Of a stretch of 64,000 bases of DNA, positions 1-64,000 are shown one piece after another. This DNA is from Felis catus (taxonomy: Eukaryota). A program made the translations under genes and the position numbers. The first letter of the stretch is position 1; the number at the start of each line of letters is the position of its first letter. Under the pieces are notes generated by a model, which saw only the letters and a program-made list of their open reading frames with translations, was not told where the DNA came from and made no database searches. The DNA lies in contig NC_058368.1 in NCBI RefSeq assembly GCF_018350175.1, positions 50,841,815-50,905,814 of the forward strand, given 5' to 3'.

Positions 1-58
1 GGAAGAAAGAAGAAGGAAGGAAGGAAGGAAGGAAGGAAAGAAGGAAGGAAGGAGAAAG

Positions 59-109
<51 letters not shown>

Positions 110-227
110 AAAAAGAAAGAAAGAAAGAAGAAAGAAAAGGAAAGAAAGAAAGAAAGAAGAAAGAAAAGGAAAGAAGAAAGAAGGGAAGAAAGAAAAGGAA
201 GGAAGGAAGGAAGGAAGGAAGGAGAGA

Positions 228-258
<31 letters not shown>

Positions 259-325
259 AAGAAAGAAAAGGAAAGAAGAAAGAAGGGAAGAAAGAAAAGG
301 AAGGAAGGAAGGAGAAAGAAAGAAG
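1..325 (+). repeat. Compound homopurine microsatellite (GGAA)n/(GAAA)n
   Basis: About 325 nt of only A and G, in GGAA and GAAA blocks; runs off the window start. Confidence 0.97.
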
Positions 326-859
326 ACAACAGCAAAACAACTTTGGAAACTAGAAAGCGGTGGATAAGATGTCATTGATGATGTAAAGCTGAGAAAAGCA
401 ACCTCACTACCAGCAGCATGGGAAGACAGGCTGATCCGCAGAAAAACTCAGGAATTGGAGGAACCCTATTATGTAAAAGCAGGAATACAAATGGGCAATG
501 GAAACTAGAGGATCAATTGAAAATCTGCACAGACTACAGAACCCCAGAAGTCTCTCCCACTCCAACAGAAGACAGGGCGACTCTCCAAAAAGTGCACCAA
601 AGAGATTCTGAGCTGAACGCAGGGGGCAGAACTGAGGGTCAGTGTATAGTATTGAGAATAGGGGCATTAAGTACATGGTGAGATCTCTTCTTGCTTCCTC
701 CAGAACGCTGGTAGATAGGCTTACCCCTTTCAGATAGGGAACTGACCAAACCAAGAGAAAAGACATCTATGGACCAGGGGTCCCTCAGTAAAAAAAGCCA
801 TCCATTGACAAAATTTCCCCATACACGTAGTTATCTGTCACCCTTTGGTTGCCTCAGTC

Positions 860-1200
860 TTAAAAAATGAGCAGAAGCCAAGGATCATAAGTCATTTGAG
901 AAAAGTCCCCAACATGAAAGAGAGAAGCTAAGACATCTAAAAAAGTAAAAAAAATGACTCAGGGGAAACAAAAATATTGCAGTAAACAGAGACTTTGAAA
1001 AAAACTATAATGGAAACCTTCAGTGAGGTAAGAAAGTATACTTAATCCATAAAATAAAACCACAAGCCTATAAACCTAAGAATATTGAGGGGGGGGGGAA
1101 GATCTTTGCACTTTAAAAATACTATGATAGCAAAATGAAAATCTAAAAGAAAACAAAAAAAAAAAAAGGAAAGAGAAAGGCTTGGAAGCAAAGTTAACCA
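860..1200 (+). mobile_element. Ancient L1M/HAL1-type ORF1-region remnant
   Basis: A-rich sequence resembling old L1 ORF1 (e.g. 'ttaaaaatactatgatagcaaaatg...ggcttggaagcaaagtt'); highly diverged. Confidence 0.4.
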
Positions 1201-2134
1201 TTGCCGTGGTAGAGCTGATCCTCAAACCTAAGCTCCCCCTTCTTCGCCTTTCCTCCCATCAATGCCTGCCCTCCAGTGCGTTCTCATGGATGGCAGCTGT
1301 GGTTTAGAGAATTTGTAGCATTCTAAGCCTCCCTTAGAACCGTTATATCAAAACACTCTCACTTCACGAGCAATAAAACTTTATTGCCAGATTCTGCCAT
1401 TTATCTGGAAATAGAAATATAGGTCTCCCCTACCCCCTGTTTCTCTCTTCATTCTTAAGTGCATTCTGTGCAATGATTGTATAATACCAATTGCCCACTG
1501 GGTGTTTTACTTTATTTTTCCAGGCAGCCCACACAAAATAGACTGTCCTTTATAGCCTTTAGAAATAGTAACTTGAATTAGCAAGAAGAATTGACATGCT
1601 CACAGAGGCAACTTCCACCAACACCAGCGAGCTCCCTCCTCAAATGCAGCCCCACCCTGAACCTTTCCTCGCTCAGCCCTCCCATCTCTGAGATCATTAA
1701 TTACCTACTCCTTCAGCACATTTGTGCTCTACTCCTAGGTGCTGACAACACAAGCCTGTCTCCTTTTACATGGTTGTCTGAAACTTTCACAGCAGGCAAG
1801 GCTCAGATTTAATCATTTGATTCTGATGCACATTCTTTAACAACTTAGAGCAGCATTTAAGTACAGTATGACAGATCTGGGACTATCACAACCCTCTTCA
1901 TCAGAGTTATTCCCACAGCCAGGGGTCCATCCTTGTGAAAAGTTAAATGCCTGGTTTTAAAAAGCTTTTAGACTTTTCATTTGGTTGTGCTGAAAGCTTC
2001 CACTTGTTTTTGTTGTCATCTGATATATATTGGAGTTCTAGGAAGACCAAATACACGATGATTAAACCGGTTTCTAGTTTCACTGAATCATAAGCATTAT
2101 ATAAAACAGAAGTCCATTCAAATAAATGTGCTTT

Positions 2135-2358
2135 GGGCGCCTGAGTGGCTCAATGGGTTGAGCGACCGACTTCGGCCTAGGTCATGATCTCACAGTTTGT
2201 GAGTTTGAGCCCCGTGTCGGGCTTTGTGCTGACAGCTCAGAGCCTGGAGCCTGCTTCCGATTCTGTGTCTCCCTCTCTCTCTCTGCCCCTCCCCACTCAT
2301 GCTCTGTCTCTCTCTGTCTCAGAAATAAATAAACATTAAAAAAATTAAAAACAAAAAC
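2135..2358 (+). mobile_element. CAN-SINE (tRNA-derived)
   Basis: gggcgcctgagtggctca head, (CT)n block, AATAAA and A-tail; TSD aaataaatgtgcttt (2120-2134) / aaatagatgtacttt (2359-2373). Confidence 0.96.
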
Positions 2359-2508
2359 AAATAGATGTACTTTAAACAGTGTGTCCTGCTATGAGAAAGT
2401 TCAATACCTGTACCCGTAAAACAAATGTGTTTGAGGAAGTCATTTACACCAGTAAGATGTCTAATCAATTAGAATTTGCCAAAAATGAAATCTCTTGGTC
2501 CTCCTAAA

Positions 2509-2509
<1 letters not shown>

Positions 2510-2552
<43 letters not shown>

Positions 2553-2556
2553 ACAC
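2510..2556 (+). repeat. (CA)n microsatellite
   Basis: Direct reading. Confidence 0.95.
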
Positions 2557-2703
2557 TTTCAATTTATGAACTATGTACTTTGGAACACATACATTTATCT
2601 TTACAAGAGCTGTAATATTTGTCAGAATTCCCCAAATAATTTTGCATATAATTATCTCATTTGATCCCATTTGTGACCCTGTTAAAGATGCACAGCAGCT
2701 CTA

Positions 2704-2927
2704 GGGGCGCCTGGGTGGCGCAGTCGGTTAAGCGTCCGACTTCAGCCAGGTCACGATCTCGCACTCTGTGAGTTCGAGCCCCGTGTCAGGCTCTGGGCTG
2801 ATGGCTCAGAGCCTGGAACCTGTTTCCGATTCTGTGTCTCCCTCTCTCTCTGCCCCTCCCCCGTTCATGCTCTGTCTCTCTCTGTCCCAAAAATAAATAA
2901 ACGTTGAAAAAAAATTAAAAAAAAAAA
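2704..2927 (+). mobile_element. Young felid CAN-SINE
   Basis: CpG-rich copy with 'cagccaggtcacgatctcgc' and 'ctctgggctgatggctc'; perfect 19-bp TSD aaagatgcacagcagctct (2684-2702 / 2928-2946). Confidence 0.97.
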
Positions 2928-3128
2928 AAAGATGCACAGCAGCTCTTGTCTCCAATTTGTAGATGGTGAAATAACTTGTTAGAATGAGTGAAAATGGGCT
3001 TCCTTCAAATAAATGTTCCTCCTTTGCATATACCAATGCTTTCCAGCAGTAGCTAAAAGCTAGTAGGAGCTCAGTAAATATTCTTGGGGGGGGGGGACAC
3101 AAAAACCTCAAGAAGATGTTTATTATCT

Positions 3129-3355
3129 GGGGTGCCTGGGTGGCCCAGTCGGTTAAGCATCCGACTTCGGCTCAGGTCATGATCTCACAGTTCATGAGTT
3201 TGAGCCCCGCATCAGGCTCTGTGCTGACAGCTCAGAGCCTGGAGCCTGCTTCAGATTCTGTGTCTCCTTCTATCTCTGCCCCTCCCCGACTTGTGCTCTG
3301 TCTCTCCCTGTCTCTCAAAAATAAGTAAATGTAAAAAAAAATGTTAAAGAAAAAA
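3129..3355 (+). mobile_element. CAN-SINE
   Basis: Full head, body, CT block and A-tail. Confidence 0.95.
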
Positions 3356-3829
3356 TTAATTATCAAAGCTATATCTTAAGGGATTTCAAAGGACAAAGTT
3401 TGCAAGAATAACAGATATGGTGAAATACTGATTCAGCAAGGGCATTGATTCCCCAACTTCCTGAAAGAGACAAAAGGTCTCTTGACTCATCCTCTTAACC
3501 TAAGTCATCCCTTGGATGATATGTCAGCCTGGCTGGCTGTCTCTTTTACAATATCCCTGGCTCAGAGGTGAACAAGGTAAATAAGGTAAAATCGAAATAA
3601 TGTTGGGCTACTTGGCAAATGGCTACTAAAGAAATAAAGTTAGTCCTGCTGTTTTGAATTACATGAAGCAACTCAAAGAATGTCAACAATATGGCATTTC
3701 ATGGAGAAGTAAATAAAATGCGTTATTAGCAAATAGAGTGCTTCTTACAATGGTTGCTTTGTGTGCCCTGTGACAGAGGCGACCACGTTGTCTGGTGATC
3801 ATGGGTTTCCATATATAACCATCTCTACC

Positions 3830-3950
3830 TCCTACCCCTGGGATAGGGTCTAGATCTTATTAATCTTGGTCCTGCCAGAGCCTGTCTGGTCCAAGTCTTT
3901 TAGGGACCCAATGAATGTTTGATGAGGAAGTTAATTAATGAATAAATAAA
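3830..3950 (+). mobile_element. L2 3' end remnant
   Basis: Ends in the L2-type tail 'caatgaatgtttgatgag...aatgaataaataaa'. Confidence 0.5.
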
Positions 3951-3989
3951 CTGCTGTGAAAGGTGATTGGATGCATCCTGGCAGAGAAA

Positions 3990-4180
3990 ATAGCATAGGC
4001 TAGAGAGTCAGAAAAATTTAGGTTCACTTTCCAGCTCATCCAAACAGAAGCTGCACGATCATAACTTTCTCAACTGCTGAGTCCCTCTTGTCTCAATTGT
4101 AAAAGTAGCCTAACACTGGGAAATAATGCCTACAGTAGAAGTCTTCTCTGATCAGGAAATGAGGGAATGAGGTAAGCATT
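3990..4180 (+). mobile_element. MIR remnant
   Basis: 'ggctagagagtcagaaa...ctgagtccctcttgtctcaattgtaaaa' resembles the MIR core. Confidence 0.55.
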
Positions 4181-4358
4181 TAACTGTTTTCCCTGACACC
4201 TTGGATGCCCTATAAATTCACTTAACTATGAAAATTTTTTTACCAGGGAAGTTAAACTTCAGATCTCAAAATAGCATAGCCCCCAATAACCGAGTCCTGA
4301 AACACAGTTCAACTAAATTCACTATCCTCTTTCAATACACAAGACAGGGGATGATTAA

Positions 4359-4569
4359 TTTATTATTTTTTTAATGTTTATTCATTTTTGAGAGAGAGAG
4401 AGAGACAGAACGTGAGGGGCAGGGAGAGAGGGAAACACAGAATCCAAAGCAGGCTCCAGGCTCCGAGCTGCCGACACAGAGCCCGATGTGGGGCTCAAAC
4501 CTACAAACAGTGAGATCATGACCTGAGCCAAAGTTGGACGCTTAACTGACTGAGCCACCCAGGCACCCC
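4359..4569 (-). mobile_element. CAN-SINE
   Basis: Reverse complement of the CAN-SINE, ending 'gactgagccacccaggcacccc'. Confidence 0.95.
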
Positions 4570-5364
4570 AGGAATGATCATTTAAAGTGCATACCAGTGG
4601 CCAGCAATGAAAATAACAAAATGAATGGTGCATATGTTACCATCCACTAAAACATGTCCATGAATATGGCTTTGATGTTAGTTTAATTATTGATTTTATT
4701 GAGAATGAATATTTATATGACTGCTTTAAGATTAATACATTTGTCCCAGTAATTTGTTGGAATTTGGATCCCGAGGTGATTTAGCAACAGCAATTTCTAC
4801 GTAGGAAATGCATGGTTCATGAAATAGCTTGGAAACCAAGATTAAGGCCAAAAATGATTGAAAGAAACAAAAAAATATTTCTAAAACCTCTGTGGGAATT
4901 CCCTCCTTCCTTTGCTGCAGAGCAAGAAAACTTAGCCTCGTGTGATTTCTAATTCTCTGTAAGCCTTTCCACAATGCAAATGTCACAGTGAAAAATTTGG
5001 CAATTGCTTTCGGGGAAGGTAAGTTGCCCAGATCACTAGAAAATGTTTTGACATTTAAGTGACCCTTCCATTCTGTTTTACAAAAGAAGTTCCAATTAAG
5101 CTCAAAGCACTCTTCTTATTTACTATCCTGGCCCTAGAAATGAAGGCCACGTAAAGTTGAATGCTATCTTTGCTGTGGGAGCAGGGCTGAATGCTCTGTG
5201 AGGGAGAATAAGAACTCTCAGCCACCCCCCCAAGAAGATAAGAGCTGATGAAAATTACTTTTTGCCTTGAAATTTATCACCATTTCCCCACAGCATTGTT
5301 TTTTCCCTTGGCCGTAGCCCAACACAGATGCTCAATTCAGCTGGTAGGACACAGGGAACAGTCT

Positions 5365-5505
5365 CGTTTTGGAAGGTTCTGGTCCTGGTTTTGCTACAAA
5401 TTTGTCATGTAATGTTGAATAAGCCTCTTCATCCCTCAGGACCTCTGTTTTCCTATTAAATGAGGGAGGTGCAGCAGATAATTTCTGAGGCCTCTTCCAG
5501 CTCCA
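5365..5505 (+). mobile_element. MIR/MIR3 remnant
   Basis: 'ggttctggtcctggttttgctac...ctctgttttcctattaaatgagg...tctgaggcctcttccagctc'. Confidence 0.55.
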
Positions 5506-6536
5506 GTTGTATGGTGTGTGCATTTGTGGTCAGAAGCAGGAGGAAAAAGGTGGAGTTTGTGTAACAATGGGCTTCCCCCAATGTGGTCAGCCATCCCCTG
5601 CTTCCAGTGGAAACCCAAAAGTTAAAATGGAACAACCGAAGTGATCTGAGGCCAGGGGTGGGACTCCACAGTTGCTCAAATGAAGAGTCTGGAAATGAGA
5701 CACAGACCCCAGCAGGTACAGGTGGCTCTGGCAATCCAGACAGTTTGATTTACAGACTTGAAATAATACTGGACAAAAGGCACTCCTATTTTCTCTGTAG
5801 CGCTAATTAGTATTCTTTCCTTGCAGGTTGTAGGAATCATACCAAAGTAGCTTGAGGAAAAAAGGTGCAAATGGTTATATGAATAAAGTCCAGACCTAGA
5901 GAAAAACTGGAACTGTAAATCCTTCAGGAACCTAGGAGATACTCTCCTGCTTACTGTCTCTTGTCACTGCTTCCTCCTCCATACTGGTTTTTCCCACCGT
6001 CCTCCTCTTCCTCCTCCTTCCCCTCCCCCTTCTTCTTTGTCTCCTCCTCTTATCCCTCCCCAGAAGGCTTTCTCCACTGTCCATCACATAAATATGCACC
6101 ACTGCTCCTGACTTTCGATATTACAGTTCTACTCATGCCTAGAGAAGAACAGCCCCTTCTGACTCCATTTCCAATTTCCCTGGACAGAAGTGCTGAATGA
6201 ACCACGTATCTGTCTATGTCTTGTCCAACTGTGGCCAAACACTGTTGGCAGGGCTCTGGCGACAGTGGGTGGGGGTTGGTCCTGGGGGCCATGTGAATAG
6301 ACAACATTTCTAAAACTCCAATGATAAGGTCTGTCTTGTTAAGCCTTCCTCAGATATACAGCAAACTTTGATCACTGGTTCCATTTGTCCACTTGAAATT
6401 GGTTATATGAATGTTCAACCTCACTCAACTTCATGATGTAGCTGATGGCCAAAATAGTTTTTAACAGTTGATATTGATATTATTTTTTTAAGTAGTGCTA
6501 CACAATTAAGCATAATCATATTTAAAACGAGAGGTC

Positions 6537-6751
6537 TTTTTTTTTTTAAATGTTTATTTATTTTTGAGACAGAGAGAGACAGAACATGAGTAGGGGAGGG
6601 GCAGAGAGAGAGGCAGACACAGAATCCAAAGCAGGCTCCAGGCTCCAAGCTTTCAGCACAGAGCCTGACACAGGGCTCGAACTCACGGACTGTGAGATCA
6701 CAATCTGAGCCGAAGTCAGATGCTTAACCGACCAAGCCACTCAGGCACCCC
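6537..6751 (-). mobile_element. CAN-SINE
   Basis: Full reverse-strand copy; imperfect TSD taaaacgagaggtc / taaacaagaggtc. Confidence 0.95.
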
Positions 6752-7339
6752 TAAACAAGAGGTCTTTAAATGCCTTTCAAAATCTCACTTAATTTAGTTG
6801 TATCCAGTTGTTGTTACTTGGTTCACATAATTCAGAATATTGGACTACAGAGATGATTTCATCTGAAATTTCTTCTTGAAATAATTTACTTAGTCCAAAT
6901 GGAACACTGTGCTTGAGTTCCCTGACGGGTTATGTTTATAGCTTACATTATATGAAGATTCCAAGCTGATGTCAGGACACTGAGGATAGCTTCGGGAATT
7001 GCAAAAATGGAAGAAAGACATGGCCAGAGATATTTGAACATTTCTTTCCTCAAGTAGCATCAAAGAAGTAATTGCTAGTTCCTATGAGAGATTTATAGAG
7101 GCCTTCCTTTCTTAGCTACCACAACATATCAATTTATTTCTACTTACTCATTTATTCACCCAGCAAATAGATATTTGTTGTCTACTCTGCAAAAATAATA
7201 ATTTGCTAGATTGTTTTTTCCACACGCAACCAGGCTAGTCTTTTGTTACCGAGAGAAAAATGTGTTCCACCATGCTCAATTATGAGTCACTTAAGAGTCA
7301 TTAAACATCCACCATAAATACATTTTCACAGTTTTGTGA

Positions 7340-8560
7340 GTTTTTTTATTCCTGGGTAAAAAAGCACATGTTGTAAAAAAAAAAATTTTCAAATGATACA
7401 GAAATAAAGCAGAAGCTAGAAGTCTCCTGTAAGCCATCCCTTCCTCTGTTAACAGTTTGCTTATAAATTGTGATAGATTTTTTCCTATGCATATACTGAT
7501 ACAAATTATATGTGCGTGTGACTAACAACCATATGAATGCACTTAAGATACATATACACATTTTTATTTATTTCTTTATCTTTTATTTTTAAATTTTATT
7601 TCAGAGAGAGAGAGAGCACACACGCAAGTGGGGGAGAGAGTCAAAGGGAGAGAGTGAGTGAGTGAGTGAGAATCCTAAGCAGGCTCCACACTCAGCATGG
7701 AGCCCAGCACAGGGATCGATCCCATGACCCTGGGATCATGACTTGAGCTGAAATCAAGAGTTAGACGTTCAGCTGACTGAGCCACCTAGGCATCCCTACA
7801 CATGATCACTTGTCAGTGTATTATAAGTACTTGCTCTTAGCTACCTCAACCTTCTAAAAGGCAACGTAGTAACCCATTATTTGAATATAGGAAATACCTT
7901 TCAAACTGTCTCCTAATTATACTCATTTTAGGTTGTTTCCAAGGTTATTTCCCTTTTTTTTTTTTCTGTACAAACATTGCCACAATAAACATTCTTATCT
8001 ACATATTTCTCTTCGCTTGAGTCAGCATTTCCAAAGAATGAAATCCTAGAACTGGAATCACTACATCAAAGAGTATATATATATATATATACAGTCACCA
8101 TTTAAGTAATAGCTGCCAAATTGCTTTCCAGAAACCTTTTACCAAATTATACCCTCACCTGGAATTCATGGCAATGCCCGTTCTCTACACCCTGGCCAGT
8201 GCTAAGTGTCTAATAAATCACTGCTCCTTGTCCAGATGAAGAAAGGTTATTTTAATGTTTTAATTTGCATGTCTTAGCGGCACATATTTACCTGTTTCTT
8301 GTATTTCTCCTGACAGTACCAATTTATTTTTATTTGGTCACTTTCTATTGGATTGGCCTTTTTATGCTGATTTTAGTGTGCTTCCTATGGCGTTGCTGTT
8401 AACCCTTTGTGGTCTGCACATTCATTGCCTTTTGTAAAAACCTTTCTGAGTTTTCAATTGCTTTGCAGCAAGTCTACGATCTGAAACTAATACAAAAAGT
8501 TAAACACTTTATGTAATCAAAATATCAATTTTTCCCCTTTGTTTCCTGGTTTCCACCTCA
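7340..8560 (-). mobile_element. Ancient L1ME-type 3' region, interrupted by a SINE
   Basis: 'catttta ggttgtttcca', 'cctagaactggaatcac', 'ctgccaaattgctttccagaa' and 'ttttaatttgcat' match the reverse of an old L1 3' end. Confidence 0.7.
7561..7796 (-). mobile_element. CAN-SINE, older subfamily
   Basis: 'gagctgaaatcaagagttagacg...gactgagccacctaggcatccc'. Confidence 0.92.
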
Positions 8561-8569
8561 TATCTTCTT

Positions 8570-9049
8570 GTATTAGCTTTCTATGCTGTTGTAACAAATC
8601 ACACAAATTTATGGTTTAAGACAGCACACAATTATTGGCTCACAGTTCTGGAGCTTGGAAGTCTTACAACAAGATGTGTTCCTTCTGTGCGTTCTAGGGA
8701 AGAACCCATTTCCTCTCCTCTTCCAGCTTCTAAAGGCTGCCTGCATTCTTTGGCTCATCACCCTATGCTCCTTCATCTTTCAATCTAGCAGTGTGGCATT
8801 TTCAAATCTCTCTCTCCCTCATCTGCTTCCTTCATTACATCTCCTATCTCAGTCTCTGAGGCTGACCCTCCCGCTTCCCCCTTATTAAGACCCTTGTGAC
8901 TACATTGCACCCACCGGATAATCTAGATTAATTCAGCATGCTTACTTTAATCAATCTGCAAAATCCTCTGGTTAGTAAAGTGACATGTTAACCGGCTTCA
9001 AAAAGTAGGACGTGGACTACTTTGAGGGGCTTTTATTCTGTCTACCACA
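8570..9049 (-). mobile_element. MaLR solo LTR (MLT1D-like)
   Basis: 'tgtattagctttcta...ctcacagttctggag...ccagcttctaaaggctgcc...ttctgtctaccaca'; TG...CA ends. Confidence 0.85.
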
Positions 9050-9399
9050 TTTCTCAATCAAAGGATTATAAATATTACTCCTTATATTATCTTCTACTAT
9101 ACTGTGATTTTGGGGTTGTTTTCATAATTACAAAAACCTAGGTTTTATTTCAGTATAGTATGCCATTTATTTAAACCTCATAAAAATAAATAAACTTGCT
9201 TCTCTTGTATTTCTAGCGCTTTCCTTATTTTTCTATTTAGACTATAAGCTTGCTAAGGGCCCACACATTGGACCAACAAACAAATAAATAAACAAAAAGC
9301 CCTCTTGACCTTGTAGCTTTCTAGTTACTGCCCACCCCACCCCCCTTTGCTTCCCAGCTGCACTGCTCTGGGCACTAGCCTGGGCTCCTCATAACACAA

Positions 9400-10835
9400 C
9401 CTCAGTTTTCACTCACATCTTCTGTCACTGAATTTCCCAAGTGCCCCAAGTGTCTTTCCGGCATCAGTCTCATTCTCCGTCCTCATTGCTGCTGCCAGAA
9501 TGTTCTTCCCAAAATCCAAACCAACCATGTCACTTCCTGGCTTGAAACCCATCAAAATTCCCCCATTGCCTGCAGGGTGCAATGCAAACTTTGGGGTGAG
9601 GTGTATGTGACCCTGCAGGTTTGGACCAGTGAGGACCTCTCCAGGTCTCTGCCAACGCCCTGTGCTCTCGTCACACTGAACAAAGTATGGTCCTGAAGGT
9701 TCCCAATGTCTTCTCTTCAGGTTTCTGAGCCTTGTGCTCCTCTACCTGGAATACCCCACAGTTCCCCGTGTCTGCCAACAAAGGGCCACCATCTCCCAAG
9801 ACCCAACTCCAGAGCTGCTGCTTCTGTGGAGTCTTCCCTGACCAGCCCCCCTACTTCCCAACCCACACCTCATAGACCAGCCTTACTATTACCTTATCAG
9901 TTTCTTTGTTATTCTCTCTAGCTTACAGAGACTAGGGAGAGGGTACAAGGGTTGTTTGGGATGGTTTTTACAGTCTCTCAACCTTGATGTGCTTCTCCAC
10001 CCTAAGCCAGTCAAAATAAACACATGATTATAGAAACCCAAGGTGCTTGCCATGCAAATGACTTCTCCAGATAAGTTCAGAGGAATGTGTTCAAAAGAGC
10101 CAGGTCCTCTCCCTAAACCTCTTTATCTCTGTTAGCCTTGAGGGCAGGAAACAGATTCTACTCTATGTATATAAATGAGAAAGGGATTGATTACAAGAAT
10201 TAAGTGCTTATAAAATTGTTGGAAGGGCTGCAGGAGAAGGAACCAGGAAGTGTCCTGGGAACTACCTGGTTCAAGAACACTCTACCATAGGACTCAGGCA
10301 GACACTGCCATCAACCCAAGTGGTACAGGCACTAGGAATCCCACAGTGCAAGTGACAGATTGACTTCAGCTGCTGTAACTGCCTCTCAACACTCTCTACT
10401 CTGAGCCCAGCTTATCAATACGAGTGTCAGGAAGATAGACTCTTCTAATTTCCAAGTCTTGTGCAAATGCATCGATTTGGTAGAACCTATTTTACATGGG
10501 GAATATTAGCTGCAAGGGAGTCATGGAAAATTAGACTTCTGCTCTCTAGCCTTTTGCAACACAAGAGAGGACAACGGAAAGAGGTGAAGATGTTTAGAGG
10601 CGGAGATGTTTAGAACCAACTGACCATACCAAATTGCCCCTCAATAAATATTTTAGAGCCACCACTGCTCTGTACACATCTATTCGAGTACTTGGAATAT
10701 TTTCCCGAGGATGTTTAGCGTCTGTCTCCCCTTACAAGACCTTGAGGATGGGGACAGTGTTGGCTTCATCTCTATCTCACAGGACCTCAAGACTAATTGG
10801 CAAGCGGTGCACACAACGGTGCATTAATCAATGTG
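9400..10835 (+). mobile_element. L2 3' region, split by an LTR-like insertion
   Basis: 'catgtcacttcctggcttgaaaccc...cccccattgcctgcaggg' at ~9530 and the L2 terminal part 'ccttgaggatgggacagtg' at ~10740. Confidence 0.6.
10130..10630 (-). mobile_element. Old MLT1-type (MaLR) LTR remnant
   Basis: Contains 'tagctgcaagggagtcatggaaaattag', typical of old MLT1 LTRs in reverse orientation. Confidence 0.5.
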
Positions 10836-10934
10836 CAGACAGAGCCAGACGATCTTGTATACATGCCCTTCTGGCCTCAATACACACCCCTGTTGTACTT
10901 CCCTTCAAGATGCATGCACAGAGCAAGAGAAGAA

Positions 10935-11100
10935 ATCAAGAGCACAGATTTTGGAGTTAGAAAGGTCTGTGTTCAAGTCTAGGTCCTGTGTGATTTTGAG
11001 AATATATTCTCTCTGGACCTCAGTTTCCTTACCTTTCCTTCTTTGAGGGGCTTGTTAGAAATATTGAATAAGGCACTGCATGCAAAGCACAGGATGTGAC
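10935..11100 (+). mobile_element. MIR remnant
   Basis: 'agagcacagattttggagttagaaagg...ctctctggacctcagtttcct'. Confidence 0.65.
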
Positions 11101-12439
11101 TAGTTTTTTGCCTCCCACCGCTGAATCTACACTATCTGTGCCCCTTCGGACATCTTATGTATGTGCAGTAGGGAAGATAAGAAGGAAGAATAACATAATG
11201 TGAAACACGCTGCATAGAACGGCAATTTAAACTTTTTTCTGCTGGAACTAATCGTCTTAATTATTTTGCCCCTTTAGACTCTTTTATCTGAATATTTCAA
11301 AGGATGTTACAAGGACGAATTATGATACATAATTGATAACTAGATAGCTAGCTGAGGCATACAGGCTGAGTGATTTGTCAGTCCTCTTGTGAACCTCATA
11401 AAACCAGCAGCCTATTGGGGTTTTTGCTTTGTTTTTTTTTTCTTTTCCTTTCTTCTTTTCTTCATAGTAGTACTAGTATTATTTAGTTGTTGCTATTTCA
11501 AAGCTGATTAACTGCAAATCCTTTTTAATGATGGATTGTTATTGTCGAGTGTTCTGACCAAAATTACATGTTTAAGGGCAGAGAAGAATAAGAACTAGAA
11601 GGCAGGAACCAAACTACTAAATCACTCTTTCTGTTTCTAACCTGTAAAATTTAGGGATCGTTTTGCATTTTATTATATATTTTATTTTTTCCTCAAATTC
11701 CTGAAGCAGATTAACTTTAGCACATTAACATGGTATAGGGGTTCACAGACCCAGTTATATATTCAACCGCACCTCTAGTCAGTTCTGGGACTGGATTGAG
11801 GAAGTCAGAATCCCCAGGTTTTGATTCCTCCTGTCTAAACTTATTGAACCGAGCAATGTCCATTCCAGCTCAATGGTTCTGTGAGCCTTTGTACACAACT
11901 CCGAGGGAGGGCTGTGGACAGTGAGGAACCAACAACACTTTTCATCAGTGGCATACAGGAAGCCAAAAATACAGTCTCTTTGCCTTCCTTTCTGAGTAGA
12001 AGCAGCGGCAGGTAGCAAAGAAGAGCGAATCCTGACTTGCCCTTCCAGGGCCAGGGCAAAGAAACCACAGGGTTGGGAGCTGAGAGTGGCCTGCAGGGGC
12101 CGAGCCAAGCTGGGGAGGAAACTGAGAAGGCAGCTTGCAGCTGAGAAGCCGAGGTGTTCCGGAGAGCTGCACACCCCCCAGTCTGGCAGGCCCCCAAAAC
12201 CACTGAGCTATTATTGATGGTTCTGTTTAGTGATGCAATCTGCATTTCTTCACTCTAATAAAATGCCAAATACTTGAAATGGGATTTTTCCACCAGGGCC
12301 TTCCATATAATGACTTGGGCCCTCTTATGACTACATCGAAACTGTGTGGGCATCCAAACTAAAGAAAAATGTAAAATTAAAAAAAAAAATCAGAACATAA
12401 TTACACTAAAAAAGAGACCTTTGAAAATGAGTAATCCAA

Positions 12440-12603
12440 GGGTACCTGGGTGGCTCAGTAGGTTAAGCGGCCGACTTTGGCTCGGGCCATGATCTCACAA
12501 TTTGTGGGTTCAAGCCCTGGGTTGGGCTTGTGCCGACAGCTCTGAGCCTGGAGCCTGCCTCAGATTCTGTGTCTCCCTCTCTCTGCCCCTCCCCCACTTG
12601 TGT

Positions 12604-12638
<35 letters not shown>

Positions 12639-12681
12639 TTCAAAAATAAATAAATATTAAAACAAATTAGAAAAAAAAAAA
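12440..12681 (+). mobile_element. CAN-SINE
   Basis: Full copy; perfect 17-bp TSD gaaaatgagtaatccaa (12423-12439 / 12682-12698). Confidence 0.96.
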
Positions 12682-13189
12682 GAAAATGAGTAATCCAACT
12701 CTTATCCACCCTTATCCCCCTTCCTTTTTATGGGTAATAAAAATGAGAATGAGAAAAGAAATCAATGATTTGCTCAAGGTCATCCAGCTTATCAGAATTT
12801 CAGTTAACTTAAGCCATGTGATTCCTCGATCAAATCCACCTGAAGTGTAGGCTGTATTTGTATATGCCTTTGTGAATTATACTTGGCTACTTCTAGATTC
12901 AGCTGGAATGACAAAAAAAAAATATCAGAAAAATCAGAAAAAAATTAGTGTGCCACTTCAAAGTATATATTCAGCCTGGACTTAACCCAGCAGTTGTCCA
13001 TCTGTCCATCTGTCCATCTGCCCCAGGAGGTCCAGGCTGGAAGTGCCAGGGGCCCCAGGGATTCCTATGGTGAAATCCTCGAGCCCATTGTCTTCTTTGG
13101 TCTTTCATCAGTTGTTTTCCACAAGTGCCTCTTACCTTTCAAGCTCTGCCCATGAAGTTTCTGACCCTGTAAAGGGGAAATCAGACATT

Positions 13190-13627
13190 TCTAAGTCAGA
13201 TTTCATTTAGTAATAATATTAAAGAAAAAAAAAACACCTTGAAAACCCCAGTGTCTTACCTGACAACAAGTATTTATTTCTCACGTATGAGTCTGGAGGT
13301 CAGCTGGGACGCTGCCTGTCTTTGTTCTGTGTGCGCTCTCATTCTGGGACATGACACGAGCTGAGAGCATAGCCCCATCAAGGTCCTGTTCTCACGGCGG
13401 ACTGAGAGAACAAGAGCAAAAGGCTGAAGCAAACCTCATGGTAAATGTAAGTTGCTACTTGAAAGGGCATAAATCATTCCCACATAAATCCACCCTCATT
13501 CTACCAGCCAAAGAAAGTTGCAAGGCTCATCCTGACTATGGGACATAAAAGCACCATCTACTTGGAGTCATGGCAAGGGTGGAAAAGAAGAAGCAGGTAG
13601 TTGGAAACAATAGTGAAACATACCACA
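13190..13627 (-). mobile_element. Old MaLR LTR (MLT1H/I/J-like)
   Basis: 'aaccccagtgtcttac...tttatttctcac...ggtcagctggg...ccagccaaagaaagttgcaaggc...taccaca'. Confidence 0.6.
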
Positions 13628-15284
13628 GCATATAAATGCTGGCTTGTGAATGATGCTTTCTTGAAGCATAATAAAAGGCAACCAGCTGTACCTGGGGCAG
13701 ATCAGTTAAAGAGTCTGAAAAACATAAAAACTTGCTCCAAGGCCTTTGCAAGGTGAATAGGAGTTTTCCAGACGCAAAAGATTGAAAAAGCATTCTACAC
13801 AGGAAAAACACTGTGAGCATTAGTATGAATGCATTAAATGATGTATTTTGTTCAGAAAACTGTGAACAATCTTATAAGAATGAGTCACATTTGTTTTCCT
13901 TTCATCCTAGCTAGATAAGATTCTTCAGAGAATAAAACACACACACACACATACACACACTTATGATTCAAGGGGAATCACAGGAGAAAGGTAAGGTTGA
14001 GGAAATGGTGTTGCTTACCTAGATTCCCTAAAACGTTCTCAAAAACGTTTGAGACATGACTTAGTGGCTCGGGATTCAAAAAACCACAGAGTAAAGGAAG
14101 AGAGGGTGTAGCTTAGCCAAAACTTGGCACTAAAGGTTCTGAAAGGCAAGGAAAGAGAAACTGTTACTTACATGGGTCACTATGCTCAGAATATAAAAAC
14201 AAACCATAAGAGGGTTCAGTTCTGGGTAAAATGGAGTAACACTCACCACCCTGTCTCTCCCACTGAATGCAGCTATAAAATCTGGACAGAATGCAGCTAT
14301 TTAAAGACTTTGAAAAGTAGCAGGTAGATTAGGAAAATGGACCAAACTCCAAAGTATGACAGTGTTTACCATTGTTTTTCTCCAGTAGCTCCGGCCAGGA
14401 CTTGGAGGAAACACTGGGAAAAGCAGGCATCAAAGTGGGAAGAGAGAGCCCCAGAAGAGGCCACTAGTTCAGCTCAGTGAGGGGGAAAGAAGTCTACTGG
14501 CACCGACAGCAGCAGCACTTGGAAGAGCAAGCATCTAAAACTCTCCAGAAGGAGGAACTTCTTTCCTGATTGGAGGAGCTGTGGTCCCAAAGGAATGGGG
14601 GGAGCCTCTGTTGCTTTTTTCCTTTCCCTGTCCTTCCACCTGTTGGCCCCAGACACGAGTGCATTCATGGGAGTGCATGGCAGTGCGTGGTAAATAAAGT
14701 CCTAAGTTTCTGACTGAAAGTCTCTGCCTGGAGACTAAAAGAATGTCTCCAAAGAACTGGAAAGCACCAGGAAGGTCCCTGAGAGGGAAGAACACAGGAA
14801 ACGGATTCCATAAGGTAACTTATGACCACTGAGACTCACCTTGAGCTGGACATGGGTGGATCTAATCCTAAACAGCAAACTAAAGACTTTAAGGACTGAA
14901 CCAAGATATACACCACCACGAAGGACCTAGAACTGGCCACTGGGTGATGCACATGTGAGATGGATATGAATAGCACTAAAAAGTCTTTGAAAATGGAAGA
15001 ATATTTAAGTCACATCCAACAGAGGATTGGTAAAAATGTGCAGCCTAAACCCAACTGGGCTGATTGTCTGCTAAAACAAAAAGTCAACACTCTCCCTTGG
15101 ACTAAAATAATATGTACAGTTTCATAGTACTCAAAACATCCAGAATACCACCCAAATCTACCCAATATACAAAGAACCAGGAAAATCTAAACTCACATGT
15201 GAAAAGAAAACACAGATGTCACCCCAAGGTGACACACATGCTGAAATTATCTGACAAAGACTTGAAAGCAGCTACTATAAATTT

Positions 15285-15366
15285 TACTCCTGAAACTAAT
15301 ATTACATGATGTGTTAACTAACTGGAATTGAAATAAAAACTGGAAACAAACAAACAAACAAACAAA
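15285..15366 (+). mobile_element. Very short 5'-truncated carnivore L1 3' tail with (AAAC)n
   Basis: 'tactcctgaaactaatattac...tgttaactaactggaatt' matches the L1 terminus at 55095-55140. Confidence 0.75.
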
Positions 15367-18072
15367 TGCACCAGTAAGAAATTGCAAACACAGTTGGAAC
15401 AAATGGAGAGATAGAAAATTTGGGCAAATAAATGGAAGATGGAAATAAGAACCAAATAGAAATTTTAGGACAGAAAAAGTATAGTATCCAAAATAAAAAT
15501 CTTACCGCATAGGCTAAATAGTGAAATGGAGATGACAGAGGGAAGATTCAATGAACTTGAACTTGAAAATAGATCAATAGAAATTATCCAGTTTAAACAA
15601 CACAGAGGAAAACTGTTTTTTTAAAAAATAAATAGCGCCTAAAGGACCTATGGGACAATACCAGAAGAGCTAATATTTATGGCATAAGAAGTCCAGAATA
15701 AAAGGAAAGAGCATAATATAGAACAAAGTATTTTTTTAAACAAATGGGTGAAAACTTCCTAAATTTTATGAAATACATAAAGTACAGTGAACCCCAAATA
15801 GGATATATTATATGTGTGTGTGTGTGTGTGTATAAATTCATGCCCAGATACATGAAAACCAAACCACTGAAAACCAAACACAAGAAAATCTCTTGAAAGC
15901 ATCCAGAGAAAAATGATGCATTGCTTATATGGGAACAATGCTTTTAATTACTATGTATTTCTCATTAGAAACCATGGAGGCCAGAAGAAGGGAGTGCATC
16001 TATAGAATATTCCTCCTGGCAACAGCAGAATACACATTATTTTTTAAATGCCCACAGATATAGCAAGATAGACCATATCCTGGACCATTATAAAATCTTC
16101 AACAAATTTAAAAGAATTTAATTCATTCTAGAGTCCTCCAGAAAAAATATATCCACGTTCTTATGGTTGCACGAGTGAATTCCATCAAACATTTAAAAAA
16201 GAACATCAATTCTAAATAATCTTTTCCAGATAACAGAAGAGAAGGAAACACATATCATTTTAGAAAGCCAGCATGACTCTCATACCAAAACCAAAAGACT
16301 GAACAAGAAAGACAACCACAGATGTAAAAATCCTCAACAAAATAGCAGCAAATCAAATCCAGCAATATATAAAAAGTATGACACATTACAAGTACAAAGC
16401 TGATTTAACATTTGAAAATCAATCCATGTATCTACAATATTTTAACACTCTATGGGAGGAAAAGCACATGTTCATATCAATTGACGCAGAGAAGACATTT
16501 GACAAAATTCAGCATCCATCATGACAAAAACTCTAAGCAACATAGGAACAGAAGAGAATGTCCTCAGACTGATAAAGGACATCGACAAGAAACCCACATC
16601 AACATCGTACTGTGTAGTCAAGTCTAAATACTTCCCTCCTAAGATAAGGAATGCAGAAAGTCCACCTTCCCACTTCTGGTCAAAATGACACAGAATTCTT
16701 AGGACAAGGCAAGAACAAAAACTAAAATCCATACACACTGGAAAGAGAGAGATAAAATTTTCTCTGTGGAAAGATGGCATGATTATCTGCATAGAAAATC
16801 CCAATGAATCCACAATAAATATACTAAGGCAAATATATGAATTTAGCAAGGATGTAGGATACAAAGTCAACACACAAAATGAATCGTATTGATATTAGTA
16901 ATAAACAATTAGAAAATGAAATCTTTAAAATATACCATTTATAATAGCTCCATAAGTATGAAATATTTAGGTATAAATCTAACCAAACATATACAGAATT
17001 TTTATACCAAAAATTACAAAATGCTGAAGAAATATATCAAAGACCTTGACAAATAGTCATATCATGTTTGTAGACTTGCAGACACTGTATTTTTAAGATG
17101 CCAATTCTCTCCAAACTAGATTTAACCTAATTTTAGTCAAAAATTTTGCAGGGTTTTTGGTAGATACAGACAGGCTAATTCTAAAATTTATATGGAAGGC
17201 AAAGGAATTAAAATAGTCGATGTGATTTTGAAAACTAAGAATAAAGTTGGAGTAATACCACCACCCCATTTTGTCTTAATATAAAGTTATAGTATCAAGA
17301 CAGTATATAATATTGGGAAAAGGAGAGACCTGGAGATCAATAGAACCAAATAGAGAGTTCATAAACAGAATCACACAAATATGGCCCGTTCGTTTCTGAC
17401 ATGTGCAAATGCTACTCGTTTTAACAAAAGGCACAGAGAAATTGGTCACTCATAGAGAAAAAAATGAACCTCAACCAAAATTTCACCCCTTATGCAAAAA
17501 TTAACTCAAAATGGATTTCAGATTTAAATACAGACTCAGAAGTATAAAACTTTCAGACAAGAAGAAGAGCAATTTTATGATGTTTTCAGTGGCAAAAGCA
17601 AAAATGGGCCAAAAGTTCTTAGATATAATGGGGGAAAAAATGAGTCAATCGAACAAATCAGCATTAAGCATGTTTGCTCTGTGAAAGATGCTGTGAACGA
17701 GGAAAGACAAGCCACAGACTGGGAGAAAATGTTTACAAATCACATATTCAACAAAGAACTTTTATCCAAAATGGGTCAAGAACTTTCAAAACTCAGCAGG
17801 AGGAAAATAAACAACCCAAGTTTTTAAGAAGGAGCGAAAGATTTGAAGGCCTCGTGAGGGAGGATACAGAAGGCAATCAGCACCTGAGAAGACGCTGAAT
17901 GTCGTTAGCTACCAAACAATTGCAGATGAAATTGCAGATGAAAGCTGAGCTGAGACACTACAGCATATCTATTAGAATGCCCAAAGCAAAATGGACGGAC
18001 AATGAGAGGCGTGGCCAGCATGCAGGGCGAGGGGGGGGGGGGGGGGGGGTGACTCACAGAGGTTGCTGGCTG

Positions 18073-18732
18073 GTGGATAAAGAAATTGTGGTTTATATAC
18101 ACAATAGAGTACTACATGGCAATGAGAAAGAATGAAATATGGCCTTTTGTAGCAACGTGGATGGAACTGGAGAGTGTGATGCTAAGTGAAATAAGCCGTA
18201 CAGAGAAAGACAGATACCATATGTTTTCACTCTTATGTGGATCCTGAGAAACTTAACAGAAACCCATGGGGGAGGCGAAGGAAAAAAAAAAAGGGGGGGG
18301 GGGGGTTAGAGTGGAAGAGAGCCAAAGTATAAGAGACTCTTAAAAACTGAGAACAGGCGTGCCTGGGTGGCGCAGTCCGTTAAGCGTCTGACTTCAGCCA
18401 GGTCACGATCTCATCGTCCGTGAGTTCGAGCCCCGCGTCAGGCTCTGGGCTGATGGCTCAGAGCCTGGAGCCTGTCTCCGATTCTGTGCCTCCCTCTCTC
18501 TCTGCCCCTCCCCCGTTCATGCTCTGTCTCTCTCTGTCCCAAAAATAAATAAACGTTGAAAAAAAAATTTTTTTTAAAAATTAAAAAAAAAAAAACTGAG
18601 AACAAACTGAGGGTTGATGGGGGGTGGGAGGGAGGAGAGGGTGGGTGATGGGTATTGAGGAGGGCACCTTTTGGGATGAGCACTGGGTATTGTATGGAAA
18701 CCAATTTGACAATAAATTTCATATATTGAAAA

Positions 18733-18767
<35 letters not shown>

Positions 18768-18775
18768 GTAAATAA
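18073..18775 (+). mobile_element. Felid L1 3' fragment, 5'-truncated, with (TAAA)n tail
   Basis: Closely similar to 53622-54026 of the full-length L1 in this window. Confidence 0.95.
18356..18590 (+). mobile_element. Young felid CAN-SINE nested in the L1 3' UTR
   Basis: TSD aaaaactgagaaca (18342-18355 / 18591-18604). Confidence 0.97.
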
Positions 18776-20284
18776 AACAGTGCAACCGCTGGAGAAAACA
18801 GCTTGGCAGTTCATTAGAAACATACCTTTGCCGTGTGGTGCCCACATTCTCACTCCTAGTTATTTCCTCCGAGAAACAAGAAACATGCCCCCATAAAAAA
18901 AAAAAAAAAAAGCTGTGTAAATGACCATAGCAGTTTTCTTCATAATAGCTAAAAACTGGAAACAACTCAGATGTCCTTCAAAGGGCGAGGAGATAAACAG
19001 TGTTACATCCACATAATGGAACACTATTCAGCTGTTAAAAAAGGAATTAATTAATGATACACACAGCTTGGATGATCCCAACGGCATCGTGCCGAATGGA
19101 AGAAGCCAGTCTCAAAAGGGTACATATTGTCTGATTTTATTTACGTGACATCGTCGAAAAGACAAAGCTGTAGCGACTAAGAACAGATCGGTGATTGGGG
19201 ATTAGGAAGTTGGTGGGGAGGTAGAACTACAAAATTAAAGCACAAGGGAGTTTGGGAGGGTGATGGAACTGTTCTGTATCCTCTTATGGTGACGCTTACC
19301 TGAAAATAGACATAGGTTAAAATTTTACTGTGCCCCTACTGACCGTACATTCTACTGACTGTACACCTCCCCAAGAGGTAAATTTTACTTTGTGTTAATC
19401 TTTAAAATAAAATGTAAAAAAGTACTGGTAAAATGCCTCTAATCTTAGTACTGAGTCCTATGTAAAATTTCTCTCATATAATATAATTTCTCTCATAATA
19501 ACTGGAGTGTAACGGACAGTAATGAATACCAAATATCCTAAGGGTGAACCTATAAAGTTATTTATTCATTAGTTTATTCATTCATTTACTCATTTACTCA
19601 ACAAATTCTTACTGAGCGCTCACTATTTTTCAAGACACTACCAGTCACAGGATTTAGCCACATGTATTATAAGACTTCAGTTTGAAACATCTTCCAGTGT
19701 GGGCTAAGGGCACAACGACAAAACACAAATTATAAAAGCAGTCCTGCATAAGCTGAACTAATACCATCTGGGTACTCCGCTATCCTTTGCCCTGACTTAC
19801 ATTTAGGATGGATTTTAGAAGATGGAGAGGAATAAATGGGTTGCAATATGTAAGTATTAGTTCTCTAGACCGAGCTTTTAATAAACGGTAAGTGGCAGAG
19901 AGTTTGAGATAATATCCCTGCTAAGTACCTGGAGCGCATTACTCTATCATTTCAGTTAAGTCCAGAGCCACTTGCTGGGGGCAATCAGCCCAGCTGGGGT
20001 GGAACCACTCACAAAAGCTGAAAAGTCTGATAAGTGCTCCAGCCCTTCGAGAAAGACAATCTGCTGGGGGAAGCAGAAATGGGAGAGGTCAGGAAAAATC
20101 TTTATAAGGGACTCAGAAACTATAACTTTGAACGATATAAATTTTAGATATATCCCACAGAATTTACTGTATCAAATGTTGAACCATATGCCAGCTCAGT
20201 ATTGGGAACTGACCACCAAAAATTATTATTTGGGTTTGGGATTTTAAAACAGTTAATTTGTAATTTGTGAAAGGTAAGGCCACT

Positions 20285-20524
20285 TGATGAACTGAATTTT
20301 GTGCCCCCCTCCAACCAAAAAAAAAGTCATATGTTGAAGCCCTAACCCCCAGGGTGATGGTATTTGGAAATGGGCCTCTGGGAGGTAATTAGGTTTAGAT
20401 GTGGTTATGAGGATAGGACCTCCATGATGGAATTAGTGCCCTTACAAGAGAAGACACCAAAGCTTCCTGTCTCTTGCTCTCTCGCTCTCCCTCTCACTCT
20501 CCCCACTCCTGCATTCTCTCTCTC

Positions 20525-20567
<43 letters not shown>

Positions 20568-20730
20568 TTTGAGGACACAGTTAGAAGGGAACCAGGAAGT
20601 GGGCTCTCACCAGAAGCCGACCGTGTAGACACCTTGATCTCAGACTTCCAATCTCCAAAACTGAGAGACATAAATCTGTTTATACCACTCAGTCTGTGGT
20701 AGTTTGTTGTGGAAACTGAGCTGAGTAACA
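20285..20730 (+). mobile_element. MaLR solo LTR (MLT1A-like) containing (CT)n(GT)n
   Basis: 'tgaattttgtgccccc...atatgttgaagccctaacccccagggtgatggtatttgga...accttgatctcagacttcca'. Confidence 0.88.
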
Positions 20731-20764
20731 TCCCACTCCTAGGTCATGACAAGAGTAAAAATCA

Positions 20765-20960
20765 TTATAATTGCTAAAATATACTGAGTGCTTAAGACAC
20801 AACATATCATTTCACCCAATCATCACAACATCCTTATAAATTAAGTACTATCATCATCCCCACTTCACAAATGGTGGAATATCTTTCCAAAGTCACCCAT
20901 CTAGTAATGGCAGGTATGGGGAGTAGGCTAGACCCTGAAAGTGCTACACTTGTCCAATGC
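20765..20960 (-). mobile_element. MIR remnant
   Basis: 'tcatcacaacatcct...tactatcatcatccccacttcacaaatg...ccaaagtcacccatctagtaatggcag'. Confidence 0.7.
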
Positions 20961-21207
20961 AAACTGACATAAGAACCATCTAAAATCTTTACTATTGACC
21001 CTGCATTAAGGTGCAAGTTCTAAGTAAGTGCCAATAACTGGGTGCGAGTGGTCTCTGTGGAGATCATTATAGTTAATCCATAAACTATTCCTATCAGTGG
21101 CAGCCACAAATAACGTTCTATGATTCCCAGAAGATTTCTCCCAGATAATAAAGTATATAACTAAAAGAGGTTAATGGTGGAATACGGTGTACTTAAATCT
21201 TTCCTCT

Positions 21208-21812
21208 AGTTGAATAACTGAAGTTTGTCAGTGCCCTCCAGGCAAAATCAATGAGGAACGCATCTATATTTAAACACCTTAGACTCTTGCCCAATGCAAT
21301 AAAGGAGACCACACACCCCGAGGAACCACGGACATCTCAGTAAGAGGATGTCAAAAAGAACTTATAACAGATATCGGGATTGCATTAGGTGACTTTGCGG
21401 AAATTTCAGGAGGTTTTGCTCTGGATTGGATCCTTCCAGGAAGCAGGAGTAATTCTATAATTCTAGAATCATATTTTAGGTAGAAGGCAAGAAGTACAAA
21501 GTCAGGCTGGAGCTGGGAGTGATAAAGAAGCAGCAGTCACTCAAAGCAGGCAGGATAGGGAAATATTCAGGATTTGGGGTTTGGCCCAGTGACCGTGTTT
21601 TGTAGACAAAATTACAGAGTGGTTTTGTTTTATGTCTCACTTCTTCATGGTCACAGAATGACCTTGTCCGATGGTGCTCTGGAAGGTTCTTGTTCCAGAG
21701 GACAGCACTAAGTCCTTGCTGTGAGACTCAGACCAGCTCCTAGAGACACCGATGCCCGCTGACAGGGCCAGGCCCACTCCCAGTTGGCCGGGGCTGCTTT
21801 TCTCTTTCTCAA
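21208..21812 (-). mobile_element. Probable old ERV1-class solo LTR (MER110/MER90-like)
   Basis: Reverse strand begins 'ttgagaaagagaaaagcagcccc...ctggccctg', a start I associate with this LTR group; about 600 bp. Family assignment is from recall. Confidence 0.5.
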
Positions 21813-22239
21813 CCTAAACCTTTCCTTTCGTTCTCATAAAATATGGCCCTGGGAAAATGAAGTTTGCAATATATCAATTAGGTAATTGGCATCGAGTTGC
21901 CTTTCAGATGGAGTGTCTAAGAAACTAATTAGCATGTAATTGTAAGGGAATAGTGTTGTCTTTTAACAAAAATGTGATAGATCACTCTCTGAATCAACAA
22001 GCTACATATTATGTAGCAGTGGGTGCCCTTTCAAAAATAACAAAACCCCTTTTAGCATTCTTCTTTGGCACACAGATTAGAAAATCATTTCTCGTGTTAT
22101 CAAAATGCATCTAAATGTTTTCTTAGTGTCCACTGAGTCTTTCCAAGGAAAAAAAGGAAAGAGGTCACAGAGGCTAAGGAAATATTTGGATTTCAGTAGA
22201 AGGGATTTCCCAGTGGCAAGTATAAAGGAAAGAGTGTGG

Positions 22240-22420
22240 GTTTTGGAGTTAGATTATTTTTGTCCAAAGCAATGGCTGGACCACATGGCATGTGTGACCT
22301 TGAGCTTGTCATTTAAACTTTCTGTAAAATGGACATAACAACTATACCTGGCATCACAGGTTAAAGATAATTGAGATAGAAAATAAAACACTCTGTAATA
22401 TCCAAAAGCATTCTAAATAC
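22240..22420 (+). mobile_element. MIR remnant
   Basis: 'gggttttggagttaga...tgtgtgaccttgagcttgtcatttaaactttctgtaaaatgg'. Confidence 0.65.
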
Positions 22421-23760
22421 TGGTCACATTGTTACCACGCATATAAAATACAGTGCTATTGATTTTAAACACATCACTGATTTCTTCAAAAGACGGATAA
22501 TGATGTAAAAAAATAAATTGATCATATCAGGGTATCCCTTTAAATTAGGCACAGAATTTTTTTGATTTCTAAAAAATTCTCTGAAATTCAAAGCCAGTTT
22601 ATATAAGATGTTTACCTCAGAAAAGTTAAAAAAGATTCTCTGAGAGTCATATTATCTCCTATCTAACTGGCTCAAAGCCATTAATGTAAAATAAATGACC
22701 CACAGTATCATATTGATTTATTATTTCATCTTGTAAAAAATATTCCAGTCCTCGGGGCTCTGAGGGCATATAATTTTCAAAGACGAATAAATAGTGAGAC
22801 TAACTTGAAATTAAAGGCACAGAAAATGGCTATGTTCTGTGAAAGCGGGTTAAATAGGAAGTTCAATCCATATGCATGTATAAACAGAGAATTGGAAGTA
22901 GGAGTCTCTGCCTGGCTCTTTAGGTGCAAAACCTTAAGGAAGAAAAGAAACAACTTAGTGAATAAACGATAGACTTGAAAGAACATGTGATGAGCAAGGG
23001 TCTGAATGAAATTCATTGGGTTGTCTGGAGGAGGCAGAAATAGAACACATGGAGACTGGTGGAGCTCAGGACAAGAGGTCCCACCATGAAGACACTGTGC
23101 ATATTGAAGCCAAGTCAGGACGCAGCGATGGCCCAGCCTCCACCAGGCAGTCCAGGCCATTGCTAACGCCCAGAAGCACCATGGGTGCAGAGTCAAAGCC
23201 CATACACCAGCCAGTCTCCTGCTGCCTACACCACAGAGCTACACCAGCTATCCTCCCCATTGGAGTTCAGCAAGGACTATCCTTTGACAGCAGCCAGCAT
23301 TGACCAATGGCCATTGACCAACCAATAGAAGTGACACCCATGAGAGTTCCCAAGGCTCTGCTTGGTCTCTATCAACCCGACTTTTGTGTAAAGTCCCCTT
23401 GTCCCGAGAAATTCACAAACTCCAGGTCTGTATGGGGATGTGAAGCATGACATCTGGTGAAGTGGTCAGGGTGCAAGAGAAACCCCACATTAGCTGCAAC
23501 TGAGCAAACCCAATCCAAGATGCCCCTCTCCAGGTAAAAATGTATGTCGAATTAATGAGATAAAAAAACAGAATTCCCATCCTCCTCCAAATATCCTTGA
23601 GGATCCCAAACTTCCAAGATAGTTGTTAGACCAAAGAGATTACCACACCGTCCTAGTCATTTCTGATCCTTACTGAGTCCCTTGATAAAGAAGTCAAGTT
23701 TTATTTGGGAAAAGTAGAGCAAATAAAGTAGACTTTCAATCAGCATTTGTCAATAATTAA

Positions 23761-23977
23761 TTTTTTTCATGTTTTTATTTATTTTTGAGACAGAGAGAGG
23801 CAGAGCATGAGCAGGGGAGGGGCAGAGAGAGAGGGAGACACAGAATCCGAAGCAGGCTTGAGGCTCTGAGCTGTCAGCACAGAGCCTGACGCAGAGCTCG
23901 AACTCACGGACCAGACCATGAGATCATGACCTGAGCTGAAGTCGGACACTCAACCGGCTGAGCCACCTGGGTGCCCC
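23761..23977 (-). mobile_element. CAN-SINE
   Basis: Full reverse copy; TSD-like 'ataattaattttt' on both sides. Confidence 0.95.
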
Positions 23978-24099
23978 TAACCGATAATTAATTTTTGTGA
24001 ACAGATACACATTTAATGGACTGCCCTGTGCGCACTCTACCCTTCCTCACTGCGCATCACCAGCAGAGTTTAGAGGCTTGACCCTGCTCCAGGGTGAGC

Positions 24100-24566
24100 A
24101 CTAAGCAGACTGTACCAACAACGGAAATGTCTTCACCCATGCGAGCATCAAGAAGCCCTCCAAAGCCAACAGCTCATGGCATTTCCGAGGAAACAGCCAT
24201 CAGTTCAGGAAGAGGCGTGTGACTCAGATCACGTCAAAGAGATATCAGGGGAAACTTTCCTGAGAGAGAGAGTCACCGGTAGAAATGTTTTCTCTCTCTT
24301 CTGCCACAATTGTTGAGAAAGCAGATAGCTTCAGGATTGAGGATTGTACCTTGAGGATTGTCAGAGATCCAGGTTTAGCCTGAAGCCTCCACTGGAAACA
24401 GCAGACAAAATGAAAAAAATCTGGATCCTTTATTGCACCCTATGCCGCTGGATCAACCTACCCTGATGCCAGCCCTGCTTCTGTTAAGTGACCGTATATA
24501 GTTCCTCAACAATTTAAGCCAGTTAAGTTTCTGTGACTTGTGACCAAAAGCAACCTAATTGATACA
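24100..24566 (+). mobile_element. Old MaLR LTR (MLT1K/L-like)
   Basis: 3' end 'gccgctggatcaacc...tttaagccagtt...tgacttgtgaccaaaagcaacctaattgataca'. Confidence 0.65.
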
Positions 24567-25640
24567 TATGGCTATGATGCCAGTTTAAGGAAATTCTATA
24601 TCTGTGGCTTTAGAGGCCAAGCCATTTCCTATACATAGAGCCAATTTTCACCTGAAAATGCATCCTGTTCTGGCATTTTCCCAAACAATGGCTTGTCCCT
24701 CAGATTAAAAACCAAAAAGAATTAGAAGGCCTCAGGAGAGGATCAGAGTTAAAACACCCTTTCTTGGCCCTGTTGCAAAGAGACCAAGTGAAGAAAGGTA
24801 TTTTCTGGAAACAGAAGTGAAATGTAGTTGGGAAGCTGGGACATGAGGGAATCTAGCTGAGATGTTCTTTTAGGAGCAATGGTCAGGTTAGCTATAGCTA
24901 TAGCTATAATATTGTATATACTGGCTGTAATTTTCTGCCTATAACTTCTGTATTTTATGCCTTTGCTTACCTAAAGTACTTTAAAATGTCCACTTTGAAA
25001 GCTCTAGTCCATCTCTGCTGTTCTAAGAGAAAATTGAAGACCTTTTAAGGGATTGAGTGTGTATCCATAATGGTATAGGAATTCAAGCGGGAAGACTCTA
25101 AGAAAAAGGAGAAAAATTAGAGCACTGGATGCTGACTACTCCCCTTTGGAGATTCTCCTCCAGGGCTTGACCCAAGAGGTCCTAGGTTTTATTTTGCTGA
25201 TGAACATCACGTCCCTTTGTGGCACTCTGCTGACCTTGGGGGGTATGTTGGATTATAAATGGACCAGACTCAGCATCTAGATGGCCCGAGCAGTCATCTT
25301 GGTGACAGGTGTATAGTCCCTGTGTAGTGTTTCTCCCCTCAAGAATGCCCAGGTTACCAGAGTTGCTGTCTAGGGTGCTCATAAAATCCTCAGGCATGAA
25401 GCACACCCAGTCTGCAGGGTGAACTCGCTTCCTCTCACGAGGCACACGCAGCTTGAAAAAGGAGGTTCTCTGAATCAGTACCAGAACACCACTTTATAGA
25501 CGTTAAGACCCTGCCCATCCATTTTAGAGGATCTTGCACATTCTAATTTCAACAGAAAATCAATATATGGAAAATAATTCATGTATCAGCACAATCAACA
25601 GTACACAAAGCAGAGACTAGTAAAGTAAGCTTTTTTATTT

Positions 25641-25675
<35 letters not shown>

Positions 25676-27229
25676 ATTTGGAGTAAAAAATGTTATGGCA
25701 ATTTTTTTTTCTCCCAGTTGCTCAGCAAAAGAAAATACAGTTTTCAGATGCCCACCTTTACTGGCTGGCTGTAGATCTATTTGACTTTAATTGCCTCTTT
25801 TTTGTAGCAATTTTAATCTGCTATATGAATGCACCAGGCTTAGTTACTAAAAAAGCTGCAGAACCATTTCATGGGGAAAACAACAAAGTCCCTGAAAGAA
25901 AACAAACCTAACAAACAAAATGCCATAGAAATTCTTAGCAATGTAATTAATGTTTTTTTTTTTAATTTGATTGGATTTTTCCGCGTGTCTCCGAGCAATT
26001 GCACACATTATCAGTTGCTTCTTGTGCAATTTTAATTCAGAGCGACAAAACTATTTTTCAATTCTAAATAGACTTTTAGAATTAGCTTACTGTTTCACTT
26101 TTACAACTTATTTCAATCCCAAATACATGTTTTATTTGAGCTTTTTAAAAAAATTATGCCATGGTATGAAATAGTCAATCTTTGCCCTCAAGTTTTGGTC
26201 CATGGTTATATTTTTCTTGTTTTAAAGTGAGAAAGCACTCAAGAGAGACACAGCAGCACTCTCCTTTAGAATGTCTCAGCTATGTACTGTATTTGAACAT
26301 GATTGATATTATGTAATGTTTTTGAGTTCTTTTGAAAACAGAAAGTCCAAGACATCAAAGAAAATCTCTTAGATATGTACCACTCCTTTGGTTAAAAATG
26401 GAAAGCTAATCTTTGGAGCAGGAATTTGTAGTGACGCCAGATCTCTGCTTTGGGTTATTATTATTTTTGTTATTGTTCAGTAACTGATTCATAGGCAGTA
26501 AAATATAGGACACCCCGAGACCCATTTTCAGCACAGCAAGCGTTATGGGATTTTGCCAGGCAACTTGCAATAACCTTACTGTGCAATGAGAGATGTGTTT
26601 CCACCCACCATGCTGAAATTGATGCCAGTAGGACTGTACTCAGAATACAGTAAAACTGAAACCAATAGGCTACACCATCTCTGGCTGGGCAGGTAAAGCA
26701 CAAAGACAGCTGAAGATTTGGTAGGGATCAGTTAATTTGGACAAGGGATACTGTCCTACCGAAATCATTTAAGTCCTAATTAAGGTCTAGGAACAACTCT
26801 TCTCAATGATCAAATTAATTACATAATTGTCAGATATTGCTTGCAAGTGTAGACAGGTCTGTTTGCATAAGGCACAAATAAATGTGATTCAGATACCCAG
26901 AAGTTCTGACTTACCAAGGTTGCCAAGATGGTCTGTGAAGAGTGGATGAGGCAGTTCACTTCCCTGATCTTTCTAAGGCCATTAGATGACAACTAAATAC
27001 AGCTAACAGAGTCATTGGTTACATCTCATTCCTTGAGGAAGGTACAGACTTTTGAGGTTACGCATTCACACATCCTCTTATTCTTCCCACAAACGTGTAG
27101 TGGGACCATATGAACAAGGCACTGTTGTAGAGGCAGACACAAGCCTGCTGTCCCGTGGCTGTCCACAAGAGGAGGAGTGACATGGACCAGGCAGCTGTCC
27201 ATTCTATTTCTACTGTAATCACGGCACGA

Positions 27230-27430
27230 CCTTCAGAGCCAGACAGACCTGGAGCACAATCTGGGCTCAAATCTCAAATACTTAACCCTTGTGTGCCTTT
27301 GGGCAAGTCACTTAATTTCTCTGAGAGTTGATTCTCTTATATGTAAAAAGGCTATAGTAATACCTTCCTCACAGAGAATTTTAGGATTCAGATAATCTTG
27401 GAAAATAACAAGGAAAGTGCTCAAGTGACA
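27230..27430 (+). mobile_element. MIR remnant
   Basis: 'tcagagccagacagacctgg...tttgggcaagtcacttaatttctctga...tgtaaaa...taatacct'. Confidence 0.7.
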
Positions 27431-27959
27431 GTTCTCATTCAAATGATGACAATGACAACGATGATGATGATGATGGTGATGGTGATGACAAGTCTTAAAT
27501 GGGTAAGGAAGATAATTACTAGAACTTTAAACAGCTATAGTTGACTATATGTATAACTTAAAGGATATCAGAAACACTCTAGCACTAACTTCCAATGGAA
27601 ATATACCCCATCTTGAAGTCTATTCTTTAGGAATTAATGCCTTTGAATCAGGACCTTGTGCCCTGTTAAAATGCAAAAGCAAGGAAGCAGGAACACACAT
27701 AGATATTTTCAGTGATTAACATCTTAGGACGAATTATTTCATTATGTCCTAAATGGAGGACCCACTTGACAAGGCTTTCACTTGTGGGGAAGAGGAGGAG
27801 TAGGTCCAGAGTATAGGGTATTGTCATCATGCATATATGGGCCTGCACTGTTAAGAGTATGAAGACCCAGTACATGTGGTCAAAAAAGAGAAAGGGAGAA
27901 GGAGAAATGACAGGAAGTGGAAAGGCGGGAAATTTTTAAATAATGGCTAACATATGACA

Positions 27960-28150
27960 AAGACTATTCTGAAGACCTTCTATTCTGAAGAGTCTCACAA
28001 TAATCTTTAAGGTATATACTATTCATAATCCCAGTTTACAGCCGAGAAATTTGAAGCAAATCAATGTTAAGTAACTTCCCCAAGATATACAGGTAATGTG
28101 AGTGGCAAAGCCAAGATCCATGCTCCAACAGCCTGTCTCCAGAGCCTTCT
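27960..28150 (-). mobile_element. MIR remnant
   Basis: 'cccagtttacagccgagaaatttgaagc...gttaagtaacttccccaagat...gtggcaaagccaagat'. Confidence 0.7.
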
Positions 28151-28223
28151 AATAACTGTCCCCAAAAGGCTCTTTCAGCTCTTTGGTCACATGACTGGTT
28201 TGAACTTTGTGACATTTAGCCAG

Positions 28224-28729
28224 TGTATTAGGGTTCTCCCGAGCAGAACCAAGAGGGCATATATACGTATTATACATAAGTATATAGAAGTATTATAAGG
28301 GATTGGCTCATATGATTACGGAGGCTGAGAAGTCCCATGATCTGTCATCTTCAAGCTGGAGGTCCAGGACAGCCAGTGCAAACCTGAAGGTCTAAGAACC
28401 TAGGGAGCCAATGGTGTAAATTCTCGGTCCAAATCCAAAGGCCCAAGAACCCAGAGCACCAATGTCTGAGAACAGGAGAAGATGATATCCCAGCCTAAGC
28501 AGAGAGAAAATCTATCCTTCCTGTCTGCCTTTTTGTTCTACTCAGGCACTCAATAGATGGGGCCCACCCCCATAGCCAAGGGCTATCTTATCTCCTTCAC
28601 TCAGTCCACCAACACAAACGCTAATCTATTACAGAAACACCCTCACAGACACATCTAGAAATAATGTTTTGCCACCTATCTGGGCATCCCTGAGCCTGGT
28701 TAAGTTGACACAGAAACTTAACCATTTCA
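28224..28729 (-). mobile_element. ERVL solo LTR (MLT2-type)
   Basis: 'tgtattagggttctcc...ggaggctgagaagtcccatgatctg...aacaccctcacagacaca...aagttgacaca...aaccatttca'; 5-bp TSD gccag / gccaa. Confidence 0.9.
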
Positions 28730-29938
28730 GCCAAGATTCTCAACATCCTTGGTATGTTGAAGTCCACCCTCAGAAGCAATGAGAAGGCCCATTTTGATAT
28801 CAGGAAATTTCTGAGCGTACAACACAAGGGTGGAAAATAGCAATAAGACCAAAGGATTCTTGTGTCCTAATACTTTGATGGACAATGTCTGAAGAGAGTA
28901 CAATATGTGCTGACCTACAGGTAAGGCATTTTGAAATCTCTTTATAAAGAAGGGATAATAGCTTACCTTTGAGCACAGCTGTTAAAGTGTAGTAAAAAGA
29001 GAAAGGGAGTGTTTTTTTAGACAAGGCAAGACATTGATACTTAACAAAACAGGGCTCCTATATCCATCTCTGTGGTAATAGATGGAGCAGGAACACTACA
29101 ACTTTTACTTTCTGGCAGTAAGTGCAGCTGTGATTGTATTTGACATTGGAAGCCCAAAGCTCTGCAGAAATTTCTGTAATGCAGGAGTTTGGGAACATGG
29201 GCAGGGGGTGGAGGGACAAGGAGCATGTGAAATTTCTTAGCTAAAAACAGGGACAGCTGAGGAACATCTTGTGGGGTGGGGTTTGACTCTTTTGCTCCCA
29301 ATCTATGATAGTTCTCAGGGGGTTGGCTTGAATTAAAACTAAAATGAATTCCTCACCCTGGAGACCAGCGTGTCCTTTATAGTTTCCGGCTTTAGCTTGG
29401 GACAACTTCTAAGTCTTATTACTAATGTTCCTCTTTGCCATCTCAGCTCAGCTGGCAGAAATAGGATGTTAGCTCCCCTACTGAGGAGGATTACGAATGA
29501 AAGTCAAGGATCAAAACGTGGGAGAGGCCTTTTTCCTCCCCATAGACTAATGTTATCTTTTAATTTTCATCAGTGTTATAACTGTGGAGGAGGGTATAAA
29601 ATCAAGAAAAAGAATGGAGGAAGCTGGCACTTCTAAAATGACTTCCAGACCTATTAAGAAATCAAAGCCAAAATATTCCCCCGGGTATGATAACAGTTTT
29701 AAAGGAAGACATTTCAAGAAATGTTTTTCTTCATATTCACAAAACCTAAGCTTCCCCTCCCCATAGAATTCTATGGTTTTGCAACTTGTAAAGACTTCAA
29801 AGAAAAAAAGTAAAAATATAAGCATATATTGTTTTTAGATTGCATTTTAGATTATATATAAGGTTCTATGTTTAGATTTTTTATAAATATATAGTATATA
29901 ACATTACATATACAATATATGTAATCTAAAACACAACC

Positions 29939-30147
29939 TTTTTTTAATGCTTATTTACTTATTTATTTTGAGAGAGAGAGAGAGAGAGCAGGGGTACAGG
30001 GGCAGAGGGAGAGAAGGAGAGAATTCCAAGCAGGCTCCACACTTACCATGGAGCCCAACACGGAGCTCGATCTCACGACTGTGAGATCATGACCCGAGCT
30101 GAAGTCGAGAGCCAGATGCTTAACCGACTGAGCCACCCAGGCGCCCC
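29939..30147 (-). mobile_element. CAN-SINE
   Basis: Reverse copy; TSD taaaacacaa(c/t)ctt. Confidence 0.95.
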
Positions 30148-32539
30148 TAAAACACAATCTTTAATCATTCACTATCCCTCCAGTCTTATTCAGTAGGGAC
30201 AGAATAAAAGTTGAAGTTATCAAGCATATTAAAATAGATGAAGAACACTTCTTCAGGACTATTCTTTATGGAAATATTTTTTATTGTCACAAAAAATGTT
30301 TCTAACCACTAGAACACAAAAAAACGTGCAGATATATAAAAGCTATAAAAGTTTCTGAGAACTTGTAGTTAAGAGGAAATCTACCTCTAGAAAAACACAC
30401 ACCTCTTTTTAAGTATATAGCTCTGTGTGAATCACTTTGAAATAGGAAGAACACAATGATACAGTAAAAATCAAACCTGATTTTAATCAACTTTTTCATG
30501 CATAATAAGGTTATTAGGATATGCAGTTTTGAGCTCTTGGTAGATTTATATGTGCTTGCCTGAAGTTTTTACACTAGAAAACCCAGTCATCAAATATCTC
30601 AACTTTGTTGGGAGAGTTTGCTAGTCAAAGCTCACTGCAGCTCTCACAGGAATGGGGAAATGCTCTCTCTACCAGCATCCCCTAGCAGGAATGGAGGATT
30701 TCCATCCTCACCAAGGATCCATTTGTGCCCTCTGCAGCAGGCAGTGGGAGGTACCTAAGTCTATTCCATATTCTAAGGCCTATGTGAGACTAGAAATCAT
30801 GCAAGCCAAGTGGTCAGGAAAACTCCTCGTATTGTACGTTTCGTCTTATTGTCCCCAGATAGACACATACTGGTCAGACCATGTGTACTGATTTTTCATG
30901 CAAGAAATATGGTCACCATATGTTCAGATTTCTATGTTTTACCAAGTCTATTTCCTCCTCCCCCCCCCACTTTCTTTAGCAGTTTATGGTTTCTTTTCAC
31001 TGACAAATTGCCAATTCTTAATTTATAAAACAGACTAAGTGTAAAGTAACCATAGTGAGGAAACCAAAACAAAGAAAAAATAAAGCAAAATGAAATAAGA
31101 GATCAAAATATTTCCCATCACAGAGGTATGATCTGTTCAACCTTGGAGCCTCAAGGGGAGCAAAAACTACTCAGAGGTGGCCCAACTATGATGCTCTATG
31201 TTTTATATCTGTTTGGCTGGGGTGGAGGAAGGGGGTGGGGAGACTTGTTCAATTTGCAAACAAGCCAGCTTCCTCAAACAAGTGCAAAGGAACTGAGAGG
31301 TTATTGAGCATTTTGAGAGAACACATTTTCTTAGTCTGACTTTGTTGACATAAAAACAAAATATTTTGGATTAGGACACCTCAAGAAACTCCCCAATCTG
31401 CTGTAGTAGTTAAAAGTGTCTTAGTAGGATCTCATGAAAGTAGTAAGCAAGTACCTTTCATCTGAGGTTCTCTCCTCTCCTTCAACTCCTCAGATACTTG
31501 GAGCTCTCTCCCAGACTGTCTTGTTAAGTCTGACATCAGTTAGAATCCCCCATCCCAAGGCCAAGTCACTGCCCTGATTGAGGATTACAGATTCTCTGTT
31601 CAAGATTAAATACCTGCCTATTCTCACATGCTAAAACTTCAGTTATTCGTCTAAATCCCACCCCTCTCCAAATTGAAGACAGACTTGATCAGAGAATAAA
31701 AGGAGTGAAAATGCTTCCCGTATCATAAGGAATGTTCTCCTTTCCTCTAGCTTACCAGTGGTATTAACCTACCCAAGAATGTTTGCTTGAAAGGAGATGG
31801 CCAGAATGAGGATATGGAATAGAATTTGCACAAGTGACCTTTGCTGTGTATGCCTAACATGGTGTAGGAGAGACAGATGTTGTCACTTCCTGCTGTGGAA
31901 GCTTGTAATTTATCAGCTCTCAGGTTGCAGGGATGAGGAGAGACTACCCTCTCTGCTTCCAAGCTACTTTTTATCCTCACACTGTCTCCAGGCTCACAAG
32001 TTACTTTGATGTCTTGATTATCTTCCCCAGCAGCTTTGTGCTTGGGATAGTGTCCCAAACAAGGGCCATAAGCACTGGAAAGGAATGCTCCCCTCTCCCA
32101 GGTTTAATTTCTACTGCCAGTCCCCATGGCTGGCTGATGGTGTTTTGATTGGTGTTAGTTCATCTCTGAGAGTCTCTTCATCTCTGGAAGCACTAGTAAT
32201 GACAAAGTCCCTGAGCTGCAGAAATAACAATCGGTTCTCACTTCAATATCTTCACCAAGGCTGGGATACGTGAAGAAAAGAAACCCATTGGTGAAGAGTC
32301 AGTGGTCAATAACACATTTTGGCCTCACAGAACACTTTTGTTCCAAGGTCAATGAACTGTGTTCAATCCACCTTAGATAATCTCTTCTCTCCTTGCTTTA
32401 CCCTTCCTTCCTTTGATCCTCAAGGCTATTCACCATTCCCCTAAACTGCTAAGAACATTCATGTCTCTATCTTTTCCTCAAACTGTTCTGTCTAGAATTC
32501 CTTATGACAAACTATGTCTGAAAAGAAAGCCAAAGAGAG

Positions 32540-33080
32540 CTTTTGAAGATAACTCCAATGGTGCCCAGTCCAGATAGACAGAAGGAAAGTGGTAGCATTA
32601 AGTGAATTAAGATGCAGACACAGTGAGGGACAGATCTGGGAGGTAAGGGGATAGAGGAGATAATAAACTTGAGGACCTGTTTAAGGTATCTGAGGACCCA
32701 TCTTTAAGGTATCTATGAAACATTTCAGAAGAGAGATCTATGTAGCAAGTAATTCAGGCGGAGGTTGGGGATGGTGATAGATACATGAGAATCGTTAAAG
32801 CAATGATAGATTAAGAGATTTTTAAAGGAATGATAGTAGAGAGAGAAAATAAATAAGATGAATGGAGACAGCACCTTGGTAAATGCATGAAAATAAGCAC
32901 AAAAAATGTAAACAGTGTAATAAAATTCCCCCAAAATGAAGCAGACAGGTAGAAGAACCAGAAGACTCCTTGGTCACAGAAGCCAAGGAAGGAGCAACAG
33001 TGTCAAGTAATAACAAGATGCTAAACAACAAAAGAACTGAAAAAAAAATCATTAGATATGGTAATTAAAAGATCAAGCAA
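32540..33080 (-). mobile_element. L2 remnant
   Basis: 'ggtagaagaaccagaagact...gtcacagaagccaaggaagg...caacagtgtcaa' typical of reverse L2. Confidence 0.6.
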
Positions 33081-33094
33081 ACCTTGAGTGGGAG

Positions 33095-33340
33095 GCACCC
33101 AGTTAACTTTGGCATCGGACTGCCTAGGTTTGCACCCTAGCTGAAACTCTGTGACCTTGGGCAGATTATTTATTCCCGCCTCTGCGTCCACATTTATAAA
33201 ATGGGGATAATGATAGCGCCTACTTTGGAGAGTTGGCATGAAGATCATGAAGACATGATCATGAGTTAACATGTTTCAAGTGCTGAAACCACTGCCTGAC
33301 ACAAGCTCTACATGGATGTTTGCTACTTATTCATTATTAT
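33095..33340 (+). mobile_element. MIR
   Basis: 'ctgcctaggtttgcaccctagct...ctgtgaccttgggcagattattt...tataaaatggggataatgatag'. Confidence 0.8.
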
Positions 33341-33887
33341 AAGATTTCAAGGAGTCAGAAAGCAACACATAGATGGTCTAGCATATTAATCTTTGAAGAA
33401 GCGTGGCAATAAATTGAAAGGCAGAAATAGGGCACTATCTTCAGTAGGAAAAAGAGTACAGGCACTTTACCTTTTGACTTTTCCCCACAACAATATCAAA
33501 AGTAAAAGAAAAGAATATCAAACTCATGGATAGTTACAACATAAATACTAGTAACAGAGAAACTGAAGTTCTTGTCAAATACTAGAAAATAGCACCAAAG
33601 TCCAATGGGCATTCCTAATCTGACTTTTTTAAAACGTGGTGGTCAACACCTATTGGTTTCATTTGCCAAAGGTATATTTTTATTTTCACCAACTCTGTGA
33701 TTATTTACCTTGGCAAATCAAGTATCTATCAAGTTTAATCCTTAGTCTCATTGTCTCTAGTATGGTTTCAAGAAGCACATGTTGCATTAAAATAGATTTA
33801 TAAATAAAGCAATTCACTCTTTCCAAAGAAACATTAAGGAATAACTAATCTAAACAGCACATGTTATTACTTTAAGTAAGAACAAAT

Positions 33888-34100
33888 GGAACACTTGGGT
33901 GACTTGGTTGGTTAAGCGATGGACTCTGGATATCAGCTCAGGTCATAATCCCTCAGTCATGGGATCAAGCCCCACGTTGGGCTCCACACTGAGCGTGGAG
34001 TCTGCTTAGGCTTCTTGCTCTCCCTCTCTCTCTCTGTCCTTCTCCTGCTCTCACTCTCAGTCTCTCTCAAAAACAAATAAATGAACTTAAAAAAAAAAAA
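33888..34100 (+). mobile_element. CAN-SINE, older diverged subfamily
   Basis: Head, body 'gggatcaagccccacgttgggctccacactgagcgtggag', CT block and A-tail. Confidence 0.9.
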
Positions 34101-35173
34101 AGAACAGATTTTATGCTTCCCCAAATAATTTTACCTTAACTCTGGGCATCAATCATCTCATAAGGAGTAAACAAAATAATTCTTCTCTTAAATTATGTAA
34201 ATCCTTAATTACATCTGTGAGTGAAAAGTAGGAAATAAAGTAAGGATTTGTTATGAGGAATATAAGGTACATTTTTCAAATTAAAAAATGACTATAGTTT
34301 TTTAGTTTTCCCAGGATTCGGTGTCCTTTTGCTAAAACAGTATTCCGTTGTATTCTTATTCCTTACCCTTACAAAGCTTCCATTCACATCAAAAGTATGT
34401 TCAAGACCCTGACCTTGATCATGAAAGTTCTCTTTGTCTTCATGATTACATCTGGTAGAACTTAGCTGGCCACCTGCTATCACTTATTTTATTTAGTATC
34501 ATACAATAGTTTGACCTGTTCCACAGAGCCTTTCAAGTAAAGTTTTGTTGGGATATTTTTGTTATGCTTCTTTGTCTTTTTTTTTTCTTTTTGAAGTAAG
34601 AGAAACTAAGATCACAGGAAAAGATTTTTAATTTTTAACCCAATTAATGAGTCACATTTGGAAAGCAAAACAACCAGGGTTTTCACAAGCAAGTTATCAA
34701 CTGACCATATAGAGACCAGCAGAGCCTGGCAGATGTGCATGATTTGTCAATGTACCTACGCCATGGGCCACCAATGACTCTAACAAAGAATCTTAGTCCT
34801 ACAGCAGGTTCCTTTTTGAAAGGACATTTTTCAGTTTCTGAGAATTTGCAAGGACACAAGCTTGACTTGGGAAGCAAAACTCATGAACAGGGATTGATTA
34901 AATATAAGCAGAGTGTCAAGCATTGGGAAACTGTAAGGGCAGTCAGAGTTGGGGAAGAAAGGACATCAACAGTAAGGAACAGAAGTGAACATCCACCTAA
35001 CTGGAAAGGTAGTAAGGATGAGGAAGCTTTCCGGGTAGCAAAACTGCAGGCAGGAAAAATCCCAGCAGCCACTTCTGCCCAAGAAGAGCAAACACTGGCA
35101 CCTGGAAGGGTCCCCAGTAACAGCTCAAACGTACACCTTCCTTTAGATGTGCCACGTTCAGTCACACACTTCT

Positions 35174-35361
35174 TTTTTTAATTATTTTTTTAAGTGAGCA
35201 GGGGAGGGGCAGAGAGAGAGAGAAAGGAGAGAGAAAGAATCCCAAGCAGTCTCCACACTGTCAGCGCAGAGCCAGATGCAGACCCATGACACCACGAGAT
35301 CATGACCTGAGCTGAAACCGAGAGATGGAGACTTAACCAACTGAGCCCCGCCGGGCGCCCC
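35174..35361 (-). mobile_element. CAN-SINE, internally shortened
   Basis: Reverse copy ending 'actgagccccgccgggcgcccc'; TSD-like acacttct on both sides. Confidence 0.88.
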
Positions 35362-37019
35362 ACATACACTTCTCTTTTTATCCGGAACAACAGAGGTTAG
35401 TTATAACTTGACATTTTATATCTCTTATAACTCTCCTAAATTTGTAAATTATAACAGAAATGTCTCATATGGCAACCTAACCACTAGACTGAAAAACAGA
35501 AAAATGGAAACTTAAAAATGTGTGCCCCCCTCCTCCAGAAAGAAATTCCTGGGTTTTTTTTTTATGGTTTATTATGTATGGTTACAGATAATTTTCCAAA
35601 AATGTTTGTGCTTCAGGTTTTCTTTCCCCCAGAATTGTGCTGCTGCACATGACACTGAGCCCTGTGTGACCCCAGTCACGGTCTCCCCGGTGACCACGGT
35701 CTCCCCGGTGAAGAGTAAGCAAGACAGCTGCTGCCTGCATACGCTGGTCTGGGAAACAGACCTGATCGTGGCTGTGGGTACTGGCCACAGATCTGAAGGG
35801 ACATCCACCCTCCGGGAAACTGTTATGGCTTACTGCAGGGTGTTTAATTCTATTGATAAATTGACTTTAAAATGACATAGCTGATTAAGCCATTTCAAAA
35901 AAATAGCATGGGTTTAGACTGAGCATTGCACTAAAAAAAACCTGGTACTCTGCCTCACTGCCAAATTTGCCAATTGACTTGTTTTGTTGGGGGGGAGGGG
36001 TAGTCAGCCCAATGGCCACTCACCAGTTTTCTGGATCATTGATATGTCTGTACAGTTTCCCTCATGCTCCTCAAGCCTGTGACCGCTAACTCCACAACTA
36101 GACATGCAAGGACCTTGAAGGACACTTGATAAACCATATTCTATCCCCCATCAGGTACCAGGGTTGATCCAAGCTGCTACTTTTTGGTTGCTGCTTATTC
36201 CAATTTTCTACTCAGTCTTTCATTCTCTGACCCAACTGACGAGTCAGCAGAAATTGCACAACTAAATCCTGTAACACTTGAATGTATGTTGCCAAATTCA
36301 GCGAAGAATATTGAACAAGTGCTTAATGTGTTTCCTATAGTTAGCTGCCACACAATAGTAGTCATTTTTAAAAGGTAAGAGGGAGAAGGGGGCTGTTGAT
36401 TGAAATTCTGTTCCTTGATGCAGAACAGACAGTAATAACTTACCAGAAAAATATCCGATCCTTGCACAGGTAGCTCAGGTTCCTTTAAATAAATAGGCAT
36501 GTCAACCGTGTTACCTTTTTATCTCAACAGTGGTACCAGGAAATAACCTTTCGAATCAAGGAAGACCAGAAATTTGAAGTATGCCAATAAAATCTAGATT
36601 TCTGGCTAAACTTATTAATATGCCTCATTACCAGACTACAGCAAATGACAATATATTTTACATTACTGAAAATACTGAATGTTTCATTAAGAAAATATTG
36701 TATGTTTACATTATTCATCAGTAAATGTGGGGGTCAAAATGCCTCATAGTCAATATGTAATATATACATATATTACATATATATATTATATAATATATGT
36801 AATTATGGCATCATTGTATAAGAAAAATAACAGAAAACAAGGAATTATTTCATATAATTCTAATCTTGGCTCTTCCTCAATATGATGTTAGCTTAATACT
36901 TAGTCTTTTCAAGTCCACTTTCAAATTCTGAAAAAGAGATTAGAATAGATGCTTGCTTAGACTTCCCATAGATGTAAAATACCATTGAGTTTAGACTCAA
37001 AACGCATAAATATCTAAAA

Positions 37020-37211
37020 TATGTAAATAAAAAGCAAAGCACAAAAAATACGGTCAATAAGGGGTGCCTGGGTGGCTCAGTCGGTTGAGCGGCCGACTTT
37101 GGCTCAGGTCATGATCTCGCGGTCCATGAGTTCGAGCCCCGTGTCGGGCTCTGTGCTGACAGCTCAGAGCCTGGAGCCTGTTTCGGATTCTGTGTCTCCC
37201 TCTCGGTCTGC

Positions 37212-37259
<48 letters not shown>

Positions 37260-37459
37260 ACTAAATAAACATAAAAAAATTAAAAAATAAATACAGTCAA
37301 TAATATTGTAACAGTGATGTAATGAACAGGGGGTAGCTATACTGGTGGTGAACACAGCACAATCTAGACACTTGTCACATCACTAGTGCCGTACACCTGA
37401 AGTTAAGGTACTGTTGTGTGTCAACTATACCCAAATAAAAACAACAATTAAAAAAAAAA
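37020..37459 (+). mobile_element. Carnivore L1 3'-terminal fragment, interrupted by a SINE
   Basis: 'atacagtcaataatattgtaac...gtacacctgaagttaa...gtgtcaactatac' plus A-tail; flanks share 'taaatatcta'. Confidence 0.75.
37061..37288 (+). mobile_element. CAN-SINE with expanded (CT)n
   Basis: TSD aaatac(g/a)gtcaataa (37046-37060 / 37289-37303). Confidence 0.96.
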
Positions 37460-38055
37460 CCGTAAATATCTAGACAAGGTAACTTATGCTGAGTGTTGAA
37501 TCACTGTAGACATGAAGTGTAAAGTGGGATGGGAGTAGAAGTCGATCACGGCAGCCTGGCCAGGGAAGATGCCCAGAAGGAACTAGGCACAAAGCAGACT
37601 AGGTCTGAAGGGTTGAAGCCGGACAGGCTGACTGGAGACCTGAACCCGCCCACTGAGCTGGAGTGGCACAGAGCTACATTCAGGTGCTGGAACCGGGCTC
37701 GTTGCACGGAGGCGACCAAAGACACCACCTGAGGGAGAGAAGAATACAGAAGCTGAGACCAAGCAGTTATTAAGGCTGTTTCCTTCCCATCGTGTTGACT
37801 GCTTAAGTCACTCGTGCATAATTTTTAACTGAAAATAAATAAAAAGTCAAATTCTATCTCACAACAGAGCATATATCCTTCCCTTTCTATTGAAATAGTT
37901 ACACTGGGTTCTTCTTCTTATGTAAAAGACAAAAATACTTCATTCAGGGAAGATAGTGATTTTGAAATTAGATAAAGGATCTAAGGAAATCAGCATGAAT
38001 GTATTCCTTTCCTAAACCCAAATAATCCCCCAAGAAATTGAGAATATGAATATCT

Positions 38056-38088
38056 ATTGCTTCTCAGCCTTTTGGCTGAGATCAAGTG
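38056..38088 (+). pseudogene. Tailless, 3'-truncated U2 snRNA retropseudogene (U2 nt 1-33)
   Basis: attgcttctcagccttttggctgagatcaagtg matches U2 ATCGCTTCTCGGCCTTTTGGCTAAGATCAAGTG at 30/33; perfect 15-bp TSD gagaatatgaatatc (38040-38054 / 38089-38103). Confidence 0.95.
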
Positions 38089-39331
38089 GAGAATATGAAT
38101 ATCAGGTTCAATTCACTGATAGGAGATTTCATCCAAGATTTCTGGGTCTCTAGACACATAAGGTCAGTCCATGTGTCCAAGCTCCTCCTCAAAAGTCGGG
38201 ATTGAAGATTTCCATGCTACTTGCTCAACCCTAGCTAGCTTTAATATGACATTTGTAGGAGCTTTAGCCCCGCCCTTACTCTCACTGCCCTGTGGATGTT
38301 GTCCACTTTGTCCCAAGTGAACCCTGAAAGATCTGCTTGCCCCCAAGCTTCATGTTTATGTCTGAGCCCTATCGTGTGTGCACCATTCACATGTTACGGC
38401 TTCTTTTCTTATTCCTAGTTGCTTCTTGAGCTCCGCTAGTGACTCTGAACTGCAGTCTGCTTGTCTTGGGCTATACTTACCTATTTTGTGTCAATCCCCT
38501 ATTTCAGAAGAAATAATATAAAAGACCAGAATATTTCAATTAAAACGGTCTCCATTGCTTCCAGTGAGAGCCTCTGTCAATGTTTATTCTGGCACTTCCA
38601 GGAAGCAACCCTTAGCAGGGCTCACCCATGGTTTCAGATGCCCATTAATAGCACAGAAAGTTCTTGAATTGTCCCTTAGCTCCAAGCAGATTCCACGATC
38701 TATTTGCACTGTTAGTTGTAGTCTGTCCCCAAAATTTGATGGTATCAACAGGTCATTTAAGGTAGGGGAAACTAAATGTCATTTAAGAATGGTTCTGGAT
38801 CCTACTACGCTCTTATAGGAACCCTAGAGAGGAATTTATAGCACTCTGTACCTTACTGGGTTTTTTTCTTTTTTACTATTGTATAAAAATTACCATAAAC
38901 TTAGTGACTGAAAATAACATCCATTTATCTCACAGTTCTGTAGGTCAGAAGCTCTGTAGCTTAGCTCTTTCATGGAACTGAAGTCAAGATATTGACTGAG
39001 CTGACTCTTATCAGAACACTCACAGGAAGAACTCACTTTCAAAACCATTCTGGTTGTCAGCAGAACTCTCCATTCCCTGCAGCTCTCAGTCTGAGGTCCC
39101 TCTCCTTGCTGGCTACTAACCAGAGTCCACCCTCAGATTCTAGAAGGAACCCACCTCCCTTGATCCGTGGCCCTCTCCATCTTCAAGCCAGCAATGGTAC
39201 ATCAAATCCCACTCATGCTTCCAATCTGACTGCTTCTTGCCACCAAACAAAGAAAGTTCTCTAATTTTAAAGGTTCACGTGATTATATTTAAGCCCACCT
39301 AATCTTCCTTTGCTAAGGTCAATTATGTTTA

Positions 39332-40432
39332 CGTTATGGGTTCAGGTGTGTCCCTCCCAAAAAAGATATGATCAAGTCCTATCCCACAGTATGCCATAGT
39401 GTGACCTAATTTGGAAATCGTGTCTTTAAATAGAGGTAATCAAGTTAAAACCAGATAGGGTATACCCTAATCCAATATAACTGATGTTCTTATAAAAAGG
39501 GAAAATTCAGACATACAGACTGGCACAGAAAGAAGAGGATGTGAAGACACTTCGGGAGAATGTCATGTAAAGACAGAAGCAGAGATGGGACTGAGGCAGC
39601 TGCAAACCAAGAACACCAAGGATTGCCCTCCACCACCAGCAGCCAGGAAGGGACAAAGAAGGATTCTACCCAGAGTCTCAGAGGGAACACGGCCCTGCCC
39701 ACACCTTGATTCAGACATCTATGATGAGGGAGCATAAGGCAAGCTGAGGGCAAAGCACAGCTACTATATCCTGCCCGGACACATGGGATATGTGATATTC
39801 CTCAGGCACACCTGGCTGCCCAAGAACAAAGGAAAGGACAGAAAACAAATGGTTGAACTGATAAATACCACAAGATTTGAGTCTCCATCAGTTTACACAT
39901 CTGTTAGTAAATTACAAGAAAAAAAGCAATCTTATCAATAGCCTAATCTCCAGAAACCTATAGCCCCCAACATCACCCTCCCCTCCATAGTGATGTGGGA
40001 AACAAAGACCAGAAGGAAATATAGATCCAGAAACTCCCTACCCTCCTAATGGTAATGTCTTACTAGAGGGGAAAACAACCTTAGCTTGACAATAGCTAGG
40101 GCTCCAATAATCTGTGAGTCTTCTTTAGCATATGGAAATCCCTTTAAGAAACTTCCTCATGACTTTACCTCCACCAGCTCCATAGTATATAACCAGTCAC
40201 TCTTCACAACCCCAGTGCAGCTCTTTCTGCCCATGAATCCTGTTCCCGTGCTTTAATAAAATTACCTTTTTGCACCAAAGATGTCTTCAAGAATTCCTTC
40301 TTGGCCGTCAACTCCGAACCCCCACCACCACTCCAAAACTCTAACAATCTAGATTCCAGAACTGTGACTTTCTGTTATATTAAGCCAGTCATTTGTGGCG
40401 ATTTGTTACAGCAGTCTCAACAAACTGATACA
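39332..40432 (+). mobile_element. MaLR LTR (MLT1C-like), middle element; parts 39332-39721 and 40347-40432
   Basis: 'gttatgggt...tgtgacctaatttggaaat...ccctaatccaat...acaccttgattcagac' continuing as 'ccagaactgtga...taagcca...aaactgataca'. Confidence 0.88.
39722..40346 (+). mobile_element. ERV solo LTR (probably ERV1 class, carnivore), inner element
   Basis: TG...CA ends, perfect 5-bp TSD atcta (39717-39721 / 40347-40351), TATA box tatataa 40186-40192, AATAAA 40255-40260. Confidence 0.88.
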
Positions 40433-40665
40433 CCATGTAACATAACACAGTCAAAGAAGTGATAACTCATTACATTCCCAGGTTCCAGGGATTAGGGTGG
40501 GTGTGATGTTGAAGACCTTTCCAAGAAGCTCCCTACCATACTTACTCTATAGTTCTTTTAAAGAATGTGGAGATCTTGTGTTCTGAGTTCCCTTAGTATC
40601 CTCTTCTCAAAACACATTCCGTTTTGCTCCCAAGGCAGAATGTAGACCCACTGATTTTCTTCAAC

Positions 40666-41065
40666 TCTTTATTGAACTGTAACTGATACACAAAAACTAT
40701 ACATTTTTAATGTATCAATTTGATGAGTTTGTGCATATGCAAATACCTGTGAAATCATCATTACAATCAAAGTAATAGATCTATCCATCACCTCCAAAAG
40801 TTGCCTGTGTCCCTTTGTTTTCTTTTGTGTGTGTGCACGGTAAAAACATTTAACATGAGATTTACCTTCTTAACAAAAGTTTAAGGGCACAATACAGCAT
40901 TGTTTTTTTTTTACTTTTAAAAGTTTTGTTGTATTTTTTTTTCAATATATGAAGTTTATTGTCAAATTGGTTTCCATACAGCATTGGTAACTGTAGAGAG
41001 TATGCTACACAGCAGATCTCTGGAACATATTCATCTCGCACAACTGAAATTTTATGCCCATTAAA
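40666..41065 (-). mobile_element. L1MA/MB-type 3' end
   Basis: 'ctttattgaa...tatccatcacctccaaaag...cagcagatctctggaacatattcatct'. Confidence 0.8.
40903..40975 (-). mobile_element. Minimal felid L1 3'-tail insertion
   Basis: Reverse of 'ggaaaccaatttgacaataaa(c)ttcatatattg' plus A-rich tail; TSD atacagcattg (40892-40902 / 40976-40986). Confidence 0.9.
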
Positions 41066-43996
41066 TTCTTCCTTGGTTCAGAGTAGTTTTTCTTTTTAAC
41101 TTCCTTAAAAGAACTTCCTTTTAGTATACTGAACTGGGGCTATTAGTCTCTCCTCACAAAGCCCTGAGACACCTAGGCCCCTAAATTCTTTTTCAGGGGT
41201 TCCATCACCGGAAGTTGGAAAGACAGTTATATAATTCAAATACCAGGAGCACTTTAGGTAGTTCCAAAGTGCTCAAAGTAGCTTTGTGAATGGTGACTCT
41301 GGATTACACAAGAGGCACACATGCACAGCCGGTGCATTAGGGAACTTCTCTGTAGTCTACCCTTTGCATAGCTGCTGCATTTGCTAAACGCAACGTATTC
41401 ATCAAAGCAAGTTGTTCGTGTTGACCTCACTTGTTTAGAATGAAAACTCTGAGGTCTGAGCATTTTTTCTTTCCAAATTCTGAGCCCTCCCAAAGAAAGG
41501 GGAGTGATTTCCCTGCAGCCACTTAAGCCCCTGGCGTGAACTGCACAGACTTTTTCTGAGAAAGCTAGGACTTCTGAAGCACCTCTTGATCTCCAGATGC
41601 TCTGTCCGGTCATTTCCTGTCTAAACACAGATTGTGCTTCTTTTGCCTCTTTTTACAATTTTCCTATCACTTAACAACACTGCCCTCTCTGCCTTCTACA
41701 TGAGAGTCTCTGCCAAACGTTTTCCCCATACGTAGGCAATGCATCATACTTTCTGAGAGCCACAATATCCATTAATAAGCAGGAATTATTGTGGGCTTGG
41801 GGCCCAGAGATGAGCCTTGACCCAAATGCCTTTCTCAACAGGCAAGAGGGAGAGAGCTGGCAGCCTCTGTCGGGTAGGAGGCTGGAGAAGCCAGCCAAAC
41901 ACAGCCATTCTGAACCAGCATGCACAGGACCTGAGCAGGTCTTTCCGGGGACTCAGACTGCAAAACATACTGCAGGCAGGAGGAGAAACTGAAGGGGTCA
42001 CCCAGGGAAGAGGGGATAAGCCTCAGTCGTGACACAGAAGAAGGCATGACTGAATAGAAGCCACAGGAAAAGTAAATAAAGGTAGTGTGAGAGTGGAAAG
42101 GAGGGAAAAGCAGAGACAGAGAAACAGAGATGGCAGAGTGGTAAGGTAGCCAGAAGAGGAAGCGAGGGGTTCCACCTCTGAGGGCAGAGTCCAGAGGTCT
42201 TTAACCTCTAGAGCAACCCCTGCAGCAGTCATGATGGGCAGTGCAGCTGTGCCGGGGGGCGTGCAGAGGGAGCTTCCTTAAAATCATTCCCCACCACCTA
42301 AGGTTATGGAACATTTGACTTCATTTTTTTAAATGGTATTTTCTTCCATGGTTCATACCCTCAAATGGACTCTGGCTCCATTATATAGGTTAAACTCAAG
42401 TTATTACACTTCAGATAAAGAATATTTACATACCACCACAAATTGTCCTCTTAATGGAAACACTACTGATTTTCTAAGGCAGACTTCAATTTTATATGTA
42501 AAAGCCAAGTTCCTATGAGCAGGTTCAAAGTGTTTAACCAAAAATTTACAGTACATGAAAGGGAAGGGTATCCTCCTAATGATCTCCAACTATTTAGGGA
42601 ATGTATGTGGCCCAAAGTTATGGCAATCACTTCTTTTAAACACTTTTCATAATATATATATAAGACTCTAATAGAAAACTGCACCCCAAGAAATATCACA
42701 AAGTGAAAACCTACATAACCATTACCAAAGTCAAGAAACGGAACATATTTTTCATGTTCTCCCTCAGTAACTGCTTCCTTCTTCCTCCTGAAAGGTAACT
42801 GCTACCTGTAATTCTTCTTCTGGTCCACACTTACCTTCCGTCCCCTTGGTCCTATGTAGCTGCCAAAGTGCTGCTGTGTTTCTTAGCAGATATCCCTGGG
42901 GAAAAACTGACCCAAATACTGGACTTACCCTTCTGGACTTCCTTTTCCATCCATATCTTCGCTCTATAATTCTTTACCACCTTGTTAACTCACTAATGCT
43001 TTCAAGCAGATATTTTTGGTTTATTTTTCCACCTTTCATAGCTATCTTCTATGTTATAGTTGGACTGAATTACTTTATCAGCCATACCAGAAGTGGAAAT
43101 CCCAGGCAGATGAAACCTGCAGTCACTCTTTTAACCTCTTTCTGCTCAGCTACAAAGAGCATGAGAGTATTTTCATGGCTCGGCATGCAGACATAGAGTA
43201 GTGAACTTGACCCCAGTATTTTATCTTCTTTTATATTAGCCTACAGTCTTCTTCTAGACATAGTACATAACACTTTGACAGCATCTGAACTTATTTTTAA
43301 CACTAACTTATTTTTAACCACTTAACTGAAGGATTCTAGTGCTTATCCATTCAACACTTGTCTAACCAAAATGCTGGTTTGCATTCACTTATAAATTCAT
43401 TCAAATATTTATTGATGGTTTCTATGTGCCAAACATTGTTCTAGGAACTAGAATGAGATGGGCAAGAGTTTTGCCTAGGAAACCAAACAAATACTTGAAT
43501 GAGTCAGAAAATTGACAGAGAGTGGAAGAAAAATGATTATGTATTAAGAAACGTTATGTGAAGAATTGATATAGACTGAGGTGAGAGAGTGAACAATAAT
43601 CACTTTACCATGCAAATCCTGAAAGGCTTTTCTGAGGAGATGCTACTAAAGCTCAGATCTGAATGATAAGAAGGAACCACAGTGTGAGGTCAGAGAGAAA
43701 AGCACTCTAGGTAGAGCATAGAGTTTGTGCAAAACCTCTGAGGCCAGAACAAGCCTGATTCATTCAAAGAATAGAACACAGGCCAGCATGGCTGAGTGTA
43801 ATGAACGAAAGGTAAGGTGATATAAATGAGACAAGAGTCACAAACTGGACCCAGATTATGGTAGGTTTTGTCAACCAGTATAAGCAGTTGATATTTTATT
43901 CTCATTGTCATAAGTTTGGGGAAGATTTAAGTGAGTTTGGGAAGGGAGAAGAAAGGTGGAGCTGACACGATCTAGGTTACATTTTTAAAATGATTT

Positions 43997-44213
43997 CACC
44001 TGGGTATCTCAGTCGGTTAAGCATCTGACTCTTGATTTCATGTCCTGTCATGATCTCAGGGTTGTGAGATTGAGTCCTGTGTCAGGCTCTGTGCTGACAG
44101 CATGGAGCCTCCTTGGGATTTTCTCTCTCCCTCTCTGCTCCTCCACCACTCACGCACTATCTCTCTCTCTCTCTTTCAAAATAAATAAGTAAACTTTAAA
44201 AAATATAAACATA
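43997..44213 (+). mobile_element. CAN-SINE, older subfamily
   Basis: 'cacctgggtatctcagtcggttaagcatctgactcttgatttc...' followed by CT block and tail. Confidence 0.92.
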
Positions 44214-44438
44214 GGGGCGCCTGGATGGCGCAGTCGGTTAAGCGTCCGACTTCAACCAGGTCACGATCTCGCGGTCCATGAGCTCGAGCCCCGCGTCGGG
44301 CTCTGGGCTGATGGCTCAGAGCCTGGAGCCTGTTTCCGATTCTGTGTCTCCCTCTCTCTCTGCCCCTTGCCCGTTCATGCTTTGTCTCTCTCTGTCCCAA
44401 AAATAAATAAACGTTGAAAAAAAAATTAAAAAATAAAT
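44214..44438 (+). mobile_element. Young felid CAN-SINE inserted in the tail of the preceding SINE
   Basis: TSD atataaacata (44203-44213 / 44439-44449). Confidence 0.95.
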
Positions 44439-46599
44439 ATATAAACATAAATATAATGATATCTCTGGCTGCCATGTTGTGATTATATTGTGTAGGAGTA
44501 TATTAATTAGGGTTAAATAAAAAAATGTTTAAAAAATTACTTAGTGTCTTTTAAACAAAGGCTATTTAGTACTAGGAATTTGTGACACAGCTAATAGAAG
44601 ACCTAGGAGTTCAAACAGGGTATGGTGAAGCAACTTGAGATTCACCATGGCCTCTACTACTTCCAGGACAAAAGAAACCAAGAGAGGTAGCATGACCAGG
44701 GTCTAGATGCTGGAGGCATTCTACCCACATTATCGTGGCAGGGGCCTCCTGGTAGAGGTAGGTCTACAGAAGATGGGACTATCTGGAGCAGCCAGAGCCA
44801 CAGAAAAGATGTGGTATGTGAGCCATCACAGCAAGCAATCTCCCACTAATTCCTTCTACTAGGCAAGTCTACTCAGAAGCCAGAGGGCAAGGGAGGCTGG
44901 AAAGTTCAGTTCTCTGGGGCACAGAGCTGAAGAAGAGATCAGAGAACAAAACTACAGTGGGCCAGCCCAGGGGACAAAAGTAGAAACAAGGAAACCAAGA
45001 GGAGGCTGCTGCAGCAGGCCAAATGAAAATTAGAGTAGACTGGACCAGGAGAGTAGAAGTGGAAATGAACATAAATGAATGGAGTCAATCTATTTGAAAT
45101 GTGGTCAACAAAACTCATTTGGAGAGTGGATGTAGCAAGTGAGATAAAGTGTAAACTTAGGGGTAACTCAGAGTTTTTACTTGAGCAACTGAAGGGATAA
45201 TACCATCTACAAAGATGAAAAAGACTTTAAAAAATCAGTGGACTTCAGATGTGCTAGAGTTAAAAATTCTGTTCTGGCCATGTTAAATTCAAAGTTTCAG
45301 ATCTCTATGTGGAGATTTCTAGTAGGCATTGGATATATGAATCTAGAATTATGGGCAAATATCAGGACTCAAGATATAGACTTGGGAGTCATTGGTATAT
45401 ACGTTGTTTAAAAAAAATGGGATGCATGAAATTACCAAAGGAAAATACATAGACAGAGAGAAGAGGCCCAAGAGTCTTCCAGTACTGAATGCTGTTGACA
45501 AGTCAACAAGAATAAAAACAGAGACATGACCATTGTATTGGCAACACAAAGATCATTTATGATTTTGACAGTAGCCACCCAGTTTAGTTGAGAGCATAGA
45601 AGCCAAATTAGAACTGGTTGATGAGAGAATATAAATATCAAGGGGGGGGAGGGGACTATTTTGAAGAAAGTTTCTCCCAATGAGGAGCAGAGAAATAGAG
45701 CTATAGCCACAAAGGAGTGAGTTTTTTTCATCTTTTTAAAGATAGGATACTTAAGACAGGGGAGAAATTTGATTAGATATTGATGGAAATTATCCAGTAG
45801 GGGGATACAGAAGATATAAGAGACAGAGGAGGAAAATTGATAGAGCCAAGACCTTAAAAAGTTAAGAAAAATATGATGCAAAGCAAACAAATTGAGGGGT
45901 TTGGCCCTTGACAGGGACACTCCATCCACAGCAACGGAGGACAAATCAGAGTTGGCCTCAGAGGCGAGTAGGCTGGTAGTTGGGGATCTTGGAGAGATTC
46001 TGTTTGATTACATCTGTTTCAATAGTGAAACATGAGACAAGGTCATCAGCAAAGTGTGAGGGAGTAGAGTATGTAAGAGTTTAAGGAGAGTTTGAGAGGG
46101 TTTGAAATTGTTTTGGAAAATGAAAAATAAAATATGCAAGGGATGTACATTGTCCTCTATGACAGCATCATTGGAGTAGATGACTAGCAGAGTTTAACTA
46201 GGCAAGTGCAACAGAGAAATGAAGGACTTGAGGGAAGTTATGGGTTTATGATGGTGAACTATAGAAACAAAGTTGAGTCATTGGGAAATGAGTGGCTAGC
46301 TCTCCCCTATGTGGATGTATAACATACCTAGCTAATCACCTACATGACAGCACGCAATGCAATTTTCTTTCATTATGACAGAATGTGTGTATATGGCAGA
46401 ACATCTGCTCAAAGCCAAGAATTACCAACCTGACCAAATCAAGGAATAGAATCCAAGGGTTTTCAATGAAAAACTATGAGTGTCTTCTACTTTGGGAGTT
46501 CATTCTTAATTCCTTACAAAATAAATAGTTGTATCATTCAATTATCTCTTCACATGATATAACTAGAGGGGGAGGGTATTAGTATCTTTATCTACTCAC

Positions 46600-46652
46600 T
46601 GTGTGTGTATCTACTATTGTGTGTGTGTGTGTGTGTGTGTGTGTCTGTGTGT

Positions 46653-46684
<32 letters not shown>
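46600..46684 (+). repeat. (TG)n microsatellite, interrupted
   Basis: Direct reading. Confidence 0.95.
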
Positions 46685-47232
46685 TTAATTTTGGTATTGA
46701 GATCCCTATGTGAACTCTGTAAACTCTACTAAGCTTGGTCAAATAAATCAGATTCTGACTTAAACAAAGATCCCCTTATTGTACAGACTGGCTTATTTCA
46801 CCAAAATATGAAGCAGCCATACATTAGGAACATTTTTAGAAACCAGAAAACAGATCATAAGAAGCTCGGGGAGAAAAATCATTTTAAAACCATTTTATAG
46901 ACTGTTACAAACAGACAGGATACCCAAGAAGTTAGGACTTAGGACTAAATTAATTGGATTATATATCATTATGTAGACGTAACCATAGTAATGGGAGTCT
47001 TCTTTTTTCTTTCAGCAATTTAAGCAACTGAAAAATTTTCAGAAGCTGCATAAATATGGGCAATATTCAACCTTTCAGGGCCTCATCTTCCTGTACTGTG
47101 AAATTAAGGGTTACTCTCATATAATCTCAATTTTTTTTAATTTTATGATTCTGTAACTATGACCAAGGATCAGAGGCTAAATGTTTTTAATAAAAGAATC
47201 CACAGCTGGGAGTAAAAGTAAGCCCCAAAGTG

Positions 47233-47549
47233 ATCAAACCAGTATGGTAATGGCACAAAAATAGACCCACACATCAATGAAACAGAATAGAAAACCCAGA
47301 AATGAACCCACAACTATATGGTCGATTAATCTTCGACAAAGCAGGAAAGAATATCCAGTGGAGAAGAAGTCTCTTCAACAAATGATGTGGAGAAAACTGG
47401 ACACCAACATGCAAAAGAATGAAACTGAACCATTTTCTTACACCAAACACAAAAATAAATTTCAAATGGATTAAAGACCTAAATGTGAGATCTGTAACCA
47501 TAAAAATACTAGAGGGGAACACAGGCAGTAACCTCTTTGACGTCAGCCA
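47233..47549 (+). mobile_element. Carnivore L1 ORF2 C-terminal fragment without a 3' end
   Basis: Homologous to 52620-52940 of the felid L1 ('tggcacaaaaa...ttcgacaaagcaggaaagaatatcca'). Confidence 0.88.
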
Positions 47550-49037
47550 AATGTGTTTCTTTCCAAGCAGGACAGAGAAAACGAACAGAGAATGGATTAA
47601 GATGAAAGTGTCAAATGGAGAATAACCACCACAGATATCAAGATCATTAACAGATCTTAAGATGTGGTTGGTCTGTTGTGAAGACTGCTTACTGTGACCT
47701 TAACTCAAGTGACTTGAATTCACATTTTAAAATATCATACCATGAAACTGGATCACTTTTTTTTTCACCATACAGAAAAATAAACTCAAAATGGATGAAA
47801 GACCTAAATGTGAAACGTGAAACCATAAAAATCCATGAAGAGAGCACAGGCAATAATTTCTCTGACATCAGCCAAAGCAACTTCTTTCTACTGATATGTC
47901 TCCTGAGGCAAGGGAAACAAAAGCCAAAATAAACTATTGGGACTTCATCAGAATAAAAACTTCTGCACAGTGAAGGAAAAAATCAACAAAACTAAAAAGG
48001 CAACCTACAAAATGGGGGAAGATATTTGCAAATGTCATATCTTATAAAGGGTTAGTATCCAAAATCTATAAAGAACTTAAAAAACTCGGAGAGAGACTGG
48101 AAGATAGTGGCATAGGAGGATGCTCGGCTCACCGCATCCTGCTGATCACTTAGATTCCACCCACATCTGTCTAAATAACCCAGAAAACCGTGGAAGACTA
48201 GCTGAACAGACTCTCTGGAGCCAAGCATAGACAAGAGGCCCATGGAAGAGGGTAGGAAGGGCAGAGAGGCCGTGCATGCTACACGGACTGGCAGGAGGGA
48301 GCTGGGGTGGTGGAGGGGCAGCCCACCAGGCAAGGCAGAGCCTCTGAAGTCTGGCTTGCAAAAGCAGAGGGGCTGGACTGGGTGAGTTCTGACATCCAGC
48401 GGGACTTAACATCTGGAATGTTAAAAGTCAACAGCTCTGCTCTCAGAGAGCGGCAAGGGTGAGAGGATGCCGGGAGGGAGAGTTGTCGAGCCCGGGAAGA
48501 CAGAGCTGAGCTTGGCAGGAAGACAAAGTCACTAGCAAGCGCCATCTCCCTCTCCCATCCCCCCAGCCGAAATTCCAAAGGAAACCAGTTCCCATCCCCG
48601 AACTTGCTTGCACCTCGAAAACACCCAAGGTTGTGCTTCTGTGGATCCATCCCTCCGACGGGCCTGCCTCCCTCCTGTTGCTGCAGGGCCCCTCCTGCAA
48701 GGGACCACCTACAGCAAAGCGAGCTAAGCCTGCCCCTCCTGCCCCTGTGCACCTTACAGATTCACCCCAGCTAATACGCCCTTGGTCAGATCCCATCAAA
48801 GCACCACCACAAGCCTGGAAGTGTGCAAGTAGCCCAGACAGGGGCCACACCACTCCACAGTGACTCCTGACCGTGGGAAAGGGGAAGATAAGGTACACAC
48901 CAGTCTGACTATGGCCCCAGCAGTGGGCTGGGGACAGACATCAGGTCTGACTGCAGCCCCACCCACCAACACAAGTTACTCCAGACAGCACAGGGGAAGT
49001 GCCCTGCAGTTCTGTGCCACTCCAGGGACTACCCAAA

Positions 49038-49928
49038 ATGATGAAATGGAAGAATTCTACTCAAAAGAAACTCCAGGAAGTAGCAACTGCTAGTGAATTG
49101 ATCTAAAACGATTTAGGCAATATAACAGAACAAGAATTTAGAATAAGAGTCATAAAATTAATCGCTGGGCTTGAAAAAAGTATAGAGGACAGCAGAGAAT
49201 CTATTGCTACAGAGATCAAGGGATTAAGAAATAGTCACCAGGAGCTAAAAAATGCTATAAATGAGGTGCAAAATAAAATGGAGGCGATCACAGCATGGAT
49301 TGAAGAGGCAGAAGAAAGAATAGGTGAACTAGAAGATAAAATTATGGAAAAAGAGGAAACTGAGAAAAAGAGAGATAAAAAAGTCCAGGAATATGAGAGG
49401 AGAATTAGAGAACTAAGTGACACAATTAAACGTAATAATATATGCATAATTGGGATTCCAGAGGAGGAAGAGAGAGGGAAAGGTGCTGAACATGTACTTG
49501 AAGAAATAGCTGAGAACTTCTCTGATCTGGGGAAGGAAAAAGGCATTGAAATCCAAGAAGCACAGAGAACTCCCTTCAGACTTAACTTGAATTGACCTTC
49601 TGCACGACATATCATAGTGAAACTGGCAAAATACAAGGATAAAAAGAAAATTCTGAAAGCAGCTAGGGATAAACAAGCTCTAACCTACAAAGGGAGACCC
49701 ATAAGACTAGTGGCAGACCTATCTACTGAAACTTGGCAGGCCAGAAAGGAATGGCAGGAAATCTTCAATATGATGAACAGAAAAAATATGCAGCTGAGAA
49801 CCCTTTATCCAGCAAGTCTGTCACTCAGAACAGAAGGAGACATAAAGGTTTTCCCAAACAAACAAAAACTGAAGGAATTCATCACCACTAAACCAGCCCT
49901 ACAAGACATCCTAAGGGGGCCTCTGTGA
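49038..49928 (+). pseudogene. L1 ORF1p, in frame but with stops at 49104 and 49593
   Basis: Coiled coil 'EAEERIGELEDKIME', 'NNICIIGIPEEEE', 'LTYKGRPIRLVADLS', 'LKEFITTKPALQ'. Confidence 0.93.
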
Positions 49929-49996
49929 GTGAAATGTTGCAAGAACCACAAAGTACCAGAGATATCACTACAAGCATGAAACCTGGAGACACCACA

Positions 49997-52900
49997 AAGA
50001 CTCTAAACCCATATCTTTCAATAATAACACTGAATGTAAATGGACTAAATGCTCCAACCAAAAGACATAGGGTATCACAATGGACAAAAAACCAAGACCC
50101 ATCTATTTGCTATCTACAAGAGACACATTTTAGACCTGAGGACACCTTCAGATTGAAAGTGAGGAGGTGGAGAAGTATCTATCATGCTACTGCAAGTCAA
50201 AAGAAAGCTGGAAGAGTCATACTATCAGACAAACTAGACTTTAAAGGTTGTAACAAGAGATAAAGAAGGGCATAATATAATAACTACAGGGTGTATCCAA
50301 CAGGAGGAGCTAACAATTATAAATGTCTATGCACCAAATTCAGGGCACCCAAATATATAAAACAATCACAAACATAAGCAACCTTATTGATAAGAATGTG
50401 GTAATTGCAGGGGACTTTAATACCCCACTTACAACAATGGATAGATTATCTAGACACAGGATCAATAAAGAAACAAGGGCCCTGAATGATACATTGGATC
50501 AGATGGACTTGGCAGATATATTTAGAACTCTGCATCCCAAAGCAACAGAATATACTTTCTTCTCGAGTGCACATGGAACATTCTCCAAGATAGATCACAT
50601 ACTGGGTCACAAAACAACCCTTCATAAGTATAAAAGAACTGAGACATACCATGTACACTTTCAGACCACAATGCTATGAAACTTGAAATCAACCACAGGA
50701 AAAAGTCTGGAAAACCTCCAAAAGCATGGAGGTTAAAGAACACCCTACTAAAGAATGAATGGGTCAACCAGGCAATTAGAGAAGAAATTTAAAAATATAT
50801 GGAAACAAAATGAAGATGAAAATACAACAATCCAAATGGTTTGGGATGCAGCGAAGGCAGTCCTGAGAGGAAAATACATTGCAATCCAGGCCTATCTCAA
50901 GAAACAAGAAAAATCCCAAATACAAAATCTATCAGTACACCTAAAGGAAATAGCAGAACAGCAAAGGCAGCCTAAACCCAGCAGAAGAAGAGAAATAATA
51001 AAGATCAGAGCAGAAAGAAACAATATAGAATCTAAAAAAAAACTGTAGAGCAGATCAATGAAACCAAGAGTTGTTTTTTTTAAAAATAAACAAAATTGAT
51101 AAACCTCTAGCCAAGCTTCTCAAAAAAGAAAAGGGAGATGACCCAAATAGATAAAATCATGAATTAAAATGGAATTATTACAAACAATCCCTCAGAAATA
51201 CAAGCAATAATCAGGGAACACTATGAAAAATTATATGCCAACTGGACAACCTGGAAGAAATGGACAAATTCCTAAGCACCCACACACTTCCAAAACCCAA
51301 ACAGGAAGAAATAAAAAACTTGAAGAGACCCATAACCAGCAAAGAAATTGAATCAGTTATCAAAAATCTCCCAACAAATAAGAGTCCAGGACCAGATGGC
51401 TTCCCTGGGGAATTCTACCAGACATTTAAAGCAGAGGTAATACCTATTCTTCTCAAGCTGTTCCAAAAAATAGAAAGGGAAGGAAAACTTCCAGACTCAT
51501 TCTATGAAGCCAGCATTACTTTGATTCCCAAGCCAGACAGAGACCCCGCAAAAAAAGAGAACTACAGGCCAATATCCTTGATGAATATGGATGGAAAAAT
51601 TCTCAACAGGATATTAGCAAATCGAATTCAGCAGCATATAAAAAGAATTATTCACCATGATCAAATGGGATTAATTCCTGGGCTGCAGAGCTGGTTCAAC
51701 ATTCACAAATCAATCAATGTGATACCTCACATTAATAAAAGAAAAGAAAAGAACCATATGATCCTGTCAATCGATGCAGAAAAAGCATTTGACAAAATTC
51801 AGCATCCTTTCTTAATAAAAACCCTCAAGAAAGTTGGGATAGAAGGAACATACTTAAACATCATAAAGGCCATTTATGAAAAGCCTACAGCTAATATCAT
51901 CCTTAATGGCAAAAACTGAGAGCTTTCCCCCTGAAATCAGGAACACGACAGGGAGGTCCACTTTCACCGCTGTTGTTTAACATAGTGTTGGAAGTGCTAG
52001 CATCAGCAATCAGACAACAAAAGGAAATCAAAGGCATCAAAATTGGCAAATATGAAGTCAAGCTTTCACTTTTTGCAGATGACATGATATTATACATGGA
52101 AAACCCGATAGACTCCACCAGAAGTCTGCTAGAACTGATACATGAATTCAGCAAAGTCACAGGATACAAAATCAATGTACAGAAATCAGTTGCATTCTTA
52201 TACACTAATAATGAAGCAACAGAAAGATAAATAAATAAAATGATCCCATTCACAATTGCACTAAGAATCATAAAATACCTAGGAACAAACCTAACCAAAG
52301 ATGTAAAAGATCTGTATGCTGAAAACTATAGAAAGCTTATGAAGCAAATTGAAGAAGATATAAAGAAATAGAAAAACATTCCGTGCTCATGGATTGGAAG
52401 AATAAATATTGTTAAAATGTCAATACTACCCAAAGCTATCTACACATTCAATGCAATCCCAATCAAAATTACACCAGCATTCTTTTCAAAGCTAGAACAA
52501 GCAATCCTAAAATTTGTATGGAATCACAAAAGACCCCGAATAGCCAAAGTAATATTGAGGGAGAGACCAAAGCGGGAGGCATCACAATCTCAGACTTTAG
52601 CCTCTACCACAAAGCTATAATCATCAAGACAGCATGGTATTGGCACAAAAACAGACACATAGACCAATGGAATAGAATAGAGATTCCAGAATTAGACCCA
52701 CAAAAGTATGGCCAACTAATCTTTGACAAAGCAGGAAAGAATATCCAATGGAAAAAAGACAGTCTCTTTAACAAATGGCGCTGGGAGAGCTGGACAGCAA
52801 CATGCAGAAGAATGAAATTAGACCACTTTCTTACACCATTCAAAAAATAAACTCAAAATTGATAAAGGACCTGAGTGTGAGACAGGGAACCATCAAAACC

Positions 52901-53796
52901 CTGGAGGAGAAAGCAGGCAAAAACCTCTCTGACCTCAGCCACAGTGATTTGTTACTTGACACATCACCAAAGGCAAGGGAGTTAAAAGCAAAAATAAACT
53001 ATTGAGACCTCATGAAGATAAAAATATTCTGCACTGCAAAGGAAACAATCAACAAAACTAAAAGGCAACCAACGGAATGGGAAAAGATATTTGCAAATGA
53101 ATATCGGACAAAGGGCTAGTATCCAAAATCCATAAAGAACTCACCAAACTCCACACCCCAAAAACAAATAATCCGGTGAAGAAATGGGCAGAAAACATGA
53201 ATAGACACTTCTCTAAAGAAGACATCCAGATGGCCAACAGGCACATGAAAAGATGCTCAACGTTGCTCCTCATCAGGGAAATACAAATCAAAACCACACT
53301 GAGAGATCACCTCACGCCAGAGGGTGGCTAAAATGAACACATCAGGAGACTGTAGATGCTGGCGAGGACGTGGAGAAACAGGAACCCTCTTGCACTGTTG
53401 GTGGGAATGCAAATTAGTGCAGCCACTCTGGAAAACAGTGTGGAGGTTCCTCAAAAAATTAAAAATAGATCTACCCTATGACCCAGCAATAGCACTGCTA
53501 GGAACTTACCCAAGGGATACAGGAGTGCTGATGCATAGGGCACTTGTGCCCCAATGTTTATAGCAGCACTTTCAACAATAGCCAAATTATGGAAAGAGCC
53601 TAAATGTCCATCAACTGATGAGTGGATAAAAAAATTGTGGTTTATATACACAACGGAATACTACGTGGCAATGAGAAAGAATGAAATATGGCCTTTTGTA
53701 GCAATGCAGATGTAACTGGAGAGTGTTATGCTAAGTGAAATAAGTCATACAGAGAAAGACATATACCATATGTTTTCACTCTTATGTGGATCCTGA
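49997..53796 (+). pseudogene. L1 ORF2p (APE endonuclease and reverse transcriptase), start codon lost, many frameshifts and stops
   Basis: EN motifs 'TLNVNGLN', 'LQETH', 'GDFNTPL', 'SKIDHIL'; RT motifs 'KSPGPDGF', 'YRPISL', 'DAEKAFD', 'LFADDM' (FADD 52072-52083); C-terminal 'HCWWEC'. Confidence 0.95.
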
Positions 53797-54862
53797 GAAG
53801 CTTAACAGAAGACCATGGAGGAGGGAAAGGATAAAAAAAGAGAGAGAGAGAGGGAGAGAGGGGGAGGGAGCCAAACCATAAGAGACTCTTAAAAACTGAG
53901 AACAATCTGAGGGTTGATGGGGGGTGGGAGGGTGGGGAGGGTGGGTGATGGGTACTGAGGAGGGCACCTGTTGGGATGAGTACTGGGTGTTGTATAGAAA
54001 CCAATTTGACAATAAATTTCATATTTAAAAAAAAGAACTTATAAAACTCAACACTCAAGAAATAAATAATCCAATTTAAAAATGTGCCGAAACATGAATA
54101 GACATTTTTCCAAAGAAGACATCCAGATGGCCAATAAACCAATGAGAAGATTGGCCAAAGAAAAGATTCCCAGCATCACTGATCATCAGGGAAATACAAA
54201 TTAAAACTACAATGGGATATCACCTCACACCTGTCAGAACGGCTTAAATTAATAACACAAGAAACAACAGATGTTGGTGAGGATGTAGAGAAAGGGGAAT
54301 CCTCTTGCACTGTTGGTGGGAATGCATACTGGGGCAGCCTCTGTGGTTTTCCACATGGAAGTTCCTCAAAAAGTTAAAAATAGAACTACCCTATGACTCA
54401 GCAATTGCAGTACTAAGTATATACCCAAAGAATACAAAAATACTAATTCAAAAGGATACATGCACCCCATTGTTTGCAGCAGCATTATCTACAATAGCCA
54501 AGTATTATGGAAACAGCTCAAGTGTCCATTGACTAATGAGTGGATAAAGAAGAAGTTTTATATATACACAATGGAATATTAGGCAGCCACACAAAAGAAT
54601 GAAATCTTGCCATCTGCATTGACATGGGTGGAGCTAGAGAGTATTGCACTATGTGAAGTAAGTCAGGCAGGAAAAGACAAATACTATATGATTTCACTCA
54701 TATGTGGGATTTAAGAAACAAAACAAATGAGCAAAGAAGAAAAAAGAAGAGAGAGAGACAAACCGAGAAACAGACTCTTAACTACAGAGTTGCTAGTTAC
54801 CTGAGGGGAGGTTGGTGGGGAGATGGGTTAAACAGGTAATGGGGATTAAGAAGTACACTTGC

Positions 54863-55033
54863 AAAAAAAAAAAAAAAAAAAAAAAAACAGGGCTGGACCT
54901 GCCATGCCCCTCCTGCTTTAGTGGCCGTCTAGGGGCAACGTCCCCAAGCAGTGGCTCTTGGAGACGTGGGTTTGCTGCTCTGTGCAGGGTAGCTGACTCA
55001 TCTAGCCCTTTATGGAAAAAAAAAAAAAAAAAA
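54863..55033 (+). other. TSD-flanked retro-insertion: A25, 128 nt of unidentified sequence, then poly(A)
   Basis: Perfect 15-bp TSD aagaagtacacttgc (54848-54862 / 55034-55048) at a TT/AAGA L1 endonuclease site. Confidence 0.9.
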
Positions 55034-55434
55034 AAGAAGTACACTTGCTGTGATGAGCACTGGGTGATGTATGGAAGTGTTAAATCACTCTATTGTATGC
55101 CTGAAACTAATAATACACTGTATGTTAACTAACTGGAATTTAATTTTTTTTTTAAGGAAAGAGTAAGTCCATTTAAAGGCCTTATCCTGTGTATCTATGC
55201 CATTATCAAGAAAGGCTATGGCCTTGTTTGCAGGAGGTGGGCTTAATACAAGTAAAACAGAATGCAAATAACTCTAACAGAATATAATATAGGTGGGGAA
55301 AATATATGCAGATGACTAGGAAAGGGGAAGCTTTTTTAATTTGATGGACAAAGCAGCGCTCTCGCTACTTCATCTATAACCAACCTAATACAGTAAGCAT
55401 AATGGACAAGTTTCATATTCAGAGTTAACATGTT

Positions 55435-55654
55435 GTTTTTTAATTTTTTTAAGTGTTTACTTATTTATTTTGAGAGACAGAGATAGAGCGCAAGCAGGGG
55501 AAGGGAAGAGAGAGAGGGAGACACAGAATCGGAAGCAAGCTCCAGGCTCACAGCTGTCAGCATAGAGCCCAATGCAGGGCTCAAACTCACAAACCGCAAG
55601 ATCATGACCTGAGCTGAAGTCGGTCACTTAACCCACTGAGCCACCCAGGCGCCC
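55435..55654 (-). mobile_element. CAN-SINE
   Basis: Reverse copy; TSD cagagttaacat(g/a)tt. Confidence 0.95.
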
Positions 55655-55704
55655 TACAGAGTTAACATATTTAAACAGTGCTGTGTTATACGCCATACCT
55701 GAGA

Positions 55705-55935
55705 CTCAGTGAAAAAACAAAGGCTTTGTAGTCACAGGGCTGAGATCACCCCCCAGCTCCTCCTCTTACCGTGTGGCCTTGACCAAACTATATAACCTTG
55801 CTGATTTTTAGCATCCATGTCCCTCAAAGGGCAATATTCTTTTAAATGTTGTAAGATGTAATGATGTTGGATATTGTAGAGTACATGGGACAGTGTCTGG
55901 AACTTAGTAAAATTGAATAGATGATAGCTATTATC
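55705..55935 (+). mobile_element. MIR remnant
   Basis: 'ggctttgtagtcacag...ccagctcctcctcttaccgtgtggccttgacca...acagtgtctggaacttagtaa'. Confidence 0.7.
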
Positions 55936-56392
55936 AGAAATAATAAACAGTACAGTGAACCCTGTCTGCTAAAGTGCTCCAAATTCTATTAGCATAGAAA
56001 ATAGAAAAGGAGTCATATAGGAAGGGAGTCAAGGAGTCATATAAACACATTGCAAACAGGTGCCACGCATATCAAAGATGAAATTTCAGCTATTCCTGGT
56101 TGTGGCCTCCTACACCCAGGAATCCAAACTCCCAGCAAGCCCATGGAAGCATTTCATTTGAAGCCTTCTAATATAAACGGTGAGAAGAAGCTGGGAGGCT
56201 ATAATACTTTTTCTCTATCATAGACAATTCTGCTTGGTAAACTGACAGTGCCAGTGATGACTCAATAATTCAGCCCATATAAAACTTGCTCCAAAAGAGT
56301 CCTAAAATACAACATTAGGATTCCTAGTGAATGGAAAGTTATTGACTCTAAGGGAATGATTTCTTGAGCCACTGGAAGGCTGTTGAAAGATT

Positions 56393-57514
56393 TCCTTTGG
56401 TTTGTACAAAGTGGCTTGATCAAATTGGATTTTGATGCCTAAATTCTTTCTGAAACCAGAAAAATAATTTCTTCTTCTGAAGTTTCTGAGATCACATTGC
56501 AAAACATTCCATCTTGGAATCAGAAATGTGACAAAATAGTCTTTGTTTTACTCTAGGTAGACAATAAATACAATGCAGTGATTTAATATAATTGCATGAA
56601 TTTCTTTCTCTTTTACTGATGTGACATAGGCATCATTTTTAATCTATCATTGTGGCTGCTACTATATATATACTGATTTTGTACTCTTTAAGATAAACCA
56701 GTTGACATCATTTGTATGATATACACATGCAAGACAAATTTGACACAAACACCAAATAACTACATACAATTTTCTATTGCAGGAGTCCATTTGGAGACCT
56801 AAATTTCTAATGAAGAACGTTAATCAATGTATAATCCTGATACATTGAAATTATAAAGGATCTCAGAGTCATCTAGACCATCTAGACCAATCTCATCATC
56901 TAAAAAATAAGGAAACTGAATCCCAGAAAGGACAAATGTTTTATATAGGGTCACAAAACTACTTAAAAGCAGAACAGGAACAAAAACCCAGACCTCCTGA
57001 CTCCACAGATGGTGCCCAAAACACTGGGCTGGTGATCAATTTAAAGTAGATAGACCACTCCAAGAAATAACAGATCCACTGAAAAACATCTTTATGTAAA
57101 GTATCAGGCAGCTCTGTAAGCAAATAGTAAGAATCTTAATAAAATCAGGGTAAGATTAATGAAAATTAAGAAACCAGCCTGATGAAGACAGGCAAAAATT
57201 ATTAAACAGAGTTAACATATTTAATTTCTCCCACTTACTTTGTGTTGGCTTACTGGGGACTTTAACATTGCATGAGAGCTATATACAGATGTCTTATATC
57301 TTTTATTCTAGTCTTAAAGGATCTAGAAAGGAACCGCAAATGCCAAGAAGCAGGAGGAACAAAGGTAAATATAAATGGGCAACCATATTAATTTGAGAAA
57401 TTTCAGGCAAGAGTCCATGCACCAAAATGAATTTGAGGACTAGGTGTTCTACAAACAGAAAGAATTTAGGCATCAAAATCCAATTCGATCAAACCATTCT
57501 TTCAAACCAAAGGA
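56393..57514. repeat. Inverted repeat pair, ~60-bp arms (56393-56452 and 57456-57514) about 1 kb apart
   Basis: 30-bp perfect core aattggattttgatgcctaaattctttctg / cagaaagaatttaggcatcaaaatccaatt plus a 12-bp perfect outer block. Confidence 0.9.
56840..57020 (-). mobile_element. MIR remnant
   Basis: 'gtcatctagaccaatctcatc...aggaaactgaatcccagaaagg...ggtcaca...aaacccagacctcctgactcc'. Confidence 0.75.
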
Positions 57515-58224
57515 GATTGTTTGCAATGAGGTTGTCTGTCATTTCTGAGAGAAAGGTTTTATATTCAGACAAGATCCATAGATGAAATCATGCAAGTATG
57601 ATGATGTTGTCAAAGGATATAGCTGTAAACTCATCGCATATACCACGGTAAAGATTTGTTTAATTTAAATATTGACAAACAGTTTAAAATGTGAATTGTA
57701 GTTTTTAAATTTTTAAATCCAGTGGGACTATGGCTGCAATAAAAGAAATTAAGCCTATGACTATCTGAATTCAGGCACCAGGTACCACCAGGAGAGAAAC
57801 CCAACCTATAAGTTTCAGTCTTAGAGGTCAGTAACAAATTCCCTAGCCAAACTGATTGTGGGTGAACAACGTATATCCCTAAGAGAATCAATAAAACTTT
57901 TTCAGCATTGTAATGATCTGTATACATTTTAATCTCACAGTCACAACCTACAAAACCAAGACCTATAATGATACATGAAATTTTAAAACTCAATATACGC
58001 TTTCTCTCAAGAAAGACAACACTAAGATTGTATCTGATACACCAAAATCTTGAAAATCAGCCGTTAGCTATGAATATTAATTCCTATCTTCAGAGATCAA
58101 CAATTCCTATGTTTTTAAATAATTTCTTACCTAAGAAATAATGTGTTCATTATAGAAAATTAGAAAATACATACATAAAGAAAAAGACAATAAAAATAAA
58201 TTACAAGTGATACACAATGAATAC

Positions 58225-60545
58225 AAGGCAAGGATGTCTGCTCCCTCTATCTCTATATAATACTATATCTGAGGTCCTAGCCAGTCTTGTGGTAAATCAA
58301 GAAAAAGAGAAGACATTCCAATTGGAAAGAAAGAAGTGAAACTTGGCTTACTCACGATGACATAATTTTATACACAGTAAATATTAATGAATCTACAAAA
58401 CAAGCTATCAGAACTAATAAATATAACACAGTCAAAGGATACAAGGTAAATGTGAAAAAATCAATCATATTTCTATAAACCAACAATGTTTATGTTCCAA
58501 TAAACAATTGGAAATTTAAAAAATTGTAAATGCCATGGCAATAGTATTAACAAATGAAATACTGGGGATAAATTTAAACACAAATACAAGATCTCCACAC
58601 TGAAAACCCCAAACATTGCTGAGAAAATTAATGGAGACCTAAGTAAGCAGAGAAACGTACCATGTCCATGGAATGATTAATTCAAGGTTAAGATATCAAT
58701 TCTCCCCAAACTGATCTATAGATTCAATGCAATTTCGATAAAAAGCCCATGAAGCTTTGTTTGTTTGTTTGTTTGTTTGTTTTAATTGACAAACTGACTC
58801 TAAAAATCATGTGGAAATGGAAGGGACCGAATATAGCTGAAACAATTTTGAATATGAAGAACAAACTTTGGAGATGTAAACTACCTGATTTTAAGACTTC
58901 TTATATAAGGCTACAATTGTCAAGACAGTGTAATAGTAGCATAAAAATAGATGTACCAAAAAATGGAACGAAATAGAGAACCCAAATATAGCTTCACATA
59001 TATCACTCAATTTGGGGTCTTTAATGTTTTTCTTGGTGTGGATTGGTTTGGTTTTTGTTTTTTGGCTTTCCAAAAAAAAAAAAAAAAAAAAATGTTTCAG
59101 TAATCTCTCTGCCCAGTGTGGGGCTTAAACTCAAGACTCCAAGATCAAGAGTTGCATGGGTGTGGGTAGAGCCTACTTAAAAAAATAAAAAATAAAAAAG
59201 TTTTTGACTTAAAAAAAAAAAAACAAAATCCCCAAGGTAATCTGGGGAGGGGGAAAAATGTGTTTTCAACAAATGTAACTGAACAACTGGATATCAGTGT
59301 GGAAAAAAAGATAAACTTTGACCTCTGCTTCATAATGCATACAAAAATCAACTCCAAATGGATCATCAGCCTAAATATATACCTTAAAACTATAATATTT
59401 CTTTTAAAAAAACAGGAAAAAGAAGAACCCTTTGAAGCTTTGAGGGAGGCAAAGATTTCATAAAGAGAACACACAAAAATGAATCATTTTTAAGGAGATG
59501 ATTAATTGGACTTTAGAAAAATTTAAAACTTTTGCTCCTGAAAAAACACCACTAAGAAGGTGGAAATTCCTAGTCAAAGACCAAGAAGGGTTTTTGCAAT
59601 ACAGATACTTGGCAAAGGACTTATATCCAGAATAATACAATACAACTCAATTGGAAGACAACCCGTTATTAAAAAGTAATGTGAGCAAAAGATTTGTACA
59701 CTTCACAAAAAAGACATATGTATGGCTAATAAGTATATGGAAGGGTGTTCAACATCTTTAGTCATCAGGGAAATACTAATTAAATCAAGATATTCCACAA
59801 GCCCACTAAAATTGTTAACATTAAAACACTGATAGTATCAACTGTTGACATGAATGTAGAGTAAATGAGAGTCATATTCATTACTCATGGCCGTGTAAAA
59901 TGGTGCACTCATACTGAAGAATATTTTGACCCAGAAATTGCACTTAGATATTTACCAATGAAAATGTGTATTTATAAAAAGTCTTGACATAAATTCACAG
60001 ACGCTTTATTAATAATAGCCAATAAATGGAACAACCCAAATGTCCATCAAAAAATAAAAGGATTCCAGGAGGCGGGCGAGGGGTGGCGGGGCCCTGGTGG
60101 CGGGGGAGGTCGCCCACGGAGGCCCCGGCACCCGGGCGGTGGGGGGGGGCGGTGGCAGCGGCGACTCCCAACACGAGCTGGGCCCTTCCAAAAAAAATAA
60201 AAATAAGAATAAAAAATAAAAGGATGAACAAAGGGTGGTATATGTATACAACGGGGTGCTGCTCAGCAATAAAAAGAAATGAACTACCGATACATAAAAC
60301 AACATAACTAAAATCTCAAAATCATTATGCTAAGCCAAAGAAACAGAATCAAACAATATATACTGCAGTACTCTATTTATATAAAATTGTAGAATGTCTA
60401 AAACTTACCCATAGTGACTGGAAAAAAAGATAGTGGCTGCATGGGGTGAGGAGTCAGGTGTTTGTGGAGAGCATGAGGAAAATTTGGGGGGTGATGAAAA
60501 TGTTCCATATTTGTATTATGGTAGTAGTTTTACACATCTGTCAAA
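58225..60545 (+). mobile_element. Ancient L1 (L1MB-ME class) ORF2 3' half and 3' UTR
   Basis: 'gaggtcctagccag', 'caattctccccaaactgatctatagattcaatgcaat', 'acaacccaaatgtccatca', 'ggggtgatgaaaatgttc'. Confidence 0.85.
60064..60210 (+). pseudogene. Retroposed internal 28S rRNA fragment (D8/ES27L region) with A-rich tail
   Basis: 'gcggggccctggtggcggggg...ggcacccggg...ggcagcggcgactcccaacacgagctgggcccttcc' resembles mammalian 28S 'gcggggccccggcggcggggg...ggcacccggg...ggcggcggcgactctggacgcgagccgggcccttcc' (recalled); 15-bp TSD aaaaaataaaaggat (60049-60063 / 60211-60225). Confidence 0.85.
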
Positions 60546-60809
60546 ACTGGAAAGCATAATAGAACTTCCACATTGACAAACAAACAAAAAGGAGAGAAGG
60601 AAATTTTGGCAAGCCAACAAAAGTAGGGAAAAGGGGGAGGGAAAAATAAATAGCAAATATCAAGAAGGTATAAAATCAAGTATATCACATGACCTGTCCT
60701 AATTTTAAAGGTCATTCTGACCTCTGTTTTAAGAAGAGGCTGAGAAGATAGAAGGAAGTGTTCTTCTAAATATTCCCTCTACAAAGAAGTTTTCCTGGCT
60801 CCCTGACCT

Positions 60810-62050
60810 AAAACAGTCACACACATCCCATTTTTAATGATATACGATTATAATATATAGAAAAATGCAAAAATGAAGAGAAAAATGACTAGAATTAATG
60901 TGATATTAGTAAGAGTCCTGGATACAAAAATCAATATATAAAAATCAATTTTGTTTCTATAGAATAGACAAATAATTATAAAATATTTTAAAACAGCACT
61001 TAGAATAGCATCAATATATCAAATACCTAGGAATCAATACATTATAAAATATTACTGAGAGAAATTAAATAAGACCTAAATAAAAGGAGGCATATAATCA
61101 TTCTCATGAATTGGAAAATTCAGTGTTGTAAAGATGTCAACTCTAAAATTTATGGATTCAAAATTTGTCTGTGGATGAAAATTTCTATGGCTTTTGATAG
61201 AAAGTGGCAATCTAAACTCCATATTAAAATGCAAAAATAAGCCAAGTAAAGAACAAAATAAGACGATTACTTAACTACATATACAAGTGTAGTAACTTAA
61301 ACAGCTTGGTATTGCCTCAAGGATAGACAAGTTAGTAAATACACTATGAAAGAGTCCAGAAAGAAACTTACACATATTTGATGATTTGATTTATGATGAA
61401 GATAACATTGCAGAAGAGGAAGGGAAAGGAGACTACTTCAATAAATGGCCAATTGAATATTCAATTCAAAAATAAATGAAACTAGATCTCTACTTCATAT
61501 TATACAGAAAAATCAAGTTTAGGTGGATTGAAGACTTAAATGTGAAATGCCAAATAAAGTTCCTAGATGGAAATGTTGGCATATATCTTTAGGATCTTAA
61601 AGTAGTTTCAACTGAATATAAAAGTCCTAATGATAGGGAATGAGACTGACATATTAGATTACAGTGAAATTAAGAAACTCTACTGAAAGATTCAATATGA
61701 AAAAGTAAATAGGCAAGTGAGAGGATTGGAGAAGATATTTGCAACACTTATAACCAACAAAGGGCCCAAACACGGACTGAAAAGCTACTACAGATCATCT
61801 TTAAGGAGACAGCTCTACACACTTGAATAGGATAACCAAAAGGTCCAGAAAGGATAACCAAATGGTCAATAAAGTTATGAAAACTGTCCGACCTCAATAG
61901 TAATCAAGGAAACACAATCTAATATCATAAATAAGTATCACTAGAAACCCATGAGAATGACAGAAATTTAAAATCCTGATACTATCATGGTGATAATTCA
62001 CTAACCTATGTATTTATGATTTGTATGTATAGTGTCCTTCTCAATAAAAG
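60810..62050 (+). mobile_element. Ancient L1M ORF2 3' fragment
   Basis: 'gatacaaaaatcaatatataaaaatcaatt', 'aaatacctaggaat', 'tggagaagatatttgcaaca'. Confidence 0.75.
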
Positions 62051-62059
62051 TTACAACTG

Positions 62060-63640
62060 TTAACAAATAAACAGTTGGGTGATCAATATTAGAAATTCAT
62101 CTAAGAAAGCTAATAAAATATTCTGAAGATTGCCCAAATACCTAAACAATACTTATAAAAAGTAAGAGCTTTTGTCAAAAATTTAGTTCACCCAATATTA
62201 ATTTAATGCAATTTCAGTTAGAATCCTAATTTTGATGATCCTGTTGAGGTTTTTTGTGGGGAAGAAGATGGATAAAATTGTTTTAGGGTTCAGAAGATAA
62301 AAGAAATGTCAATGATGAAAAAGAAGATTGTGAACAAAGAAAAACAGTAAGGGGCATATATATCTTATTAGATATTTATATTTACTATAAAGTCACTATA
62401 ATCCCTGGCACTGACACAGAAATAGATAAATATATTTGTGGAACAAAATAGAGTCCAGAAATAAATCCACAAAAGTGACATTTTAATTCAGTGGGAAATA
62501 ATTGGTTTATTAATAAATGATCCTGGCATAATTGGCTATCTGTCTACAAGAAAACAAGCTAGATCTACCTCGTGCCATATGCCGAAATGAATTCCAGATG
62601 GATAAAATTTTAATGCAAAAATATTTCTGAAGTTTTTAAAAGTTAAGAAATTTTAAAAAACTGGAGGTAGGAAAAAACTTTCTATGAAAAACATAATTGT
62701 TTGAAGTGATAAAAGACATATTTTGACTTCATAATATTAAAACATACATAGATGTTAGGGGCGCCTGGGTGGCTCAGTCGGTTGGGCGTCCGACTTCAGC
62801 CAGGTCACGATCTCGCGGTCCGTGAGTTCGAGCCCCGCGTCGGGCTCTGGGCTGATGGCTCAGAGCCTGGAGCCTGTTTCCGATTCTGTGTCTCCCTCTC
62901 TCTCTGCCCCTCCCCCGTTCATGCTCTGTCTCTCTCTGTCCCAAAAATAAATAAACGTTGAAAAAACAATTAAAAAATAAAAAAAATAAAATAAAAACAA
63001 AACATACATAGATGTCAAATCCACTGTAAACAAAGTCACAATAAAAAAAGATAAACTAGGAAAACATTGGCAGTTCATACGACAAAGGACTACTATATCT
63101 AACAAGCAAAAAGAATGCCTCTAATTTGAAAAATAAAGAAGAATTGAAAGAAAAATGGACAGAAGCTACAAACAGGCAACTTATAGAAGATGAAACCCAA
63201 TTGGCCAATAAATGTGACAAGATGCTCAGCTTCACAACTATCTAGAGAAGTAGAAACTAACACACAAAGTGGCATTTTTCACCCATATGGGCAAAAATAA
63301 GATGTATGGAATTTGGTGCTGATGAAGATGTGGGGAAAGGAGAATCCTCACATTTTATTGCTGGGACTCAAGCTCCTGGTAAGCTAACGTTAAGAGGTTG
63401 AGCAATTGGTATAAACATTCAAAATACACATACCTTTTGACCAAACAATTTCACTTTAGAAAATCCACCCTACAGAGACAAAAGCACCGGTGTGTGATGA
63501 TAAATACAAGGCTGATCATTGCAACAATTTTGTTGCAGTAGCAACAAAAAAAGGAAAAATAAAAAACCCTGAAAATAAATGAATGTCATCAATACAGAAA
63601 TAGTGAAATACATTGCAGGATATCCATTCTGCAGATGCGG
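62060..63640 (+). mobile_element. Ancient L1ME-type fragment, interrupted by a SINE
   Basis: 'ggaacaaaatagagtccagaaataaatcca', 'aattccagatggataaaa', 'cataccttttgacc'. Confidence 0.7.
62758..62998 (+). mobile_element. Young felid CAN-SINE
   Basis: CpG-rich, near-consensus copy; 17-bp TSD aaaacatacatagatgt (62739-62755 / 62999-63015). Confidence 0.97.
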
Positions 63641-63649
63641 CTTTTGAAA

Positions 63650-63850
63650 AAAAGGGAGAAGGGAAGAGGGGAGACGGGGGGGGGGGGTGTTGGTTGCTAA
63701 TCAATGGGTATAAAGTTGCAGTAAGATGCATAAATTCTAGAGAAGGGCTGTGCAACATTGTGCCTCTAGATAACATTGTATTGTAATCTAAAAATATGTT
63801 AAGAGGGTAGATCTCTTGTTAAGTGTGCTTACTACAATAAAATAAAATTT
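63650..63850 (+). mobile_element. L1MA/MB 3' terminal fragment
   Basis: 'aatgggtataaagttgcag...ttctagaga...ttaagagggtagatctc...tactacaataaa'. Confidence 0.8.
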
Positions 63851-64000
63851 GTAAATGACGAAAGAAAGGAAAAAAGACTTAGATCAGTATCTATGCACTT
63901 ATTGGATATCGAAGATGCATTGCTGATTTGCATGTGATTAAGTATAGTATGACAACTTTTTGTTAGAGAACAAATGAGATCCTGTAGATGTGTATACATT

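What the first reader, a model, noticed from the sequence alone, without database searches (positions are those of the whole stretch)
54863..55033. Unidentified 128-nt RNA-like sequence retroposed between two poly(A) runs, folding into a tight four-way junction
Seen: inside an L1 3' UTR, a perfect 15-bp TSD at a TT/AAGA site encloses A25 (54863-54887), 128 nt of GC-rich sequence I cannot assign to any repeat or known RNA (54888-55015), and a second A-run. By eye the + strand forms a 9-bp closing stem (54889-54897 with 55001-55009) and three directly abutting hairpins: 54905-54911 with 54931-54937 (7/7), 54938-54948 with 54957-54967 (10/11), and 54968-54981 with 54986-54999 (13/14). Five of the seven non-Watson-Crick positions are G-U on the + strand, the strand that carries the poly(A). 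The insert has no AATAAA and ends in 'ccctttatgg'. Established: A-run + unique DNA + poly(A) + TSD is the signature of an orphan 3' transduction by L1 machinery. Inference: the source is either the downstream flank of an active SINE or L1 (Pol III read-through to a T-run would explain the missing AATAAA), or an undescribed small structured cellular or viral RNA. The perfect TSD and pure A-runs suggest it is recent.
Basis: partly seen in the sequence, partly recalled or inferred. Interest (0 to 1): 0.75.

Follow-up and report, generated by a model that had tools for sequence, protein, structure and literature searches.

The report
RNA-fragment retrocopy between two poly(A) runs
A 128-base piece of a longer GC-rich RNA was pasted by the L1 copying machinery into an old L1 in a cat-family genome, with an unexplained extra run of A's in front; it folds neatly, but nothing shows it is a functional small RNA, and its exact parent is still unidentified.

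Summary
The anatomy is real: 15-bp TSD, A25, 128 nt (60% GC), A18 tail, and the four-way fold. The fold is only modestly unusual: z -2.7, reached by 12 of 168 GC-rich tile-strands of this window; a closing stem at both ends occurs in about 0.5% of controls. No Rfam family fits. Translating the insert found one relative: unnamed Logan ORFs P0001-3 (36/41 residues identical). The insert is an internal piece of that longer sequence. The relative cannot have an A-run upstream, and its visible differences break two or three helix pairs with no compensation. Contigs of two genome-sized runs show no near-identical second locus. So neither a plain orphan transduction nor a conserved structured RNA gene is supported. 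Best reading (0.5): an L1 retrocopy of a host RNA fragment tailed without a poly(A) signal, whose 5' A25 arose during insertion (template jump, ligation, or nesting in a solitary poly(A)). The parent's identity and the insertion's age are unresolved; a viral parent is not excluded (about 0.13).

The parts
54033..54847 (+). Older L1 3' portion (host element, left part)
   Evidence: 72% identical to the adjacent L1 3' end at 53135-53851; left boundary approximate, read
54848..54862 (+). Left target-site duplication, 15 bp, at a TT/AAGA site
54863..54887 (+). 5' A25; has no counterpart in the relative P0001-3
   Evidence: flank pattern forced by P0002
54888..55015 (+). 128-nt GC-rich insert, internal fragment of a longer sequence
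54889..55009 (+). Predicted four-way junction: closing stem 54889-54897/55001-55009 and hairpins 54905-54937, 54938-54967, 54968-54999
   Evidence: not conserved by compensation in the relative
54889..55014 (-). 42-codon open frame, used only as a search handle; matches residues 24-64 of Logan ORFs P0001-3, which are probably spurious gene calls
   Evidence: no family or atlas match
55016..55033 (+). 3' poly(A) tail, A18, without upstream poly(A) signal
55034..55048 (+). Right target-site duplication
55049..55143 (+). Rest of the host L1 3' UTR; other L1 copies continue into A-rich tails at about 55140-55145
   Evidence: tables 7 and 8

Best explanation
A dead, single-locus retrocopy. Shown: L1-type insertion hallmarks, and that the 128 nt is an internal piece of a longer GC-rich sequence whose known relative has no upstream A-run. 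Inferred: (1) the parent is host nuclear DNA, probably the edge of a CpG-island transcript, about 94-96% identical to the insert; (2) a fragment of that RNA, whose ends lie 1 nt and 6 nt outside a stable closing stem as exonuclease trimming would leave them, got its A-tail without a poly(A) signal, either by non-canonical tailing or by priming and slippage on the short A-rich stretch that follows in the relative; (3) L1 ORF2p copied it by target-primed reverse transcription; (4) the 5' A25 was added during insertion, by a jump or ligation to a poly(A) tail (its own or another RNA's), or the piece landed inside an earlier solitary poly(A) insertion that owns the TSD. The fold is then a reason this fragment survived and was noticed, not a function.
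For: TSD, site and tail. P0001-3 extend 23 residues on one side and about 80 on the other; residues next to the 5' junction exclude an A-run, residues next to the 3' junction force a short A-rich stretch. Host nuclear ORFs do enter this protein collection at the same low multiplicity: 1 of 20 window ORFs tested was present, on 3+1 contigs, against 1+3+2 for P0001-3. P0001/2 has no homologue outside its cluster and scores low as a real protein. In run X1 the insert is one unbroken 171-letter contig with no differences, the length expected for A-runs on both sides, at depth 9.7 against 15.5 for unique flank, so one or two copies. Template switching and RNA ligation are the accepted routes to same-orientation chimeras (10.1101/2025.02.02.635956, passages); solitary poly(A) insertions exist (10.1101/2024.08.27.596794, passages); TENT4B tails RNA fragments (PMC6232586, passages).
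Against: The parent's DNA was never seen, only translations; its organism is unknown. A 95%-identical host parent should have been laid in X1, X22 or X15 at the 90% threshold and was not; this needs the tool's human-like filter, which may have acted (X17 holds 0.67 of the words yet nothing was laid). An intact 38-nt stretch would share 8 of 98 31-mers and should have broken the X1 contig unless a silent difference lies there. Two pure A-runs suit a young insertion better than 4-6% divergence, although about 3% of old Can_a1 copies keep long tails (PMC9599045, passages). The insert pairs better than the relative, the opposite of decay. Noll et al. found no oligo(A)-tailed truncated 5S or U2 retrocopies (PMC5322556, passages).
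Confidence: 0.5

Rival explanations
1. Ordinary orphan 3' transduction: the A25 is the tail of a SINE or L1 that sat in front of the true parent (a paralogue, a Y-linked or copy-variable copy, or an allele now lost); P0001-3 is an empty-site relative.
For: Short transductions are often flanked by poly(A) on both sides and can end without a strong signal (PMC13009371, passages). The residues beyond the 3' junction allow, but do not force, a T-run that could end Pol III read-through. High prior for this anatomy.
Against: The relative has no A-run at the junction and the junction bases are not A-rich as an endonuclease site would be (site preference from my knowledge). The transduced flank should be present in every individual as near-identical unique DNA: none in X1, where it would have broken the contig, or in X22, and 0 of 9 words in three genome-sized runs.
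Confidence: 0.2
2. The parent is a virus of felids; a fragment of viral RNA was captured in the germline by L1, and the 1.8-2.3-kb contigs behind P0001-3 are viral.
For: Explains, without invoking a filter, why no parent is seen in X1 or X22 and why a young-looking insertion differs by 4% or more from its relative. Contig sizes are near the 2064-base feline anellovirus genome (PMC10385657, passages). Two gut metatranscriptome runs hold part of the words.
Against: No related locus in IMG/VR, JGI metagenomes; no Pfam, atlas or homologue match in either open frame. Four published feline anellovirus UTR primers match the insert at only 9-14 of 20-23 bases. Run X15 is full of host DNA (L1 depth 0.29 of the genome run X1), so it is no evidence of viral RNA. 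Coverage of animal viruses in these collections is unknown.
Confidence: 0.13
3. Full-length retrocopy of an undescribed discrete structured small RNA (Pol III-type or processed), the insert keeping the functional fold and P0001-3 being a decayed paralogue.
For: Insert ends coincide with the closing stem (10 of 2000 shuffles, 4 of 684 natural tiles). G-U pairs favour the plus strand. Two of five differences make the insert pair better than P0002.
Against: No compensatory change; 3 of 5 visible differences (4 of 6 for P0001/3) fall on paired bases, as chance predicts with 90 of 128 bases paired. No strict A box, B box, T4 terminator, Sm site or H box on the plus strand. No Rfam or ARAGORN match. 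No near-identical gene in X1 or X22, no copy family, and RNA-type runs hold at most 0.67 of the words.
Confidence: 0.1
4. Fragment of an rDNA spacer or promoter transcript, from a fast-evolving region, tailed by the nucleolar surveillance machinery.
For: Best Rfam hit on the bare insert is pRNA (13.4 bits, E 2.9). TENT4B adenylates pre-rRNA fragments (PMC6232586). A second GC-rich tailed insert in this window resembles 28S rRNA by my recall only.
Against: The score is far below the gathering cut-off of 34 and pairs differently from the MFE. A multicopy parent should give high depth and many contigs; neither is seen.
Confidence: 0.07

Closest known systems
L1 orphan 3' transductions (PMC13009371, passages read; 10.1101/2024.08.27.596794, passages read)
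   Same: Unique sequence between two A-runs, TSD, endonuclease-type site, short length.
   Different: The known relative has no retroelement tail upstream, there is no poly(A) signal, and no near-identical source flank is seen in the two genome-sized runs laid.
Chimeric retrocopies made by template switching or RtcB ligation, such as U6/L1, 28S/L1, mRNA/L1 (10.1101/2025.02.02.635956, passages read; PMC6789731, search listing only)
   Same: Two same-orientation parts of different origin inside one TSD; RNA fragments of 50-500 nt.
   Different: Here the 5' partner is only poly(A) and the 3' partner is a non-repeat fragment, not L1; two separate nested events cannot be excluded.
Tailless retropseudogenes (PMC5322556, passages read)
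   Same: RNA fragment ending at a single-stranded, A-rich position; TSD.
   Different: This insert has an A18 tail and a 5' A25; those are mostly 5'-intact pieces of known RNAs.
L1-mediated endogenous non-retroviral elements such as EBLN (PMC3205384 and others, search listing only; mechanism recalled)
   Same: Would share TSD, tail and lack of a genomic parent.
   Different: No viral match was found here.

Membership tests
L1-mediated (TPRT) retrocopy | Target-site duplication of 7-20 bp | tested here: met
   15/15
L1-mediated (TPRT) retrocopy | 3' poly(A) tail and TT/AAAA-like site | tested here: met
   A18 and TT/AAGA
L1-mediated (TPRT) retrocopy | Identified parent transcript | tested here: inconclusive
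   Relative known only as translations P0001-3
Orphan 3' transduction | Source sequence lies directly behind an L1/SINE poly(A) tail | tested here: not met
   Not met for the only relative found; a different true parent is possible
Orphan 3' transduction | Near-identical source locus with unique flank in the same species | tested here: not met
   None in X1 or X22; 0 of 9 words in X21-X23; Y-linked or filtered copies not excluded
Orphan 3' transduction | Poly(A) signal 10-30 nt before the tail (usual, not obligatory) | tested here: not met
   0 of 12 hexamers
Chimeric retrocopy (template switch or ligation) | Two parts not contiguous in the parent, inside one TSD | tested here: inconclusive
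   A25 absent from the relative, but nesting in an earlier poly(A) insertion gives the same product
Known structured ncRNA (Rfam, tRNA) | Match above gathering score | tested here: not met
New structured ncRNA gene | Compensatory base changes among homologues | tested here: not met
   0 compensatory, 1 consistent, 2-3 pair-breaking; silent codon positions invisible; one cluster only
New structured ncRNA gene | Discrete transcript with these ends | not testable with these tools
Pol III gene or SINE | Internal A/B boxes, T4 terminator, multiple copies | tested here: not met
   Strict recalled consensus patterns absent, one loose A-box-like match; depth of one to two copies
Endogenous viral element | Similarity to a viral genome or protein | tested here: inconclusive
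   No match; coverage of animal viruses in these collections unknown

The most novel reading that the evidence does not exclude
The parent is not in the host genome at all: a structured, nuclease-resistant 128-nt remnant of an uncharacterised felid virus RNA (the 2-kb contigs behind P0001-3) was tailed and captured whole in the germline, the reverse transcriptase jumping from its 5' end to the poly(A) that the closing stem holds next to it. It would be a recent non-coding endogenous viral element pointing to an unnamed virus.
Probability: 0.13. Interest if true: 0.75.

Novelty: new member of a known kind. Interest (0 to 1): 0.35.

Why it matters
As it stands it is one inert insertion. Its use is as a caution and a test case: 'A-run + unique DNA + poly(A) + TSD' is routinely read as an orphan transduction and used to locate active source elements, yet here the only relative has no upstream tail, so the same anatomy may arise during insertion. 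If such cases are common and enriched for fragments with end-to-end stems, they would record which RNA decay products L1 captures. If the parent is viral, it marks a germline capture of an unnamed virus.

Tried and rejected
No whole genome is held for this window, so BLAST for the source was impossible. No second copy in the window. Rfam: only chance hits; tRNA scan empty. Phage and plasmid collections: three 20-29-nt chance matches and none. IMG/VR pattern scans: 2 and 30 loci for short patterns; the 2 were checked and extend to 20 nt at most, the 30 were not aligned; two longer patterns gave 0. JGI metagenomes and GTDB: nothing. Plus-strand open frame: five weak hits, of which three were read and are repeat proteins, one aligned at 32%; none in the word-index search. 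Six sequence strings from the insert occur in 0 papers. Searches for a described 5' untemplated poly(A) in L1 insertions found none outside transductions; the library lacks most subscription papers and no supplements were read. Earlier scan notes hold nothing similar. Polymorphism: X22 has no depth on the insert and X21-X23 hold no words, but they are labelled 'same sample' as holders and joints at the A-runs were masked, so presence/absence is not established. Expression: X15 contains much host DNA and X17 gave no laid contig, so no evidence either way; 4 of 24 listed runs were laid. Resemblances to EBER1, nc886/vault RNA, Y RNA, HDV-like ribozymes, enterovirus cloverleaf, anellovirus UTR and hepatitis delta antigen were recalled, not supported by Rfam or Pfam, and dropped.

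Full report
Observation. A perfect 15-bp duplication (54848-54862, 55034-55048) at a TT/AAGA site encloses A25, 128 nt of 60% GC and an A18 tail. The host is an older L1 3' end, 72% identical to the neighbouring L1. The four helices are the minimum-energy and centroid structure, with 5 G-U among 7 non-Watson-Crick positions. The SINE and L1 types look felid by my knowledge; earlier unchecked notes call the genome cat and place autosomal genes on the same piece.

How unusual is the fold? 16 of 2000 dinucleotide shuffles fold as well (z -2.7), and 307 of 2000 contain a four-way junction. The minus strand scores z -2.95. In this window 12 of 168 GC-rich tile-strands reach z -2.7. The more striking point is that the insert's ends match the closing stem: 10 of 2000 shuffles and 4 of 684 natural tiles do this. 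That is about 0.5%, before allowing for the fact that the fold is why the insert was noticed. Rfam and ARAGORN give nothing above chance, and strict Pol III boxes, a T4 terminator and 12 poly(A)-signal hexamers are absent.

Copy number and source in public runs. No genome is held. Of 24 runs listed, 14 genome-sized runs from 6 studies hold all 9 sampled words, 6 RNA or possibly-RNA runs hold 0.44-0.67, 3 genome-sized runs hold none, and one raw-read run is not indexed. I laid 4 of the 24. In X1 the insert is a single contig of 171 letters with no differences, at depth 9.7 against 15.5 for the unique right flank. That length equals A22 + insert + A20 + G, so the contig ends where A-run words branch. 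A second locus sharing an end but with another flank would have broken it earlier (inference from de Bruijn assembly). X22 has no depth on the insert with flank depth 9.5. Thus a near-identical source with unique flanks, which an ordinary transduction requires in every individual, is not seen. Caveats: the tool drops human-like contigs silently (X17 holds 0.67 of the words but nothing was laid), a Y-linked source would be missing in females, and the empty runs may be dropouts, so polymorphism is not shown. X15 carries much host DNA (L1 depth 0.29 of X1), so expression is not shown either.

A relative. Two of six frames of the insert are open. The minus-strand frame matches P0001, a 144-residue Logan-only ORF, at 36 of 41 residues (E 8e-13). 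Its cluster has three members on 1, 3 and 2 contigs of up to 1.8-2.3 kb. It has no Pfam, atlas or further homologue and no locus in IMG/VR, JGI, GTDB or plasmids. As a control, 1 of 20 ORFs from this window is in the same collection, on 3+1 contigs, so host nuclear gene-caller artefacts occur at this multiplicity. I therefore read P0001-3 as most likely spurious calls on GC-rich felid DNA; this is inference, and the organism is unknown.

What the relative shows. The insert corresponds to residues 24-65, so the relative continues on both sides: the insert is an internal fragment. The residues bordering the insert's 5' end cannot be encoded opposite an A-run; those bordering its 3' end force a short A-rich stretch followed by T's. 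Upstream sequence is GC-rich and downstream less so (0.68 against 0.44 at codon positions 1-2), as at the edge of a CpG island. P0002 differs at five bases at least: 54900 and 54926 unpaired, 54990 turning G-U into G-C, 54891 and 54965 breaking pairs whose partners cannot compensate; P0001 and P0003 break a further pair at 54968. Silent positions are invisible. There is thus no covariation, but the insert pairs better than the relative, which simple decay does not predict.

Mechanism. Shown: TPRT hallmarks, fragment status, no upstream A-run in the relative. Inferred: a fragment of a GC-rich host transcript, trimmed to a stable stem, gained a tail without a signal; TENT4B does this for pre-rRNA fragments (PMC6232586, passages), although such tailed fragments were not found among 5S and U2 retrocopies (PMC5322556, passages), and priming on the A-rich stretch with tail expansion is an alternative (tail growth in daughter SINE copies: PMC9599045, passages). 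[quoted passage not shown] Confidence 0.5.

Rivals. Orphan transduction from an unseen parent (0.2) has the best prior, since short transductions often have poly(A) on both sides (PMC13009371, passages), but fails both source tests here. A viral parent (0.13) explains the missing genomic source most simply but has no positive match; four feline anellovirus UTR primers (PMC10385657, passages and table) do not fit. A discrete structured RNA gene (0.1) rests on the end-to-stem match alone. An rDNA spacer origin (0.07) rests on a sub-threshold pRNA hit.

Verdict. A real L1-type insertion of an RNA fragment, a member of the broad class of non-repeat retrocopies. It looks like an orphan transduction but does not pass that membership test on present evidence. 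Searches found no description of an untemplated 5' poly(A) outside transductions; this is a limited library and no supplements were read. Interest 0.35, held up by the unidentified parent and the unexplained A25.

Noticed in passing
window 60049-60225: A second GC- and CpG-rich insert (about 125 nt, 60064-60190) with an A-rich tail and a perfect 15-bp TSD (60049-60063, 60211-60225) inside an old L1.
   Followed up: partly
window 54902-54905 and 55012-55015: The last four bases of the insert are complementary to four bases at the end of the junction linker, a possible 4-bp pseudoknot; too short to mean much.
   Followed up: partly
window 54904-54921: An ATG in a strong-looking start context opens a five-codon frame; a second ATG lies at the 3' junction (55012-55014). 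Could hint at a 5' leader in the parent.
   Followed up: no
window 54891, 54926, 54965: Three of the five visible differences from P0002 are C/G transversions, more than usual for neutral mammalian divergence by my knowledge; unexplained.
   Followed up: no
window about 48600-54032: A long, decayed L1 with GC-rich 5' UTR repeats lies directly upstream of the host L1, same strand.
   Followed up: no
window 36195-36500 (-): A 101-codon locus-specific ORF is present in the Logan protein collection (P0009, variant P0010), showing that host DNA gene-caller artefacts populate it.
   Followed up: yes
window 25643-25672: Pure T30 run; not examined for a TSD.
   Followed up: no
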